NCBI RefSeq assembly: GCF_001447785.1 | Contig: NW_015168656.1 | Coordinates: 1-64,000 of the forward strand | Reading direction: 5' to 3' | Source of the DNA: Gekko japonicus | Taxonomy: Eukaryota | DNA length: 64,000 bases | Part shown: piece after piece, positions 1 to 64,000 of the stretch | Numbering within the stretch: position 1 is the first letter of the stretch | How the letters are laid out: each line of letters starts with the position of its first letter | Program-made: the position numbers and the translations under genes | The notes under the pieces: model-generated | What the model was told of the DNA's origin: nothing | What the model saw: the letters and a program-made list of their open reading frames with translations, nothing else | Databases searched by the model: none

Positions 1-264
1 AATTTCCTGGAGAAGTTGGCATAACATATAAGACAATTAAAACATCAACTTGACAAACCAGTCTGAAAGGATTAAATTTATTTGATTTTTATTTATTTGA
101 TTTATATCCTGCCTTCCCCCACAAGCGAGCTCAGGGTGGATCACAGCAAGTCATATATGAATACACAGAACAATTAAAACATTAAAACAACAACAGCTAA
201 TAGCTAAAAATAAAATTAGTCAGACCAAAGATGGCAGCTATTCTGGGAGTTCAGGTGCCTTCTA

Positions 265-335
265 AAGGAAGGAAGGAAGGAAGGAAGGAAGGAAGGAAGG
301 AAGGAAGGAAGGAAAGAAAGAAGGAAGGAAGAAGA
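265..335. repeat. (GGAA)n microsatellite, probably expanded from the adjacent SINE tail
   Basis: Direct run aaggaaggaagg... adjoining the (GAA)n tail of the SINE. Confidence 0.95.
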
Positions 336-610
336 AGAGGAGACTGAATTTATACCCTGCCCTTCACTACCCAAAGGAGTCTCAGAGAGGCTTACAATCC
401 CTTTCCCTTTCCCTCCCCACAACAGAAACCCTGTGTGGTAGGTGGGGCTGAGAGAGCTCTTTCAAGAACTGCCCTTGAGAGAACAGCTCTGAAAGAACTT
501 ATGACAGACCCAAGGTCACACCAGCAGCTGCATGTGGAGGAGTGGGGAATCAAACCCAGTTCTCGCAGATTAGAGTCCACACTCTTAACCACTACATCAA
601 ACTGGCTCTC
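331..610 (-). mobile_element. tRNA-derived SINE, Squam3-like (long form)
   Basis: Reverse complement starts GAGAGCCAGTTTGATGTAGTGGTTAAG (A box) and has GGGTTTGATTCCC (B box) and a (CTT)n tail. Near-identical copies at 45737, 59467 and 34905-35160. Confidence 0.85.
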
Positions 611-3029
611 TAATTAAGATTATCATAAAATAGTGACTTGTCGGCTGGTGGTGCTGCTTGTTCTCTTACGCAGGGTAAATGGCACTCTGGCACTGTAGCA
701 GCACAAACCATGTGAGCAGTGCGAGCAGGGGAGGCTGGGATGGATTAGACATCTACCAACTCAGCCAAAGGCCTGGCGGAATAGCTCTGTTTTACAGGCC
801 CTGTGGAATTGTAATAAGTCCCGCAGGGCCGTGATCTCCAGTGGAACTGTGTTCCACCAGGCCAGGGCCAGGGCAAAAAAAGCTGTGGCCCTTTTTGAGG
901 CTAAATGGACATCTTTTGGGCTGGGGACTACTAGAAGGTGTTGCTTGGCTGAGCGGAACACTCTTTGGGGCACATATGGGGAGAGTCGGTACTGTAGGTA
1001 TGTTGGTTCCAGGCCTCGTAGGGCTTTAAAGTTCATTACCATAACCTTGAACCAGATTTGGTACTCAATTGGCAGGCAGTGCAATTGGCTTAACACTGGA
1101 TGAATGCGTGCCCGCATAGATGTCGCAGTCAATAGACGTGCCACCACGTTTTGCACTAGCTGCAGTTTCCGGGTCAGGTTCAAGGGCAGCCTCACATAGA
1201 GCAAGTTACTGTAACCTGGGAGTAACCATTGCATGGATCACTGTAGCCAAGTCCCAGGAGGTGAGATAGGGAATCAGCTGCCTGACCAGCCTCAGATAAT
1301 AAGCTGAACAACTGGTCAGCTCCCCAGTTTGTAATGCTACCCCAAAGGCTGCCCAAAATAATGCAGGCTTGCATGCCCTATGGAATGCTGGGTCCCTTCA
1401 CAACTTCTCCATGCCACACCCATGGCAGCAGCTCTGTTGCACCCCTCACATGCCTGCACTGACAAGCTGCATAGCTTATCTGTTGCCAGTAGTGTTGTGT
1501 GTGTGGGAATGTGTTGGACCCAGAGGACCGCCCCCCCCCCCCGTGCTAGAGAAGCCACACACACTTTTGAACCACCCACCAGCCCATTCACTATACAATC
1601 TGCACCCAGCAGAACATGCGTGTGGGGTAAGGAGCAACATGTGAGGTCAGCCTTCAAAGTGCTATTGGGCCTGTTACATTATGCAGTTGTACAGAACAGA
1701 AGTCCAGTGGCACCACAGAAACCAACAACAGCAATCTCAGAATGAATACCCTTGAGTCAGAGCCCACCCTCTCAGACATGTGAAGGGAGAGTCACTCCAG
1801 GAAGACTGAGGAGGCAATTACAGATGGGGGCAGGAGGTGGAGGAGGGGCATGGGGAAAGTCTCATCTCAAAAACAAATGAACAGAATTGCAGATCACTCC
1901 AGACTTTATTGAACAACTCATTAAGAGGTTTGATGAATGGGGTTGCCAACTCTCTCCATCTTGAATGGCTCCTGTGTCTTTGTGAGCTGCTCCTGGGGCC
2001 ATGGGAAGATAGACTGAGCTGTCCTTCACACAGTATGCATGTGAGGGGGGCAGACCTGCCAGATGAAAGCCTGTCCAAAGCAGGATACTCCAGGAGCCAG
2101 ACTGGAACCAATGGCTTAACAGAGTGGCATGGACTGCACCAGTCATGCTCCCAGGTGTTGAATGATCACCTGTACATAAGCAAAACAGAAATATGTGCAA
2201 TGGTGGCAAACAGCCCTGACATGATGTCTGCCACAGCCAGCCTGTGGGGCCTCAGGAGGGTTTGAGTTCCCACCCCCGGGGGGGGGCCTCTATTTACCAT
2301 AGAGTGCCCTTGAGGCCACCCAAATGACATTTACTGATATCATGGGGAACTGCTCTGCTACCACAACTGCTTCATCTGCAGCTGCTGAGGTACAGGGCTC
2401 TAATCCCTCAGGGCAATGGGTCATATGGATGTTTGGCCAGCTAATCCACAGAGCACAGTAGGGCAGGTGCTGGTTGCCCCATACCACAATTGTGCCCTGT
2501 CTCCCACTTGGGGGAAGGGGGTACCGTAGCAAGGGTGTGTGCTATCAGCATGGTATGGGGCTACTAGTGTCCTGCTCCCCCGCCCTGCATCATAGGCAGC
2601 TCTCCTGGGTACACTTTCTTGGGAGTATGCCCTGTTGCATAAGATGAGGCATACTGCTGGGTGGGCCTGGCTTGGGTTGCTCCCATCTGCACACACTGCT
2701 AGCCTTGAGTCTAGGAGCCAGCATCGTCACGACAGTACCCAGTTTTGTGCCAGGAGAACAGGGGAGGTGGGTGTAGTCTTCTGGGATGGGGCAGCCTTGC
2801 TTACCTGTTGAGTCTTTGGAGATGTGGTACCTGTTAGAGTTCTGAAATGACACATTAGCCACACAGCATGAACTTTGCTGTCTCTCTTGAATGTTATTGC
2901 TAAATGCTTCCTCAGTGGTCCTAAATGCACTCTTGGTGCCTCTCCCACCACCCAAGTGTACTTTCAGCATGCACAGGAGAGATCTCTGAGACAGAATCCC
3001 ATGCCATATGCCTTATCTTCTGAACTATG

Positions 3030-3106
3030 ATGTAAGCCACCCTGAGCCTCCGGGGAGGGCGGGATAAAAATGTGAATAATAAATAAAATAAATAAATAAA
3101 TAAAAA
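3030..3106 (+). mobile_element. L2 3' terminus (stem-loop plus TAAA tail)
   Basis: tgtaagccaccctgagcctccggggagggcgggataaaaa...(taaa)n. Same motif as at 33270-33340 and 33945-34008. Confidence 0.7.
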
Positions 3107-3254
3107 TCCTGGCTGAGGGGGGAGGGGACAGTGATTGGATGCAAGGGAGGGGGTTTGGCCACCCCTGGAGAGAGAATGATAATTTGCAATCTGTCCGCCG
3201 TCAAGGATTATGTGTGGGCTGTGGCCTGTGGGGGGGAATTTTTCTCTCTATAAA

Positions 3255-3400
3255 ATGAGATTGTCTAAATCAAGGAAGCCATAGTCCCCAGTTTGCAAGA
3301 CTTGAGCAAGGCTGTTAATTATAGGCCATTTTGGAGAACATTAATTCATAGGGTTGCCATAAGATGGAAGCGACTTTATGGCACTTCACACCCACCCACC
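3255..3400 (+). mobile_element. RTE-clade LINE 3' end fragment
   Basis: cagtttgcaagacttgagcaaggctgttaa...attcatagggttgccataag...cgactt..ggcact plus a CA-rich tail. Mirror of the copy at 41794-41997. Confidence 0.65.
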
Positions 3401-3700
3401 TACCTATGGGCTATGCCATTGTTTTTACTGGCATAACTTTCTACCACTTCTGGGGGTGTTTACACCATTCGTTCTCTGTAGACTTGAAGTGTCACTATCA
3501 GACTATGTAATGCAAGCCTCTGCCATTAAAGGCAATGTACATCAAATCTCATATAATCAAGGTCATTTCGATTGGTTTATTAAATACATGTGATATATTT
3601 TTGTGTTACTGTGGCTCTCAATTTCAGCCAAGAGCACCCTGACTCTGTGAAGGGTTAGTTACTTGTAAATTTGACTTCCTGTTCCTAAAGATAATAGGTA

Positions 3701-4037
3701 TAGGGGTGTCAAACATAGGCCCTATGGGCTTGTCCAGGGCTCTTATCCGGCCCCCGAGCAACCCTTTAATGTCAGATGACAGAGGCTGTGCATTATGTCC
3801 CTGTATACTGTCCCACTGCTAATGCATAAAGGGCAGTGGAAGTGGGAGGACATGCATCAGGGGGATAACATAAGGAAATACTGTGTTAATGTTTTAAGCA
3901 TGTTTGTATTTTGAATAAAAAATAAATAATTGTTAATTGGGTTTGCCTGTGTCCTTTATAAAGTGTATATTTCTGGAACCTGGCATTACATTTTATGTCA
4001 GATCTAGCCCTCGTAACAAAGGAGTTCGACACCCATT
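3701..4037 (+). mobile_element. Non-autonomous hAT (Charlie/Buster-like) MITE
   Basis: Left TIR TAGGGGTGTCAAAC; degenerate right TIR GTTCGACACCC. Its 3' half is collinear with the hAT at 34675-34772 plus 36239-36300. No TSD was discernible. Confidence 0.7.
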
Positions 4038-4133
4038 GGTGAATGTTAGCACTAAAGAAAAGGAATGATGAACTGACGACTTGGCTCTGTTGTATTATGA
4101 CTCATTTAATTTTGTGAAAGCTTTAAAAGAGAC

Positions 4134-4424
4134 CAGGCCCCGTAGCCAGGATTTTTAAAGTTGGGAGGCATATAAATTTCTTAGGGGGCACTGCCTAATT
4201 GAATTAAAGGTAATTTAATTACGTTTCTGGGGGAATTAAGTTTCTTGAGGAAATAGAGAGGTGCTGTCTGGCTCCGCGTGGCCATCATAGCTGGCCCTTC
4301 ACACCAGACAGCTGCATAGGAATACCCGGCTCCCTCCCCACATCCACTGCCACTTGGGGACCCTGGGCTGGATGGGGAGTTGGAGGGCTTAGCCCCAATA
4401 TGCCCCACTGTAGCTACAGGCCTG
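4134..4424. mobile_element. hAT-type MITE
   Basis: TIRs CAGGCCCCGTAGC / GCTACAGGCCTG. 8-bp TSD aaagagac (4126-4133) / aaagagcc (4425-4432). Confidence 0.75.
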
Positions 4425-5886
4425 AAAGAGCCTGAAAGTTAATTTCATTTAATATGAAAAAGGCTGTATTCCTTTTTACATTAAACCAAGGCATTTAGCA
4501 TTGCTTCATTTTTGCCATGCTTGTTCTCTAATTTTGTAATCCAGCTCTCTAATTTTGTAATGGTTTTATTGTTTTGTTTGTTGCATATATTATGCCCATC
4601 TTTATTGCACTTGGGTGGCTTACACCAGAGGGTTAATCTTCACAGAAATCTTGTGTGGTTCAGTTTACACTGAGAGATACCATCCGATATGCTTCATATT
4701 GTACGTATGTAACCTAGGTTTGCAGATCCAAGTCTGCTCCTATACCATACTCACTTTCAAAGACAGAACTTCCTGCACTGATCAGAAAATGTACATTGAC
4801 TTTAATCTGAGCAGTCAAGAATTTGATCACTGATCCACCAACCTGGCAGGGTAGATTTGAGGATCAAGGAGACAACCCCCCCCCCCCCAGAATCTTGTGG
4901 AATTATTCACGTTAATTATTTTCTATAGCACCAGGTGTTTGAGATGCTTTATAAATTGCAATGAAATAATAATAAAGCAATACATGTACTTTGGAGACTA
5001 TTTAGACAAATGATTATACTTTTGCGTTAAAACCATGATCTCTTCAGTTTTAGAACTGTGATTATAGAATTCCCCTTCCCCCTTCCCACACTAAGGTTCA
5101 GCAATCAGCAGTCTTGTTTGATAAACTTTTTATCTTTGGAAGTTAGTAATGTGTATCTTATTCCAACCAAGTCTGAAATGTTCAGTTGAGTTTTTTTTTA
5201 AAAAAACCATATTTTATTAAGAATCTCAGTGTTTTGCCACATTAAAAACAGTATTTCTTACATGACAGTAAAATCCAATCCAATGTACATTTATTGCGAA
5301 ATAAACGCCATCGCTTACTCTGAAGTATGGTCTGTAGCTATACTCCTTTGTAATCTTCTGTACACTTACGTGAGAGTAAACCCCACCGAATACAGTGAGT
5401 TTTCCATGCAAACCGCCCTTTCATACGCGAACTTCGGTCTTCAAGGGGGGGAAGGAGAACTTTAAAAACCTGAGTATTATTTAAGTCGCAGCCCAGTCAT
5501 AGCCATGAAGTAGAGCATCACTGTGGCCTATGGAGGGAAGCACAGCTTTGCTATCCGACCTTCTCTGCACAGGATAAGGATTTTAAGAATCTCCACCGGA
5601 GACGAGGACCTGCAAACATCGGTTTAAACGCAACAGGCGAACGCGACCCGAAGGGTAAGCTACAGACAGGCTATTCTGCTGGCGCTTCCACTCCTTCCCA
5701 CGCAGAGCTGTGAAGAAAAGGGGATCCCAGGAACAAGCTGCGGAACGCAAAGGACTCGGTCGGGTTAGCGAACGGAGGAGCTGGTCAGTCAGGCCTCCTT
5801 TCATCACGGAAACCGAACAATAACGCCAACTTCGCCCCCCCCCCCCCCCCCCCGCCCCCCCCCCCCCCCTTCTCGCACCCTCCTCA

Positions 5887-5934
5887 NNNNNNNNNNNNNN
5901 NNNNNNNNNNNNNNNNNNNNNNNNNNNNNNNNNN
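5887..5934. other. Assembly gap (N run) in the promoter
   Basis: 48 N next to a poly-C tract. Confidence 1.
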
Positions 5935-6280
5935 GCCGCCGCTTCGTCTCTTCAGGGATCTCGCGAGACCACGTCAAGGAAGCCGGGTGTTTTCCCTTCC
6001 CCCTCCTCCTTTCCCTCAAGCGTGTGCTAACCAGCCAGAGAGCGAGATAGGCCAGGCGCGCGGGGATTCTCGGGCGGCGCTTTGGGGCGTTCTGTGGTGG
6101 GGAGGGGGAAGAGGAGGAGGAGGAGGAGGAGGGGCCGAGCGGGCGAGCGGTCCACCGCGGTGTTCTGTGGGATACAGGCGGTGCTTGCCTCTTCTCCTGG
6201 GTGCGGATCGCCGCCGCCGCCGCCGCCGCCGACGAAGCGCACAGGGCGAGTGAGGGAAGGGGACGAGAGCCGAGCGGGGC

Positions 6281-6517
6281 ATGAAGATGGCGGACGCCAA
6301 GCAGAAGCGGAACGAGCAGCTGAAGCGCTGGATCGGCTCCGAGACCGACCTGGAGCCGCCCGTGGTGAAGCGCAAGAAGACGAAGGTGAAGTTCGACGAC
6401 GGAGCCGTCTTCCTGGCCGCCTGCTCGAGCGGGGACACCGAGGAGGTGTTGCGCCTGCTGGAGCACGGCGCCGACATCAACTACGCCAATGTGGACGGAC
6501 TCACCGCGCTGCACCAG
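6281..6517 (+). CDS. PPP1R12A: Protein phosphatase 1 regulatory subunit 12A (MYPT1), coding exon 1 (aa 1-79)
   Basis: MKMADAKQKRNEQLKRWIGSETDLEPPVVKRKKTKVKFDDGAVFLAACSSGDTEEVLRLLEHGADINYANVDGLTALHQ is the MYPT1 N-terminus, with the MyPhoNE motif (RNEQLKRW), the RVxF motif KVKF and the first ankyrin repeats. 237 nt, phase-0 donor CAG|GTCCGT. Confidence 0.98.
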
Positions 6518-8003
6518 GTCCGTGTCTGCCCGCTCGGGGCCCCGAGGCCAGGCCTAGCTTGGCTTGAGCTGCGGCGGAGCCTTCGACGAGGTTGGGGCCT
6601 GGCGGACGGCAGGAATGTCTTTCCTCTCTGCCCAGCCAGAGCTCTCTGTCACCCGGGGATGGGGGTGCGGGATGGCCTGGCTCACTTCTTCCCTCTCCTC
6701 TTCTCTCTAGGGGAGCCGGGCTGGCTGCACCCACCTCTTTTTGGCCCAGGAGTGTTGTGTTTTGCGGAGGAGGGTTCCTGGTTGGGCGGTTTAGGAGAGG
6801 GCCTTACTGTACCGGGAGACGGGTGGCATTGTGGCTCTCCGCTTCCTTCCCTCCCTGCGCTTGGCAGACCGGGGCTTGTGGGGGAGTTTGTTTCCCTGAG
6901 AGACTTGGAAAAGGGGAGGGGGCATCGCTTGTCCCCCCCCCCCCCCCGTTGTGGTCCGAAGGGAAAGAATATTCCCCGTCGTGAGGGGGTGACTTAGATG
7001 TGGATATTCGCTCCCACAGTTGGAAGGTTTAGGGTTTGCCACTACTGAATGGCTACCGTTTCCTGTGTCCTTTCACCCTAAATCGGTTGAAGTGTAAATA
7101 GGACTTTCCTATTCCTAAGAAAATAGTTTCTTCTCTTGTCTCTCCCTCCCCAGGGTTTGGTCTTGTTTTCAAAAGCTGGGTGTTAGTTTCTGCTTTTCCT
7201 GCTGTTTAGTCTGTGCTGTGCAATATGAACTCCAGTCCTTCAGCACTGACATCCAGTATGTGTGTGCTTTTTCTTAAGAGTGGAAAGTTATAAAATCATT
7301 AGTGCAATAATGCTGGTTTATGTTTGCACATTAAAAATAAAACCTTTTTTTAAAAGGTTAAGATGGAAAGGAAACTGGTTGAAGCTTTCTCAAAATGGAT
7401 GCTTAGTGCACTAAAGTTTTATATGAGCCTGATTGGAATCTCAAAATATTATCCAAATAAGGAAAGACTGTGGCAATCTGGACATAATGCGGGTTTGCTT
7501 GAATACTTGTGTTCTATTAACAGGCCAAAAGCAATAATAACATTAGTTCACTGAATATCAGAAAACCAAGAATAATCACTTTGACAGTTTGATATTTGTT
7601 TTGAATGTTAGTTGTCCTGGTATTTCCATAAAGACATAGTAATAAGGATTTGTATAGGAATCATCTTTATACAGCATACTTATTCGTTGAAAGTATAGTG
7701 GTTCATTAATTGCATCAAACACATTTCAAGTTAGTATGTATTAAAATTATGGATTATGAAATAAGTATGAGAGAAACCTCCCTGTTTCTGTGTTGCTTCA
7801 AGATAACTTGTTAACTGAAGAGGACTTACGTGTTATGCATATCTTGTTTTTATTGCTGTGCAAGGTGCATAATCAGCCCTGTCGCCTAAATGAAATCAGT
7901 CCTCCCGTGAAAAGGGTTGTAATCTCTTCAGAAAATTCATATGAGTTTATAAATAGGTTACACTAAGAAGAAACTACTGAAGAATATATAGAACTTGCAT
8001 GTA

Positions 8004-8205
8004 AGAGCTAATGTGGTTCAATGGTAGAGTACTGGCTTAGCACTGACTTCAAATCTCTTCCATGAAACTCACAACGTGATTCTGGGCCAGTCATTCTCTC
8101 TGCCTAACTTACCTCAATGGGTGGCTGAGATGATAATAGTGGAGATGAAGAGAACCATGTATGCCCTTCTAAGCTCCTTGGAGGAAGGGTTGGATAAAGA
8201 ATGTG
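8004..8205 (+). mobile_element. Old Ther1/MIR-related tRNA-SINE
   Basis: Degenerate A box, core ctgggccagtcattctctctgcctaacttacctca, and L2-type tail gctccttggaggaagggttggataaa. Confidence 0.6.
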
Positions 8206-8609
8206 GTAATTAGATGACAACATTTGGTTTTAATTGTAAGTTCCCCTGAGCAGGACTCTGAAGAGTCAGCATAGAAATATTCTGAATAAATAAGACTAAT
8301 TTCTATAAAAGTTTTGCCTCCAAGACCAGCTGTTTCCCATCATCCTGGAGAAATCATTTTATTGTATCTAACCACCTGTTATTGGGTTAGATGCTAATCT
8401 ATTTTGTAAGCTTTGAAAGATCCATGGTTAGATCTTTGTGTAATGACATTAAAAAGATTCTGCTGCTCTGCTATGACAGTAAGAAGGTAATAGGGGCAAG
8501 ATAGTTGCTAGCAACTTCTTTGAGAGGAGGTTGCTTATGGTAGCTTTATTGAACATGATTAGCTTTGTCAATGCTCTCAAGCTTATGCTGACAGCTCTCA
8601 GACTTGGGG

Positions 8610-8840
8610 ATTTGTTTACTTCATTTATACCCTGACTTGTTTCTCAATAGTGACCCGAAGAAGATTACAAAATTCTCTCTCCTCCATTTTATCCTCATGA
8701 CAAGCCTGTGGGGTAGGTAAGGCTGAGAGTGGTGACTGGCTCATGGGGATCCAGTGAGCCTCCATGACCGACCGAGTGGGAGTTCAAACCAACATCACCC
8801 AGATCCTAGTCTGAGACCACCAAACCACACTTGCACTGGA
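8610..8840 (-). mobile_element. Ther1/Squam3-type SINE (short form)
   Basis: tttacttcatttataccc...cctccattttatcctca...gtaggtaaggctgagag...gttcaaacc pattern shared with 39815 and 52088. Confidence 0.65.
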
Positions 8841-9744
8841 TGGGAGTTTGTGCATAAGATCTGCCCATTTCTTAGTGCCTTTGGCAGTGATACCACTAAA
8901 CATATTGGGGATGTTGGAAGCTTGGATTCTAAATGTGTGTGTTTGGGAGCACAACCTGTTAACTTCAGTGGCCCTTTCCAGTTATAGATAAGATCACAGC
9001 CTTAATAATATTTTCTCTGAAATAGTTACGTTGTGGAATTGTTGGAATAAGAAGCTTTATAGGTGGGATTTGCTACTTTGTATTTAGGATGCATTTCCTG
9101 AGGTGGTGTCTAGCAGGACAAGTTCATATCTGAGGTCTTGTCACTTTAGCTTCTTTTGCTATGTAGGATTCTACTGTTGGAAACATCTGACTCCTGCACT
9201 TAATTCTGCAGTTTTATCTGTATTATTGAATTAATTTATTCAGACCTTTGACAGAATAGAAACTGGAACTTGGTTGTAGCCATTGCTGGGCAAAGGATGT
9301 ACCAGTTTCTGTTGGTGTGTGTACTGCTGTTAAGACTCACTACACCATTATTAATAGAAACTGGTGTAGTGAAAATGATTGCGTTGTCAGTATCTTTCTT
9401 TTTCTGGGTCAGCAAGGCCATAGCTTCAAATATAATACTTTAAAATGTAAGTGCATGGTTTACAATCCTAATTGGAGATCCACCCTACTAACTTCAGTTG
9501 ATTTAGAAAGCTATAACTCTGCTGAGGATGGCAGTGTTAGTGTTTTCAGTACAGACAAGTAACACTGACTTAGTGTAGAATGATTTAACTCTCATGGATG
9601 GTATCTTTAACTTAAGTACCTTTTCTGTGCTGAAAGTGATGCTTGTAATTTTGAAGGTGTGTACAGAAGGTCAAAAGAATAATAAAAGGGCTCCAGTAGT
9701 GTGTTCCTATAGGTTATTCAAAACATTATTAGCAGAGGAAAGTT

Positions 9745-9940
9745 AGAGTGCAATGGCACCTTTAAGACCAACAAAGTTTTATTCAAGGTGTGAGCTTTTG
9801 TGTGCAAGTACACTTCATCAGATTAAATGGAATCGCCTGATGAAGCGTGGGTGCACATGAAAGCTCACACCTTGAATAAAACACTGTTGGTCTTAAAGAT
9901 GCCATTTCTGTTGTTTCCATCATGGCTGCCCACCTTGATC
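9745..9940. mobile_element. Penelope-like element terminal remnant arranged as an inverted repeat
   Basis: Arms 9752-9821 and 9837-9906 are reverse complements, 15-nt spacer. Contains ggcacctttaagaccaac and CTGATGA...GAAAGCTC. Confidence 0.7.
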
Positions 9941-10049
9941 TATTATTGGAGGAGGGTATTTCTTAATATTTTGCTATCTTCTGAGGCAAAAAGAAATTGT
10001 TCAGCTATTAGCCATTTTTCATTTATTTACTAGTCTTTCCATGGACATA

Positions 10050-10263
10050 TGACACATAAAACTGCCTGATATTGAATCAGATCTTTGTTCCATCAAAGTC
10101 TATATTGTCTACCCAGACTGGCAGCAGCTCTTCAGGGTCTCTGATGGAGGTCTCCTTTATCACCTACTATGTGACCCCTTTAACTGGAGATGACGGGGAT
10201 TGAACCTGGGTCTTTCTGCATGCCAAGCAGATGCTCTTATCATTTAGCCATGGCCCATCTTCC
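10050..10263 (-). mobile_element. tRNA-SINE with CR1-type tail (Squam2-like)
   Basis: Reverse complement ...AGAGCATCTGCTTGGCATGCAGAAAGACCCAGGTTCAATCCCC...GCTGCTGCCAGTCTGGGTAGACAATA... Confidence 0.7.
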
Positions 10264-10549
10264 TATGGGAGAACTGGGACAAAGTTGTTGTGATAAAGAA
10301 CTACGCAGCTTATTTTTTTTCTTGGGCAGAAAAAATAAGCATCATCATTGTTAGAACTGTAGAACCCAAAAGGCGCCACAACATAAAAATGATATCAGCA
10401 CCATCAATTAAAACGTCAAGAAAGAAGACTTGTCAGAAGTCATATGTGGGAAAATGGGTTTACTAATTTCTCCTTAAAATCTTCTGGAGATTGGAAAAGA
10501 ACTTTTAACCAGAGGACCTATCAGTGAGTCAGCCATTCAGAGAGTACCT

Positions 10550-11290
10550 GTTGTTTATTTACTGTATTTCTGTACTGCTTGTTCTTGTTGCTTAAAGGGG
10601 TTTACAGTAAAAGAAACAAATTAAACTACCAGAAACCTGACATAGCAAAACATTAATAAAACTAAACACTACTAAAACCAAGTCAGGAAAAAGCTATCTA
10701 AATAGTACTGCTTTACACTGCCACATCAGCTGGATAATTAGGTCAATTTGCAGCCATTCCATATGACAGAACTACAATTCCTGCACTTACCTTCTTTAGT
10801 GAGAAGAAAAGAGTGTACCTTGTTGTGGGGATGCTAAGGTTTTCCTGCATTCATACAGTGATCCTTGAAGTAGGATGAACCCAGACTATAATGGGTGTTA
10901 AAGGTCAAAATGAGCACTGTGAATTGGATCTGGCAGCAAACAAGTAGCCCATGCAGCTTCTGTAATACTATGGTCATATGGGTAGTGTGATTGAAGCCTG
11001 TTAATAGATGGGCTGGTGCATTCTGGATCCCTTGAACTAGGTTTGGAAGTACACTTGACAACCCATGCAAAGTGTTGGGTTAAAGGTATGCTTCCCACAC
11101 CTGTGGGAAAGGCAAGCAATCACATTTTGCGTTAGTTAAAGCTTCCAAGTATCTTAAGAAAAGTGCTACATAAAGTGCATTGCATTTGTCAGTCTTGGGA
11201 GTTACTGAAACATGCATTTGTGTGGCAAGGGCAGCCTTCTCTCAGAAGGGGTGATAGCAAGTGCAGGTGGTGAAAAGCACCTCTAGCAAT
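10550..11290 (-). mobile_element. Old L2 LINE fragment
   Basis: ORF 10834-11070(-) IQNAPAHLLTG...LQKLHGLLVCCQIQFTVLILTF resembles the L2 QNAAARLLT...LHWLPV..RI.FK motif. Confidence 0.65.
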
Positions 11291-14200
11291 GGTTTCAAAC
11301 TGGTAATAGAATTGCTGGCTTCTAGAAGCTCATCTGGTTGTACAGGGAAGTAATTACCTTGTCTGATCATACCCTGACAGTAACTCACATTGGGACTTAA
11401 TGTTAAATAAATCTGCATATAAGCAGTAAATTTGTGTCCAAAATTTTAGTTTTGCCACCTACTAACACTGCAAGCAACATGCACTGAAAAAACTATGAGG
11501 TGATAATGTGTGTCTTGACAGAATCCTGTAAATTTGCATTTGTACTCATTCTTTCTTAGGACTACCTATTCTAAAAATGGATTAAAATAATTGTTAGATT
11601 TTAATTGTTAGATTCCAAATTATAACGCATTATAGGTCAGTAGACTCTGTAGAAGACCTGTGTTAGAATTTGGAAAAGCAACTGGAAGCTTTTAAATTAA
11701 AACTCCAGGCACAATCCAACAGAAGTTAAAACATGTACAATTTCTGTTTATTTCAATAGGGGGGATGAACTTGAATCTTTCCTAATGAAATAAATGGAAT
11801 TTAGAAATGGTTAATTATGGCTAGATTGAAAATTTTGTGAAATTACTACTACTGACAGAGTGTGTCATCCTCAACTAAAATGAGTTCTAGCCAGACACTA
11901 TTATATATTCTAATAGTCAAATGTGCCCTACTGTGGATATTTAAATCTGCGAATCAGTGCCATTTTCACAAAAGTAATATTTTTCAACAAAATTGGAGCC
12001 CCTAGAGGCTTGCAGAAAAATTGAAAGCTTTAAAAAAAATGGATGGTTTTTTTTAAATCTTCCAAACTGAGGAGCATTTGTGCAAGTGCAACCAACGCGT
12101 CTCCATTGCCCAAAGAAACACCTCACCTCTGCAAGCCAGCTGGTATTCCAGCTTTCTTCTCTCAGACTTGGTATAAAGAAAAGATAGAGCTCTTGCTTCT
12201 CTCTCTCTTTCGGCACTTTTCTGCTTCCCTGCTTCCTTTCTGCCATTTAGGTTTTTAAGGGTGGCCCGAAGGATTCCTGCCATAGATGGGCCAAGACTGC
12301 CTTCTTGATATTCAAGAAGGAAGAGCCCCAAAGAAGCAACTACCCACCCATTTCCCTTCTGCGCCACTGTTTTTGCCTGCTCTTCACCTTCCCATTCCAC
12401 TTCTTGCCCAGCCCGCTTGTTGACTGATGTTGTTTTTTTTTAATATTAAGCAATTTCTATGAGACCGTAAGAGGGCTAGAGGATTCTGTAGCAGAGAGAA
12501 TGGGATACCCTTTTATTTGATAATCAACAGTTCATTGTCTAGTAAAGCTAAAAGGTTTTGGTGTTGGGTCATTTGGTCTTGATCAATGGTGCAGAATTGC
12601 AGATATGCATTGGCATGTAAAGGTAACAGAGTGTAGCTAGTCACTTATGCTCACAGGATTCCTTGAAGAATATTCTTCTTGAATAATAATTAAAATTCTT
12701 GGTACCAAATGTTAAATGTGGGCTTGTTAATCTTTTAGTTTAATTTATATACACCGTGGCTTGGATAAATTATAGAAGAAACTTGAGTTTCACTTCCACA
12801 CTTGATACTGACAACACCAATGTGGGAGATCAGTATGTCAGATTTGAGTGCCTGTTAGTGTGGTCCAAAATATCTTGTGAAGGCTGTGTTGGTCCAAGAA
12901 AATGAAATCTTTTATGTGTTGGTTAGAAACTACATGGAAGTTTTAAGTTTAAACAAAATTCAGTAAGAATGTAGAGAAAGATAGAGAATCAAGCAGGGTT
13001 GGCTGAGTGCTGGATGTTTATGTTTTATAGATAATTCTGAACAAAATTGCCTGTGATTATTCGCTATTTATCTTAGTCCAAAAATAAGTGGTATTAAAGT
13101 CTTCTATAGAGGCATGTTCAGTCCCAGAATGTATGTATGTAAAATAAATTTTCTTAGTCATAGTTCAAAAGGCCTGTAATGCCTAATTCTGATAAAGTAC
13201 AGACAAATATGAATCCATGGAGCTTGCTCAGTTAAGATCTTGAACACCTGACTGACCTTGTATAATTTACCATTCTTCATGTCATTACAAGTTCATTCCA
13301 TGGCTATATCTTTGATTTTTTTGTGTTATGTATCCCAAAAACTTAAGTTCCCTTTGTTTTAATGAAGGTTCTTTCAAGCTACCAAGTTAATTCTCAGAAC
13401 TTTTAACTTCTTCAAATGTTACTTTCCCTTCCTGTTGTCTTAAATTGTGTGTGGGGTAAATTCCTGGTGTGTATTTTTGTAATGCTCAGAGGACGGAGCT
13501 AATAAAAAAGCTTTATGTTCACTGTTTACTGTAGGATGCAAATAGGGAAAGTGGTAGCCAAAGCATCCTTGACCTTTTGAATTAAAGAAAAAATACGGAG
13601 TCCTGGGTGTCTTAACTGATTTTGTTCTGTATGCCAAGCATAGAATGCTGCCAGTGAGCTCTACAGTGAGGTCTTGGAGGGTAGCAAAAGCACAGGGCAG
13701 GTAAGATGTCTGTAGTTAAGTGGCTTCCCTGACTAGTTGAAAATGTGAAGGCTAAAATATGAAAGTGAGTAGATGAAAGAGGGCCATAAATTGAAAGTGG
13801 ATGATCACTTAGGGGTCAGTGGATGGTTGTAATATCTGTAGTGAAGTTAGAAACATAGGAGTGGAGAAGAGGTTCAAGGAAATCTTTGTCAGAGTATGAT
13901 GAGTATTGAGTATTTTTGGAATATTGCAGTGCTTATGGCTATAATATTTTTTATAATTGTATGTGCTTTTGAAAGCATGGCACTTGACATGCAGCAGATC
14001 TTTTTATTATTAAATTCAACAATGCATTCTGTTTTGGTTTGAATAGATTTGGTTAACTGCATATGTAGTTATATCTTTTCTGTTGGGCATCTTTTAAAAA
14101 GATGCTTTCCTTCTGGCCCTGTGTATTGAAATATGTGACAATGGCCCCAATATTTTTCAAAACATGTGATTTGCCAAAACTTAATTCTTAGTCCTCGTCT

Positions 14201-15196
14201 TCCCCTTTGTTTAAGGTAAAGGCAGAATGTTCACTTAGTTTTACTGTAGAAGCTGAAATGCTTTCTTAAAGACTTGGTATTATGCAGCTAATTCTGCCTT
14301 ATGATTGAAAAGGTACCTCTGATATTGAAAATTCAAGCCCACCCAATGTTACGAATGTATACTAACTTGTTTTATTAATATTGACTGCTGAAACCACTTA
14401 GTTTACTAGCTGGGTAGTTGTACACTGTTAATTCATGGACTGAGCATGCACATGCTTTACAAAATGTAAAATTGGAAGCACATGAGTACTCATTTGAAGG
14501 TTCACAGCTTCCTTTGCATTGTTTACATAATATGTCACATCACTGCATGTTAAATTCCAGAAATCCTTATTAGCATAGTTATGTTTATCTTTGTTTTGTT
14601 GATCTGGCTTAACCATAAAAAGGCAAACTCACGTAGAGCTGCAAGGCTATAAGGCTCCTAGTAAGCAGTGCATGTACTGATGCTATCTGGTGGGTGGAGA
14701 CATTCCAAGTTGTCATGTATTACTAGATACATTCCTGAAATGACAGTCAGTGGAAAATGTGGATAGAATAGAAGCATTTCTCAGCTGCCACCTTTCTAGT
14801 AGTCTCTTAAAGTGTGTTGTTAGAACAATTGGGAAAAAGAAGATTGACTCATTTTATTTGTGAATATCAAGAGTATTCATATAATGCGATAGATGTCACA
14901 GTAGTATAGCCGCTCTGAATATTGCCAGGAAATGGAGTTCTTAAATTTTAAGAATTCCACTAAATAGTGGGTGTGTGAGAGAGGGTTGATGTTTTAAAAC
15001 CTGAAGTTCAGCACAGAGTGAGCATTCCCACTGTGGCACAGGAATATAATTGTTAAAGATAGCAGGCAGGTAAAAATGAAGTATGTGCACCAAACAAAAT
15101 GAGCATGCAAATATTCAGTTTTCTTGTATCTGCTTGTATGAATACTTGTAGGTGGTTCTAGTTAATGCCTTCTAGTTAGCTATTCATCTGGGGAAG

Positions 15197-16502
15197 TGTG
15201 ACGTGCTGCACTTTTAAGAAGCTTAGAATTTCTGTACAAACAGCTGAAGGACTGCAAAGGGTTAATTCTTTACAGAAACAGAGCCTTGAGTGACAGGCTG
15301 TTTCAAGAGATCTGATTGGTTAGTATCAGCTGAACAGAGAGAGACTTCAGAGCTGAATGCTGAGGAAGAGATTTCTTTCAGAATTCAGCCCTGACTGAGA
15401 GCAGTTTAACACAGACAGGAGAACTGGGAAAAGTTGGCAAGCATGAGTGGGTAGTTAGAGGGAGACTCCCATTCAGGCCAAGAAAAGGGAAAGAGAGAGA
15501 AGGAATTTCCCTGCCCAGGCTGAACAGGGTGATAGCTCTGAAGAGTACAGAGATACCTAGTCTGGTGTGGTTAGAAACTTTCTTTAGTGATCTTAGTAAA
15601 AGGTAAAGGTTTCCCTTGCTCGAAAACTAGTCAAATCTTTCTCTAGGGGGCGGTGTTCATATCCATTTCCAAGCTGAAGAGCCAGCGCTGTCCAAAGCTG
15701 TTTCTGTCATCATGTGGCCGGCATGACTAAATGCCGAGGCGCACGGAACACTGTTACCTTCCTACCGAAGCGGTGCCTATTTATCTACTTGCAATTTCTT
15801 GCATTCGAACTGCTAGGTTGGCAGGAACTTAGGCCAGAGACAGGAGCTCACTCCATCACGCAGCACTAGGGTCTCGAACTGCCGAACTACAGACCTTCTG
15901 GTCTTCAGCTCAGCATCTTAACCTCTGAGCCACCGCGGCCCCTTTTAGCGATCTTAAGAGTCCGTTAAAAACTCAAATGAGGGTTTCAAGAGAAGGGGTT
16001 TAGATACTGGAAAAGAGTGTACCAGCCTACTAGAAACGGAAAGAGTCAGAGAATACTCAGAGTGTGCTGGAGTGTTTGGAAAACATTGGAACAAAAGCCT
16101 CTCAACATAAAGATTTTAAGTAACTCAGCTTAAGAAACTCTCATTAGCCTGAAACATAAAAACTGAAGTCCATGCATATACTCATTTTGCCTCAGAGTTA
16201 TCTTTATTGAGTTACCTCAGAAATTTTACCCCTAATTTTCCCTGACCTTTTCCCTTTATGTTGGATAAAATATTTTGTTAATTTGGAATATAAAAATTTT
16301 CAAGTTAAAGGGGGCTCCCATTTCTTCCCTTAGGTTCCTGGGCTGAGCAAACAGCAAAAATATTATACTATGACAGGATGGGACAGCCAGAATTCTTCAG
16401 GAAAGAAGAAAACAGACAACTAGGGCAGCTCAGTCACAAAAGGGGAAGAAGAATGGAGGGAAATCTTGCCTCTGAAGGAGGGAAGTGGACGGGGGTGTCA
16501 TA
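15197..16502 (+). mobile_element. Possible solo LTR (TGTGAC...GTCA), interrupted by a Sauria SINE
   Basis: TG...CA-like ends, CTGATTGG box, purine-rich U3-like body. No convincing TSD. Confidence 0.3.
15596..15942 (-). mobile_element. Sauria SINE
   Basis: (ACCTTT)n tail as gtaaaaggtaaagg, the diagnostic tcgaactgctaggttggcagg and catgtggccggcatgac, and TSD tttagtgatctta / tttagcgatctta. Confidence 0.9.
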
Positions 16503-18089
16503 CTGTTGTTTCTGGAAAAGTGATTATCCAGGTGTACTTCTTTTTTGTATGGAAGTGTTAGTGAAAAACTGGTAACTTTGTCATACTTGTTTGGAATGGT
16601 ATTCTGTTTGTTAAAAGTTTATTAGTTTTTCAGCACAAATCTAACATTCAAATAGAAATCATTGGTAGTCTCTTTGAAGCATGCAAGTGTAGAATAATGC
16701 TTTGTAGCCTGTTCTGATTTAATAGGAGATGGTAAGATTCCAAAAGATAAAAGTTTACTTTGTACAGGATGATGAGAGATGGGAGATAAGGTACAGACCA
16801 GCTAAACTGTAATATTTCATTAGGAAATCTTGCACTGATATATGTTCACTAGGCTAAAATTGTTATTTGTGTCTTCCCTTTTTTGTTAGAAGTGCTGTTA
16901 TAATTGCCAGCTTAATGTGGAATTTGGAAGTGATTCTCTGAAGAATGATAGTGAAAGAGAGGGGCACAGTGACCTCTGTGAAAGAGAACTGTTTCTGTTG
17001 AAATAGATGAGTGGACAACCAGCTCCATAGCGTTTCATGCACTGGTGTTTGGATATGGTAAAATTAGCATTAGAAGTTTTATGAGCCTTTAGTGTTTTCC
17101 CTCCTGAAAGTCAACGTACATTAGGGAATTACATGGTATATTGTCTATTTTTTGCAAATGTTATTCCAATACAATAATTTCCCCATAAAATTTTAATTTG
17201 TTTCAATGTAGTACGTACACTATACTTGATTTATCTCTTTCCTAGTCAAATAGTTCAGTTCAAGTATTAGTTGCTACAGAGACATAAAATTAACATAGAA
17301 TGGTACTTAGTCTTTACTAAATGTAAGTCAAAATAAGTATGCCAATCAGATCCTGTTCAGGAGATTGCAAACTCTTCTAATTCTAATTTTTTTTTGGATA
17401 ATCCATATTACTGTGGGCACGTGTGTTGCGGCAAAAGCACAATTAATCCTGTTCCACCTTAGGCTGACAAATTTATTATATCATAAGCATAATTGTTGCA
17501 TGTAATGAAGTGATCCTGGTCAAGTTGTTTAAACTTAAGTTTGTTAGTCTTAAGGGTGCCACAAGAATCCTTATGCTTAGATCATGTAGATTTAATTGGA
17601 AATGTCAGGCCTGCACTCCTTTTATTTTATTTTCATCTGTTCCCACTGTTTACTTGCTGTGACTGTGTTTTTTTCATGCCCTTTTTGGGAGCTGCTATGT
17701 CATTCTTTGGACAGTGTGAATTCTGATACCACGATTAAGATCTAGATAGGAAAGTGGTACATGTCTTGCAAAAGGTTTACATTTTGCTAGTGAAGATTGC
17801 AGTTGCTGTAATTGTTTCAAGAGATCTGTTAGAAGAATGAGTTTGTTTTAATTATGTGAAATCATAAGATTTTGAAGAGTTTTTATCTTTAGTATATGAA
17901 ACTTCCATTAGCAGACTTTTGCAAGCAAGTTCCCCTTTTAGATTGTCTAGCCAGAAACTTAAAACTCATCTTTAAATAGACAAACTGGGTATGTGGCAAA
18001 CAGGATACCATAATTAACAGCATACTGTAAACTTTTAGAAATAGATATTTTTATGTTTGAAAAATAATTGTCTCAATCTGTTAGAAGCT

Positions 18090-18780
18090 TTCTGTGAGCT
18101 TGATGTTGTCTGTCATAGCAGAAATAAACAAGATCACCTCTCAAATAATACCTCTTAAACCGGAAGTTATTCTACTTCAAATTCAAGAAGCACCTGATTC
18201 ACAATATAGTTATAACAAACTTACCTTGATTTTGCTGGCAGCAGCCTGTCTGGCCATAGCTACCACCTGGAAGTCTGCCTCTCCTCTGACGCTGACCATG
18301 TGGAGACATAAAGTATGGGTTCAGTTTATTATGTGCAAAATCTTTGACTCACTTCAAAGGTGACGATCTGGCAACGCCATGACCTACTCTAGGTTTGTGC
18401 GCATGTGGTTTCCATGGCTGCAGTACATGACAGAAGCTGAACTTCTTCCTACAAATACTACTTACTCTTCTTGGCTTTTCTTCTAGCTTTCTGTTGTTTA
18501 CTCTGAGATACATACAAAAGTCTTCTGCATCTAAGATCCAATTCTAATCTAGTCCTCACACTCGCATTTGTGACAGAGGTAGCATAATTACCGGCACTTC
18601 ATACTCTTCATGATTGGTTGATAAATGTTCAAAAATGTTAAAATAGTTTTTACTGTTACGTAATAGACTTTTGAGGCTACTTGATCCTTATCTCTTGTTG
18701 TTGCTTGTTTAATGCTTTTGATGTTCATTGTTGTTAATGATCATTTTAAAACGAATTAAAATGTTTAAATTTTTTAAAAC
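18090..18780 (+). mobile_element. L1/Tx1-type LINE 3' fragment
   Basis: EINKITSQIIPLKPEVILL...LLAAACLAIATTWKS..PLTLTMWRHKVW matches the L1 ORF2 C-terminal AA...IA..WK motif, followed by a T-rich 3' UTR and A-rich end. Confidence 0.65.
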
Positions 18781-19426
18781 ATACAACATGTCTTGTTAGC
18801 TTCAGTGTTTAATAGTTGTACTGCTTCTATCAGCTAGGGAAAAAGGGTGCTTTGAGACATACTCTTTAGTGGAGTAACCAGTACATTGTGGTGGTTCAGT
18901 TACCAGTTGAAATGTAATCGGAAATAATTGCCTCACTTTTGCTCTGTATCATGTCAACTTCTTGTTCTCCTTTTTCCTCAAATGTATGAATGTCAGTAAA
19001 CATTCAGGATTACATTGTCTTTCTTGTGACTAAAGATTAGTATTATAGAAAGCTTGTTCAAGAATTTGGAAGCATTGTAATAGTAATAAGAAAATATGCC
19101 TTGTAACCAAGAGAATATAAACTATTTAGATACCCTTTTAAAAACAGAGGTTATCACTAAATGTAAAACTAAAATGTAAAACGTCATGTAGCCAGTTTGT
19201 GTAATGGGAGTTCATGCAGGTTTTGACTGTGTTTTAAGGAGCTGTAGCAGGAAAAGTTTGCACCATAGGTCCTTTCTAGAGTGTCATTGGCTCCTTTAGA
19301 TGGAAGTGACAAATTTCCACATTTCTAATGCTCTTGGGAAACTGCTTTAAGTGTACATATGAGGAAAGGGTCTGTTGGTATCTCTGTCATTTAATCTATA
19401 TTTTGAACATTTAAGGTTAATATTCC

Positions 19427-19487
19427 TTTGTATTTGGAAAGATATGTAAATAAACTTTTGTATTTGGAAAGATATGTAAATAAACTT
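19427..19487. repeat. 30-bp tandem duplication
   Basis: tttgtatttggaaagatatgtaaataaact occurs twice head to tail. Confidence 0.9.
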
Positions 19488-20239
19488 AACATTAAAACAA
19501 CTTTTAAAACAACTTTCAAATACACACATCAAATACCTTTTCCTAAATAAGCTTGGGGTAGGTTACAATTTAAGCAAACCAGTGTGCATAGAGAAGCTGA
19601 ATTTTTGTCTTCTTGACCAGGTTTACTTCTGACTACTGAAAACTAATGCAATTAGAGAAATTTAAATTTTTTCATCTTTAACAATGAAGCATTAATAATG
19701 ATTTTGTAATTTTGAGTCCCTTGAGGAGACAAATGGAAACTTTCTAGATATTCCGCTTATTTTTGCTATCAGTCAGATATAGAGAGGAAAATTGTTTCAT
19801 GGAAAGTTATCGGCTTCATAAGCTTTAATAGCAATGAATGAATGTCTTTGCCAATACAATATGGCAAGCTTGGTAGTTACCTACATTGTAATAAGTGTTT
19901 TTCAGGTTATCATCCTTAGGAATTTTGTGAAATAGTGTTTATTTTATGGAATTGTCAGCTGGTTGGGGGAGAAGTACAAGCACAAATGTAGTTATGAATT
20001 CCAAATAGAGGCAGTTATGAATTCATTTAAAGAATCTGTGCAACCAGAACAAAACCAAAGCTTAAAATTCTTATTTATGTGTCTTCTCTCACATGGTTTA
20101 AGAGATAGTGTGATCACCAACTAGCGGGCGGTGTCACAGGGAGTAATGGTGAAGCTTTAATTTACTGTTGAAACAGTCCTGTCCATGACTTATCATGCAT
20201 AGTTCTTAGGGTGGTGCCAAAACTTACGTGGCAGATCTG

Positions 20240-20426
20240 TGAGGCGAGTATAGTGGTTAGAGTTTTGAATCTAGGAGACCCAGCTTTGAATTCCTGATCT
20301 GCAGTGGAAGCTTGCTGGGTCACTTTGGGTTAGTCGCATGCACTCAGCCTAACTTACCACAATGTAAGCTGCTTTGGGGTCCCTGTTGGGAAAAAAGGCA
20401 GTGTATAAATGAAGTAAATAAAAAAA
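20240..20426 (+). mobile_element. Ther1/Squam3-type SINE (short form)
   Basis: tagtggttagag...aatctaggagacccag.tttgaattcc...cagcctaacttacc..tgtaagctgctttgggg...tataaatgaagtaaata. Confidence 0.7.
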
Positions 20427-21287
20427 GAATTAGCTCCATTTGAAGGTAGTTGAAATTAATGGATTTAGACTGGAGTCTCTTGGCATAGGATTGCAGTAGT
20501 ATTATTAACTGTTTTCAGTGTATGTTTTACCCCTGAAATGCAAACAGTGTACTGGAAGTACATGCTAGTATGATTCTAATAAAAATAATCTCCACATAAA
20601 GATTTGCATTTGCTTGAATGTAACATGAGGAACACTTGATTAATCTTTTTCCTACTTCAGTTCAGGAATGTATTGCTATTTGCTCATAAAATTATGTGCT
20701 ATTTAGGATATTGGAAAATTTGGGTTCACATTTTTCTGGCGAACACACATCATGGTTAGCAGAATGCATACTTAGATGCGGGGCAAGACCTGGATTTGCA
20801 GTTCTGGTTGTATAGGCAAACCATAGTTTACATTTCTTGCTGCCTTAATCAGTTCTGACCAAACTCCCTGGTCTTGGCTGATAATTAAGGCATCACTTCA
20901 TGTGCAGACCTATTACTATTGATTGACCCCCCTAACCTGAACAGAGAGGTCAGAGAGTCACCTCCTGAGTGATTTTATTGGTTGCTCATGGTAGGGCTGA
21001 GTACCAGGCATGGTCTTCTTTCTAAGTTGTGGTTTGTAGTTTTCTCCTTTCACTTCCACAGTAGCTGTGCGCCCCCCCCCCCAACTGTGTTTCTTAAGAA
21101 ATGCTTTTGGGAATCTTTCTAAGAGAAATCACAGATTAAACATGAATGTTGTGCTGTTAACTGATCTGGTCTCTAGATGGTCACTTGAACTTAAACAGTA
21201 GTGGGCTGGGAAGAAGACTGGCCTGTGAAGTTGTGACAAGGAAATACCTGTCTACCAGTGTGCTTTCATTTGCTGCTTGCTCTAGAC

Positions 21288-21714
21288 CAGGAATGGCCAA
21301 ACTTGCTTAACGTAAGAGCCACATAGAATAAACATCAGATGTTTGAGAGCCGCAAGACATGAACAAATATTACATACATTTAATAGAAAAATATGCAAAT
21401 TTGCTTGTTATTAACATCGGGACTGCCAAAAATAAAAACAAATGGGCTTAAAAACAGATATTGATAATGATATTTATTTATCCAATGATATTTGTAGGTG
21501 GGGGGGGGGCTTTGAGAACGCATTTAAAGTTAAAGTTGCTTTCTTTCTCTGCTCCCTCCCACCTCAAGCCTACCCAGGGAGGGGGGGGGAACACTGGCTG
21601 GGGAAGGGAAGACCGATTGGGGAGGCATGCCTTCCCTTAGATTCTCCAGCCACCCTGCCCAGAGCTGCAAAATATGTGTGAAAGAGCTCCTGAGCCACAG
21701 TCTGGCCATCCCTG
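21288..21714. mobile_element. hAT (Charlie/Buster-like) MITE
   Basis: TIRs CAGGAATGGCCAAAC / GTCTGGCCATCCCTG. Perfect 8-bp TSD CTCTAGAC (21280-21287, 21715-21722). GAGCCRC subterminal motifs. Confidence 0.9.
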
Positions 21715-23079
21715 CTCTAGACTATATTCTCTGTGGGCGGGTAGCTTGAAAGGGTAAAGCAGTGCCCCAAACCATTTTTTTTTTTGTTCATGTGTGATGC
21801 TAAATAGTTCTGTTTACCACTCCTTGCCAAATTTTCTGTGAAAACTGATACCAATCTAGGTTTATTTTCAGTGTTTTTTTAAAGTGTGCAGAATCATGCT
21901 GTGTTACTGAAGAGACAGTACATACTTTTCTCCTTCATCCTGGGTATCGGAAAAGGTTGTTAATCTGGATCAGTGAAGGCAGGGCTTCCCCCCCCCCCTG
22001 TTTTATGAGCTGGATTATGTGCTGCAGTCGATAGCTGGAGTTCTTTATTCAATTGCCTCTCATATCCATATATTCAGAAGTTTCCATCCTTTTGATCCTT
22101 GGTGTTAAGTATGCATTTTGGTGGTGCTATTGTCGGTTTCCCACTATTTCCCATAATTCCCATAATTGAAATAATTTCCCATAACTGAAGAAAGTGACTC
22201 AGCCTTCCCTGGTTCAGCTGTTACCCTTATATGATAAATTCACTAGATGACCTTATGTTAAATTCTTTCTACCTTAGGCTTCTCCTCCCCCATTTGCAAT
22301 ATCAAGAGAACACAACCACAGGCCTGGACGATTCCTGAAGTTTGCTGGTGATGCCTAGTGAACCTCAGCCTGTGAACTCTATTACAGAGTTTAAAAGGAG
22401 GAGGAGGGAAAGGGGGAGTCAGCACTTAAAAGGAATCCCCTGAAAAACTGCTGCACAAAGCTAATTTGTTGCTAGAGGATGAGCTCTGCTGCAAACAGAG
22501 TTCAGTCACTGCAGGCTTTCCCCTGGTTGGGAACTTTTCTCTCCTGCTATGGCAAGCTGAAAGCAGGCAGATGACTGTGGTTGATGGGGTGGCTATTCCA
22601 CAGGAGCCCTTTAGTTTAGTTTAGGCCCAGTTTTACCTTCAGCTGAATAATTTTTAAATTAGATGAAACAGTCCATGTGCATGATGCTTTACAGATCACA
22701 AGAAGACAAGTCCCTGCTCTGAGGAGCATACAGTCTAAAATTTGAGATAAGGAAAATGACAAAGAGAGGGAAGAGAAGATAGAGGTGGGGGAAACTGGGG
22801 AAGAATGCGTGTTCACTCCAGTACAGTTCCTGTAGAGGAGGGGAACTAATGAGTTGTATGAAAGCTTTCAAGTTTTTGATGTGCTGCGCCTCTTCAGGAA
22901 AACATTCTGATATGCCCAAAACATTTTGCACCCAGTGTGAAAAAAGATAAGGACGAAGCAACTCTGTACCTTATTCAGAAAGGTATTCCAGAGCCTTGGG
23001 CCAAGTACAGTAAAAGCCTTTTACTGTTCATGACCAACTGATGTTCTTACCAATTCCAGGGCCTGGCCTGCTGACTTTA

Positions 23080-23253
23080 AGGTTGCCAACTGATGTGGAG
23101 AAGAATGTCCTGTCCTTTTAATAGAAGGTTGTGTGGGAATGGACTGTTGAAGCTTTTTATGACATGCAGGCAAATAACCTCACCTGATAAACAGTGTCCC
23201 ATGAATTCTCTACTAAAGGGAAAGGATATTTTCTCCAGGCCAGTTGGCAGCCC
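23080..23253. mobile_element. Small MITE with GGTTGCCAAC-type TIRs
   Basis: aggttgccaactg...agaatgtcctgtcctttta ... aaagggaaaggatattttctcc...cagttggcagccc forms an imperfect long inverted repeat. Confidence 0.65.
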
Positions 23254-23949
23254 CATTTATAACTTAGAGGCAACACTGAACTTGCTTAATATGACACAGA
23301 AATATTATATTTGGTATGGATGAGTCTGGGCTTCTTAATTTTGGGCTGCCTCCTAGGTCCAAAGAAGACTTGTGAAGGCCTGCATTACCCTACCTAACAT
23401 CCATTCAATAATCTCTCCTTATATATAATTGAATTGTGGGTGCCAAAGTTCTAATTCTAAAAGGCACTCCCTTAGTGTATGGCTGATGGCACTGCTCCTC
23501 AGCATATATCGCCACCAATCAGAAGGCAAAGCCCGGGTCCCGCCCACACCACAACTGCTGCGACAACCTGGTCTTTTGCATATGGAAGCTGATTGGACTT
23601 CAGTCCATTCCACACCTCAAACTCCCCCCCCCCCCGCAAGGCAGTTGGGATTTTCAGTTGCATAACATACCTCATAGGGGAGAGGAGAATGGGTAACAAT
23701 GGTTACCACTCTCCAGGTGAGGGCTACAGATAACTCAAACATACAAATGCTCTTCAGGTAGCAGAGATCAGTCCCTCTGGAGAAAACAGTGGACTCTGTC
23801 ATTAAACCCTGCTGAGGTCGCCACAGGAAAATGACACTGTTTGCCCAAAGCCAGAGCACTCTCCCAGAGCCTCTTTCTAGATCCCGTTGTATTTATTTCT
23901 GCAACGGGCATTATTTCTAGTCTTTACAATAATTCTGTAAAATACTGTA

Positions 23950-24563
23950 CAAGAGCCCTCTTGGTTCAGGCCAGTGGTCCACCTAATGCAGCATTTTTCA
24001 TATAGTGGCCAGTCAGTTACTCTATGACTAACAGGGCATAGAGGTCGAGCCCTTCCATTGATGTTGCCTTCCAGCACTGGTATTCAGAGGTTTACTGTCT
24101 CTGAATGAGGAGGTTACCTTCAGTCACCATGGCTAGTAGCCATGGATAGACCTGCATGAATTTGTCTAATCCCCTTTTAAAGCAGTGTGTACCTTTGGAC
24201 ATCACTACATCCTACAGCAAATTCCACATTTTAATCACCTGTTGGGTAAAGAAGTATTTCCTTTTGTCTGTCTTGAATGTACTGTCCATCAGCTTAATTG
24301 CATGCCCCCAAGTTATAGTATTTTGAGAGAAGGTGAAAAGGTTCTCTGTCCTGTATATAAACCCCCTTAGCCAGCTCTTTTCTGGACGGAACAGTTCCAG
24401 GCTCTTCAGCCTTTTCTCATAGGAAAGGTGCTCCAACCAATTAATTGTCTTGGTTGCCTTCTTCTGTACTTTTTCCGACTCTGCAATGTCCTTTTTGAGC
24501 TATGGTGGCTAGAACTGCACATTGCATTCCAAATGAGGCTGCACCATAGATCTATACAGGGGC
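23950..24563 (-). mobile_element. CR1 LINE 3' fragment
   Basis: ORF 24212-24436(-) EHLSYEKRLKSLELF...TWGHAIKL...FKTDKRKYFFTQQVIKMWNLL is the CR1 ORF2 C-terminus. Confidence 0.85.
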
Positions 24564-24689
24564 AAATGCTATGCATAAATGCTCTCAGGCGGTAACAGCT
24601 GGCTCACTGGGATTTTTGCCGAGAAAAGGAAGTGTGGATCTGGTATAAATAAAAAAAAAAAAGGGTTTCCCCCCCCCCCCCACATTTGT

Positions 24690-25400
24690 GTTGACTTGAA
24701 ATTAACAGGTGTCGGTCCCAGGATACTCAAGAAAAATTGGTGCTGCATGGTTTTTAGTGAGCATTGTAGGTCCTTGCTATGAGGAACATGGCCACTGAAG
24801 CCTTTATAGATAACGGCATTGCTTTGTGGTATCTAAGGAGCACTGCATCACTTCTGCTATCAAAGGCGTTCATTAACTATCTCTTGTCCTCCTTGTGCAG
24901 ATCCAGGAGGGAAATCAGGCTTGTCACAGGGGAATCCACCAAGGGGAATCAGAGAAACCCATTGCCCTTAAGGGAGAAAGTGTATACCCTTATGGAATTA
25001 CTGGGTGACTGGCATGTCTTTAGTTTCTGATCACCACTGTTAGTTCCTTAGCATCAGACAGAATGAATGTCAGAACTTTAGTGTCCCACTCATCATCATA
25101 GTCTTTTGGGTCAGAGAGTTGCTCTGCTTTAGGGATGGGAAGAGCCTTCAGTATTTTAAGGGATTTATGGAGAAGTGGAGGGTGAATAATCACTTGTCAG
25201 CTTATCTCCATAGGCAACAGAGAGTAGTATGGTTCATATCAGATGCCAGCCTGGACTCCATAAAGTCTTCAGCCAGAGCTATGGCCTCAGTGGCCAGAGC
25301 CCACAGAAATCTGGCTTAAGACTTGAACCGCTGATGCTTCTACTAAAGCTAATTTAGCTACTTGGCTGTTTCTAGAAGGAAAACTATTAAAATTGAATTG
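24690..25400 (+). mobile_element. DIRS-like (tyrosine-recombinase retrotransposon) gag remnant
   Basis: FISDASLDSIKSSARAMASVARAHR, then after a frameshift IWLKT*TADASTKANLA...EGKLL. This resembles vertebrate DIRS gag D(A)SLD....SARAMA......R.LWL..W.AD..SK. Confidence 0.6.
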
Positions 25401-26111
25401 TGCCTCCACACATTTTGCTGCTCTACTTACTGCTGCCCCTACCTGCCTGCTTTGTTTTCTCACTTGCCTGGCTGTGAATGTTTCTTTTAGTTTCTCCATC
25501 ATATCCTCCTTCCTTAAAACTGGCTAAGCGATTTCCCAGGTTTGTGGGAAAAATCTCCCTTCTCTGTACATAGCCCAATTATGTGAATTTATTGGTCTGC
25601 ATTTGGAACCATGTCCAGAATTGGAGATATGATTCTAAAATAGTAAAAACATTAAAGGAATTAGGTAAGAAATTTAACAGTACATAATTTTACCTTTAAC
25701 ATCCATAGGAACATATATATGATGCTGGACCTGGACCCATTGTAGATTGATAGATCCAGAGAAGGGGGCCAGGAACAGAGGGGAGACACTTTTCTACAAA
25801 CCCAGGTAACTCTTCAGCTTTGCAGAAGAATAACCTTTTTTAAAAAATGGTAAACCCTCTCCAAGACCACCTGAACCAGGGAAGCACAATCTGCATAAGA
25901 ACAGATAATGTCAGCTTTGAGCACTGGGAATGGTGTGCGATGAGTACTGGTGACATTGCTGCCTTTCCCTCCTTTTTCACTAGTAGTTGGGGGGGGGAAG
26001 AAGCGAGGGTGTTGAGTGCCATGAGGTTAGGGCTATCACCACTGGCCCTACCCCCTCCTTCCATCTCTTCCTCCTAGTTGCCAGCAGGGAAAGAAGAGAG
26101 TTGCTGTAGAC

Positions 26112-26176
26112 CAGGGGTGTCAAACATGACATGGGAGTCAGAACTGGCCTGTCCTGGTATCTGATCCATGAGCAAG
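26112..26176 (+). mobile_element. Left end of a hAT element (same TIR family as the MITE at 3701)
   Basis: CAGGGGTGTCAAACATG...ggcctgtcc...gagcaa parallels 3701-3761. Confidence 0.55.
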
Positions 26177-26984
26177 GAAGAGAGGTTGGTGGCGGTGGCA
26201 AGAGCATCAAAAAGACCTACATCAGATATAGATGGCTGCTCCCTGAAGTCATTTTTTTCATCTTTGAAGGCAAAAGATACAGAATAAACTTGATATTCAA
26301 AGTGGACGATTTCCTAAAAAAACATTGAGAAGACCTGGGAGCTAAAGAAAAGGAAGAAGAAGAGCAAGAATAAGAGGAAGGAAGGAGTGAAGGAGAAGAA
26401 GATCAACAGGATAAAGGTGCAACAGGATCCAAAACAGAGAAAATAAAGAAAAAGGGCAAGATAATACCATATGTCATAGTAACAAGACTGCAAGAGAAGA
26501 ATAAAACTGGAAGCAAAAATATAAAAGCAGCTAAAGATAAATAGGAAAAAGATAAAAATAATTTCCATAAATGTTAACGGCCTGAATGCTCCACAAAAAA
26601 GAAAACAAATATTCTAACAAATCAACAAGATGCAATTAGATGTAGTTTGCTTACAAGAAACTCACATTAAATATTCAGACAAAAAATACTTGGATAGCAA
26701 AAAACTTTGGGAAATTCTTTGTATCTGCGGATAGACAAAAGAAAAAGAGAGGTGTTGTCACTTATGTAAAATAACATTTACACCCTACTAGATGGTTGGC
26801 ATATAAATTATGAAAACAAGCAGATAAGAAACATATACAATTATTGAAAAATGAAAAAGGTGGAGAAAAAAATATTCACAATGAAATAAAGAGTATTGTT
26901 GAAGGGTTTTATAGTAATTTGTATCAAGAAGGGAATTCCAACCAAGATCAGATTAGAGACTTTTTACAAAAATATAACAAAAAA

Positions 26985-27168
26985 GAACACGTGGGCAACT
27001 CGTGGGCACTCAATGAAATTGCTGAGCGGTCGGGTTAGAAAAGATAAAAGGAAGTACTTCTTCACCCAAAGAGTGATTAACTAATGGAATTCACTGCCAC
27101 AGGAAGTGGTGGCAGCTACAAGCATGGACGGCTTCAAAAGGGAATTAGATAAGCATATGGAGCAGAGG
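26985..27168 (+). mobile_element. CR1 fragment nested in the L1
   Basis: TRGHSMKLLSGRVRKDKRKYFFTQRVIN, near-identical to 58881-59060. It lacks the CR1 3' UTR. Confidence 0.85.
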
Positions 27169-27403
27169 TAACTGACCCAATTTCTCTTTCAGAAATAACT
27201 GAAGCTAACAAATATCAAAAAATGAAGAAAATTCCAGGCCCAGATGGGATATCTGCAGACTTTTACCAGATATTTGAGGACCAAATTGCACTACCATTGA
27301 AAGATACCATTAAAAATATATTGGAACTAAAAAAAGCTTTGGTTAAAACAATACACCAGGATCAATCACGATTTTTGCCAAAAAGACAAATGAGAAACAA
27401 TGT

Positions 27404-28208
27404 TTATTTATTTATAAATTCAATTTATAGCCCGCCCTCCCCACAACGCGGGCTCAGGGCAGCTCACAATCAGGCATAAGCCAGCACATAAAACACAATT
27501 AAAACCATTTAAAATCATTTCTACAATATTACAACATTATTATTAAGTGCTCTGGATGTTCCTATCTTCCATAAAGATGACATATTAATACTGTTATACC
27601 CACTCAGTGCTGTCTGTTCCGCTTGGTGCTGTCGTTTTCTCTTCCAGGGCCAGATAATGATGGTACAGTAGTGGCGGCTCCTACTCAAACGCCTGGCAGA
27701 AGAGCTCCGTCTTACAGGCCCTGCAGAACTGTGCAAGGTCCCGCCGAGCCCGGATCTCCTCCGGGAGTTTGTTCCACCAGATAGGAGCTGCCACCGAGAA
27801 GGCTCTGGCCCTGGTAGCAGCCAGCCTGGCCTCCTTGGGGCCTGGCATCGCCAGGAGATGCTGCATCCCCGACTGTAGTGCTCATGGGGGAACATATGGG
27901 CAGTCCCTTAGGTATGCTGGACCCCGGCCATATAGGGCTTTAAAGGTAAGAACCAGCACTTTGAAGCGAATCCGGTATGCTATCGGCAGCCAGTGCAGTG
28001 CTTTCAGAACAGGCTGGTTGTGGTCCCTACTAGGAAGACCCATCAGCAGCCTGGCCGCAGCATTCTACACCAGCTGCAGCTTCCGGATTTGCGACAGAGG
28101 CAGCCCCATGTAGAGAGCGTTACAGTAGTCTAGCCTCGAGGTAACCGTTGCGTGGATCACTGTGGCCAAGTCACTGCAGTTGAGGAAGGGAACCAGCTGC
28201 CGCACCAG
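27404..28208 (-). mobile_element. L2 LINE (3' part) nested in the L1 ORF2
   Basis: DLATVIHATVTSRLDYCNALYMGLP...KLQLV and RARAFSVAAPIWWNKLP...FCRACKTELF. The L1 codons QMRNNV|RTIL rejoin across it, with ATGT on both sides. Confidence 0.9.
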
Positions 28209-30770
28209 ATGTGAGAACCATATTGATTGTATTAGAATTTTTTGAAGCACACCCTGAAAAACAAATGGCATTATTATTTCTGGATGCGGGGGAAAGCCTT
28301 TGACAATCTTAATTGTTCCTTTATGTTGAAACAACGGTTGGCCTGGAACTTTGGAGAATATTTTTATACCATGGTGAGAACAATATACACAACACAATCT
28401 GCAAGAATTATAGTAAATGGTGATCTTATGCAAAATATTAAAATTGGAAAAGGAACAAGACAAGGATGTCCATTATCTCCACTTTTATTTATTTTTGCAC
28501 TGGAAACATTAAACAATATGATCAGAGAAGTCAGTGAAATCAAGGGACTCAGACTCAAAGGAGAGGAGTATAAACTACAGGCATTTGCTGATGACCTGGT
28601 ATTCATATTATAAGAACCTCAAACTTCAATTGTTCAATTTTTACATGTAATAAAAAAATGTGGACAGCATGCTGGCCTGAAGATAAATTATTATTTTTTT
28701 AAAAAAATTAACATTAAATGTTAAAACTGTACAAATGAACAAAAACAAGCCATACAAGATTCCTCAAGATTGGAGGTACAGAAAAAAAATCAAGTATTTA
28801 GGAATAATAATAACCAAGAGATGTAGTTCATTGTTTAAAGACAATTATATGAAACTTTTGGCGGAAATAAAAAAGGATATAGAAAACTGGAAGCATTTTC
28901 AACTATCATTTAAGGGAAGGATAGCAACAGTTAAGATGAATATTTTACCCAGATTGATTTTCCTATTCAAACAATTCAGACAATTCCAATTATAAAGAGT
29001 AAACAATATTTCAAAGAGCTAGAAAAGCTGATAAGACAATTTATTTGGGAAGGTAAAAAGTCAAGAATTAAGTTAAAACTACTACAAGACCCCAAGGAAA
29101 GAGGAGGATTGGCAGTTATATTATAAAGCGGCAGTTCTCACATGAGTTAAAGAATGGGTTACATTGGAAGATATGAGGCTGTTAAAGCTAGAAGGACATG
29201 ATTTAAAACTGGGTTGCATGCCTTCATCTGGTACCAAAAAAGTGGTAACCATAAGTACTTTAAACAACATATATTGAGGGCAGCATTAATAAAGGAATGG
29301 GAGCAAGCCCAGAAACTGTATTACAATAAGATACCAAAATGGGTTTCTCCATTAGAAGCATTCATAAACCCAATGACATTTAGAAAAGAACAGATGTGGA
29401 GATATCAAGACCTGTTAGGTAACCAAAACAAATTAATTCAGCCAGAAAAGTTAAAGGAAAAAGTTATCAACTTGAATTGGTAGGAAAGAGCCCAATTAGC
29501 TTCTAGATATGTGAAAGACAAAACCATGGGATTTTATGATGTACCAGTAGAATTAGATAAAATTGTCTGGTGTGCTGAAGGGAAATATATAAAACTATTT
29601 TATATGTTATTATTAGATATGAAAATGCAAGACGAGGTGGTAAAAGAAGCAATGGTTAAATGGGCATAAAATATAGGTCGTAACATACAACTAGAACAAT
29701 GGGAAAAGGTATGGAAAGTTAATATAAGGCTCACTAAAGCTGTGTCATATAAAGAAAATATATACACAATGTTTTATAGATGGCACATGACACCTGAAAA
29801 TTTAGCGAAATGGTATCCAAATATGTCAGACGTATGTTGGAAATGTAAACTAAAAACTGGTTCTTTTTACCATATGTGGTGGACTTGTGATGTTGTGAAA
29901 AAATATTGGATATGGATACATTAGATAATACAAAACATTCTTGACACAAATGTACCATTCATACCAGAATTGTTTTTATTAAACATTGCACTGCAAAATT
30001 TTAATATACAAGATGTATATATGATTATACAAGTTGCAACTACAGTTAGAATTGTGTATGCAAAATATTGGAAAAAAGAAGAGAACCTACAAAAGAAGAG
30101 CTAATTTTTAGACTTTTAGATGCAGCAGCAATGGACAAACTAACTTTACAACTACATGAAAAACAAGAAGGAAACTGAAAGAAAATGGGCGAGATTTTAT
30201 AATTGGATGCAAAACTACCTTACAGAACTTAAAGTATGAATTACAACAAAAACTTTACAGATATGGCGTAAAAGTAGCTTCTACAATTACATTGTAAACT
30301 AGAGTAGATGTAAGAGTATAGTCTTCATTATGTCAGATTTTTCTGTTCTATTCTTTTTCTTCATTCTGTAGTAACTTTCTATGAAATTAATAAAAATGGT
30401 GTTTTTTTTAAAAAAAAGACCTACATCAGGTTGGCCGACTGGTCCATCTCCCCTCCCCTCAGTTGGGCCAGGTTGCACATGTGTGGCTGCTGCTCCCTCT
30501 CCTGCTCCTGTCAGAGGTGAGGGGTGCCTCCTCCTCAGTTTGCATGAGTAGTGGGCCTCCCTCTTCGCTTCCTTCACCACTGTCCCTGCCACCACCTTCT
30601 TCTCCTCTGCTTGTCTCACTCTTCACTGTGATGCTGGAGAAGCGGCCCTTTGGGATGAGGGAAGGAAGAAGATGGGAGGGAGAAAGTCATTATGTGTGAA
30701 GGTGGTGGTGGTGGTGAGCTGCTGATGGAAACAGGCGTTGTGGCAGTGTAGGAATGGGAATACCATAGTG

Positions 30771-31626
30771 CAGGGGTGGCGAACAAGTTCGACAAAAAGA
30801 GCCAAAATTTTAAACTGTGAGAGTCAGAGAGCCACACCACGCAGTGACCTGCCAAAACAGACAAACACTCACACAAAAGCATATACTTTTAACAATGACG
30901 CCCCGAGGAACTCCCCACACCCTGACCTACCGGCCGTCGCCAGCGCCGAAGACCGGGAGAGGGAGGCAGCGCCCCAACGCCGAACCTCCCCAGAAGACGC
31001 CCGGCTGCACGAGACGACCGCAGGACGCGCTCGGGCGCGGGGGCGAGAGCCCCGGCCCGAGACGCGTGACAGAAGCTGCGACAGGGGAGCAGGGCCGGCG
31101 GCGCGGCCTCAACGGCGACCGGATGACAGGGAGCGCGTGTCCGGTGGGCGTCTACCCGGCGGCGCGCGTCTCCTCTGTTAAAGGGGGGGCGGGGCCGGGA
31201 GTGGAAGAGTGGTGTGGCCCGGGAGTGGGAGGGGGGAGGAAATAAAAGGCGGCCGTAAGAAGGGACCGGGGAGGAGCGACACGGAGCGACTGGCAGAGAG
31301 CAAGAGAAGGGATAGAGAGACGGAGCGTGCCAGAGGTCGTGCGGGAGTGTCGGCAGAGGGGCGCTCGGGGTGACGTCAACCCCGCCCCCTGCCATTCTGA
31401 GGTCCTCTTCTACCCCGTCTTTTCCAAACCCTCGCCTCCAGAGCCACGCCGCTCCTCACGGGGCCCACTCACGTCGTGCCACAACGGCCACTGGGGCGCC
31501 ACCCCCAAGACCAAGGAGGAACGCGACAGAGCCACAATATACAAAATGATGATAAGAGGCAAAGAGCCGCATTAATTTTGGCCGGGAGCCGCATGCGGCT
31601 CTAGAGCCGCGTGTTCGCCACCCCTG
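30771..31626. mobile_element. Young non-autonomous hAT (Charlie/Buster-like) with a CpG-island-like interior
   Basis: Perfect 14-bp TIR CAGGGGTGGCGAAC / GTTCGCCACCCCTG. Perfect 8-bp TSD CCATAGTG (30763-30770, 31627-31634). Confidence 0.95.
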
Positions 31627-31872
31627 CCATAGTGTATATGGGGGGGAGGGGTATAATGTACTGGAGGGAGGGGCACAGAAGGGAGGGGTTAATGTGTGCA
31701 CAATGAGGTGCATAGTGGGCACCACTGGTGTCCAAAAATAGATATTTTTCAGGTTCTGGTCTACTGAAACCAAAAAATATTGGTATTTCCTGCTATTTCC
31801 GAATCCTAATATCGGTATGGTATTGGGATTTGGGAAATAATCGGGATTGCAGAATTTATTTTGCTCCATTAT

Positions 31873-32648
31873 CTAGGGGTCTTAGTAGACCATACACTGA
31901 ACATGAGTCAGCAGTGTGCTGTGGTAGCTAAAAAGGCAAATGCAATTTTGGGCTGTATCAACAGAAGTATAGTATCTAGATCACGCGAATTGATGGTATT
32001 ACTTTACTCTGCTCTGGTTAGACCTCACCTAGAGTACTGTGTTCAGTTTTGGGCACCACAATTTAAGAAGGATATAGACAAGCTGGAACGTGTCTAGAGG
32101 AGGGCAACAAAGATGGTGAGGGGTCTGGAGATCAAGTTCTTTTAGGAAAAGGTGAAGGAGCTGGGTATGTTTAGCCTGGAAAGGAGATGACTGAGAGGTG
32201 ATATGATAAGCATATGAAGGGCTGTCATATAGAGGATGGTGTGGAGTTTTTTTCTGTTGCCCCAGAAGGTCGGAATCAGAAGAGTTTTCGGCTAAACATT
32301 AGGAAGAACTTCCTGACAGTTTAGAGTGGTTCCTCAGTGGAACAGGCTTCCTCAGAAGGTGGTAGGTTCTCCTTTGGAGGTTTTCAAACGGAGGCTAGAT
32401 GGCCATCTTTGATTGTGTGAACTTAGGCAGATCATGAGAGGGAGGGCAGGAAGGGTTGCCTCAGTGCTGAGTTCTCGTGTCCCTTTCTTACATGCCTGGG
32501 GAAATGCTGATTGCTACTTTGGGGTCAGGAAGCAGTTTTTCTCCAGGCCAGTTTGGCCAGGGTCACTGGAGATGTGGGGGGGGAGGTATTTGTGAATTTC
32601 CTGCATTGTGGAGGGGGAGGGACTGGAGGTCCCTTCCAACTCTATGAT
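31873..32648 (+). mobile_element. CR1 LINE 3' fragment
   Basis: [70 protein letters not shown], and CR1 3' end ggtcccttccaactctatgatt. Confidence 0.92.
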
Positions 32649-33174
32649 TATACCCTATGGGTATAATGGAGAAGGGGGTGGATGAACTTGCCCCGCTTCC
32701 AGGTTCACTTGTGCACAATGCGGAAAAGCCATTTAAAGGGAAAGTTCCCCTTAAATGGAATTTGCAAGCCATGCTGTGTGTGAGTGAACTCGAAGTGGGG
32801 CAAGTTCCCTGCAGGGCAGCCAGCCATCAGAAAGGAGGGAGGGAAGAGATCTCCTCCCCCTTTCATTCTGCTGGCTTCCGAGAGCTGTGGCCAGCAGAAA
32901 GGAGGGAGGGAAGATCTCAGATTCTGCTGGTTCTCCACACAGGATCAGCTCCTGGGAGGGCTCTGCTGGGCAGTCCAGTTTCAACCAGACAGCACAGCAG
33001 AGCCCCAGCAGAGCCTGCAGGGAGAGTTCTCTCTATAGGACTGGCTCCTTTGCGGCTCTGTGGGGCAGTCCACTTTGAACCAGGCTGCCCAGCAGAGCCC
33101 CAGCTGAGCCTGCAGGCAAGGAAGGATTAGCTGAGGTGGCGCAGAGCTGTCAGCTCCCACCACCCCAGCCAATC

Positions 33175-33340
33175 TTGGAATATCTGGAGCACTTTATATA
33201 CATAATTTTGTAATGTTGTATAATGTTTTAAATGGTTTTAAAAATGTTTTTATGTGCGGGCGTATGCCTGTCTGTGACCCGCCCTGAGCCCGCTTTTGCG
33301 GGGAGGAAGGGCTATAAATCGAAATAATAAATAAATAAAA
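33175..33340 (+). mobile_element. L2 3' UTR and tail
   Basis: Reverse-complement match to 27404-27570 (gccctgagccc...gggctataaat..(taaa)n). Confidence 0.8.
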
Positions 33341-34772
33341 TCCTGGGCTGACTCCTCTTATAGCTTCGTTTAAACCAAGCTGCAAGAGGTGTGAGCCAGC
33401 CAAGGTGGCATGGAGCTGACAGCTTTGTGCCGCTTTGGCTGGGGCTGGCTCGCCTGAATAAAAGTTGAAAAAAATTGGCTTTTTTCAGGCTAAGCCATAT
33501 TGGTAGCTGCATACAGATTTAATAAATACCCGAAAAATACTGAAGGTATTTTTTTTTAATATATTTATTCGGTTTGGTTTATACCAAATGCACACCCCTA
33601 GTGGGAACAGCACTTGAAAAGCTATGGGAGGGAAGGGGAAATATAGCCCTTGTGGTAAGGGAAGGTGCTGCTGAGTGTTTCGTTTGGGGGGAGGTAGCAT
33701 GCAAAAGCAAGGGTGTAGTTGGAGGCTAAGATAAAACAGGAGTCTTGAGGCACTTTAAAGACTTTTTAACAGGTGGCTGGTGAATCTGTGGAGAATTCCA
33801 GATTTTTGTGGTGCATTCTGAAATCGCTGATTTTATGATCAGCTTAAACTGAGCATAGTAACATGAACCTTGATTGCGGTTTCCACTACTGTTTTAAATT
33901 ACTGTTTTAATTATTTTAACTATTATTGAGCCTTTGTGACTTTGTAACCTGCACTGAGCCCATCCGCGGGGAGGGTGGGATAAAAATTGAAATAAATAAA
34001 TAAATAAATTGAGTGAGTGTTGAGGGTGGTGACTCCAGTTCCTTGGAGAATTTATATTATATGTTTATGTTTTGGGTTGGACCTCTCTAATTGGTGAAGA
34101 AACCCTTCTTCACACACACAAATGCTTCCAGGGTTGCAGGGGGAAATGTTGCTGATCTCATGTAGTGGGAAAGTGTATTTTCAGAGATGGAAGAGGACCC
34201 CTGGGATTACTTGTGCAGAGGTGGGGTGAACAGGAAAAGTTTTTCTATGGTGGAAGGCGTTCTCAAGGCAGATTACACATAGTGAGTCAGTACAGTAAAC
34301 AAAATAGGACATTCACACTGCTCCTCACCTACTGATGAAAGGATGCCACAAATTGCAAGGAAGTGGGGGAGCAGTGTGATGTTGTACTCAAGGATAAACT
34401 TTCTGAAGTTCACATTAGCAAATTTTTACCAGTTTTGGGGTTTGAGTTACCCTGAATTTAAGGCTTTTGCTTCTAAAATTCTTTCTGTGTTTGGGACAAT
34501 GTATGTCTGTGAACAGCTCCTTTTTGTAATAAATGTCAGTAAATGAAAAGTACGTTCTCAGCTTACAGATACATACCTAAACAGCATACTCAAGATTGCT
34601 GCAGCACAGATATTGTCTCTAGATTTTGATGAAATAATTCAGAACAAGAGGTGTCAGTTATCAAAGACTGTTAAAGGAAATACTGCAAGAGTGTTAACGG
34701 TTTAAGCATGTTTGTATTTTGTGTAAAAATAATATTGTTAATGGGGTTTGCCTGTGTCCTTTATAAAGTTTA

Positions 34773-36238
34773 CAAGAGGTGAACCCACGATACTCGCGGG
34801 GGAACTTCTGATTCTCTGACAATTCAGTATAACTCCAAGGCTGAGCAGGAAGTCACCTGGGTCGACTCACTTGAGGTCACAGTCTGCAAACTGAGGGCTA
34901 AGAGCTCATTTGATTCCCCACTCCTCCACTTGCACCTGCTGGATGACCTTGGGCAAGCCATAGTTCTGGCACAACTGTTCTCTCAAGGGCAGTTCTCGTG
35001 AGAAAAAGATGAAGAAGAAGAGATTGGATTTATACCCCGCCTTTCACTGCCCAAAGGAGTCTCAGAGCGTCTTACAAACTCCTTTCCCTTCCCCTCCCCA
35101 CAACAGACACCCGGTGAGGTAGGTGGAGCTGAGAGAGCTCTTGACAGAAACTGCTCTTTTTTGGAGGCCATGGTGAGATCAGTGTAAAATAGAAGAAGGT
35201 GAGACCCCCCCCCCACGAGTTTTGCGGGTCTTCTTCCTTGTCACATTCTAAAGTGGGTATATGACACGGTAGCTTAGCGCCCTGTGTTATTTCATACAAT
35301 AACAGTGAGCTCTAAAGCAGTTACAGCCTTGTAAGCCCATTGACTGTTTAGGACTGCAGTGTAAATAAGTGATGTAGGGGGGCCGGCAAGTGTAACAGAG
35401 GCTGGGGACAGGAAGAGCCTACATCAGTTTCCCCACCCCAATACTTCCACCACTCCCCCGCCCCCCCTTAACAAACCGGGATGACCTGTCCGGCCTGCCT
35501 CCTCACCGTCCTCGTCACTTTTGTTCAGCGGGCGCCTTTACAGCTCCCCCAACACTCCTCCCCTGTCTTTCCATTCCACCCACGGGCCAAACTGAAGGGG
35601 TGGGGCTAAGCAGACACCTAGCCAATCCGCTAAGACAATCCATGGCAAAACACCGGGCGCCCCCGTGGATGAGTCCTCCAGGTTTGCCGCCCCTTGCTTG
35701 TTTTGCAGTAATCATCTTTCTGCGGAGCGGCGTTGAAGCAGTCTGTCTTCCAGCTAGGCCGCTCTCGGGATCCGGGGGCGGCGGCGACTCTGCTGCCTGC
35801 GAGGCGCAGGGACCTGCCGCCTGCTTGGAGGGGAAGGCGGAGCGGCGCCGGTGGCAGCCCCAGTCCAACCAGCGCTGCCCCTTCTGTTACTGCTTCCCTG
35901 CCTCCCGGGCCTCGCTCTTTCCCCCCCCCCCCAGCTCCGAAGCGAGGGCCGAGCGGCTGTTAGCCGCCCGGGCCTCGCTCTCCCCCCTGGCTCCCAAGCG
36001 CCCCCCCGCTCCCAAGCGGCGGCGGCCGCAGAGCGTTCCCTGCGTATGCGCAGGGGACGCTCTGTGACTTTCGGGGGGATTTAAACATCCGCCGATTTTT
36101 TTTCAAGATTTAGGATTTTTGTGCACACGTGGGGACCTCCCCACGTGCGCACAAACATCTCCCTCCCCCCCAGGTCCCCCCGATGCACGGATTTAAGTAT
36201 CCGCACGCACGGGGGGACTTCGGTATTAGATATATAGA
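34773..36238 (-). mobile_element. Non-autonomous Helitron (copy 1)
   Basis: On the - strand it starts TCTATATATCTAATAC and ends with hairpin CCCGCGA-GTA-TCGTGGG, 7 nt and CTTG. It sits between A and T with no TSD. Removing it restores the hAT sequence ttataaagttta|tatttctgg seen uninterrupted at ~3956-3976. Confidence 0.88.
34905..35160. mobile_element. Two Squam3-like SINE halves in opposite orientation inside the Helitron
   Basis: 34905-35003 is a 5' half on + (tgattccccactcctccac...). 35004-35160 is a 3' half with its tail on -. Confidence 0.85.
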
Positions 36239-37447
36239 TATTTCTGGTACCTGGCATTACGTGTTATGACACATATGACCTGGCCCTCATAACAGATGAG
36301 CACTTTTGCTCAATCTTGACCAATTGCCCTCCATATTACAGGCTCTATTCCACATGGCTTTTGCCAGTGGAGGTCCCAAAATCCCAAACATAGTCTTTAC
36401 AGCATTTAAAAGGGACCTCTGCCTCTTTTTTAAACCAGTGGGAAAAGTGGCTATATCCAACTTTTGTGTTTCCACTGAGAATTGCTGAGAGACACTACAA
36501 TAAAATCACTTGGTGTACTAGGCACCCCAATAAAATTTCTCAGCTCCTTGGTGATCTAGTGCCTGGAATTAGTGAAGCCCTGATTTAGATTGTGGCACAG
36601 CTTAAAGTATCATGTTTTCTTATGAGATCAAACTTGGACCCTTGTACATTATCACAGTCCTGTCTAGAAATGTGTCGGCCTTGTAAAGAAATGTTCTTTG
36701 CCAAGGATTCCCTCTTAGAACTTTTCCAGCAGAAAAATTGGAATTTTGGGGGAACTCTGAAAACAAACTCTAATGAAATATTTTCTTCTTTACGGTATGT
36801 GAGATACTTTATAAGCCTAGATGTACCCTTTGAAAATGTGAACTGGTCATACTTCCGGTGCGGCGTAGCGACGGGCGGAGTGCGGTTAGCTCCGTCCCAC
36901 CCGAACCTCTTGCGGTCTCTTCCGAGTCTCCCGAGCGTCGGGAGAACTTGGCCAGCCCTCCCGGAGAGAGGGCTGGAGCATGGGGCGTCTTTTTTGGCCC
37001 CTCCCGTCTGTCGGCACGCGGGGGGGTGTCCAGAAACTGCTCCGAAGCGGGGCCGCTTGAATGGGGAAAACATGGCGACCGCCATGTTTGAAGTAGCTGC
37101 AGCCATCCGGACTTGTTTTTAAAATATCTGAGATGTTTATTCAACAAAGCAACACAGAACTAGAAGAAAAGCGTGAGTAAAACTGATGTTTGAAAGGGAA
37201 ACCCCCAAAAAGAAAGTGTCCTAAACGGAAAGTGATAGCGGCCGGGAGATTTAAAGGGACCTGAGTGTTTGCTGCTACCTAGTTGGGGGAAGAAGATTTA
37301 TTTCATCCTTGGTGGTCCGTCGGATTTGGCTTTGGCGGTGAGGACTTATAGGAAGGTTAATGTTTGGTGAACAGCTGTATAACAAGGGGGGAAAAAACAA
37401 AACCCCACTTTCATGAACTTGAGAGAACTGTTTTTAAGAGTTCAGAA

Positions 37448-38020
37448 ATGGAGGACGAGAGAGGGATTGAGGATGAAGCTGATGGAAACACTATGTTATG
37501 TGGACTGAGTACTGAGCAGTTTCTTGAGACATTGAGGGATGCGGTTAAAAAAGGGTGTGAAGAAGCATGTTCTGAAATTTCAAGAAAACTAGATAATTGC
37601 CAGAGAGGAATTGGGAAATCGGAGGAACGCGAGGAACTCAGCTTGAAGGAAAATCCAGGTGATGCGTATAAGGAGAGTGATTTTAAGTTTAAAGAGGAAC
37701 CACCGGAATTCACGCAAGAGAAGGAACTTTTGGGAACGGAAATATCGGTATCTACACAAGAGAAAGAGCCTTCGGTAACTGAAAGAGTTGGGAAAAGGCT
37801 TAAAAAGGAAGTAGCTGGATTGCTAATGTGTAAGAAACGACGGCCGAAGTTTGAAAAAACAAGAGATAGAAGAATTAGGAGAGAGAAACGATGGGCATGG
37901 AAGTTTAAAGAGAGCAACAAAGGAAGGAATGCTGAAGGGTTGAAAGGAAGAGAGGACAGTCTGACAAAGCAAAGAAGGTTCAAAGATCAAAAACGTGGAT
38001 ATGCTGAGGCTGAAAAGTAG
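37448..38020 (+). CDS. 190-aa E/K-rich ORF of the half-L1-like element (ORF1-derived or novel; coding status unproven)
   Basis: Open from ATG 37448 (GAAATGG, good Kozak context) to TAG 38020. Acidic, helical-looking N-terminal half and basic C-terminal half (KKRRPKFEKTRDRRIRREKRW). It occupies the ORF1 position. Confidence 0.45.
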   Translation: MEDERGIEDEADGNTMLCGLSTEQFLETLRDAVKKGCEEACSEISRKLDNCQRGIGKSEEREELSLKENPGDAYKESDFKFKEEPPEFTQEKELLGTEISVSTQEKEPSVTERVGKRLKKEVAGLLMCKKRRPKFEKTRDRRIRREKRWAWKFKESNKGRNAEGLKGREDSLTKQRRFKDQKRGYAEAEK

Positions 38021-38042
38021 AAGGCAGATGTTCAGGAGAAAA

Positions 38043-39110
38043 AATAAACTATATAAAAAGACAGAACAATGAGTCTACATTTAATATCTGATAAGACGGA
38101 ATAACGACCCCAAATTATTTATATTGTTTTCCTTTTCTTTTGTCATTACCCAGTTGGGCCTGGGTAAGCCATACAAGTTGTCATTGTTAAGGTGTCTGGT
38201 TTTTTCCCCCCTGTAATAAGGAATGAACTGATAAAGTTTTAGTATGCATGAATTAGGGGGGGAAAGAAGTGGACTGATAGGGACTGGGTGTGTTTAAGGA
38301 GATATGTACTTATAATTTTTGAAATAATCATGGAAAATATAATGTGAATACCAATCAGCCAAAGACAGAATAGAGTTTAAAAATTTTGGGGGAAAGAAAA
38401 TATGAATGAACTAATGAATTAAGGGGATAAATTTGAAAATAATGAGAGATGTCTTCAAGAAGGAGGGAAATAATTATTGTATACTTATTTATTTATCTAT
38501 ATGGACTATAAAATGCCCTGGAATGTTAGAAAGTATAATTAATTGGGATAATATAGCTTGTTAGGCACATGATGAGGTAATGTAATTGGAGGTAAAAAGA
38601 AAAATAGATAATAAGCTATACAAAAAGACAGATCAATGAGTCTACACCTAATAGCTGACAAGACGGAAAAATGACCTCAAATGCACTTAACTATGCACTT
38701 AACTATTTATATTATTTACTCTCTCCTTTCTGTTATCGTCAATTGTTTAGTAATAAGGAATGAATTGATAAAGCTTTTATATGTATGAAGTATGGGGAAA
38801 AAGAAGTTGAATGATAGGCATTGGGAATGTTTAAGGATATTCTGTCTTTGTATTACAAGGTTAATATTAATTAGCCAAAGATAGTCCAGAGTTTAAAAAT
38901 TTTTGGGGGAAAGAACATAGGATTGAACTAATTGATTAAGGGAATAAATCTGAAAATAATGAGAAGCTGTCTTTAATAAGGGGGGAAGTAGTTATTTTTT
39001 TGTGTAATTATTATTTATTTATATTGATTACAAAACGCCTGCAATGTTAGAAAGTGTGATTATTTGGGGTATCATAGCCTGACTACCAAGGATGGGAATG
39101 GAGGTAAAGA
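38043..39110 (+). repeat. Diverged ~0.55-kb tandem duplication within the half-L1-like element
   Basis: Blocks such as aaaaagacaga.caatgagtctaca, gtaataaggaatgaa.tgataaag, agagtttaaaaattttggggg and aatgttagaaagt occur in the same order at ~38043-38600 and ~38610-39110. Confidence 0.85.
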
Positions 39111-39814
39111 TGTTAATACTGAGTAAGATAAAGAGTAGAGAAAACATATTAATTTGATAAGTATGCTGTAAGCTGTTATTATGAATCTGTAAGGTGGATA
39201 AGGGTGTATATATGTCCTAAAAGAATGTAATCTTGATGGTTTTACTCACCACAATAAGAATACAGTAAGAATAGGATATTTGCTTAGGTATCTATTGTAT
39301 GAATGGTTAGCTGTTCTGTGTTGTGGAAAAGCACAAAATAATTTATGTTTATGTAGTGTTTGTTTGTTGCTTAATGTGAAAAATTAATAAATAGAATTAT
39401 ATATTAAAAAAAGAAAATGTGAACTGGTGTGAAGATTTTATGAGGCAATATGCAGCATTAGGTAATGACTAAAGGGAGATGCAAAAGGATTTGTGGCCAG
39501 GTGTGTGTGTTCATTTTATTTCATTTTCCTCATTTACTTCCCTGAAGGCAGCTTCTTCTCTTTTCCCACTTCCTTTTCTGGCCAGATGTGCAGTACTGGC
39601 TGAGCCAGGCTCAGTTATATGGTGGGGAACCTGCAAGGACTTGTGGAGGGGCACCTCATTTCCCCCTGTATTCCCCTCCCCATACTTATTTCTTTTTTCT
39701 CTCCTGCAAGTGCCCTCCATATTCTTGCCTTTCCCTGCTTTCTTTCTCCTTCCCCACTGACCAAGCAACCTAACTTGTATCTGTCCCCCCATCTTCAACT
39801 ATAATCACTGTTTT

Positions 39815-40005
39815 GTTTATACTTTGCCTTTTTCCACAGTGGGGACCCAAAGCAGCTTACACCACTCTTATTTCCTCCATTTTATCCTTACAACAACCCT
39901 GTGAGTTAAGTTAGGCTGAGAATGTGTACTGGCCCAAGGTCACCTAGTGAGTGCCCATGGGTGATTGGGGATTTTGCATCTCCTAGTCCGAAACTCTAAC
40001 CACAG
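39815..40005 (-). mobile_element. Ther1/Squam3-type SINE (short form)
   Basis: ggggacccaaagcagcttaca...cctccattttatcctta caacaaccctgtgag...ggcccaaggtcacc. Confidence 0.75.
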
Positions 40006-41792
40006 TGACTTTTGTGGGGTGGCTGCTGTTGAACAGTAATGAAAGCAGTTGGGCCTGGGTAAGCCATACAAGTTGTGTGGTATCAAGTAGTCTAGTGTTG
40101 CTGCCAGGCTTGGCCCTGATAAGTCCTTCCTCAAAGGCAAAAACAGCCCTGGAAAGGGCCCTGCCCTTTACTGATGTAAACCAAGGCTGGAACTGGCTGG
40201 CAATAGTATTGTGCTTACCTGGCAACAGCAACAGAGGCCATCTGTTTCTTAAAAGGGAAGCCATCCACCCAATGAATTTTTTAAGCTTTCTGATTTTTCT
40301 GCAAACCTGTGGATATATCAATGAGAATTAGATATATTGGTTGATGATAATCCTGTATTTTTCAAAGGTAGATTCATTGTTTAAATGATACATCTTTAGC
40401 CATGTCATGACTCTCATATATTCCAAAGGTTTTGTTTTGGTTGTAGTAAATCATGTAATTAGATCAGCTGCTTTCCTTTCTGTTATATAATACAGACTTA
40501 CTATCTTAAAAATATTTGGAGATTTTAGGGTGTAGTTCTTATGTTTCATAGATTGAGAATGCCATATGGTGAACAAGATGCATTCTTAGTTGAATTTTGA
40601 GGAGAGGCTGCTTTCCTGCTGACAAATATTAACTGATGCTTGCTTCAATATGTGACTAGCATGTTTTTCATGTTCATCCAGGAGAGGCACAGCCTTCAGC
40701 CAGTTCAGCAACTGTGCTGTCTAGCTGGTTAATTAGGTATGGTTCACATCTCACCAGCTTTGTGTTCTATCTTTGTTTGTACATTGGCTGAGTAGTCTCC
40801 AAGTATTTCCTGTTTCAGAAATGAAGACTCTGGAGGAGGTAGTAAGAATTAGTGCAAATGCATCTGTTTGGAAGGAACTCTCTGAGTATTTCAGCAATTA
40901 ATAAATTCTTGTTGAGAAGCACTTTTCTTTTTATACAGTAGATACAATTTTAATGACAAAGCATTATAAAAGCTGTAGTCAGTCTGAAAGGTAACTCTTG
41001 ACACCCAGTAAAGCCAATGGTTGATTATTTTTTGCTTGATACTGCAAGCAAACAGTTTTATTGATTTGTTATTTTTTCTATCCCCCCATCTTCCTCTGTT
41101 GATGACATTTTAGCCTCATTTACTACGTGGATGTTAATTATTTATTTAAAATATTTATATCCAGATATCTCCATTTAAGTATGCAGAGCAGCTTACAGAA
41201 AGGGAATGATTGTAATTAAATGTAAAAAAACTACGAATGAAATAAGTAAAACAAAAATCATTTAGTAAAAACCAGCTGATTAGGCTATTCAAAGGTAATT
41301 TGCTGAACAGGACTCAGTAAACTTTGTGGCTGAGTAGGAATTTGAACCTAGATTCCTACATCCAAACCCAGCATTTTAGCCAAAGCAGCACACTGGCTCT
41401 CACAAGTGAAAGTCATAACATATGTATTGCAGACCTTTGGACAAGCTGACCCATTCTTTTTGTCGTGATTTCTTATATTTCTCACACATTAACATTTATG
41501 TACTTTTCAGTTTTGGTGTTTTTCATTATTACTTACCATATAACCAGGTCTTTTTTAGAAAGGTTGCAATTTGCTAGCCCTCAAAAACATGATAAATTTT
41601 GTTTGGGGAAACTATATAATCATTCAAGAAACAATGCATGACAAACCCCAGAACTGTTATGCTCTGTTTAGGAGCAGCAGCTACAGAGACGAAGTCCTGA
41701 AGGAATAGAAGGAATTCGTGGTTCCCCAAGCCAAATATCTGCATGACACATGTACTTTTCATTTGTTCTTTAGTGGTGCTACCCTAAGTAGA

Positions 41793-41793
<1 letters not shown>

Positions 41794-41826
<33 letters not shown>

Positions 41827-41997
41827 AATGCCATTAAGTCCTTTACGACTTATGGAGACCCTATGAATTAATGACCTCCAAATTGTCTTATAGTTAATGG
41901 CCTTGCTCAGGTCTTGCAAACTGAGGGCCATGGCTTCCTTTAGTGAGACAGTCCATCTCATGTTGGGTCTTCCTCTCTTCCTGCTGCCTTCAACTTT
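41794..41997 (-). mobile_element. RTE-clade LINE 3' end with a (CA)n tail, read as a (GT)n microsatellite at 41794-41824
   Basis: ccttgctcaggtcttgcaaactgagggc...ggtcttcctctcttcctgctgccttcaacttt encodes KVEGSRKRGRP on the - strand. Confidence 0.75.
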
Positions 41998-43064
41998 GAA
42001 GTCCTTTGAGATTAATTAGCACTATGGATTGCTGTTAAATTTTTAAAGTCTTTAGATGACCATGGGTATCAAAGAAGTATCTCAAATTGGGAATAAAGGT
42101 GTGAAGTGTGGATTATTTGCAGTGACCTTTGCATTTTTCTGTGAATACTTTGAAGGGAAATATGCTTTTCTGATAAATTGAAAAACTAATTTGAATTGTT
42201 GGCTGTGGCTTTGGAATCTTACATGTACTGCATGTAACTTAGCATAAGTGGAGAGAGTTTTAGAAACTACTTAATGATGGACATTGACATTAATGATAAC
42301 AACGGTTATATATACAATGTATCAATACAGTGAGGGAAGCAGCAAACAAGGCTTGCAAACAAAATTGTATAAATCCAGTAGACGCTACTCCCACATTAGT
42401 CTGTTTAGGATTTCTGCCTCAGTATCAAAAATATTACACTCTAAACTAATATACATGGACTATGATCAAAATGCCTTGATAAAACTAAAAAGGTTTGTTT
42501 GCCTGGGTTCTGGTAAAATGTTCATCTTCTAATTGTGAAACAAATCAGTCTGGTAAGGGGTTGGGGATACTGTAGAAAAGTGCAATCTCCTCTAGGTATA
42601 CTTCATTAAGCCTTAGAAAACTCATCATTTAGTATTGTCAGATCATATTTGTCAAAGGCTGAATGATGAATTTTGTATGTTTGTAAATTTGTCATTTGGA
42701 AATTTTCAATGACTTGTTTGCTCATTTAAAAAGTGTTTAGCAATTAGAATTTGGCAGAGAGGGGATACAATATATGATAGTAAGGTTTATTGGAAGACCA
42801 TTGTACACAGAACAGAGGACTAGGTAGAGCATGAAAAGATGCGTAGGCCAGGTTCCAAAAGCTACATGCTTCTGTAGAAATTGCTGATTCCCATGCCACA
42901 TCATGTTCCACACCTAAGATTCCCTTGGTCTTCTCAGGAACTTTTTAAGTGCTGCAGACAGATGCGAAGGTGGCTAGAAAGGCTTCAGTGCATGTGCAGT
43001 ATCTCATGTGTATCAATTTGCACCCCAACTACAGAACCTTTGTGTGTTGCTTTTGGCCCTAAAA

Positions 43065-43417
43065 GGAGCTGTGGTGGCTCAAGTGGTTAAGATGCTGAAC
43101 TGCAGGCTGTGGAAGGTCAGTAGTTCAGCAGTTCGAGACCCAGGGTGCCACATGACGGAGTGAGCTCCCGTCTCTAGTTCCAGCTCCTGCCAGCCTAGCA
43201 GTTCGAAAGCAAGAAATTGCAAGTAGATAAATAGGTACCGCTTCGGTGGGAAGGCAACAGCGTTCCGTGCACCTTGGTGTTTAGTCATTCCGGCCACATG
43301 ACCATGGAAACGTCTTCGGACAGCGCTGGCTCTTTGGCTTTGAAATGGAGATGAGCACCGCAACCCCAGAGTCGGATTCGACTGGTTTTCGAGCAAGTGA
43401 ACCTTTACCTTTACCTT
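43065..43417 (+). mobile_element. Sauria SINE
   Basis: A/B boxes, cctgccagcctagcagttcgaaagc, (ACCTTT)n tail, and 14-bp TSD ttttggccctaaaa (43051-43064 / 43418-43431). Confidence 0.93.
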
Positions 43418-44344
43418 TTTTGGCCCTAAAATTCAGATACTTTGGATTTTTTATGTAAATTGGTGTGTTGTTAGCATTGGTCGTAAAACAATAAAAAGTA
43501 AGTTACTATAAAGATTAATGCTACAACTCTTAAAATTCCATAAAGTCACCAAATACTGAACAATGGATTCTGAATCTACACTTTTTATACCAGATTGCTC
43601 GACTTCCTCACTGAGTATAAATTTACTGTAAAAACTTTGACTCAGGTGACATTACTATACTTCATTCTTGCTCCATAGTTGTACTAATCAAACAAATCCT
43701 TGGGGATAGTTTCAGGTAGTCTTTGGGGATAGCCAGCCTATCACTTAATCTCATCAATAACTGATTTATAAGAGTTCCATTCTTCAAAGAGACATAAACC
43801 AATCTCAAGCAGTGGGCTATAAGAAATTGTCACAAGGGATAGGTAGGTCTACTGCTTACTTTTTTAAAAAAGTCCACAGGATAGCATAAAAGCACTGTGT
43901 ACTATTTTCTACATTTAAATTGGACCCTATCCAGTAATGTTACCCTATTTTGCTAAGCAAATTTTACGTATTTTTTCTTGAGAATCTAAATATTTGACTT
44001 CATGGTAAATTTTCAGCATAGTAATCTTCCAGAAAGATGTTTTTAAAATCTGGTTTTTAATGTAAACATATTATTTTAAAAGGTATCTACACCTCTAAGT
44101 TCATTGAAGACAATGTGGTTAGAAGGGGTAACTCTATTTTAATTTACTTTTTATTGTATATTTTCAAAACCACAATACTGATGAAGAAAACAAAACCGAA
44201 GATTACAACATCAGAAGTATAGCATAAATTAATGATATGAACATGTAACTCTGTTTATGATTGCACTGCTTTAAGAGTAAATGTCAGCTACTGACCAGGG
44301 TTATACGCTCGTAGATTGTGTTCATGCAATCTACACAGGGTTTT

Positions 44345-44760
44345 GCTATTTACTGTTTATTTAGAAAATTTCTGTGCTGCCTTTCCAGAGATCCTACTCA
44401 AGGCTGCTTACAAAGTAAAACAAAACAAAAACAAACAGTAAACACCATAAAATTTGACAATAAACTGTCAACTCACAGCATAAAACACTGGACATTTCTG
44501 CCTCACTGAATTTTGTAAATCAGTTCTCTGACTAGAAGCAGACTGAAAATACTATGCCAAAAGCCTGGCTAAAAGGAAACATTTTGGTCTGGAGCCTGAA
44601 AGAGTAGAGTAAGCCCTAGGCAAGCCTCACAGGGAAGGGTATTCCACTGGCATGGTAACACTGCTGAAAAGAACGTGTCTGATCACTATCTATCTCACCC
44701 CATAAGGTTGGGAAAGCAAGACTGGTCAGAAAAAACTTAGCTGATGGGTTGAACACTCTA
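44345..44760 (-). mobile_element. Old L2 3' fragment
   Basis: AT-rich tail, then ccaaaagcctggctaaaagg...gggaagggtattccactggcatgg...ctgaaaag, collinear with other L2 ends. Confidence 0.5.
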
Positions 44761-45528
44761 AGCCATCGTGCAATGCACTGTAAAATCTATGTTAATAAAA
44801 GCTCAGAATTTGCCCTGTTCCCAAGAACTGTTTTAGCTATTAAGATGGAGAGAAAAAGATGCAAATTTCTGTAGCATCTGTTCCTTAACTACTACTGGGT
44901 AACATAGCAGGAGTTTTTTCTTTCCTCAAATATTTTTCTGTTCAGACACTTTACGTTATACCGCAAAAAAAGAAAAAAAGGGGGGGGGGGAAAGGAGCAG
45001 CCACCAGAGATGTTATTCTGTAATGGTACTGTTCACACCTCCATAATGTGGCTTATACACCCTCTAGCAAAGTGAGTCCACCATAAGATCATAAATAGCC
45101 TGCTATATTAAACCATCTAGACTTCTATCTTGACCCCAGTATCTTCAAGTCAAATGCTTCTGGGAAGTCTACAAAGGAATCATGAGGTTAATTGCTGTCA
45201 TTGTGTCTGTTTTCCTCTGCCTTAAGCAAGAGACACTGCCTCTGAACAGGAGGTTCCATTTAGTTAGTTTCATGTTAGTTTCAATTTATAGGTCTAAAGA
45301 CAATTCATTCTATAATTTTCTTTCAAAACTCTTACACTTTACAGGCTGCAGAGTGGAATGACAGCCCCTGGGAGTAGCAGGAGTGTTCTGGGACCAGGGG
45401 TGTGCATTCAGCTATAACCAAGCAAAAAAATACCTGAAAAACACCTTGTCTCCCATTATTTCCAATGGGCCTTCAAGTCTCTCCCATTGTTTCCAGTGGG
45501 CAATCCTGTCCTTTTTAGTACATCCCTC

Positions 45529-46117
45529 CAGTGGCACCTTTAAGACCAAGGTTTATTTGGGTACAAGCTGTCCCTCCTATGTGAGGGCAGATCTGCACGT
45601 CCCCCCACCCATAGCTAGCAATCCAAAAGAGTTCAGTGGCACCTTCAAGACCAAGGTTTATTCAGGTACAAGCTCTCCCTCCTCTGTGAGGGCAGATCTG
45701 CGCCTCCCCCCCCCTCCATAGCTAGCAATCCATAACAGAGCCAGTTTGGTGTAGTGGTTAAGTGCGCGGACTCTAATCTGGGAGAACCAGGTTTGATTCC
45801 CCACTCGTCCACTTGCACCTGCTGATGTGACCTTGGGTAAGTCACAAGCTCTGGCACAGCTGTTCCTGAAAGAGCAGTTTGTGTCAGAGTTCTCTCAGCC
45901 CCACCCACCTCACAGGGTGTCTGTTGTGGGGAGGGGAAGGGAAAGACGTTTGTAAGCCGCTCTGAGACTCCCAAGTGAAGGGTGGGGTATAAATCCAATC
46001 TCCTCTTCTTCTTCTTTAAGACCAAGGTTTATTCAGGTACAAGCTCTCCGTCCTCTGTGAGGGCAGATCTGTGTGTCCCCCCCCCCCAATAGCTAGCAAT
46101 CCAAAACAGTCCAGTGG
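45529..46117. repeat. Three ~105-bp units related to Penelope terminal sequence, with a SINE between units 2 and 3
   Basis: Unit (cagtggcac)ctt.aagaccaaggtttatt..ggtacaagct.tcc..cct.tgtgagggcagatctg...atagctagcaatcca.aa.ag at 45529, 45634 and 46014. Confidence 0.9.
45737..46016 (+). mobile_element. Squam3-like SINE (long form), full length
   Basis: AGAGCCAGTTTGGTGTAGTGGTTAAG...GGTTTGATTCCCC...(CTT)n. Confidence 0.9.
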
Positions 46118-46435
46118 AGCCTGAGCGGTGGGTGTTGCCTTCTGACACACATCCGGTGATGTCAGGGGGTGTGGCATATGCAAATAAGTTATGCTAATGA
46201 GCTCCTGCACCTCTTTTTCTATGAAATGACCCCTGCAGCCACGACCTTCAAGAAGCCACATGGCTCTGGAAAAGAAAATTGAGGAATTTATGTTGTTACT
46301 TGCAGGCACCGTACCGGAACACTCTAGAGGGCACTAGTACCATAAATCTAAGTTACACTTTCCTGCCTTCTCCTCTCTGCTTTCTCTTTCCCCTTCAGGC
46401 CTGAAAAATACAAGGATGGCCTCTCTGCCCAAGCT

Positions 46436-47561
46436 AGAACATAAGAGAAGCCAATGTTGGATGAGGCCAATGGCCCATCCAGTTCTACACTCTGTCACAA
46501 AGTGGCCAAAAATACCAGGTGCCATCAGGAGGTCCAGCAGTTGGGCCAGGACACTAGAAGCCTTCCCACTGTTGCCCCCCCCCCCCCAAGCACCAAGAAT
46601 ATAGTGCATCACTTGCCCCAAACCTTGTGGCTGATAACCATTGATGGACCTCTGCTCCATATGTTTGATCTAATTCTCTCTTGAAGCTGTCCATGCTTGT
46701 AGCCGCCGCCACCTCCTGCGGCAGTGAATTCCATGTGTTAATCACTCTTTGAGTGAAGTACTTCCTTTTATCTGTTCTAACCTCTGCTCAGCAATTTCAT
46801 GGAGTGCCCACGAGTTCTTGTATTGAGAGAAAGGGAGAAAAGTACTTCTTTCTTTACCTGCACTATCCCATGCATAATCTTATAAACCTCGATCATGTCA
46901 CTGCTCAGTTGTTGTTTCTCTATGCTAAAGAGCCCCAAGTGTTTTAACCTTTCTTCATAGGGAAAGTGTTCCAACCCTTTTATCATTCTAGTTGCCCTTT
47001 TCTGCACTTTTCCCAATGCTATAATATCCTTTTTGAGGTGTGGTGATCGGAACTATACACAGTACTCCAAATGAGGTCGCACCATTGATTTATACAGGGG
47101 CATTATGATACTGGCTGATTTGTTTTCACTTCCCTTCCTAATAATCCCGAGCATAGCTTTGCCCTTTTTTATAGCAGTTGTACACTGTCTCGACATTTTC
47201 ATTGAGGTCTTTACTACGACTCCAAGATCTCTCTCTTGGTCAGTCTTTGCCAGTTCGGACTCCATCAACGTGTATTTATAGTTTGGATTTTTGGCTCCAA
47301 TGTGCATCACTTGGCCACTTTGAACCCCATTTGCTACGCTGACACCCACTCGCCCATCCTCGACAGATCCCTTTGGAGTGCCTCACAATCCTCCCAGGTT
47401 CTCACCACCCTGAACAACTTCATGTCATTTGCAGATTTAGCCACATCACTGCTTATTCCCAACTCCAAATCATTAATAAACACGTTAAAAAGCATTGGAC
47501 CAAGTACTGATCCATATGGTACCCCACTGCTTACCACCCTCCACTGAGAAAATTTCCCATT
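46436..47561 (-). mobile_element. CR1 LINE (RT fragment to 3' end)
   Basis: [59 protein letters not shown], and a ttcttatgttct-type terminus. Confidence 0.93.
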
Positions 47562-48479
47562 GTTTTTTCCTCATCAAGGAATGGTATGGGTCAGTCCTCT
47601 GATACTCAGTGTACTTCTTGATGACTGCCTCCAATGCAGTTGGCCTCAGTGACCTTACATTTCATATCTGTAATGGGGTCTACCTAAAAAAGCTCACACA
47701 AACACTTGTTGTTTTTGAAGTTATTTTAGCTGTGAATTTAGCTGGTGGGATTTCAGAATTGGGAATCTTGATATCACTGGCCCTTATATGTCCCTTCTGA
47801 TAAGATGCCCTTGAAACGGACCCTACATTACTACAAGGGTAATTTCGGTTTTTTGTCTAAGAGTTTTTGCTTCTTCCATTTAATCTCCACCAACTGAAGA
47901 AACGGTGCATATTGATTTCAGTTGCAAAACTATGTTTTCTCCTTGAGAGAAGCTTTCATTAGGTAATTCAGTTTCTTCCCGTTTCCTCTCACCTACCCTG
48001 ATGGTTAGAAGGTCTCCAATCCAGCACTGAACAAACAACTCAGGCAACATGCCATTCTTGTCCATCCAAGTCTGTCCCAGCATCTCAAGGATCACAGTGG
48101 TAGCCATTGCAGTTCCTTGTTCCTGATACCTTGGTTGAAGTCACTGATAGAATCTCTACCTGAGTGTTTTTCACATATTGATGCTTAGATAAACTGCATC
48201 AGCTAATTGTAGCCTTGACAGGCAGCTCTTACATTAGTCTTGAAACAAAATAGCCATTTGTACTCAATATGGCAATAACTTCTTTTGGACATCTCATGCT
48301 CAGATGCCCTCCCCCTCAGAGTGAGAAAGGAACATTGCCACTTAACTGTGAGGGTTCTTTCTACTCTGAGGAAGGGAGGGCATCTTATTCCACCCTAAGT
48401 AAGGGAGTAAACAATTTGGGCTGACTACCTGCCCCCCCCTCTATATCTATCTATCTGTCTGTCTATATTGTGTATCACT

Positions 48480-48890
48480 TCACTTGTATGAGGAATTAAC
48501 ACAATGGTCCAATAGTTGCTGCAGTCTTTGACATTTTCTTTTTTCAGAATTGGAATGGAGAGTCAGCATTTCCAGCCTGAGGACCAGTGTTTTGTTTTTC
48601 ATATTTCTTGGCATATATTTTTTAAAGATTTTATTCAGTTCTGTTTCTTTAGTTTGAAATAGTTCTATTGATATCCCATTTACTTCTGGTGATTTGTTTC
48701 TCTCAGTTGCTTTGAATGCAGTTTTCACTTCAGTTTCTAAAACTGCGGGTTCCTCTTTGAAATAATCTGTCATCCTTTCATCTCTTCTTTATAGCTCTTC
48801 AGTGTATTGGTCTCATCTTTACTTCTTCTTTTTTGTCCTGTTCAGTTAATGTATTTCTGTGTTGATCTCATACCCGGACCCATTGTAAAG
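48480..48890 (-). mobile_element. Old RTE/BovB-like LINE internal fragment
   Basis: EEPAVLETEVKTAFKATERNKSPEVNGISIELFQ resembles RTE EP.ILE.EV..AL......K.PG.DGI..ELF. Confidence 0.75.
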
Positions 48891-51454
48891 CTTTTTTGAT
48901 CTGTGTTGCCAGAAATGGAATTAGGTATGTGATGTTTGTGTGTGTAGTGTTGTTTATGGGACAGTAGAAGATCGAGTTTCTTTAGGCAAAAGGAGGGCTT
49001 TTTTAATAGAAAAAGACCAGCAGGAACTCATTAGCACAATAGGTCACACCGCTGACAGTGCAGCGCATTAGCATTTTAGGCTGTGAGGAGCCCGGGCAAG
49101 CCCCCCCTTGAAGGGAAGGGAAGGCAGTTTAAACTGCCTTTCCTTGGCTTGCCTGGGTGTCCTGCGGCTGCGGGGAGCTTGGGGCAGCCAGCCCTTGGAC
49201 AGGCCGGGGAAGGCCCCCCCGACCCACCCGCTTTGGAGTCGGGGGGGGGGGGGGTTTATCACTCTCCAGGCCTTCCCTCTGTAGCCACGCACGCAGAGGT
49301 TTTGGCTGTAGTGTGCGTGGCCAACTCTGAAGCCAGCCAGAACTCTGTTCCTGTGTGTTCCTGCCCCAAAATAGCCCTGGGCAAAAGCATCTACTTTATA
49401 AGGCAATATGTGATCTCTTTCATTTTACAAACAAATATATGTTCTTTTTGCTATCCCCATCAGACACTGATTGTGCTGTTTTCTGGCTGGTACATGGAAG
49501 AAATTTTTCCTTTACTGCAAAACAGGTTAATAAAGAGGACCACCAGGGTGGGTGGGGGAAATCTGGACTGGATTTTTGTTTCAGGGTATAGTGTTAAAAA
49601 GGATCAATTTTGTAATTAGTTACTTCTACAAACATATGTGAGAGTAATTCTGCCCTTTAGCATCTTTGTGTGTCTGGTGGAAGGGAAATGGATTAAGAGA
49701 GCTCATTGCTCCAGAGAAACTTGTGAGCAACCACTGGGGGTTTAACTTCAAAGACATTAAAAAAGTGTTCCTTGACCAGAGTGCTATATATGAACATGAG
49801 AGCTTAAATGGATCAAACAAGAGGCTGTTTCTTAACTGGTTCTGTTACGATAACTAATAGCTATTGTTGGGTTTGTCCTCCATTGATGAGAGATTAAGGT
49901 AACACTTTAATATAGATGAGGGTTGTGGATGGGGTCCAGTATATAAACTACTAATAGTGACATTGTTTACCTGTTAAAAATGTAAGACATGTTCAAAGTT
50001 CCTGCCTATGAAAAGCAGCAAACATCTACTTTATTATCAAGACAAGAAGTCTAAATCCTTCTCCAGCTGCTATTTAAATTGAAAAACAGTAACAGCAAGT
50101 TTCCTTTGAAAGAGGCAAATCTATGTTTTTCTGCTACATGGATGCTTCATGTAAAGTGTTCTTTCATTTTGGCACACATATAGTTAACATATTTGAATGT
50201 TGCATGGGAATCCCAGCACCTTATATGGTCAACTTACTTTGTGCTGCAGTGAACTGAAGGCACCCATCCAAAGTAAAAAAATTCCAATTGTCTTTAACTG
50301 TCTAATGCCTTTTCCTTGGCCTCCTGCTGTAGTATAGTAGCTAACCTACTAAAGTTTGAAATGCAGGAGAATGCACAGCTAGTAGAATAAATAACTTTTG
50401 TAACAGTTGACAAATGGATCTATATAAAATGCATATTTAACAGTTAACTAAAATAGGCCTCCCAGTTAATCATTGTGTATGGGAAATTAATACCTGTATG
50501 TTAATACCAAAATGGTATTTGCATGCAAATAGCTGTATTTACTGTTGAGGATGAGGTGGGATCTAAGGCCCTTCTAAATGATACCAATTAGGCTTGCCAA
50601 AACTATTTCTGGAGAGAACTGATTCCTTTTCCCCATCCCACAATGCACACAGAACTCTAGTTCTAGCATGCTTTCATAGTGTGTTTGCTGCCTAAAATCA
50701 GTCAGCAACTGAGGCTGGTGTACTTGTGCAAAAAATAAACTTGGTTGGAAAGCGAGAATGAGTGAGTGTATTTGTTTGCCCATCCTAAACTGAATAATTC
50801 CCTTATTCCGTGATGTGTTGGTGGAGTTGACATAGGCCTGTTTTAAGTTTCTGAAAGGTCAAGGGTCTGAATATTTGCTTGAGTCTGTTATCCCCCCCCC
50901 AAAAAATCTGGTACTCTGTGTCAATGTCTTTTTTTGGGGGGGTCAAGGAAGCAGATACGTGTGTGTGTGCACGCGTGTGTGTATTTAAATGTATATCTGA
51001 CATCAAGAACTTAGTACAAACACTGTTACGGTTGTGACTCAAGCTGGCAGATGAAAAAATATTATTGGATTCATTTGTAAAGGGTAACGTTCTTTCTGGG
51101 ATTTTTCCTATTGTTTGGACTTTCCATTAAATGGAATGTATAGAGATGTAAAACTGGAAATTTTGAAGTCAAGGGGAGGAAAGAGAACTTATTTGGGGAA
51201 AATAGAATGTTTACTTGGCAGTGTTTACTTGGCCTCTCAAATCTAAAGTATTTTACTGATTTAGACCATAAAATGCATCAGTTATAACTTAGCATATAGA
51301 TTTGTACTGTTTAGTATATTCCTGGAATTTTAAAGTTTTCTATAAGAAATTGCAGATATTTAGTTCTTGGGAAAGCGTTACAGACTGCTGCACCCTATGT
51401 TATCTGAGAGAGGCAGAAAAAAATAAAAACTAAAGACAGAAATTGAAAATGGGA

Positions 51455-51653
51455 ACCTGCATGGACTTGCTGGGATCTGGGGATTCCCTGGAATTACAGC
51501 TCATTTTCCAGACTACAGAGATCAGTTCCCCTGGAGAAAATGGATGCTTTGGAAGGTGGACTCTATAGCACTGTACCCCACTGAGGTACCTGTCCTCCCC
51601 GTGCTTCATCCTCAAATCTCCAGGAATTTCCCAAACTGGATCTGGCAACCCTA
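51455..51653 (-). mobile_element. MITE with TAGGGTTGCCA-type end
   Basis: Ends in tggcaacccta; agatcagttcccctggagaaaatgg body shared with 62126-62458 and ~23700-23850. Confidence 0.65.
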
Positions 51654-52087
51654 GGCCTCATCCTGCACCAGTGGCCAGGGGCAACCTGGCAACCCCATGA
51701 GGCATCAAATATCCCCCCCCACTGTTTCCTCTTTCCCATTCCTGAAAACTCCCATAGTCTCTCCCTTTTTCCTGCTTCCTTTTCCCTACCCAACAGCCAG
51801 CCTACATTTATCTGCCCCTTTGACTTTAGGTTCCCCCCTGCAGCAGCCTCTACCTAGGAAAACAATGGTCCAGTTGTGTGGTGCTGGTCCATGCCCACTT
51901 GCATGGTATGGAACCCTCAAGGACTTGTGGAGAAGCACCTCAGTGTCCCATATATCCCCTCCCCACACATTCCTCTGCTTCCTCCTGGCAACCCCCATAT
52001 CCTATCCCCTTTCTTTGCCTTATTCTGTTCTTCTCAGTCATTCACCAACGTACCTTTTATTTGCTTCCCCGTCTTCAGCTACATTTA

Positions 52088-52217
52088 TCATTTATTTACT
52101 TCATTTATACCCCATCTTTCTCCACAGTGGGGTCCAAAGCAACTTACATTATTCTCTCCTATTTTTTTTCTCCTCACAGCAGCGCTGTGGAGTAGGTCAG
52201 GTTGAAAGTATGTGACA
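52088..52217 (-). mobile_element. Ther1/Squam3-type SINE 3' part
   Basis: tttatttacttcatttataccc...ggggtccaaagcaacttaca. Confidence 0.65.
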
Positions 52218-52372
52218 GATGCTCCTTTTATCATTTTGGGATTTTAATCCCCCCTCATCAGTGTTCCCTCTAAGCTATGCATGTGAGCTGATGCTGATTA
52301 ACACAGGAAGCCCCACTCAGCAGCAATCTGGAGCCATGCGGAGTCTTACACTGTCCATTTCCTGTTTTAAGA

Positions 52373-53083
52373 TTTGTTGTTGTTCAGTCGCACAGTCGAA
52401 TCCGACTCTTCGCGACCCCATGGACCAGCTCCCACCAGGCCTTCCTGTCTTCCACCGTCCTCTGAAGTTTGCTCAATTTCATGCTCGTTGCATCGATGAC
52501 ACTGTCCAACCATCTCATCCTTTGCTGTCCCCGTCTTCTTTGACCTTCAATCTTTCCCAGCATCAGGGTCTTCTCCAGGGAGTGCTACCTTCTCATTTGG
52601 TGGCCAAAGTATTTGAGCTTCAGTTTCATTATCTGGCCTTCCAGGGAACAGTCAGGGTTGATTTCTTTTAGGATTGACTGATTTGATCTTCTTGCAGTCC
52701 AAGGGACTCTCAAGAGTCTTCTCCAGCACCATAGTTCAAAAGAATCTATTCTTCGGCGCTCGGCCTTCCTTATAGTCCAACTCTCACAGCCATACATGAC
52801 CATTGCTTTGACCATGCGGACTTTTGTTGGCAGGGTGATGTCTCTACTTTTTATCATGCTATTTAGGTTCGCCATCGCTTTCCTCCCAAGGAGCAGGCGT
52901 CTTTTAATTTCATGGCTGCTGTCACAGTCTGCGGTGATCTGGGATCCCAGGAACGTGAAGTCTGTCACCACTTCCACGATTTCCCCTTCTATTTGCCAAG
53001 GAGTGATGGGACCGGATGCCATGATCTTAGTTTTTTTGATGTTAAGCTTCAAACCCACTTTTGCGCTCTCCTCTTTCACTCTG
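52373..53083 (-). mobile_element. BovB (RTE) LINE 3' part, running into an assembly gap
   Basis: VKEESAKVGLKLNIKKTKIMASGPITPWQIEGE...EIKRRLLLGRKAM...DITLPTKV...YGCESWTIRKAERRRIDSFELWCWRRLLRVPWTARRSNQSILKEI, with the BovB 3' end and (CAA)n tail. Confidence 0.95.
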
Positions 53084-53745
53084 NNNNNNNNNNNNNNNNN
53101 NNNNNNNNNNNNNNNNNNNNNNNNNNNNNNNNNNNNNNNNNNNNNNNNNNNNNNNNNNNNNNNNNNNNNNNNNNNNNNNNNNNNNNNNNNNNNNNNNNNN
53201 NNNNNNNNNNNNNNNNNNNNNNNNNNNNNNNNNNNNNNNNNNNNNNNNNNNNNNNNNNNNNNNNNNNNNNNNNNNNNNNNNNNNNNNNNNNNNNNNNNNN
53301 NNNNNNNNNNNNNNNNNNNNNNNNNNNNNNNNNNNNNNNNNNNNNNNNNNNNNNNNNNNNNNNNNNNNNNNNNNNNNNNNNNNNNNNNNNNNNNNNNNNN
53401 NNNNNNNNNNNNNNNNNNNNNNNNNNNNNNNNNNNNNNNNNNNNNNNNNNNNNNNNNNNNNNNNNNNNNNNNNNNNNNNNNNNNNNNNNNNNNNNNNNNN
53501 NNNNNNNNNNNNNNNNNNNNNNNNNNNNNNNNNNNNNNNNNNNNNNNNNNNNNNNNNNNNNNNNNNNNNNNNNNNNNNNNNNNNNNNNNNNNNNNNNNNN
53601 NNNNNNNNNNNNNNNNNNNNNNNNNNNNNNNNNNNNNNNNNNNNNNNNNNNNNNNNNNNNNNNNNNNNNNNNNNNNNNNNNNNNNNNNNNNNNNNNNNNN
53701 NNNNNNNNNNNNNNNNNNNNNNNNNNNNNNNNNNNNNNNNNNNNN
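53084..53745. other. Assembly gap
   Basis: N run. Confidence 1.
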
Positions 53746-56700
53746 GGGAAAGAAAATTAGATGGAACATTGCCCCAATGTATTTTTTTTAAGATTTCAGA
53801 TTTTCAGATTTAGGCTGACTTCGCTATTAGAATATATGATATTCTGTTGTGAACCAAAAAGTATTTTGCTTGGGTAGAAACATTGTTATACAGTCACAGT
53901 ATGTAGGACTACTAGCATATTTAGGTATTAGGTTTAACATTGAAAACATGGAACTTTTAAATAATGTATTATCATTAAATATGTTATAACATTAGTTGCC
54001 AAAAATTATTTAACAATAACCATATTTAAGATGTGTTATTTATGTATGCAGTATACATTGGAATTATCACTATTGCTGTAGGTTGTTTTATACAGAAATT
54101 TTCATACAACAATATTAAGTAAATTCTTGCTTTAATGTTTCACTTATTTCAACAAAGAAAGTAGTTTACAGGAATTTTAAACTGCTTCCCAAAATTTCCC
54201 AATTTTTCCATTGATAAAGCCCACAGACTGTTTCATACTATACATTTTGAGTAAGAAAAACATTGTCTCAAGAAGCATTTCCTTCATTTCAAATGAGAAA
54301 ATGATTTTCATGAGGGTTTTTTTAACTGTTCCCCCATTTTTTCCCTTGGGCCTTTACATCTGCGGGAATTTGGGGTAATGACTTCTAGTTCCAGGGTTAT
54401 ACTTTTGTTGCTGGTTTGGGGAGAAAAGAGTGTGATGATTTCAAATTCTGAGAGACAGGAGGATTGTTTATCAGTGTTGATGCAGCCTCCTCTCTGTGGA
54501 ACTCCTAGGGCAATTGCAATTTTCTTTAAAAAGGACTTGAGTTGGATGTATTCAGAGCTTCTCCCACAGACCTCAGGCAGATACCAGCACTTCCCTGAGG
54601 CCAGTAATTCTTTAACTGTGTGGTATGAGAGAACTGTTAGCACAAAAAAGACTAATTAAAATTAGCTTAATTTGACTTCAAAGTATCCACCCACAGAAGA
54701 AATTACTGACTATTTCTCTTCATGATTTGCTGTTCTGACCATGTGTCCTGCCGGTTCACCTCTGCCATGTTTTTATTTGGATATAACTGTATCTTTTCTT
54801 GACGAAGAGATTTACCAGATTTTCCTGTCCTTGGAGAATGCATAAGTAGTGTTTGATACAAAAACCAGGAGGTTACACCTTTTCTGATTCTGTGGAAGTG
54901 ATATTGGCTAACAAAAAAGATATCTAAAATTCTTGTTTGTAATGCCCTAAAAAATCTTAACTGTTTTGTAAAAACACTAACGTGATCTAAAAATTAAAAA
55001 TTAACCCTGAAACCAAAGGGGATATTTCACAAAGGGCATTTATTTAAGCAACTCTTTGAGGATTTTTGTGAAATAATTTAATTGCATATGTTACACATAA
55101 ATTAAAAATGCTTCAAATACCCTTAGTGATGTCAGATTATCAACAAATAGACAAATTGGTTTGGCTGCATAGCATTGTGATGGCATCACATCTGATACAA
55201 GATCCCTTATGGACTGACATTACTTAAGAAGAAATAAAATGGGAGAAGGAAATGTTTCTCTTGCAGCAGCAAAACATTGGAAATGATACCTTTTCCTGCT
55301 TCATATGGTAGTCCCTAAGCCCATTTTCTACTGAGCCTTGAAGCCTCATTTGCTGCTAGATATTTGACACACAGCCTTCCTTTTTTGCCTCATTTGCTTC
55401 AGCCATCAGTGTCCCATGAACCTAGACATGACCCTGTAAAAGATGTGCTCCAAGCATCTTGTAAAGTAGACCCAGCCCATTTATATTAACGGTTGCCACC
55501 ACCATTCCCAGAAAACATCCTAGTTGTTGCTGTACTGGCCAGTTGCCTCTTTCCACTCTTTTACTTTAGCCTTGATTATCCTGCCTAAAGATGCTTCTTT
55601 CTTCAAGGACATGCAAGTGAGCCTCACCATGTCTTACATCAAAATTGAGCCTAAGTTTGTTTCAGATGTCATATCAAATCATGCTTTTTGGTAACTATTG
55701 TTCCGGTTCCAGCGAAAGCATGGTTTATGTCCTTTGCCAGCTCTTACTAGAATCCCTGGATGCTATCGTGAACTATTAACCCTTGCCTAATTTTTGACAG
55801 TGCACCATTTGTTATATGTTCTGTTTCTATGGGCAAGGAGTAGCAGTGGGCTAAAGAAACTGAAAGCTCATCTCTTCACAGATCTTTGAGCAATTCTAGT
55901 GGGACTAAGCAGTAGACACATTCCACCCATTTCTGATGTTTGGTTTTTTGCATTGTGGCCCTCTCATTTCCTTATTAGTTGTGATATACAACAAAAACAA
56001 TAAATGCTTCATTTTTAAAAGCATGAGGGGTGAATTATACATGGTGATTCAGCATTAGATCGTAAACCATTCATTTTACACTTAAATGTCATGGGGGTGA
56101 TCAAGGTAAAGCTGTGACTGCTGTGAAGATGGAAGGAGGGAATGCACTGGGAAACTGTCAGTGAGAGACATCAGAGTGGATTCATTTTCTGTTCACAGGA
56201 TACTTCCTTTTCTTCCATCAGGTCAGGCAGAAGCCAAAAGGGCAGAGCAACTTCCCATATAAATATACTGTGGTAGAAAGCATATAAAACATATAAACCA
56301 GGTACAAAATGGCCATTTCAAATTTAGTGCGTAAGCGTTGGTACATTAGTGTCTTCCAAATAGCTTTATACAATGTCTCCTCCAATAACTTCAGTTCTGT
56401 CTCTTTGAATGGTTGGTATATAAGGAGAGAGTGAATGGAGAACATAGCTTTCAGGCATCCGGCTCTAATCTGATGTGGCTTAATTTATTTGGTTTATGTT
56501 GCATTGTGGTTCTAATCTAAATCCACAAGATGAATAGATTTAGAAGGCAACAGTGTTTCACAAAGCATTATTTTTGTAATGTTTTGCTTCTTGTTGAACT
56601 GAAAGGACAAAACAGTGTGACTGTGCTGGGTTATTGTATTGAGTGAAGGTGTTAGATTGTGCTTTCTAGGGGGTGGGTAGGTTCTGGTTATATAATTCTT

Positions 56701-57041
56701 CTTCGGATTTCTAAAACTTGTTTGAGGTGCTGAGTGCATATTTCTGGATCTTTGTACACAAAACATTACTTTTAAATAAAGGAACAATGTGATGAAATCC
56801 ACAACAGGATGCTCATAATAGATTGAACTACTAGCTGAAGGTAATGTATCTAGACCCTTGCATAGGCAAGAAAAAGAGTTCCACAAAGATGGGGTTTTGA
56901 AGGGTAGAATTTAATTTTTAGGTTCCACAATTGAATGTAAGTCTTTTTTCCCTTAGTCCAAATGCATGTGCTAGTACTGCTTTTTTGAGGGGGAGAATGA
57001 CGTATGTGTGTCTGTGGGAGCTTTTTAATTCTTTTCTTCCA

Positions 57042-57105
57042 NNNNNNNNNNNNNNNNNNNNNNNNNNNNNNNNNNNNNNNNNNNNNNNNNNNNNNNNNNN
57101 NNNNN
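57042..57105. other. Assembly gap
   Basis: N run. Confidence 1.
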
Positions 57106-57879
57106 ATAAAAGTTTTCCCTAAGAGGTAACAGTGGCTCAGGGATAGTAATGTGAGGCAGAAAATTTGGTGAAGTGGAAGCTTCCCCACTGCTACGTTTTT
57201 CCATGGAGAAAACTTTATATTAAAAAAATGCCAATTTAATTTTTATGAAACAATGCAACATAATGAATGGAAGGCAATAAAATATCAGGCTAGGCAATGT
57301 CAAAATTGTAATTAACTTTTTCCAGATGGTTATTCTTAGGAAGTATATATGTGAGTGTGTGTGAGAGTGAGTTTTGTTATATGGTGAAGGTGGTGGGGGA
57401 GTTAAACCTAAAATACACAGAATCACCCAAACAAACAAACAAACAAACAAAAAACCTACCACTTTATTAATTCACCTTAATGGTCTGTGACTGTAGAGCC
57501 AAAATGAAAACTAAAATACTTATTCTAGTTTGGATTACCAGTGAAAGGAAAACTAAAACTAAAAGTTTCACTTAAAACTGTTTTGGTTTTACTTCCAGTA
57601 AACAGTGCAATGTATCTTTTCTTTTGTTGAGGTTGGAAGTGTATGTACAAAATCTCCTGTGTTTTTTGAACATTAAGAAATGCTTTTAGAGATTTATTTA
57701 GAGATTTTTTTAAAAAAAGATTTATATAAATTAATACATGGGACTTCTTGTTTACTAAATACATGCCAGAGATCTCAATCTAGTTAGGGATTTCTAGTCT
57801 TCCTATCCGTAATTTTCTGTAAAGCCAAATCATTGCTCAGGGTTAGCTCCTCTTCTCCAAGCAGGAAATTGGTATAGGG

Positions 57880-58198
57880 CAGTGGTGGCGAACCCATGGC
57901 ACAGGTGCCAGAGGTGGCACTCAGAGCCCTCTCTGTGGGCACGCGTGCCATCGCCCCAGCCAGGCCCAGACCATCATTAAAGTGTCAAATTCTCTGCCAA
58001 ATAATTTTAAGTAAATTAAAGCATTTGGGATTGCTTTCCTTACTTTGTTTGGATCATCTTAAGTTAATGTATGAGTTGTTTTTTCTAAAGTAAAACCTCA
58101 GTATACAGGTTAAATTGCCGTGTTGGCACTTTGCGATAAATAAGTGGGTTTTGGGTTGCAGTTTGGGCACTCGGTCTCTAAAAGGTTCGCCATCACTG
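57880..58198. mobile_element. hAT MITE (CAGTGRTGGCGAACC TIR)
   Basis: TIRs CAGTGGTGGCGAACC / GGTTCGCCATCACTG. Perfect 8-bp TSD GTATAGGG (57872-57879 / 58199-58206). Confidence 0.93.
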
Positions 58199-58880
58199 GT
58201 ATAGGGAGGAAGGACTGAAGATGAATCCCTCCCCCCCTCACAAATTGAAACAACTGCTCTGGTGGTTGTACTTGGAAAAAGAACTTTGACGTTATCATGG
58301 GACTAAATGTAACACGTAGTACTTTCTGAGGACAAAATCTCAGTGCTGTTAAACCGGAGTACCATGACTGATCTTGATTACTATGGAGATGGCTCAAATT
58401 AACTAGGCTGTGAAACAAATAACTTGAATTGCGCACTGAGAAACTGAGTGAATGCAAGCTGTGAAGTGCACACTGAATTTGCTGTCTGTTACCATTTGTT
58501 TGCTATGACATCTTGTGATAACAAGATGCATATTTTAGAGGTTAGTACATGTTTGTAAGAAAAGGTATGCTACTCAGGGATGACAAAGTAACTTGTGTAA
58601 GATGAAGAGTTGGGAATGGACATTGTATTTATGCAGGGTGGACAAGGTGAATGGTAGAATAACTCAGCATAAATAATTCATAACTATTATTGTATATAGA
58701 ATGACTGCTTGTTACTGCTTCTTTAGGAGCAGAAATTGGTCGATTACTATTATCACGTATTCAGGAAGGGAAGGTCAATTTTGAATAGTACATGGGAGAT
58801 GCAAATCACTGTACTCTGACAGGGCTTGACAAATTTTCTTTGGCTCTAGGAGCCAGTCCCAAAATTTAGGAGCCAGACTC

Positions 58881-59305
58881 AATACAAGAACTCATGGGCA
58901 CTCAATGAAATTGCTGAGCGGTCGGGTTAGAACGGATAAAAGGAAGTACTTCTTCACCCAAAGAGTGATTAACACATGGAATTCACTGCCACAGGAAGTG
59001 GCGGCGGCTACAAGCATTGACGGCTTCAAAAGGGAGTTAGATGAGCATATGGAGCAGAGGTCCATCAGTGGCTATTAGCTACAAGATATAGATAGGAACT
59101 CTGGGTCAAGTGATGCACTGTATTCTTGGTGCTTGGGGGGGGGGGGTCAACAGTGGGAGGGCTTCTAATGTCCTGGCCCCACTGGTGGACCTCCTGATGG
59201 TACCTGGTATTTTTGGCCACTGTGTGACAGAGTGTTGGACTGGATGGGCCTTTGGCCTTATCCAACATTGGCGTCTCTTATGTTCTTATGTTTATGTTCT
59301 TATGT
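58881..59305 (+). mobile_element. CR1 LINE 3' end
   Basis: Same family as 46436-46830 (reverse complement), with terminal repeat ttatgttcttatgt. Confidence 0.9.
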
Positions 59306-59466
59306 TTCAGCTTTCAGAGTTATGTATTTTAATAACCATGTGTTTTTCTTATTGTTACCATAAAACCTAGTCCTAACTTCTTCTCATAATTTAATTAAAG
59401 CTATGACAAAAATTTTGTATATAAATGGATATAGGGATAGCCCTGGCTGTCCCCACTAGAACAAAA

Positions 59467-59735
59467 AGCTTGGTGTAGTGGTTATGTGTGTGGACTCTAA
59501 TCTGGAAGAACTGGGTTCGATTCACCACTCCTCCACTTGCAGCTGCTGGATGACCTTGGACGTCATAGTTCTGTCAGAGCTGTTCTCTCAAGGTCATCTC
59601 TGGAAAGAGCTCTCAGCTTCACCTACCTCACAGGGTGTCTGTTGTGGGAAGACAAAGGCGTTTGTAAGCCGCTCTGAGACTCCGAGTGAAGAGTGGAGTA
59701 TAAATCCAAACTCCTCCTCCTCCTCCTCCTCCTCT
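59467..59735 (+). mobile_element. Squam3-like SINE (long form) with a (CCT)n tail
   Basis: ttggtgtagtggtta...gggttcgattcaccactcctccac, collinear with 45737-46016. Confidence 0.88.
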
Positions 59736-60353
59736 CCAGCCTACCTTCTCTCCTATTTCTGATCATTCCATTATTGCTTTAAAAAGCTCTAACTGGATAT
59801 TGAAGCCTGTATAAAGAGCAACACATTAAGAAATGAACACATCTTCTGCCACTGAATATTGTAAATATGTAAAAAAGCAATGATAAAAATATGCATGTGT
59901 TTTTATGCCACATAGCAAAATGTATTCTGATACAAAATGATAAATACACTTTGAATGTCTACTGAGGATTGCTGAGAAACATTGCTGAAAATAGTATGTG
60001 CCACAATTAATTCTCTAGGCATCATGGTGACCTGGCATCTGACATTTGTCAAGCCCTGCTCTAGTGCTCGCATATTCTGTGAAGAGTAGTGTTCCCTTAT
60101 GCAGTCTTTAAATTTCTCATTGTGTTTGGGGAAATTTTTTCCTGTGTCATTTATAGTAGTTACTTTATTTGAGAACTTGTTAATATCCAAATATAGTTGT
60201 CCTGGAAATGGTTGGCAGTTAAAACAAAATGCCCTTCATAATAAAGCAAAAATAGGTTTACAAACACACCTTTCCTCTATCATGATAATATATAAGCAGA
60301 GGCATTTAATATAATGATTGCACATTTTAAATCCTCCTTTCTTTTGTTTATAG

Positions 60354-60484
60354 GCTTGCATAGATGATAACGTAGATATGGTGAAATTTCTGGTGGAAAA
60401 TGGAGCCAGTATTAATCAACCTGATAATGAAGGCTGGATTCCTCTACATGCGGCTGCTTCCTGTGGATATCTTGATATAGCTGA
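60354..60484 (+). CDS. PPP1R12A: MYPT1 coding exon 2 (ankyrin repeats)
   Basis: Acceptor ctttcttttgtttatag|GCT. Translates as ACIDDNVDMVKFLVENGASINQPDNEGWIPLHAAASCGYLDIA(E). 131 nt, donor GA|GTAAGG. Too short for the ORF track. Confidence 0.98.
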
Positions 60485-60698
60485 GTAAGGATTGCTTTTC
60501 CATGTTTAATTATGTATCTTAATGTTTGGCATATTTTTGGTGCAGCAGGTGCTGACAGGAAAGAATTTAACTTCAGGAATATCTCAAACCCCCCCCCCCC
60601 CCATTATAAGGTGTATATCAAGTTTGGAGCAGCGCACATATGCAGATACGGATCATCACGCTGCAAGCTTTTGTTTGGTTGATGCACATTATAACTTA

Positions 60699-61418
60699 CA
60701 AGGGGGGACCCGCGATACTCGCGGGGGGGGGGGCAGAGGAGGAAGCAGCAGGAGGAGGGAAGAACCCCCCCATCCCGGCNNNNNNNNNNNNNNNNNNNNN
60801 NNNNNNNNNNNNNNNNNNNNNNNNNNNNNNNNNNNNNNNNNNNNNNNNNNNNNNNNNNNNNNNNNNNNNNNNNNNNNNNNNNNNNNNNNNNNNNNNNNNN
60901 NNNNNNNNNNNNNNNNNNNNNNNNNNNNNNNNNNNNNNNNNNNNNNNNNNNNNNNNNNNNNNNNNNNNNNNNNNNNNNNNNNNNNNNNNNNNNNNNNNNN
61001 NNNNNNNNNNNNNNNNNNNNNNNNNNNNNNNNNNNNNNNNNNNNNNNNNNNNNNNNNNNNNNNNNNNNNNNNNNNNNNNNNNNNNNNNNNNNNNNNNNNN
61101 NNNNNNNNNNNNNNNNNNNNNNNNNNNNNNNNNNNNNNNNNNNNNNNNNNNNNNNNNNNNNNNNNNNNNNNNNNNNNNNNNNNNNNNNNNNNNNNNNNNN
61201 NNNNNNNNNNNNNNNNNNCGAGGCACGCACAGGAGACGCTCTTGCACTTTCGGGGGGATTTAAACATCCCCCCGAATTTTTTTTTGACTTTTTTTATTTT
61301 TGTGCACATGTGGGGACTGCCCCACATGTGCACAAACCTCCCCCTGCCCCCCAAGTGCCCCCAAAGTGCAGATATAGATATCAGCACGGAGGGGGCAACT
61401 TGTGTATTAGTATAAGGA
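60699..61418 (-). mobile_element. Non-autonomous Helitron (copy 2), interior mostly in a gap
   Basis: On the - strand it starts TCCTTATACTAATAC and ends with the perfect hairpin CCCGCGA-GTA-TCGCGGG and CTTG, at an A|T site. 61225-61418 is homologous to 36045-36238. Confidence 0.82.
60780..61218. other. Assembly gap inside Helitron copy 2
   Basis: N run with GC-rich edges. Confidence 1.
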
Positions 61419-62125
61419 TGTTATAAGAAAGAGGCCTTAATTTGAGAACTTTGTCTTAGTTTTTCTGTCAAATAACAAATATTGCTGTGCTTGGCCATTT
61501 GTTGGTAGAAAGTAATGACTGCTTGGGTTGTTGATAGATTTTCTCATAGAAGTTGAGGTAACTGTGACTGTTGAGGACAGTTCTCTGCAATCTTTAACTT
61601 TTCTGTTTTGAAACATGTTGGGTGTCATTGCTAGGAAGAACTATGAGAATGAGAAAGCTAAAACTGGCTGTGCTGTACAGTAACACAGCTTGCATTACAT
61701 AATTGTACTGTAGGCTGTATTCCTTTGACTCAGCAGTGTGTGTCAGAATACATTTTGAACCTGCATATTGTCTGCAGTGACATTTCAGCAGCTGGCAAGT
61801 TTATCTCTCTTTCCTGTGGTAGAAAGTGGCATTTTTAAAGGAATCGCTGTAATTTTATTCTAAACTGGGAGTAAGGCCTGTTGTGAGAAAAACTACAATG
61901 AGCTCTAGAAAGAGGCTCCAGGTAAGTGTCCCAGCTGTGACTGGTGGGGTCGCGAGGGAAGGGGAAAATAAAGGGAGGTGAGCCATGTTTATTTCCTTCT
62001 GCTAAGCTATAAGGCAGGGCTGTGTCAAGTCATTTTGCTGCCCCAATTGGGTAGTATGGAAGGAGAGCCGCATGCCATGTTTTCTGGGTTTCAAGGGTCT
62101 GGAAAGCAGTTCTGTAGCCACTTAC

Positions 62126-62458
62126 AGGGTTGCCAACTCTGGGTTGGGAAATACCTGTAAATGTGAGGGGTAGAGCCTGGGGAGGGCAGGGTTGGGTTTG
62201 GCGTGGGGAGGGACCTCAGCAGGGTATAATGCCATAGAGGCCACTGCCCAAAACATCCATTTTCTCCAGGAGAACTGATCTTGGAGATCTCCAGGTGCTG
62301 CTTGGAGGTTGGCAATACTAAGAGGAGGGCCAGGTTTGTTGAAGGACTTCAGTGAGGTATGATGCCGTAGAGCTCATCCTCCAAAGCAACCATTTTCTCC
62401 ATGGGGACTGATCTCTGAAGACTGGAGATCAATTGTAATTCAGAGAGATGTCCAGGCT
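62126..62458 (+). mobile_element. MITE with AGGGTTGCCAAC / GTTGGCAA TIRs plus an adjacent partial copy
   Basis: 62126-62320 is bounded by the TIRs; 62321-62458 repeats the ccattttctcca.g.gaactgatct body. Confidence 0.65.
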
Positions 62459-63029
62459 TTCCTTTTCCCTCCAGCTCCTTTCAATTCCAAAACTGCTTCC
62501 TGTTTAACACTTTAACTGATTAACTAACTGACTTCCTGCTAATGCCCCACGGCCTTTTGGGACTCCCAGTTTGGGAGTTGTAGTTCTAATTCCCTTTGCT
62601 ATAGTTGCAGTAAGGCCAGCTAAGAACTACAACTTCCAGGGTGTAATGCGTCAAAAGTTGGGGTGTAAGAATGGAGGAGCCAGTGGGACGGGCCAATAGG
62701 ACACCAAGGCAGCTTCCCCAGGCTTTTCTATCTCATTTTCCCCCTCCATGTTCTCTGGTTCAGTAATATTTTTGTTATGGTTGCGGGAAACCGAACTATG
62801 GACATTTTAGTTGCCTCTGGCTTTTCCACACTTTGGAAGCATGCTTTTGCTTACAATAGAATTGAGTGTGTAGTTCTGTTGATCAGAAGATGAAGAAATG
62901 CTGTTGCTTGACTTGTGCGCTTTGTAGAACACGAAACAGACTTGGAGGTCAAAGATTTTCATTCATTTAACATTACTTTTGATATAAACATGCTGTGACA
63001 TGTACCCCATAACTATATTAAATTATATA

Positions 63030-63369
63030 GTAAAGGTTTCCCTTGCTCGAAAGCCAGTCGAACCCAACTCTAGGGGTGCAGTGCTCATGTCCGTTTCCAA
63101 GCCGAAGACCCAGCGCTGTCCGAAGACGTTTCCGTGGTCATGTGGCCGGCATGACTAGACGCCGAGGCACATGGAATGCCGTTACCTTCCCACCAAAGTG
63201 GTACTTATTTATCTACTTGCAATTTCTTGCTTTCGAACTGCTAGGTTGGCAGGAGCTGGGACCAGAGATGTGAGCTCACTTTGTCATGAGGCACTCAGGT
63301 CTCGAACTGCTGAACTACTGACCTTCTGGTCTGCAGTTCAGTGTCTTAACCACTGACCCACCGCAGCCG
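63030..63369 (-). mobile_element. Sauria SINE
   Basis: Reverse-complement match to 43065-43417. TSD tattaaattatata / tattaaagtatata. Confidence 0.92.
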
Positions 63370-64000
63370 TATTAAAGTATATATTACGGTTTAATTTGTT
63401 GTGTTTCTTGTCATAGGTTGGTATTTGGTTTGTAGTGAAATTCTTTCCATGCTCCGTCTTAATTTTATCTTTGTACCCTTAAGCCCTAATTTTGTTTCTT
63501 TGGGGTAATTTTGTTAGGAGACATGCTTCTGTAACTGAAAGGTATCCACATTTAGGGGTAGCAGTTCCTCATGTAAGACAGCATGGCAATATCTTAGTTG
63601 TGGTTTAATTGGAAGATGCTCATCCTACTACTCTTAATCAAACTGGCTAATTCAAACTCTGAACAGAACTATATGAGGTAGCAACAGTGTTGTAGATTGA
63701 GTAGTGTGTGAAGTATTTTGAAGAGTTTAGAGAGCTAATTAGTTTTTGGAGAAGTATCATTTTCTTAAATAGATATCGCTCTGTGTTTATAGGTGGTGAG
63801 CCCTTTGGCAGAAATGAAATGAATTGTTGCTGGCACATGTTACTCCTTATTCCAGTCACTGGGCATGTTCTAATAAATTGAGAGAATTGCCTGAGTTTCT
63901 TTGAGCAGACTATGGCTTCCTCAGACTTGTGTGCATAGCATTTCACACTGGAATAGCTAAACAATATTCAGAGAACCATCTTCTTTTCTCAGAGTTGGTC

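Follow-up and report, generated by a model that had tools for sequence, protein, structure and literature searches.

The window analyzed here is a 64,000-nucleotide stretch of Gekko japonicus DNA, and on its minus strand, at 34773..36238, lies a complete non-autonomous Helitron copy of 1,466 bp that begins A|TC, ends CTTG|T and is not flanked by a target duplication. The copy interrupts a hAT element on the plus strand. The left flank (34289..34772) comprises the decayed remains of the coding region for the transposase C-terminus, together with the 3' UTR, and was recognized by feature search, with a match of 0.94 to clusters in which 15-27% of members carry PF05699 (Dimer_Tnp_hAT); Pfam gave no match to the decayed hAT fragments at E 0.1. 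The right flank (36239..36300), placed by paralogue alignments, continues the same element, which has 3,991 candidate matches across the genome. A second copy of the Helitron family, whose CTTG had also been pointed out in the original prediction, occupies 60699..61418 on the minus strand and runs from A|TC to hairpin-CTTG|T around an assembly gap (Ns at 60780-61218). Elsewhere, the window contains a GC-rich 247-codon frame with ankyrin repeats (PF13637) at 6254-6994 on the plus strand, probably the first exon of a host gene, and LINE-type reverse-transcriptase fragments at 28236-28610, 29670-29921 and 47337-47570.

The boundaries of the insert are exact, 34772 being the final base of the left flank and 36239 the opening base of the right flank. 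When joined, the two flanks align in a single stretch (134/164, E 4e-40) with a paralogue at 3872..4024 on the plus strand, within a short hAT-like element, in which the junction reads A3967|T3968 without interruption. This empty site bears out the original prediction, which had described a 1466-bp insert with exact ends and an uninterrupted MITE paralogue at ~3956-3990. The same junction is uninterrupted in 23 of 24 other hAT copies drawn from the genome, confirming the prediction that the element sits between A and T and created no target duplication. The TA dinucleotides visible on both sides of the insert are already present in the empty site and therefore do not represent a duplicated target. 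Joints that skip the insert occur in all four runs; their sides are just 18-30 letters long and could derive from hAT paralogues, so these joints do not count as evidence of presence/absence polymorphism.

Family-wide termini and RepHel-coding relatives

Read on the minus strand, the element starts with TC and ends in a 7-bp-stem hairpin (34784-34800), a 7-nt spacer and CTTG (together 34773..34802), as originally described. The 17-nt hairpin lies 11 nt before the element end, within the range typical of canonical Helitrons of the HLE1 class (16-20 nt, ~10-12 nt from the end). Its fold (-5.4 kcal/mol) was equaled in stability by 5 of 200 shuffles, and three sequence variants of the hairpin share the design of the fold and the same 3' arm. 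The 5' core (36009..36238, minus strand) has an AT-rich first 14 nt followed by GC-rich palindromes at about 36114-36159 and 36029-36064, and is common to all 30 best genomic matches at 89-100% identity. Across 36029-36178 the palindromes are very stable (z -9.1, 0/200 shuffles); the RepHel-coding copy described below has far weaker ones. No terminal inverted repeat joins the two ends, self-comparison returning local palindromes only.

Used as a genome query, the 5' 200 bp returned 2,711 candidates, and the 30 best, the window copy included, all read A|TC. The exact 17-mer of the terminal hairpin occurs 1,866 times genome-wide and is followed by CTTG|T in 1,727 cases, by CTRR|T in 3 and by other ends in 136. 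Reversed-pattern controls gave 0 matches against these 1,866 hairpins and 1,727 hairpin-CTTG|T ends, and the terminal patterns are therefore not due to chance. Degenerate patterns identified 2,914 5' ends (control 1) and 3,782 hairpin-CTTG ends. When flanks were gathered without requiring a target base, A occupied -1 at 82 of 85 starts and T occupied +1 at 79 of 80 CTTG ends. Other copies thus show the A|T flanks and the CTTG that had been expected of them, and CTTG, as had been argued, is not a one-off mutation but the end of the family as a whole. Both ends were located at 50 of 82 loci, where elements are 380-1,548 bp long and terminate in CTTG (44), CTTA (2) or TTTG, CATG, ATTG and CTAG (1 each), the single CTAG coming from loci chosen for CTRR.

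A target bias beyond A|T was seen in the 3' flanks of family copies (L002-L213), where (C/T)TA(A/T) occurs at +6 to +12 in 45 of 80, against 6 and 5 of 80 farther out, and A at +10 in 58 of 80, a pattern similar to the element's own AT-rich 5' end. Helraiser reportedly prefers AT-rich 3' flanks.

The PF14214 profile has 34 matches in the genome, and 20 kb around 10 of them were examined. One of these loci, G000:C8342:354370-361904, is a 7,535-bp element with the family A|TC start, broken RepHel frames and a hairpin-CTTG|T end. Another, on C15808, is 91.5% identical to it over 4.2 kb and has the same hairpin-CTTG|T end and broken coding, with no 5' end found in the 20 kb around its Rep. RepHel frames with these termini, which the original prediction proposed to look for, are thus represented by two broken copies with the CTTG end, one of them with both ends, and no intact CTTG-lineage RepHel ORF was found among the 10 loci. 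The remaining eight end in CTAG|T (seven) or CTAG|C (one), ends judged by eye where the mutual similarity of the loci stops, and CTAG lineages have longer open frames of up to 959-981 residues. At L087 (G000:C11350), a second copy of a CTAG-lineage Helitron's last 1 kb, with the same downstream flank, lies ~6 kb upstream of the Rep domain and upstream of the element itself.

The CTTG-lineage Rep carries VIEFQKRGLPHVH, which we take to be an HLE1 motif, scores 202 bits against PF14214 and, as a fragment, matches Helraiser 7LCC at E 1.6e-112. It is 32-48% identical to the Rep of the CTAG lineages and at most 51% identical to any of the best 120 of 1,536 matching proteins. There are 153 occurrences of the hairpin variant found in C8342; among 20 such loci examined, 19 read CTTG|T and 13 also have the family 5' end. 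Because this hairpin differs in sequence from the family's commonest one, and because the 5' 200 bp of the C8342 element are only about 71% like the nearest non-autonomous copy, the C8342 RepHel copy is best regarded as a relative of the mobilizer only; the window copy would have been mobilized by that lineage.

Captured host DNA in the interior

Between its termini, the window copy is a mosaic of captured host gene DNA, which the original prediction had missed. Donor loci were established for three interior segments. Donor genes were named by protein searches, and the donor-gene proteins match gecko proteins best, which supports the attribution to a squamate family made at the outset. Adjoining the 5' core on the minus strand is a GC-rich segment (35899..36008) that is common to many family copies, and then a fragment of the HPRT1 5' CpG island, on the 5' UTR side (35772..35898, minus strand). 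This fragment matches G000:C10146 at 94.9% over 195 bp (C10146:191765-191959), the match extending to 35704, and an HPRT exon lies ~5.4 kb downstream of it in the same orientation. Since two Helitron copies are 98.5% like C10146 across the 195 bp of the match, and RNA reads and contigs from organisms B and C diverge from the window sequence near 35772, the C10146 locus may be partly a chimeric assembly, in the part matching the 35704 side beyond 35772. In another family copy (G000:C14603, minus strand), a 21-codon exon at L173:2783-2845 opens with ATG, has a GT donor and agrees with HPRT1 exon 1; the 1.3 kb after it resemble HPRT1 intron 1. The assembled HPRT1 locus on C10146, possibly misassembled, lacks this exon.

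The next segment, GC-rich and captured-looking (35637..35762, minus strand), is common to three other Helitron copies, and a genome search established no donor for it. It is followed, in sense with the element, by CASP8AP2 promoter-proximal DNA, non-coding exon 1 and the start of intron 1 (35368..35636, minus strand), 97.8% identical over 269 bp to a single locus (C9474:58073-58341) and with GT splice donors at 35506 and 35476. Reads of RNA run X19 lie on 35477-35630 with the donor alleles, 8 and 3 of them exiting at the two GT sites, and the spliced reads join exon 2, located 1 kb downstream at the CASP8AP2 donor; by protein search, that exon codes for the N-terminus of a protein labelled Gekko japonicus, CASP8-associated protein 2. 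As donor-allele reads splice at both GTs, the window copy holds the CASP8AP2 non-coding first exon together with both splice donors.

The third donor accounts for a 126-bp host fragment (35241..35366, minus strand), which is 97.6% identical to C15202:6035-6160 and to a near-identical duplicate on C6731, and whose end coincides with an empty A|T site at the donor. The two contigs (L129/L130) are 99.9% identical over 3.1 kb, through either recent duplication or an uncollapsed haplotype. Finally, 34800..35240 on the plus strand is the inverted 3' part of another family copy, with its own hairpin and CTTG|T at 35212-35240; the internal CTTG terminus of the original prediction therefore exists, but on the plus strand, as an inverted piece of that other copy. 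This part resembles the 3' ends of the C6130, C8335 and C14603 copies (93-94% identity) and an internal stretch of the C12301 copy (96.8% over 400 bp). It includes repeat pieces at 34909-35159 that are presumably SINE-like, and its hairpin has decayed in the window copy (z +1.1). The C12301 copy (L032) has two forward termini, and its inner CTTG, followed by C and not T, is located where the window copy has the inverted hairpin, which suggests a switch at the hairpin.

Interiors vary across the family, as 34 gap-free ones fall into 29 clusters, and pooled unshared interior segments have a GC content of 0.63 and a CpG o/e of 0.62, compared with 0.46 and 0.31 in the flanks. A sister subfamily (10 matches) contains ~700 bp of SYDE2 exon 1 at 89% identity. 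No Helitron ends were found near the donors, in 20 kb around CASP8AP2 and HPRT1 and 3.7 kb around SYDE2, and Pfam on 41 frames around donors gave just a weak PRT domain and an RT. Two GC-rich exemplars have multiplied, L059 occurring at no fewer than 40 places and L066 at about 28. Donor searches for their interiors returned only Helitron copies among the 19 and 9 loci examined, and the case for a capture bias toward CpG islands is therefore based on composition and the three named donors (CASP8AP2, HPRT1 and SYDE2).

The element has a CpG o/e of 0.62, compared with 0.30 for the window, and this had been read as CpG retention reflecting recent activity. That reading does not hold: the CpGs are largely inherited from captured CpG islands and the palindromic core, and the copies decay relative to their donors. 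Donor CpGs have become TG or CA in the copy at 5/20 positions for HPRT1, 1/13 for CASP8AP2 and 17/75 for SYDE2 (L025), while changes in the reverse direction, with TG or CA at the donor, number 1/17, 0/10 and 3/53; CpG richness is thus no sign of present activity. The 5' end nearest to that of the window copy is 93% identical, the donors differ by about 2%, and the family includes younger copies, 99% identical at the 5' end or 98.9% across 697 bp. Judged by these identities, the family is evolutionarily young only. A run index listed no RNA run with the sequence, and for run X19, of which about 12% was scanned and 40 reads were placed, no RNA joints specific to the window copy are listed. The promoter DNA that was captured is likely to be a passenger decaying by methylation and not a working promoter.

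Summed contig depth on the 5' end at 88% likeness is 310,000-509,000 in the two runs of organism A versus 70-3,167 in organisms B and C, with a hAT bin depth of 157,000-608,000 across all four runs; depth here is not a copy number. Organism D has short pieces matching the family, at a depth of up to 27,719, so relatives of the family exist outside organism A. In organism C, a 326-bp contig aligns to 36236-36499 while its first 61 letters find no match in the Helitron, which would fit an empty orthologous site. A contig of X1, a run possibly non-independent of the assembly, crosses the 5' junction by only 25 letters.

Mobilization and the origin of the interior

We consider it very probable that the window copy belongs to a high-copy gecko Helitron family (A|TC; hairpin-CTTG|T) mobilized, likely by rolling circle, by a RepHel lineage with the same ends. 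Rolling-circle copy-and-paste has been demonstrated for Helraiser (PMC4778049), and the anatomy of the gecko family suggests the same mode. By analogy with the Helraiser work, RepHel would nick at TC, the helicase would peel off a single strand until paused by the hairpin, and a cut behind CTTG would release the strand, the product then being joined into a site reading A|T. The interior would have been assembled stepwise, from the HPRT1 5' end to CASP8AP2 exon 1 and then to the 126-bp fragment with its inverted neighbor copy.

Regarding capture itself, we lean toward template switching or filler repair within the element, combined with recombination among copies, since the last 30 bp stay constant in exemplars with different interiors; short C- or G-runs are common to both sides at two joins to the terminus. 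It is quite possible, if somewhat doubtful, that an element of the same class instead gained its interior mainly by end bypass or compound transposition, reading through into host DNA and stopping at the end of a nearby copy. Next to the inverted hairpin-CTTG|T come 126 bp, and at exactly that point their donor has an A|T that is empty, as expected if a neighbor on the opposite strand was read through; such read-through explains an inverted terminus that brings along its 126-bp flank better than filler repair does. Copies with two tandem termini (C12301 and L113), a CTAG in the CASP8AP2 donor where the captured piece ends and the compound capture described for HelibatN539 (PMC4224331) also speak for bypass. 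The donors, however, lack Helitron ends over the distances given above, although unfixed copies may have vanished, and at the upstream CASP8AP2 join the donor reads C|G rather than A|T. As insertions of Helraiser are 6.9-fold more frequent in CpG islands (PMC4778049), a CpG-island donor bias is explicable under either capture model.

Two further readings concern the mobilizer and the class. Mobilization in trans by a CTAG-ending RepHel lineage of the same genome, tolerant of CTTG, would draw on the longer open frames of those lineages and on the ability of Helraiser to end at CTTG after deletion of its hairpin or right end (PMC4778049). We think it unlikely, given that the element ends have no similarity to seven of the eight CTAG loci and one internal 48-bp match to the eighth, that the C8342 RepHel copy has both family ends and that the CTTG and CTAG lineages are so little alike in Rep. 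A cut-and-paste MITE (Tc1/mariner with a TA duplication, or hAT) or a Helentron/Helitron2 is extremely improbable, despite the TA on both sides of the insert and 5'-end palindromes similar to Helitron2 left-end hairpins. Both TAs are in the empty site and no inverted repeat joins the two ends, so that the element lacks both the TA or 8-bp target duplication and the terminal inverted repeats of Tc1/mariner or hAT MITEs. The short (asymmetric) terminal inverted repeats and T|T insertion of Helitron2/HLE2/Helentrons are absent as well: the target is A|T, 0 of 85 5' flanks end in T, and no endonuclease family appears in the Pfam matches of the Rep fragment or among the close homologues listed. The empty sites and flank counts refute this reading.

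Relation to known Helitrons

The features tested for HLE1 (5' TC, terminal hairpin, A|T insertion without target duplication, no terminal inverted repeats and a RepHel-coding partner with matching ends, namely the broken C8342 copy at both ends and the broken C15808 copy at the 3' end) were all found except CTRR, and the element is therefore filed, on its sequence, as a CTTG variant of canonical Helitrons. The original claim of a squamate CTTG Helitron stands insofar as the element is a non-autonomous Helitron and CTTG is family-wide; CTTG ends as such had already been published, for HELPO2 (PMC4289320) and for maize and truncated Helraiser products (PMC4778049). We found no published report of a gecko or squamate CTTG Helitron in a literature search that reached few subscription journals and neither Dfam nor Repbase; the supplements of PMC11417382 and PMC2997563 may name relevant families. 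CTTG in the text of PMC4021074 and PMC2267711 belongs to primers, not Helitron ends.

HelSearch, HELIANO and other tools are described as seeking a hairpin and CTRR (PMC4289320, PMC11417382). As CTRR-based tools would miss CTTG ends, at least 2,900-3,800 gecko copies may be under-annotated. A broader and distinctly tentative proposal, which we hold to be improbable as it stands, is that a gecko RepHel lineage evolved CTTG termination and independently replayed what happened in bats, with thousands of copies preferentially capturing promoters in CpG islands along with first exons, those of CASP8AP2, HPRT1 and SYDE2 among others, and with new transcripts now starting from some of these. If this were true, CTTG copies would be invisible to CTRR-based finders. 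Promoter and first-exon capture at scale is known from bats; a squamate parallel would make it a general property of amniote Helitrons and, if shown, a source of regulatory novelty in geckos. The CTTG and CTAG RepHel lineages of one genome form a natural pair for asking what determines the termination site.

Like canonical Helitron1/HLE1 elements (Helibat1/Helraiser), the gecko family has a 5' TC, a hairpin ~11 nt from the end, an A|T target without duplication and a RepHel with an identical Rep motif (PMC4778049, PMC11417382); it differs in the predominance of CTTG over CTRR noted above, in the long palindromes of its first 215 bp and in the low identity of its partner Rep to the best-matching proteins. 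HELPO2 of Pleurotus ostreatus shares family-wide CTTG, the A|T target, a hairpin and RepHel, but is described as fungal, mostly autonomous, present in 8 copies in one strain and without captured genes (PMC4289320), whereas the gecko family has thousands of non-autonomous copies with captured host DNA; the two RepHels are likened by description only. Closest in content are HelibatN3 and other bat Helitrons, in which promoter, 5' UTR and exon 1, along with a portion of intron 1, were captured and amplified, capture was sequential and most donors are without a Helitron (PMC4224331). Bat Helitrons nonetheless end in CTRR, and transcription from captured promoters is documented in them (PMC4224331), while the gecko case is one of sequence only. 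Anolis Helitron-1_AC/-2_AC and HeligloriaB are likewise squamate Helitrons, with non-autonomous families in abundance (PMC3014272, PMC2997563). Compared by description only, they differ in being internal deletions of autonomous copies with rare capture, and the passages on them in these sources mention no CTTG end. Lepidopteran Hel1/Lep1 elements also combine fixed ends with stepwise internal gains, read as filler DNA, and a non-CTRR end (CTRY); they differ from the gecko family in having another terminal motif, a much shorter length and insect hosts (PMC6544945).
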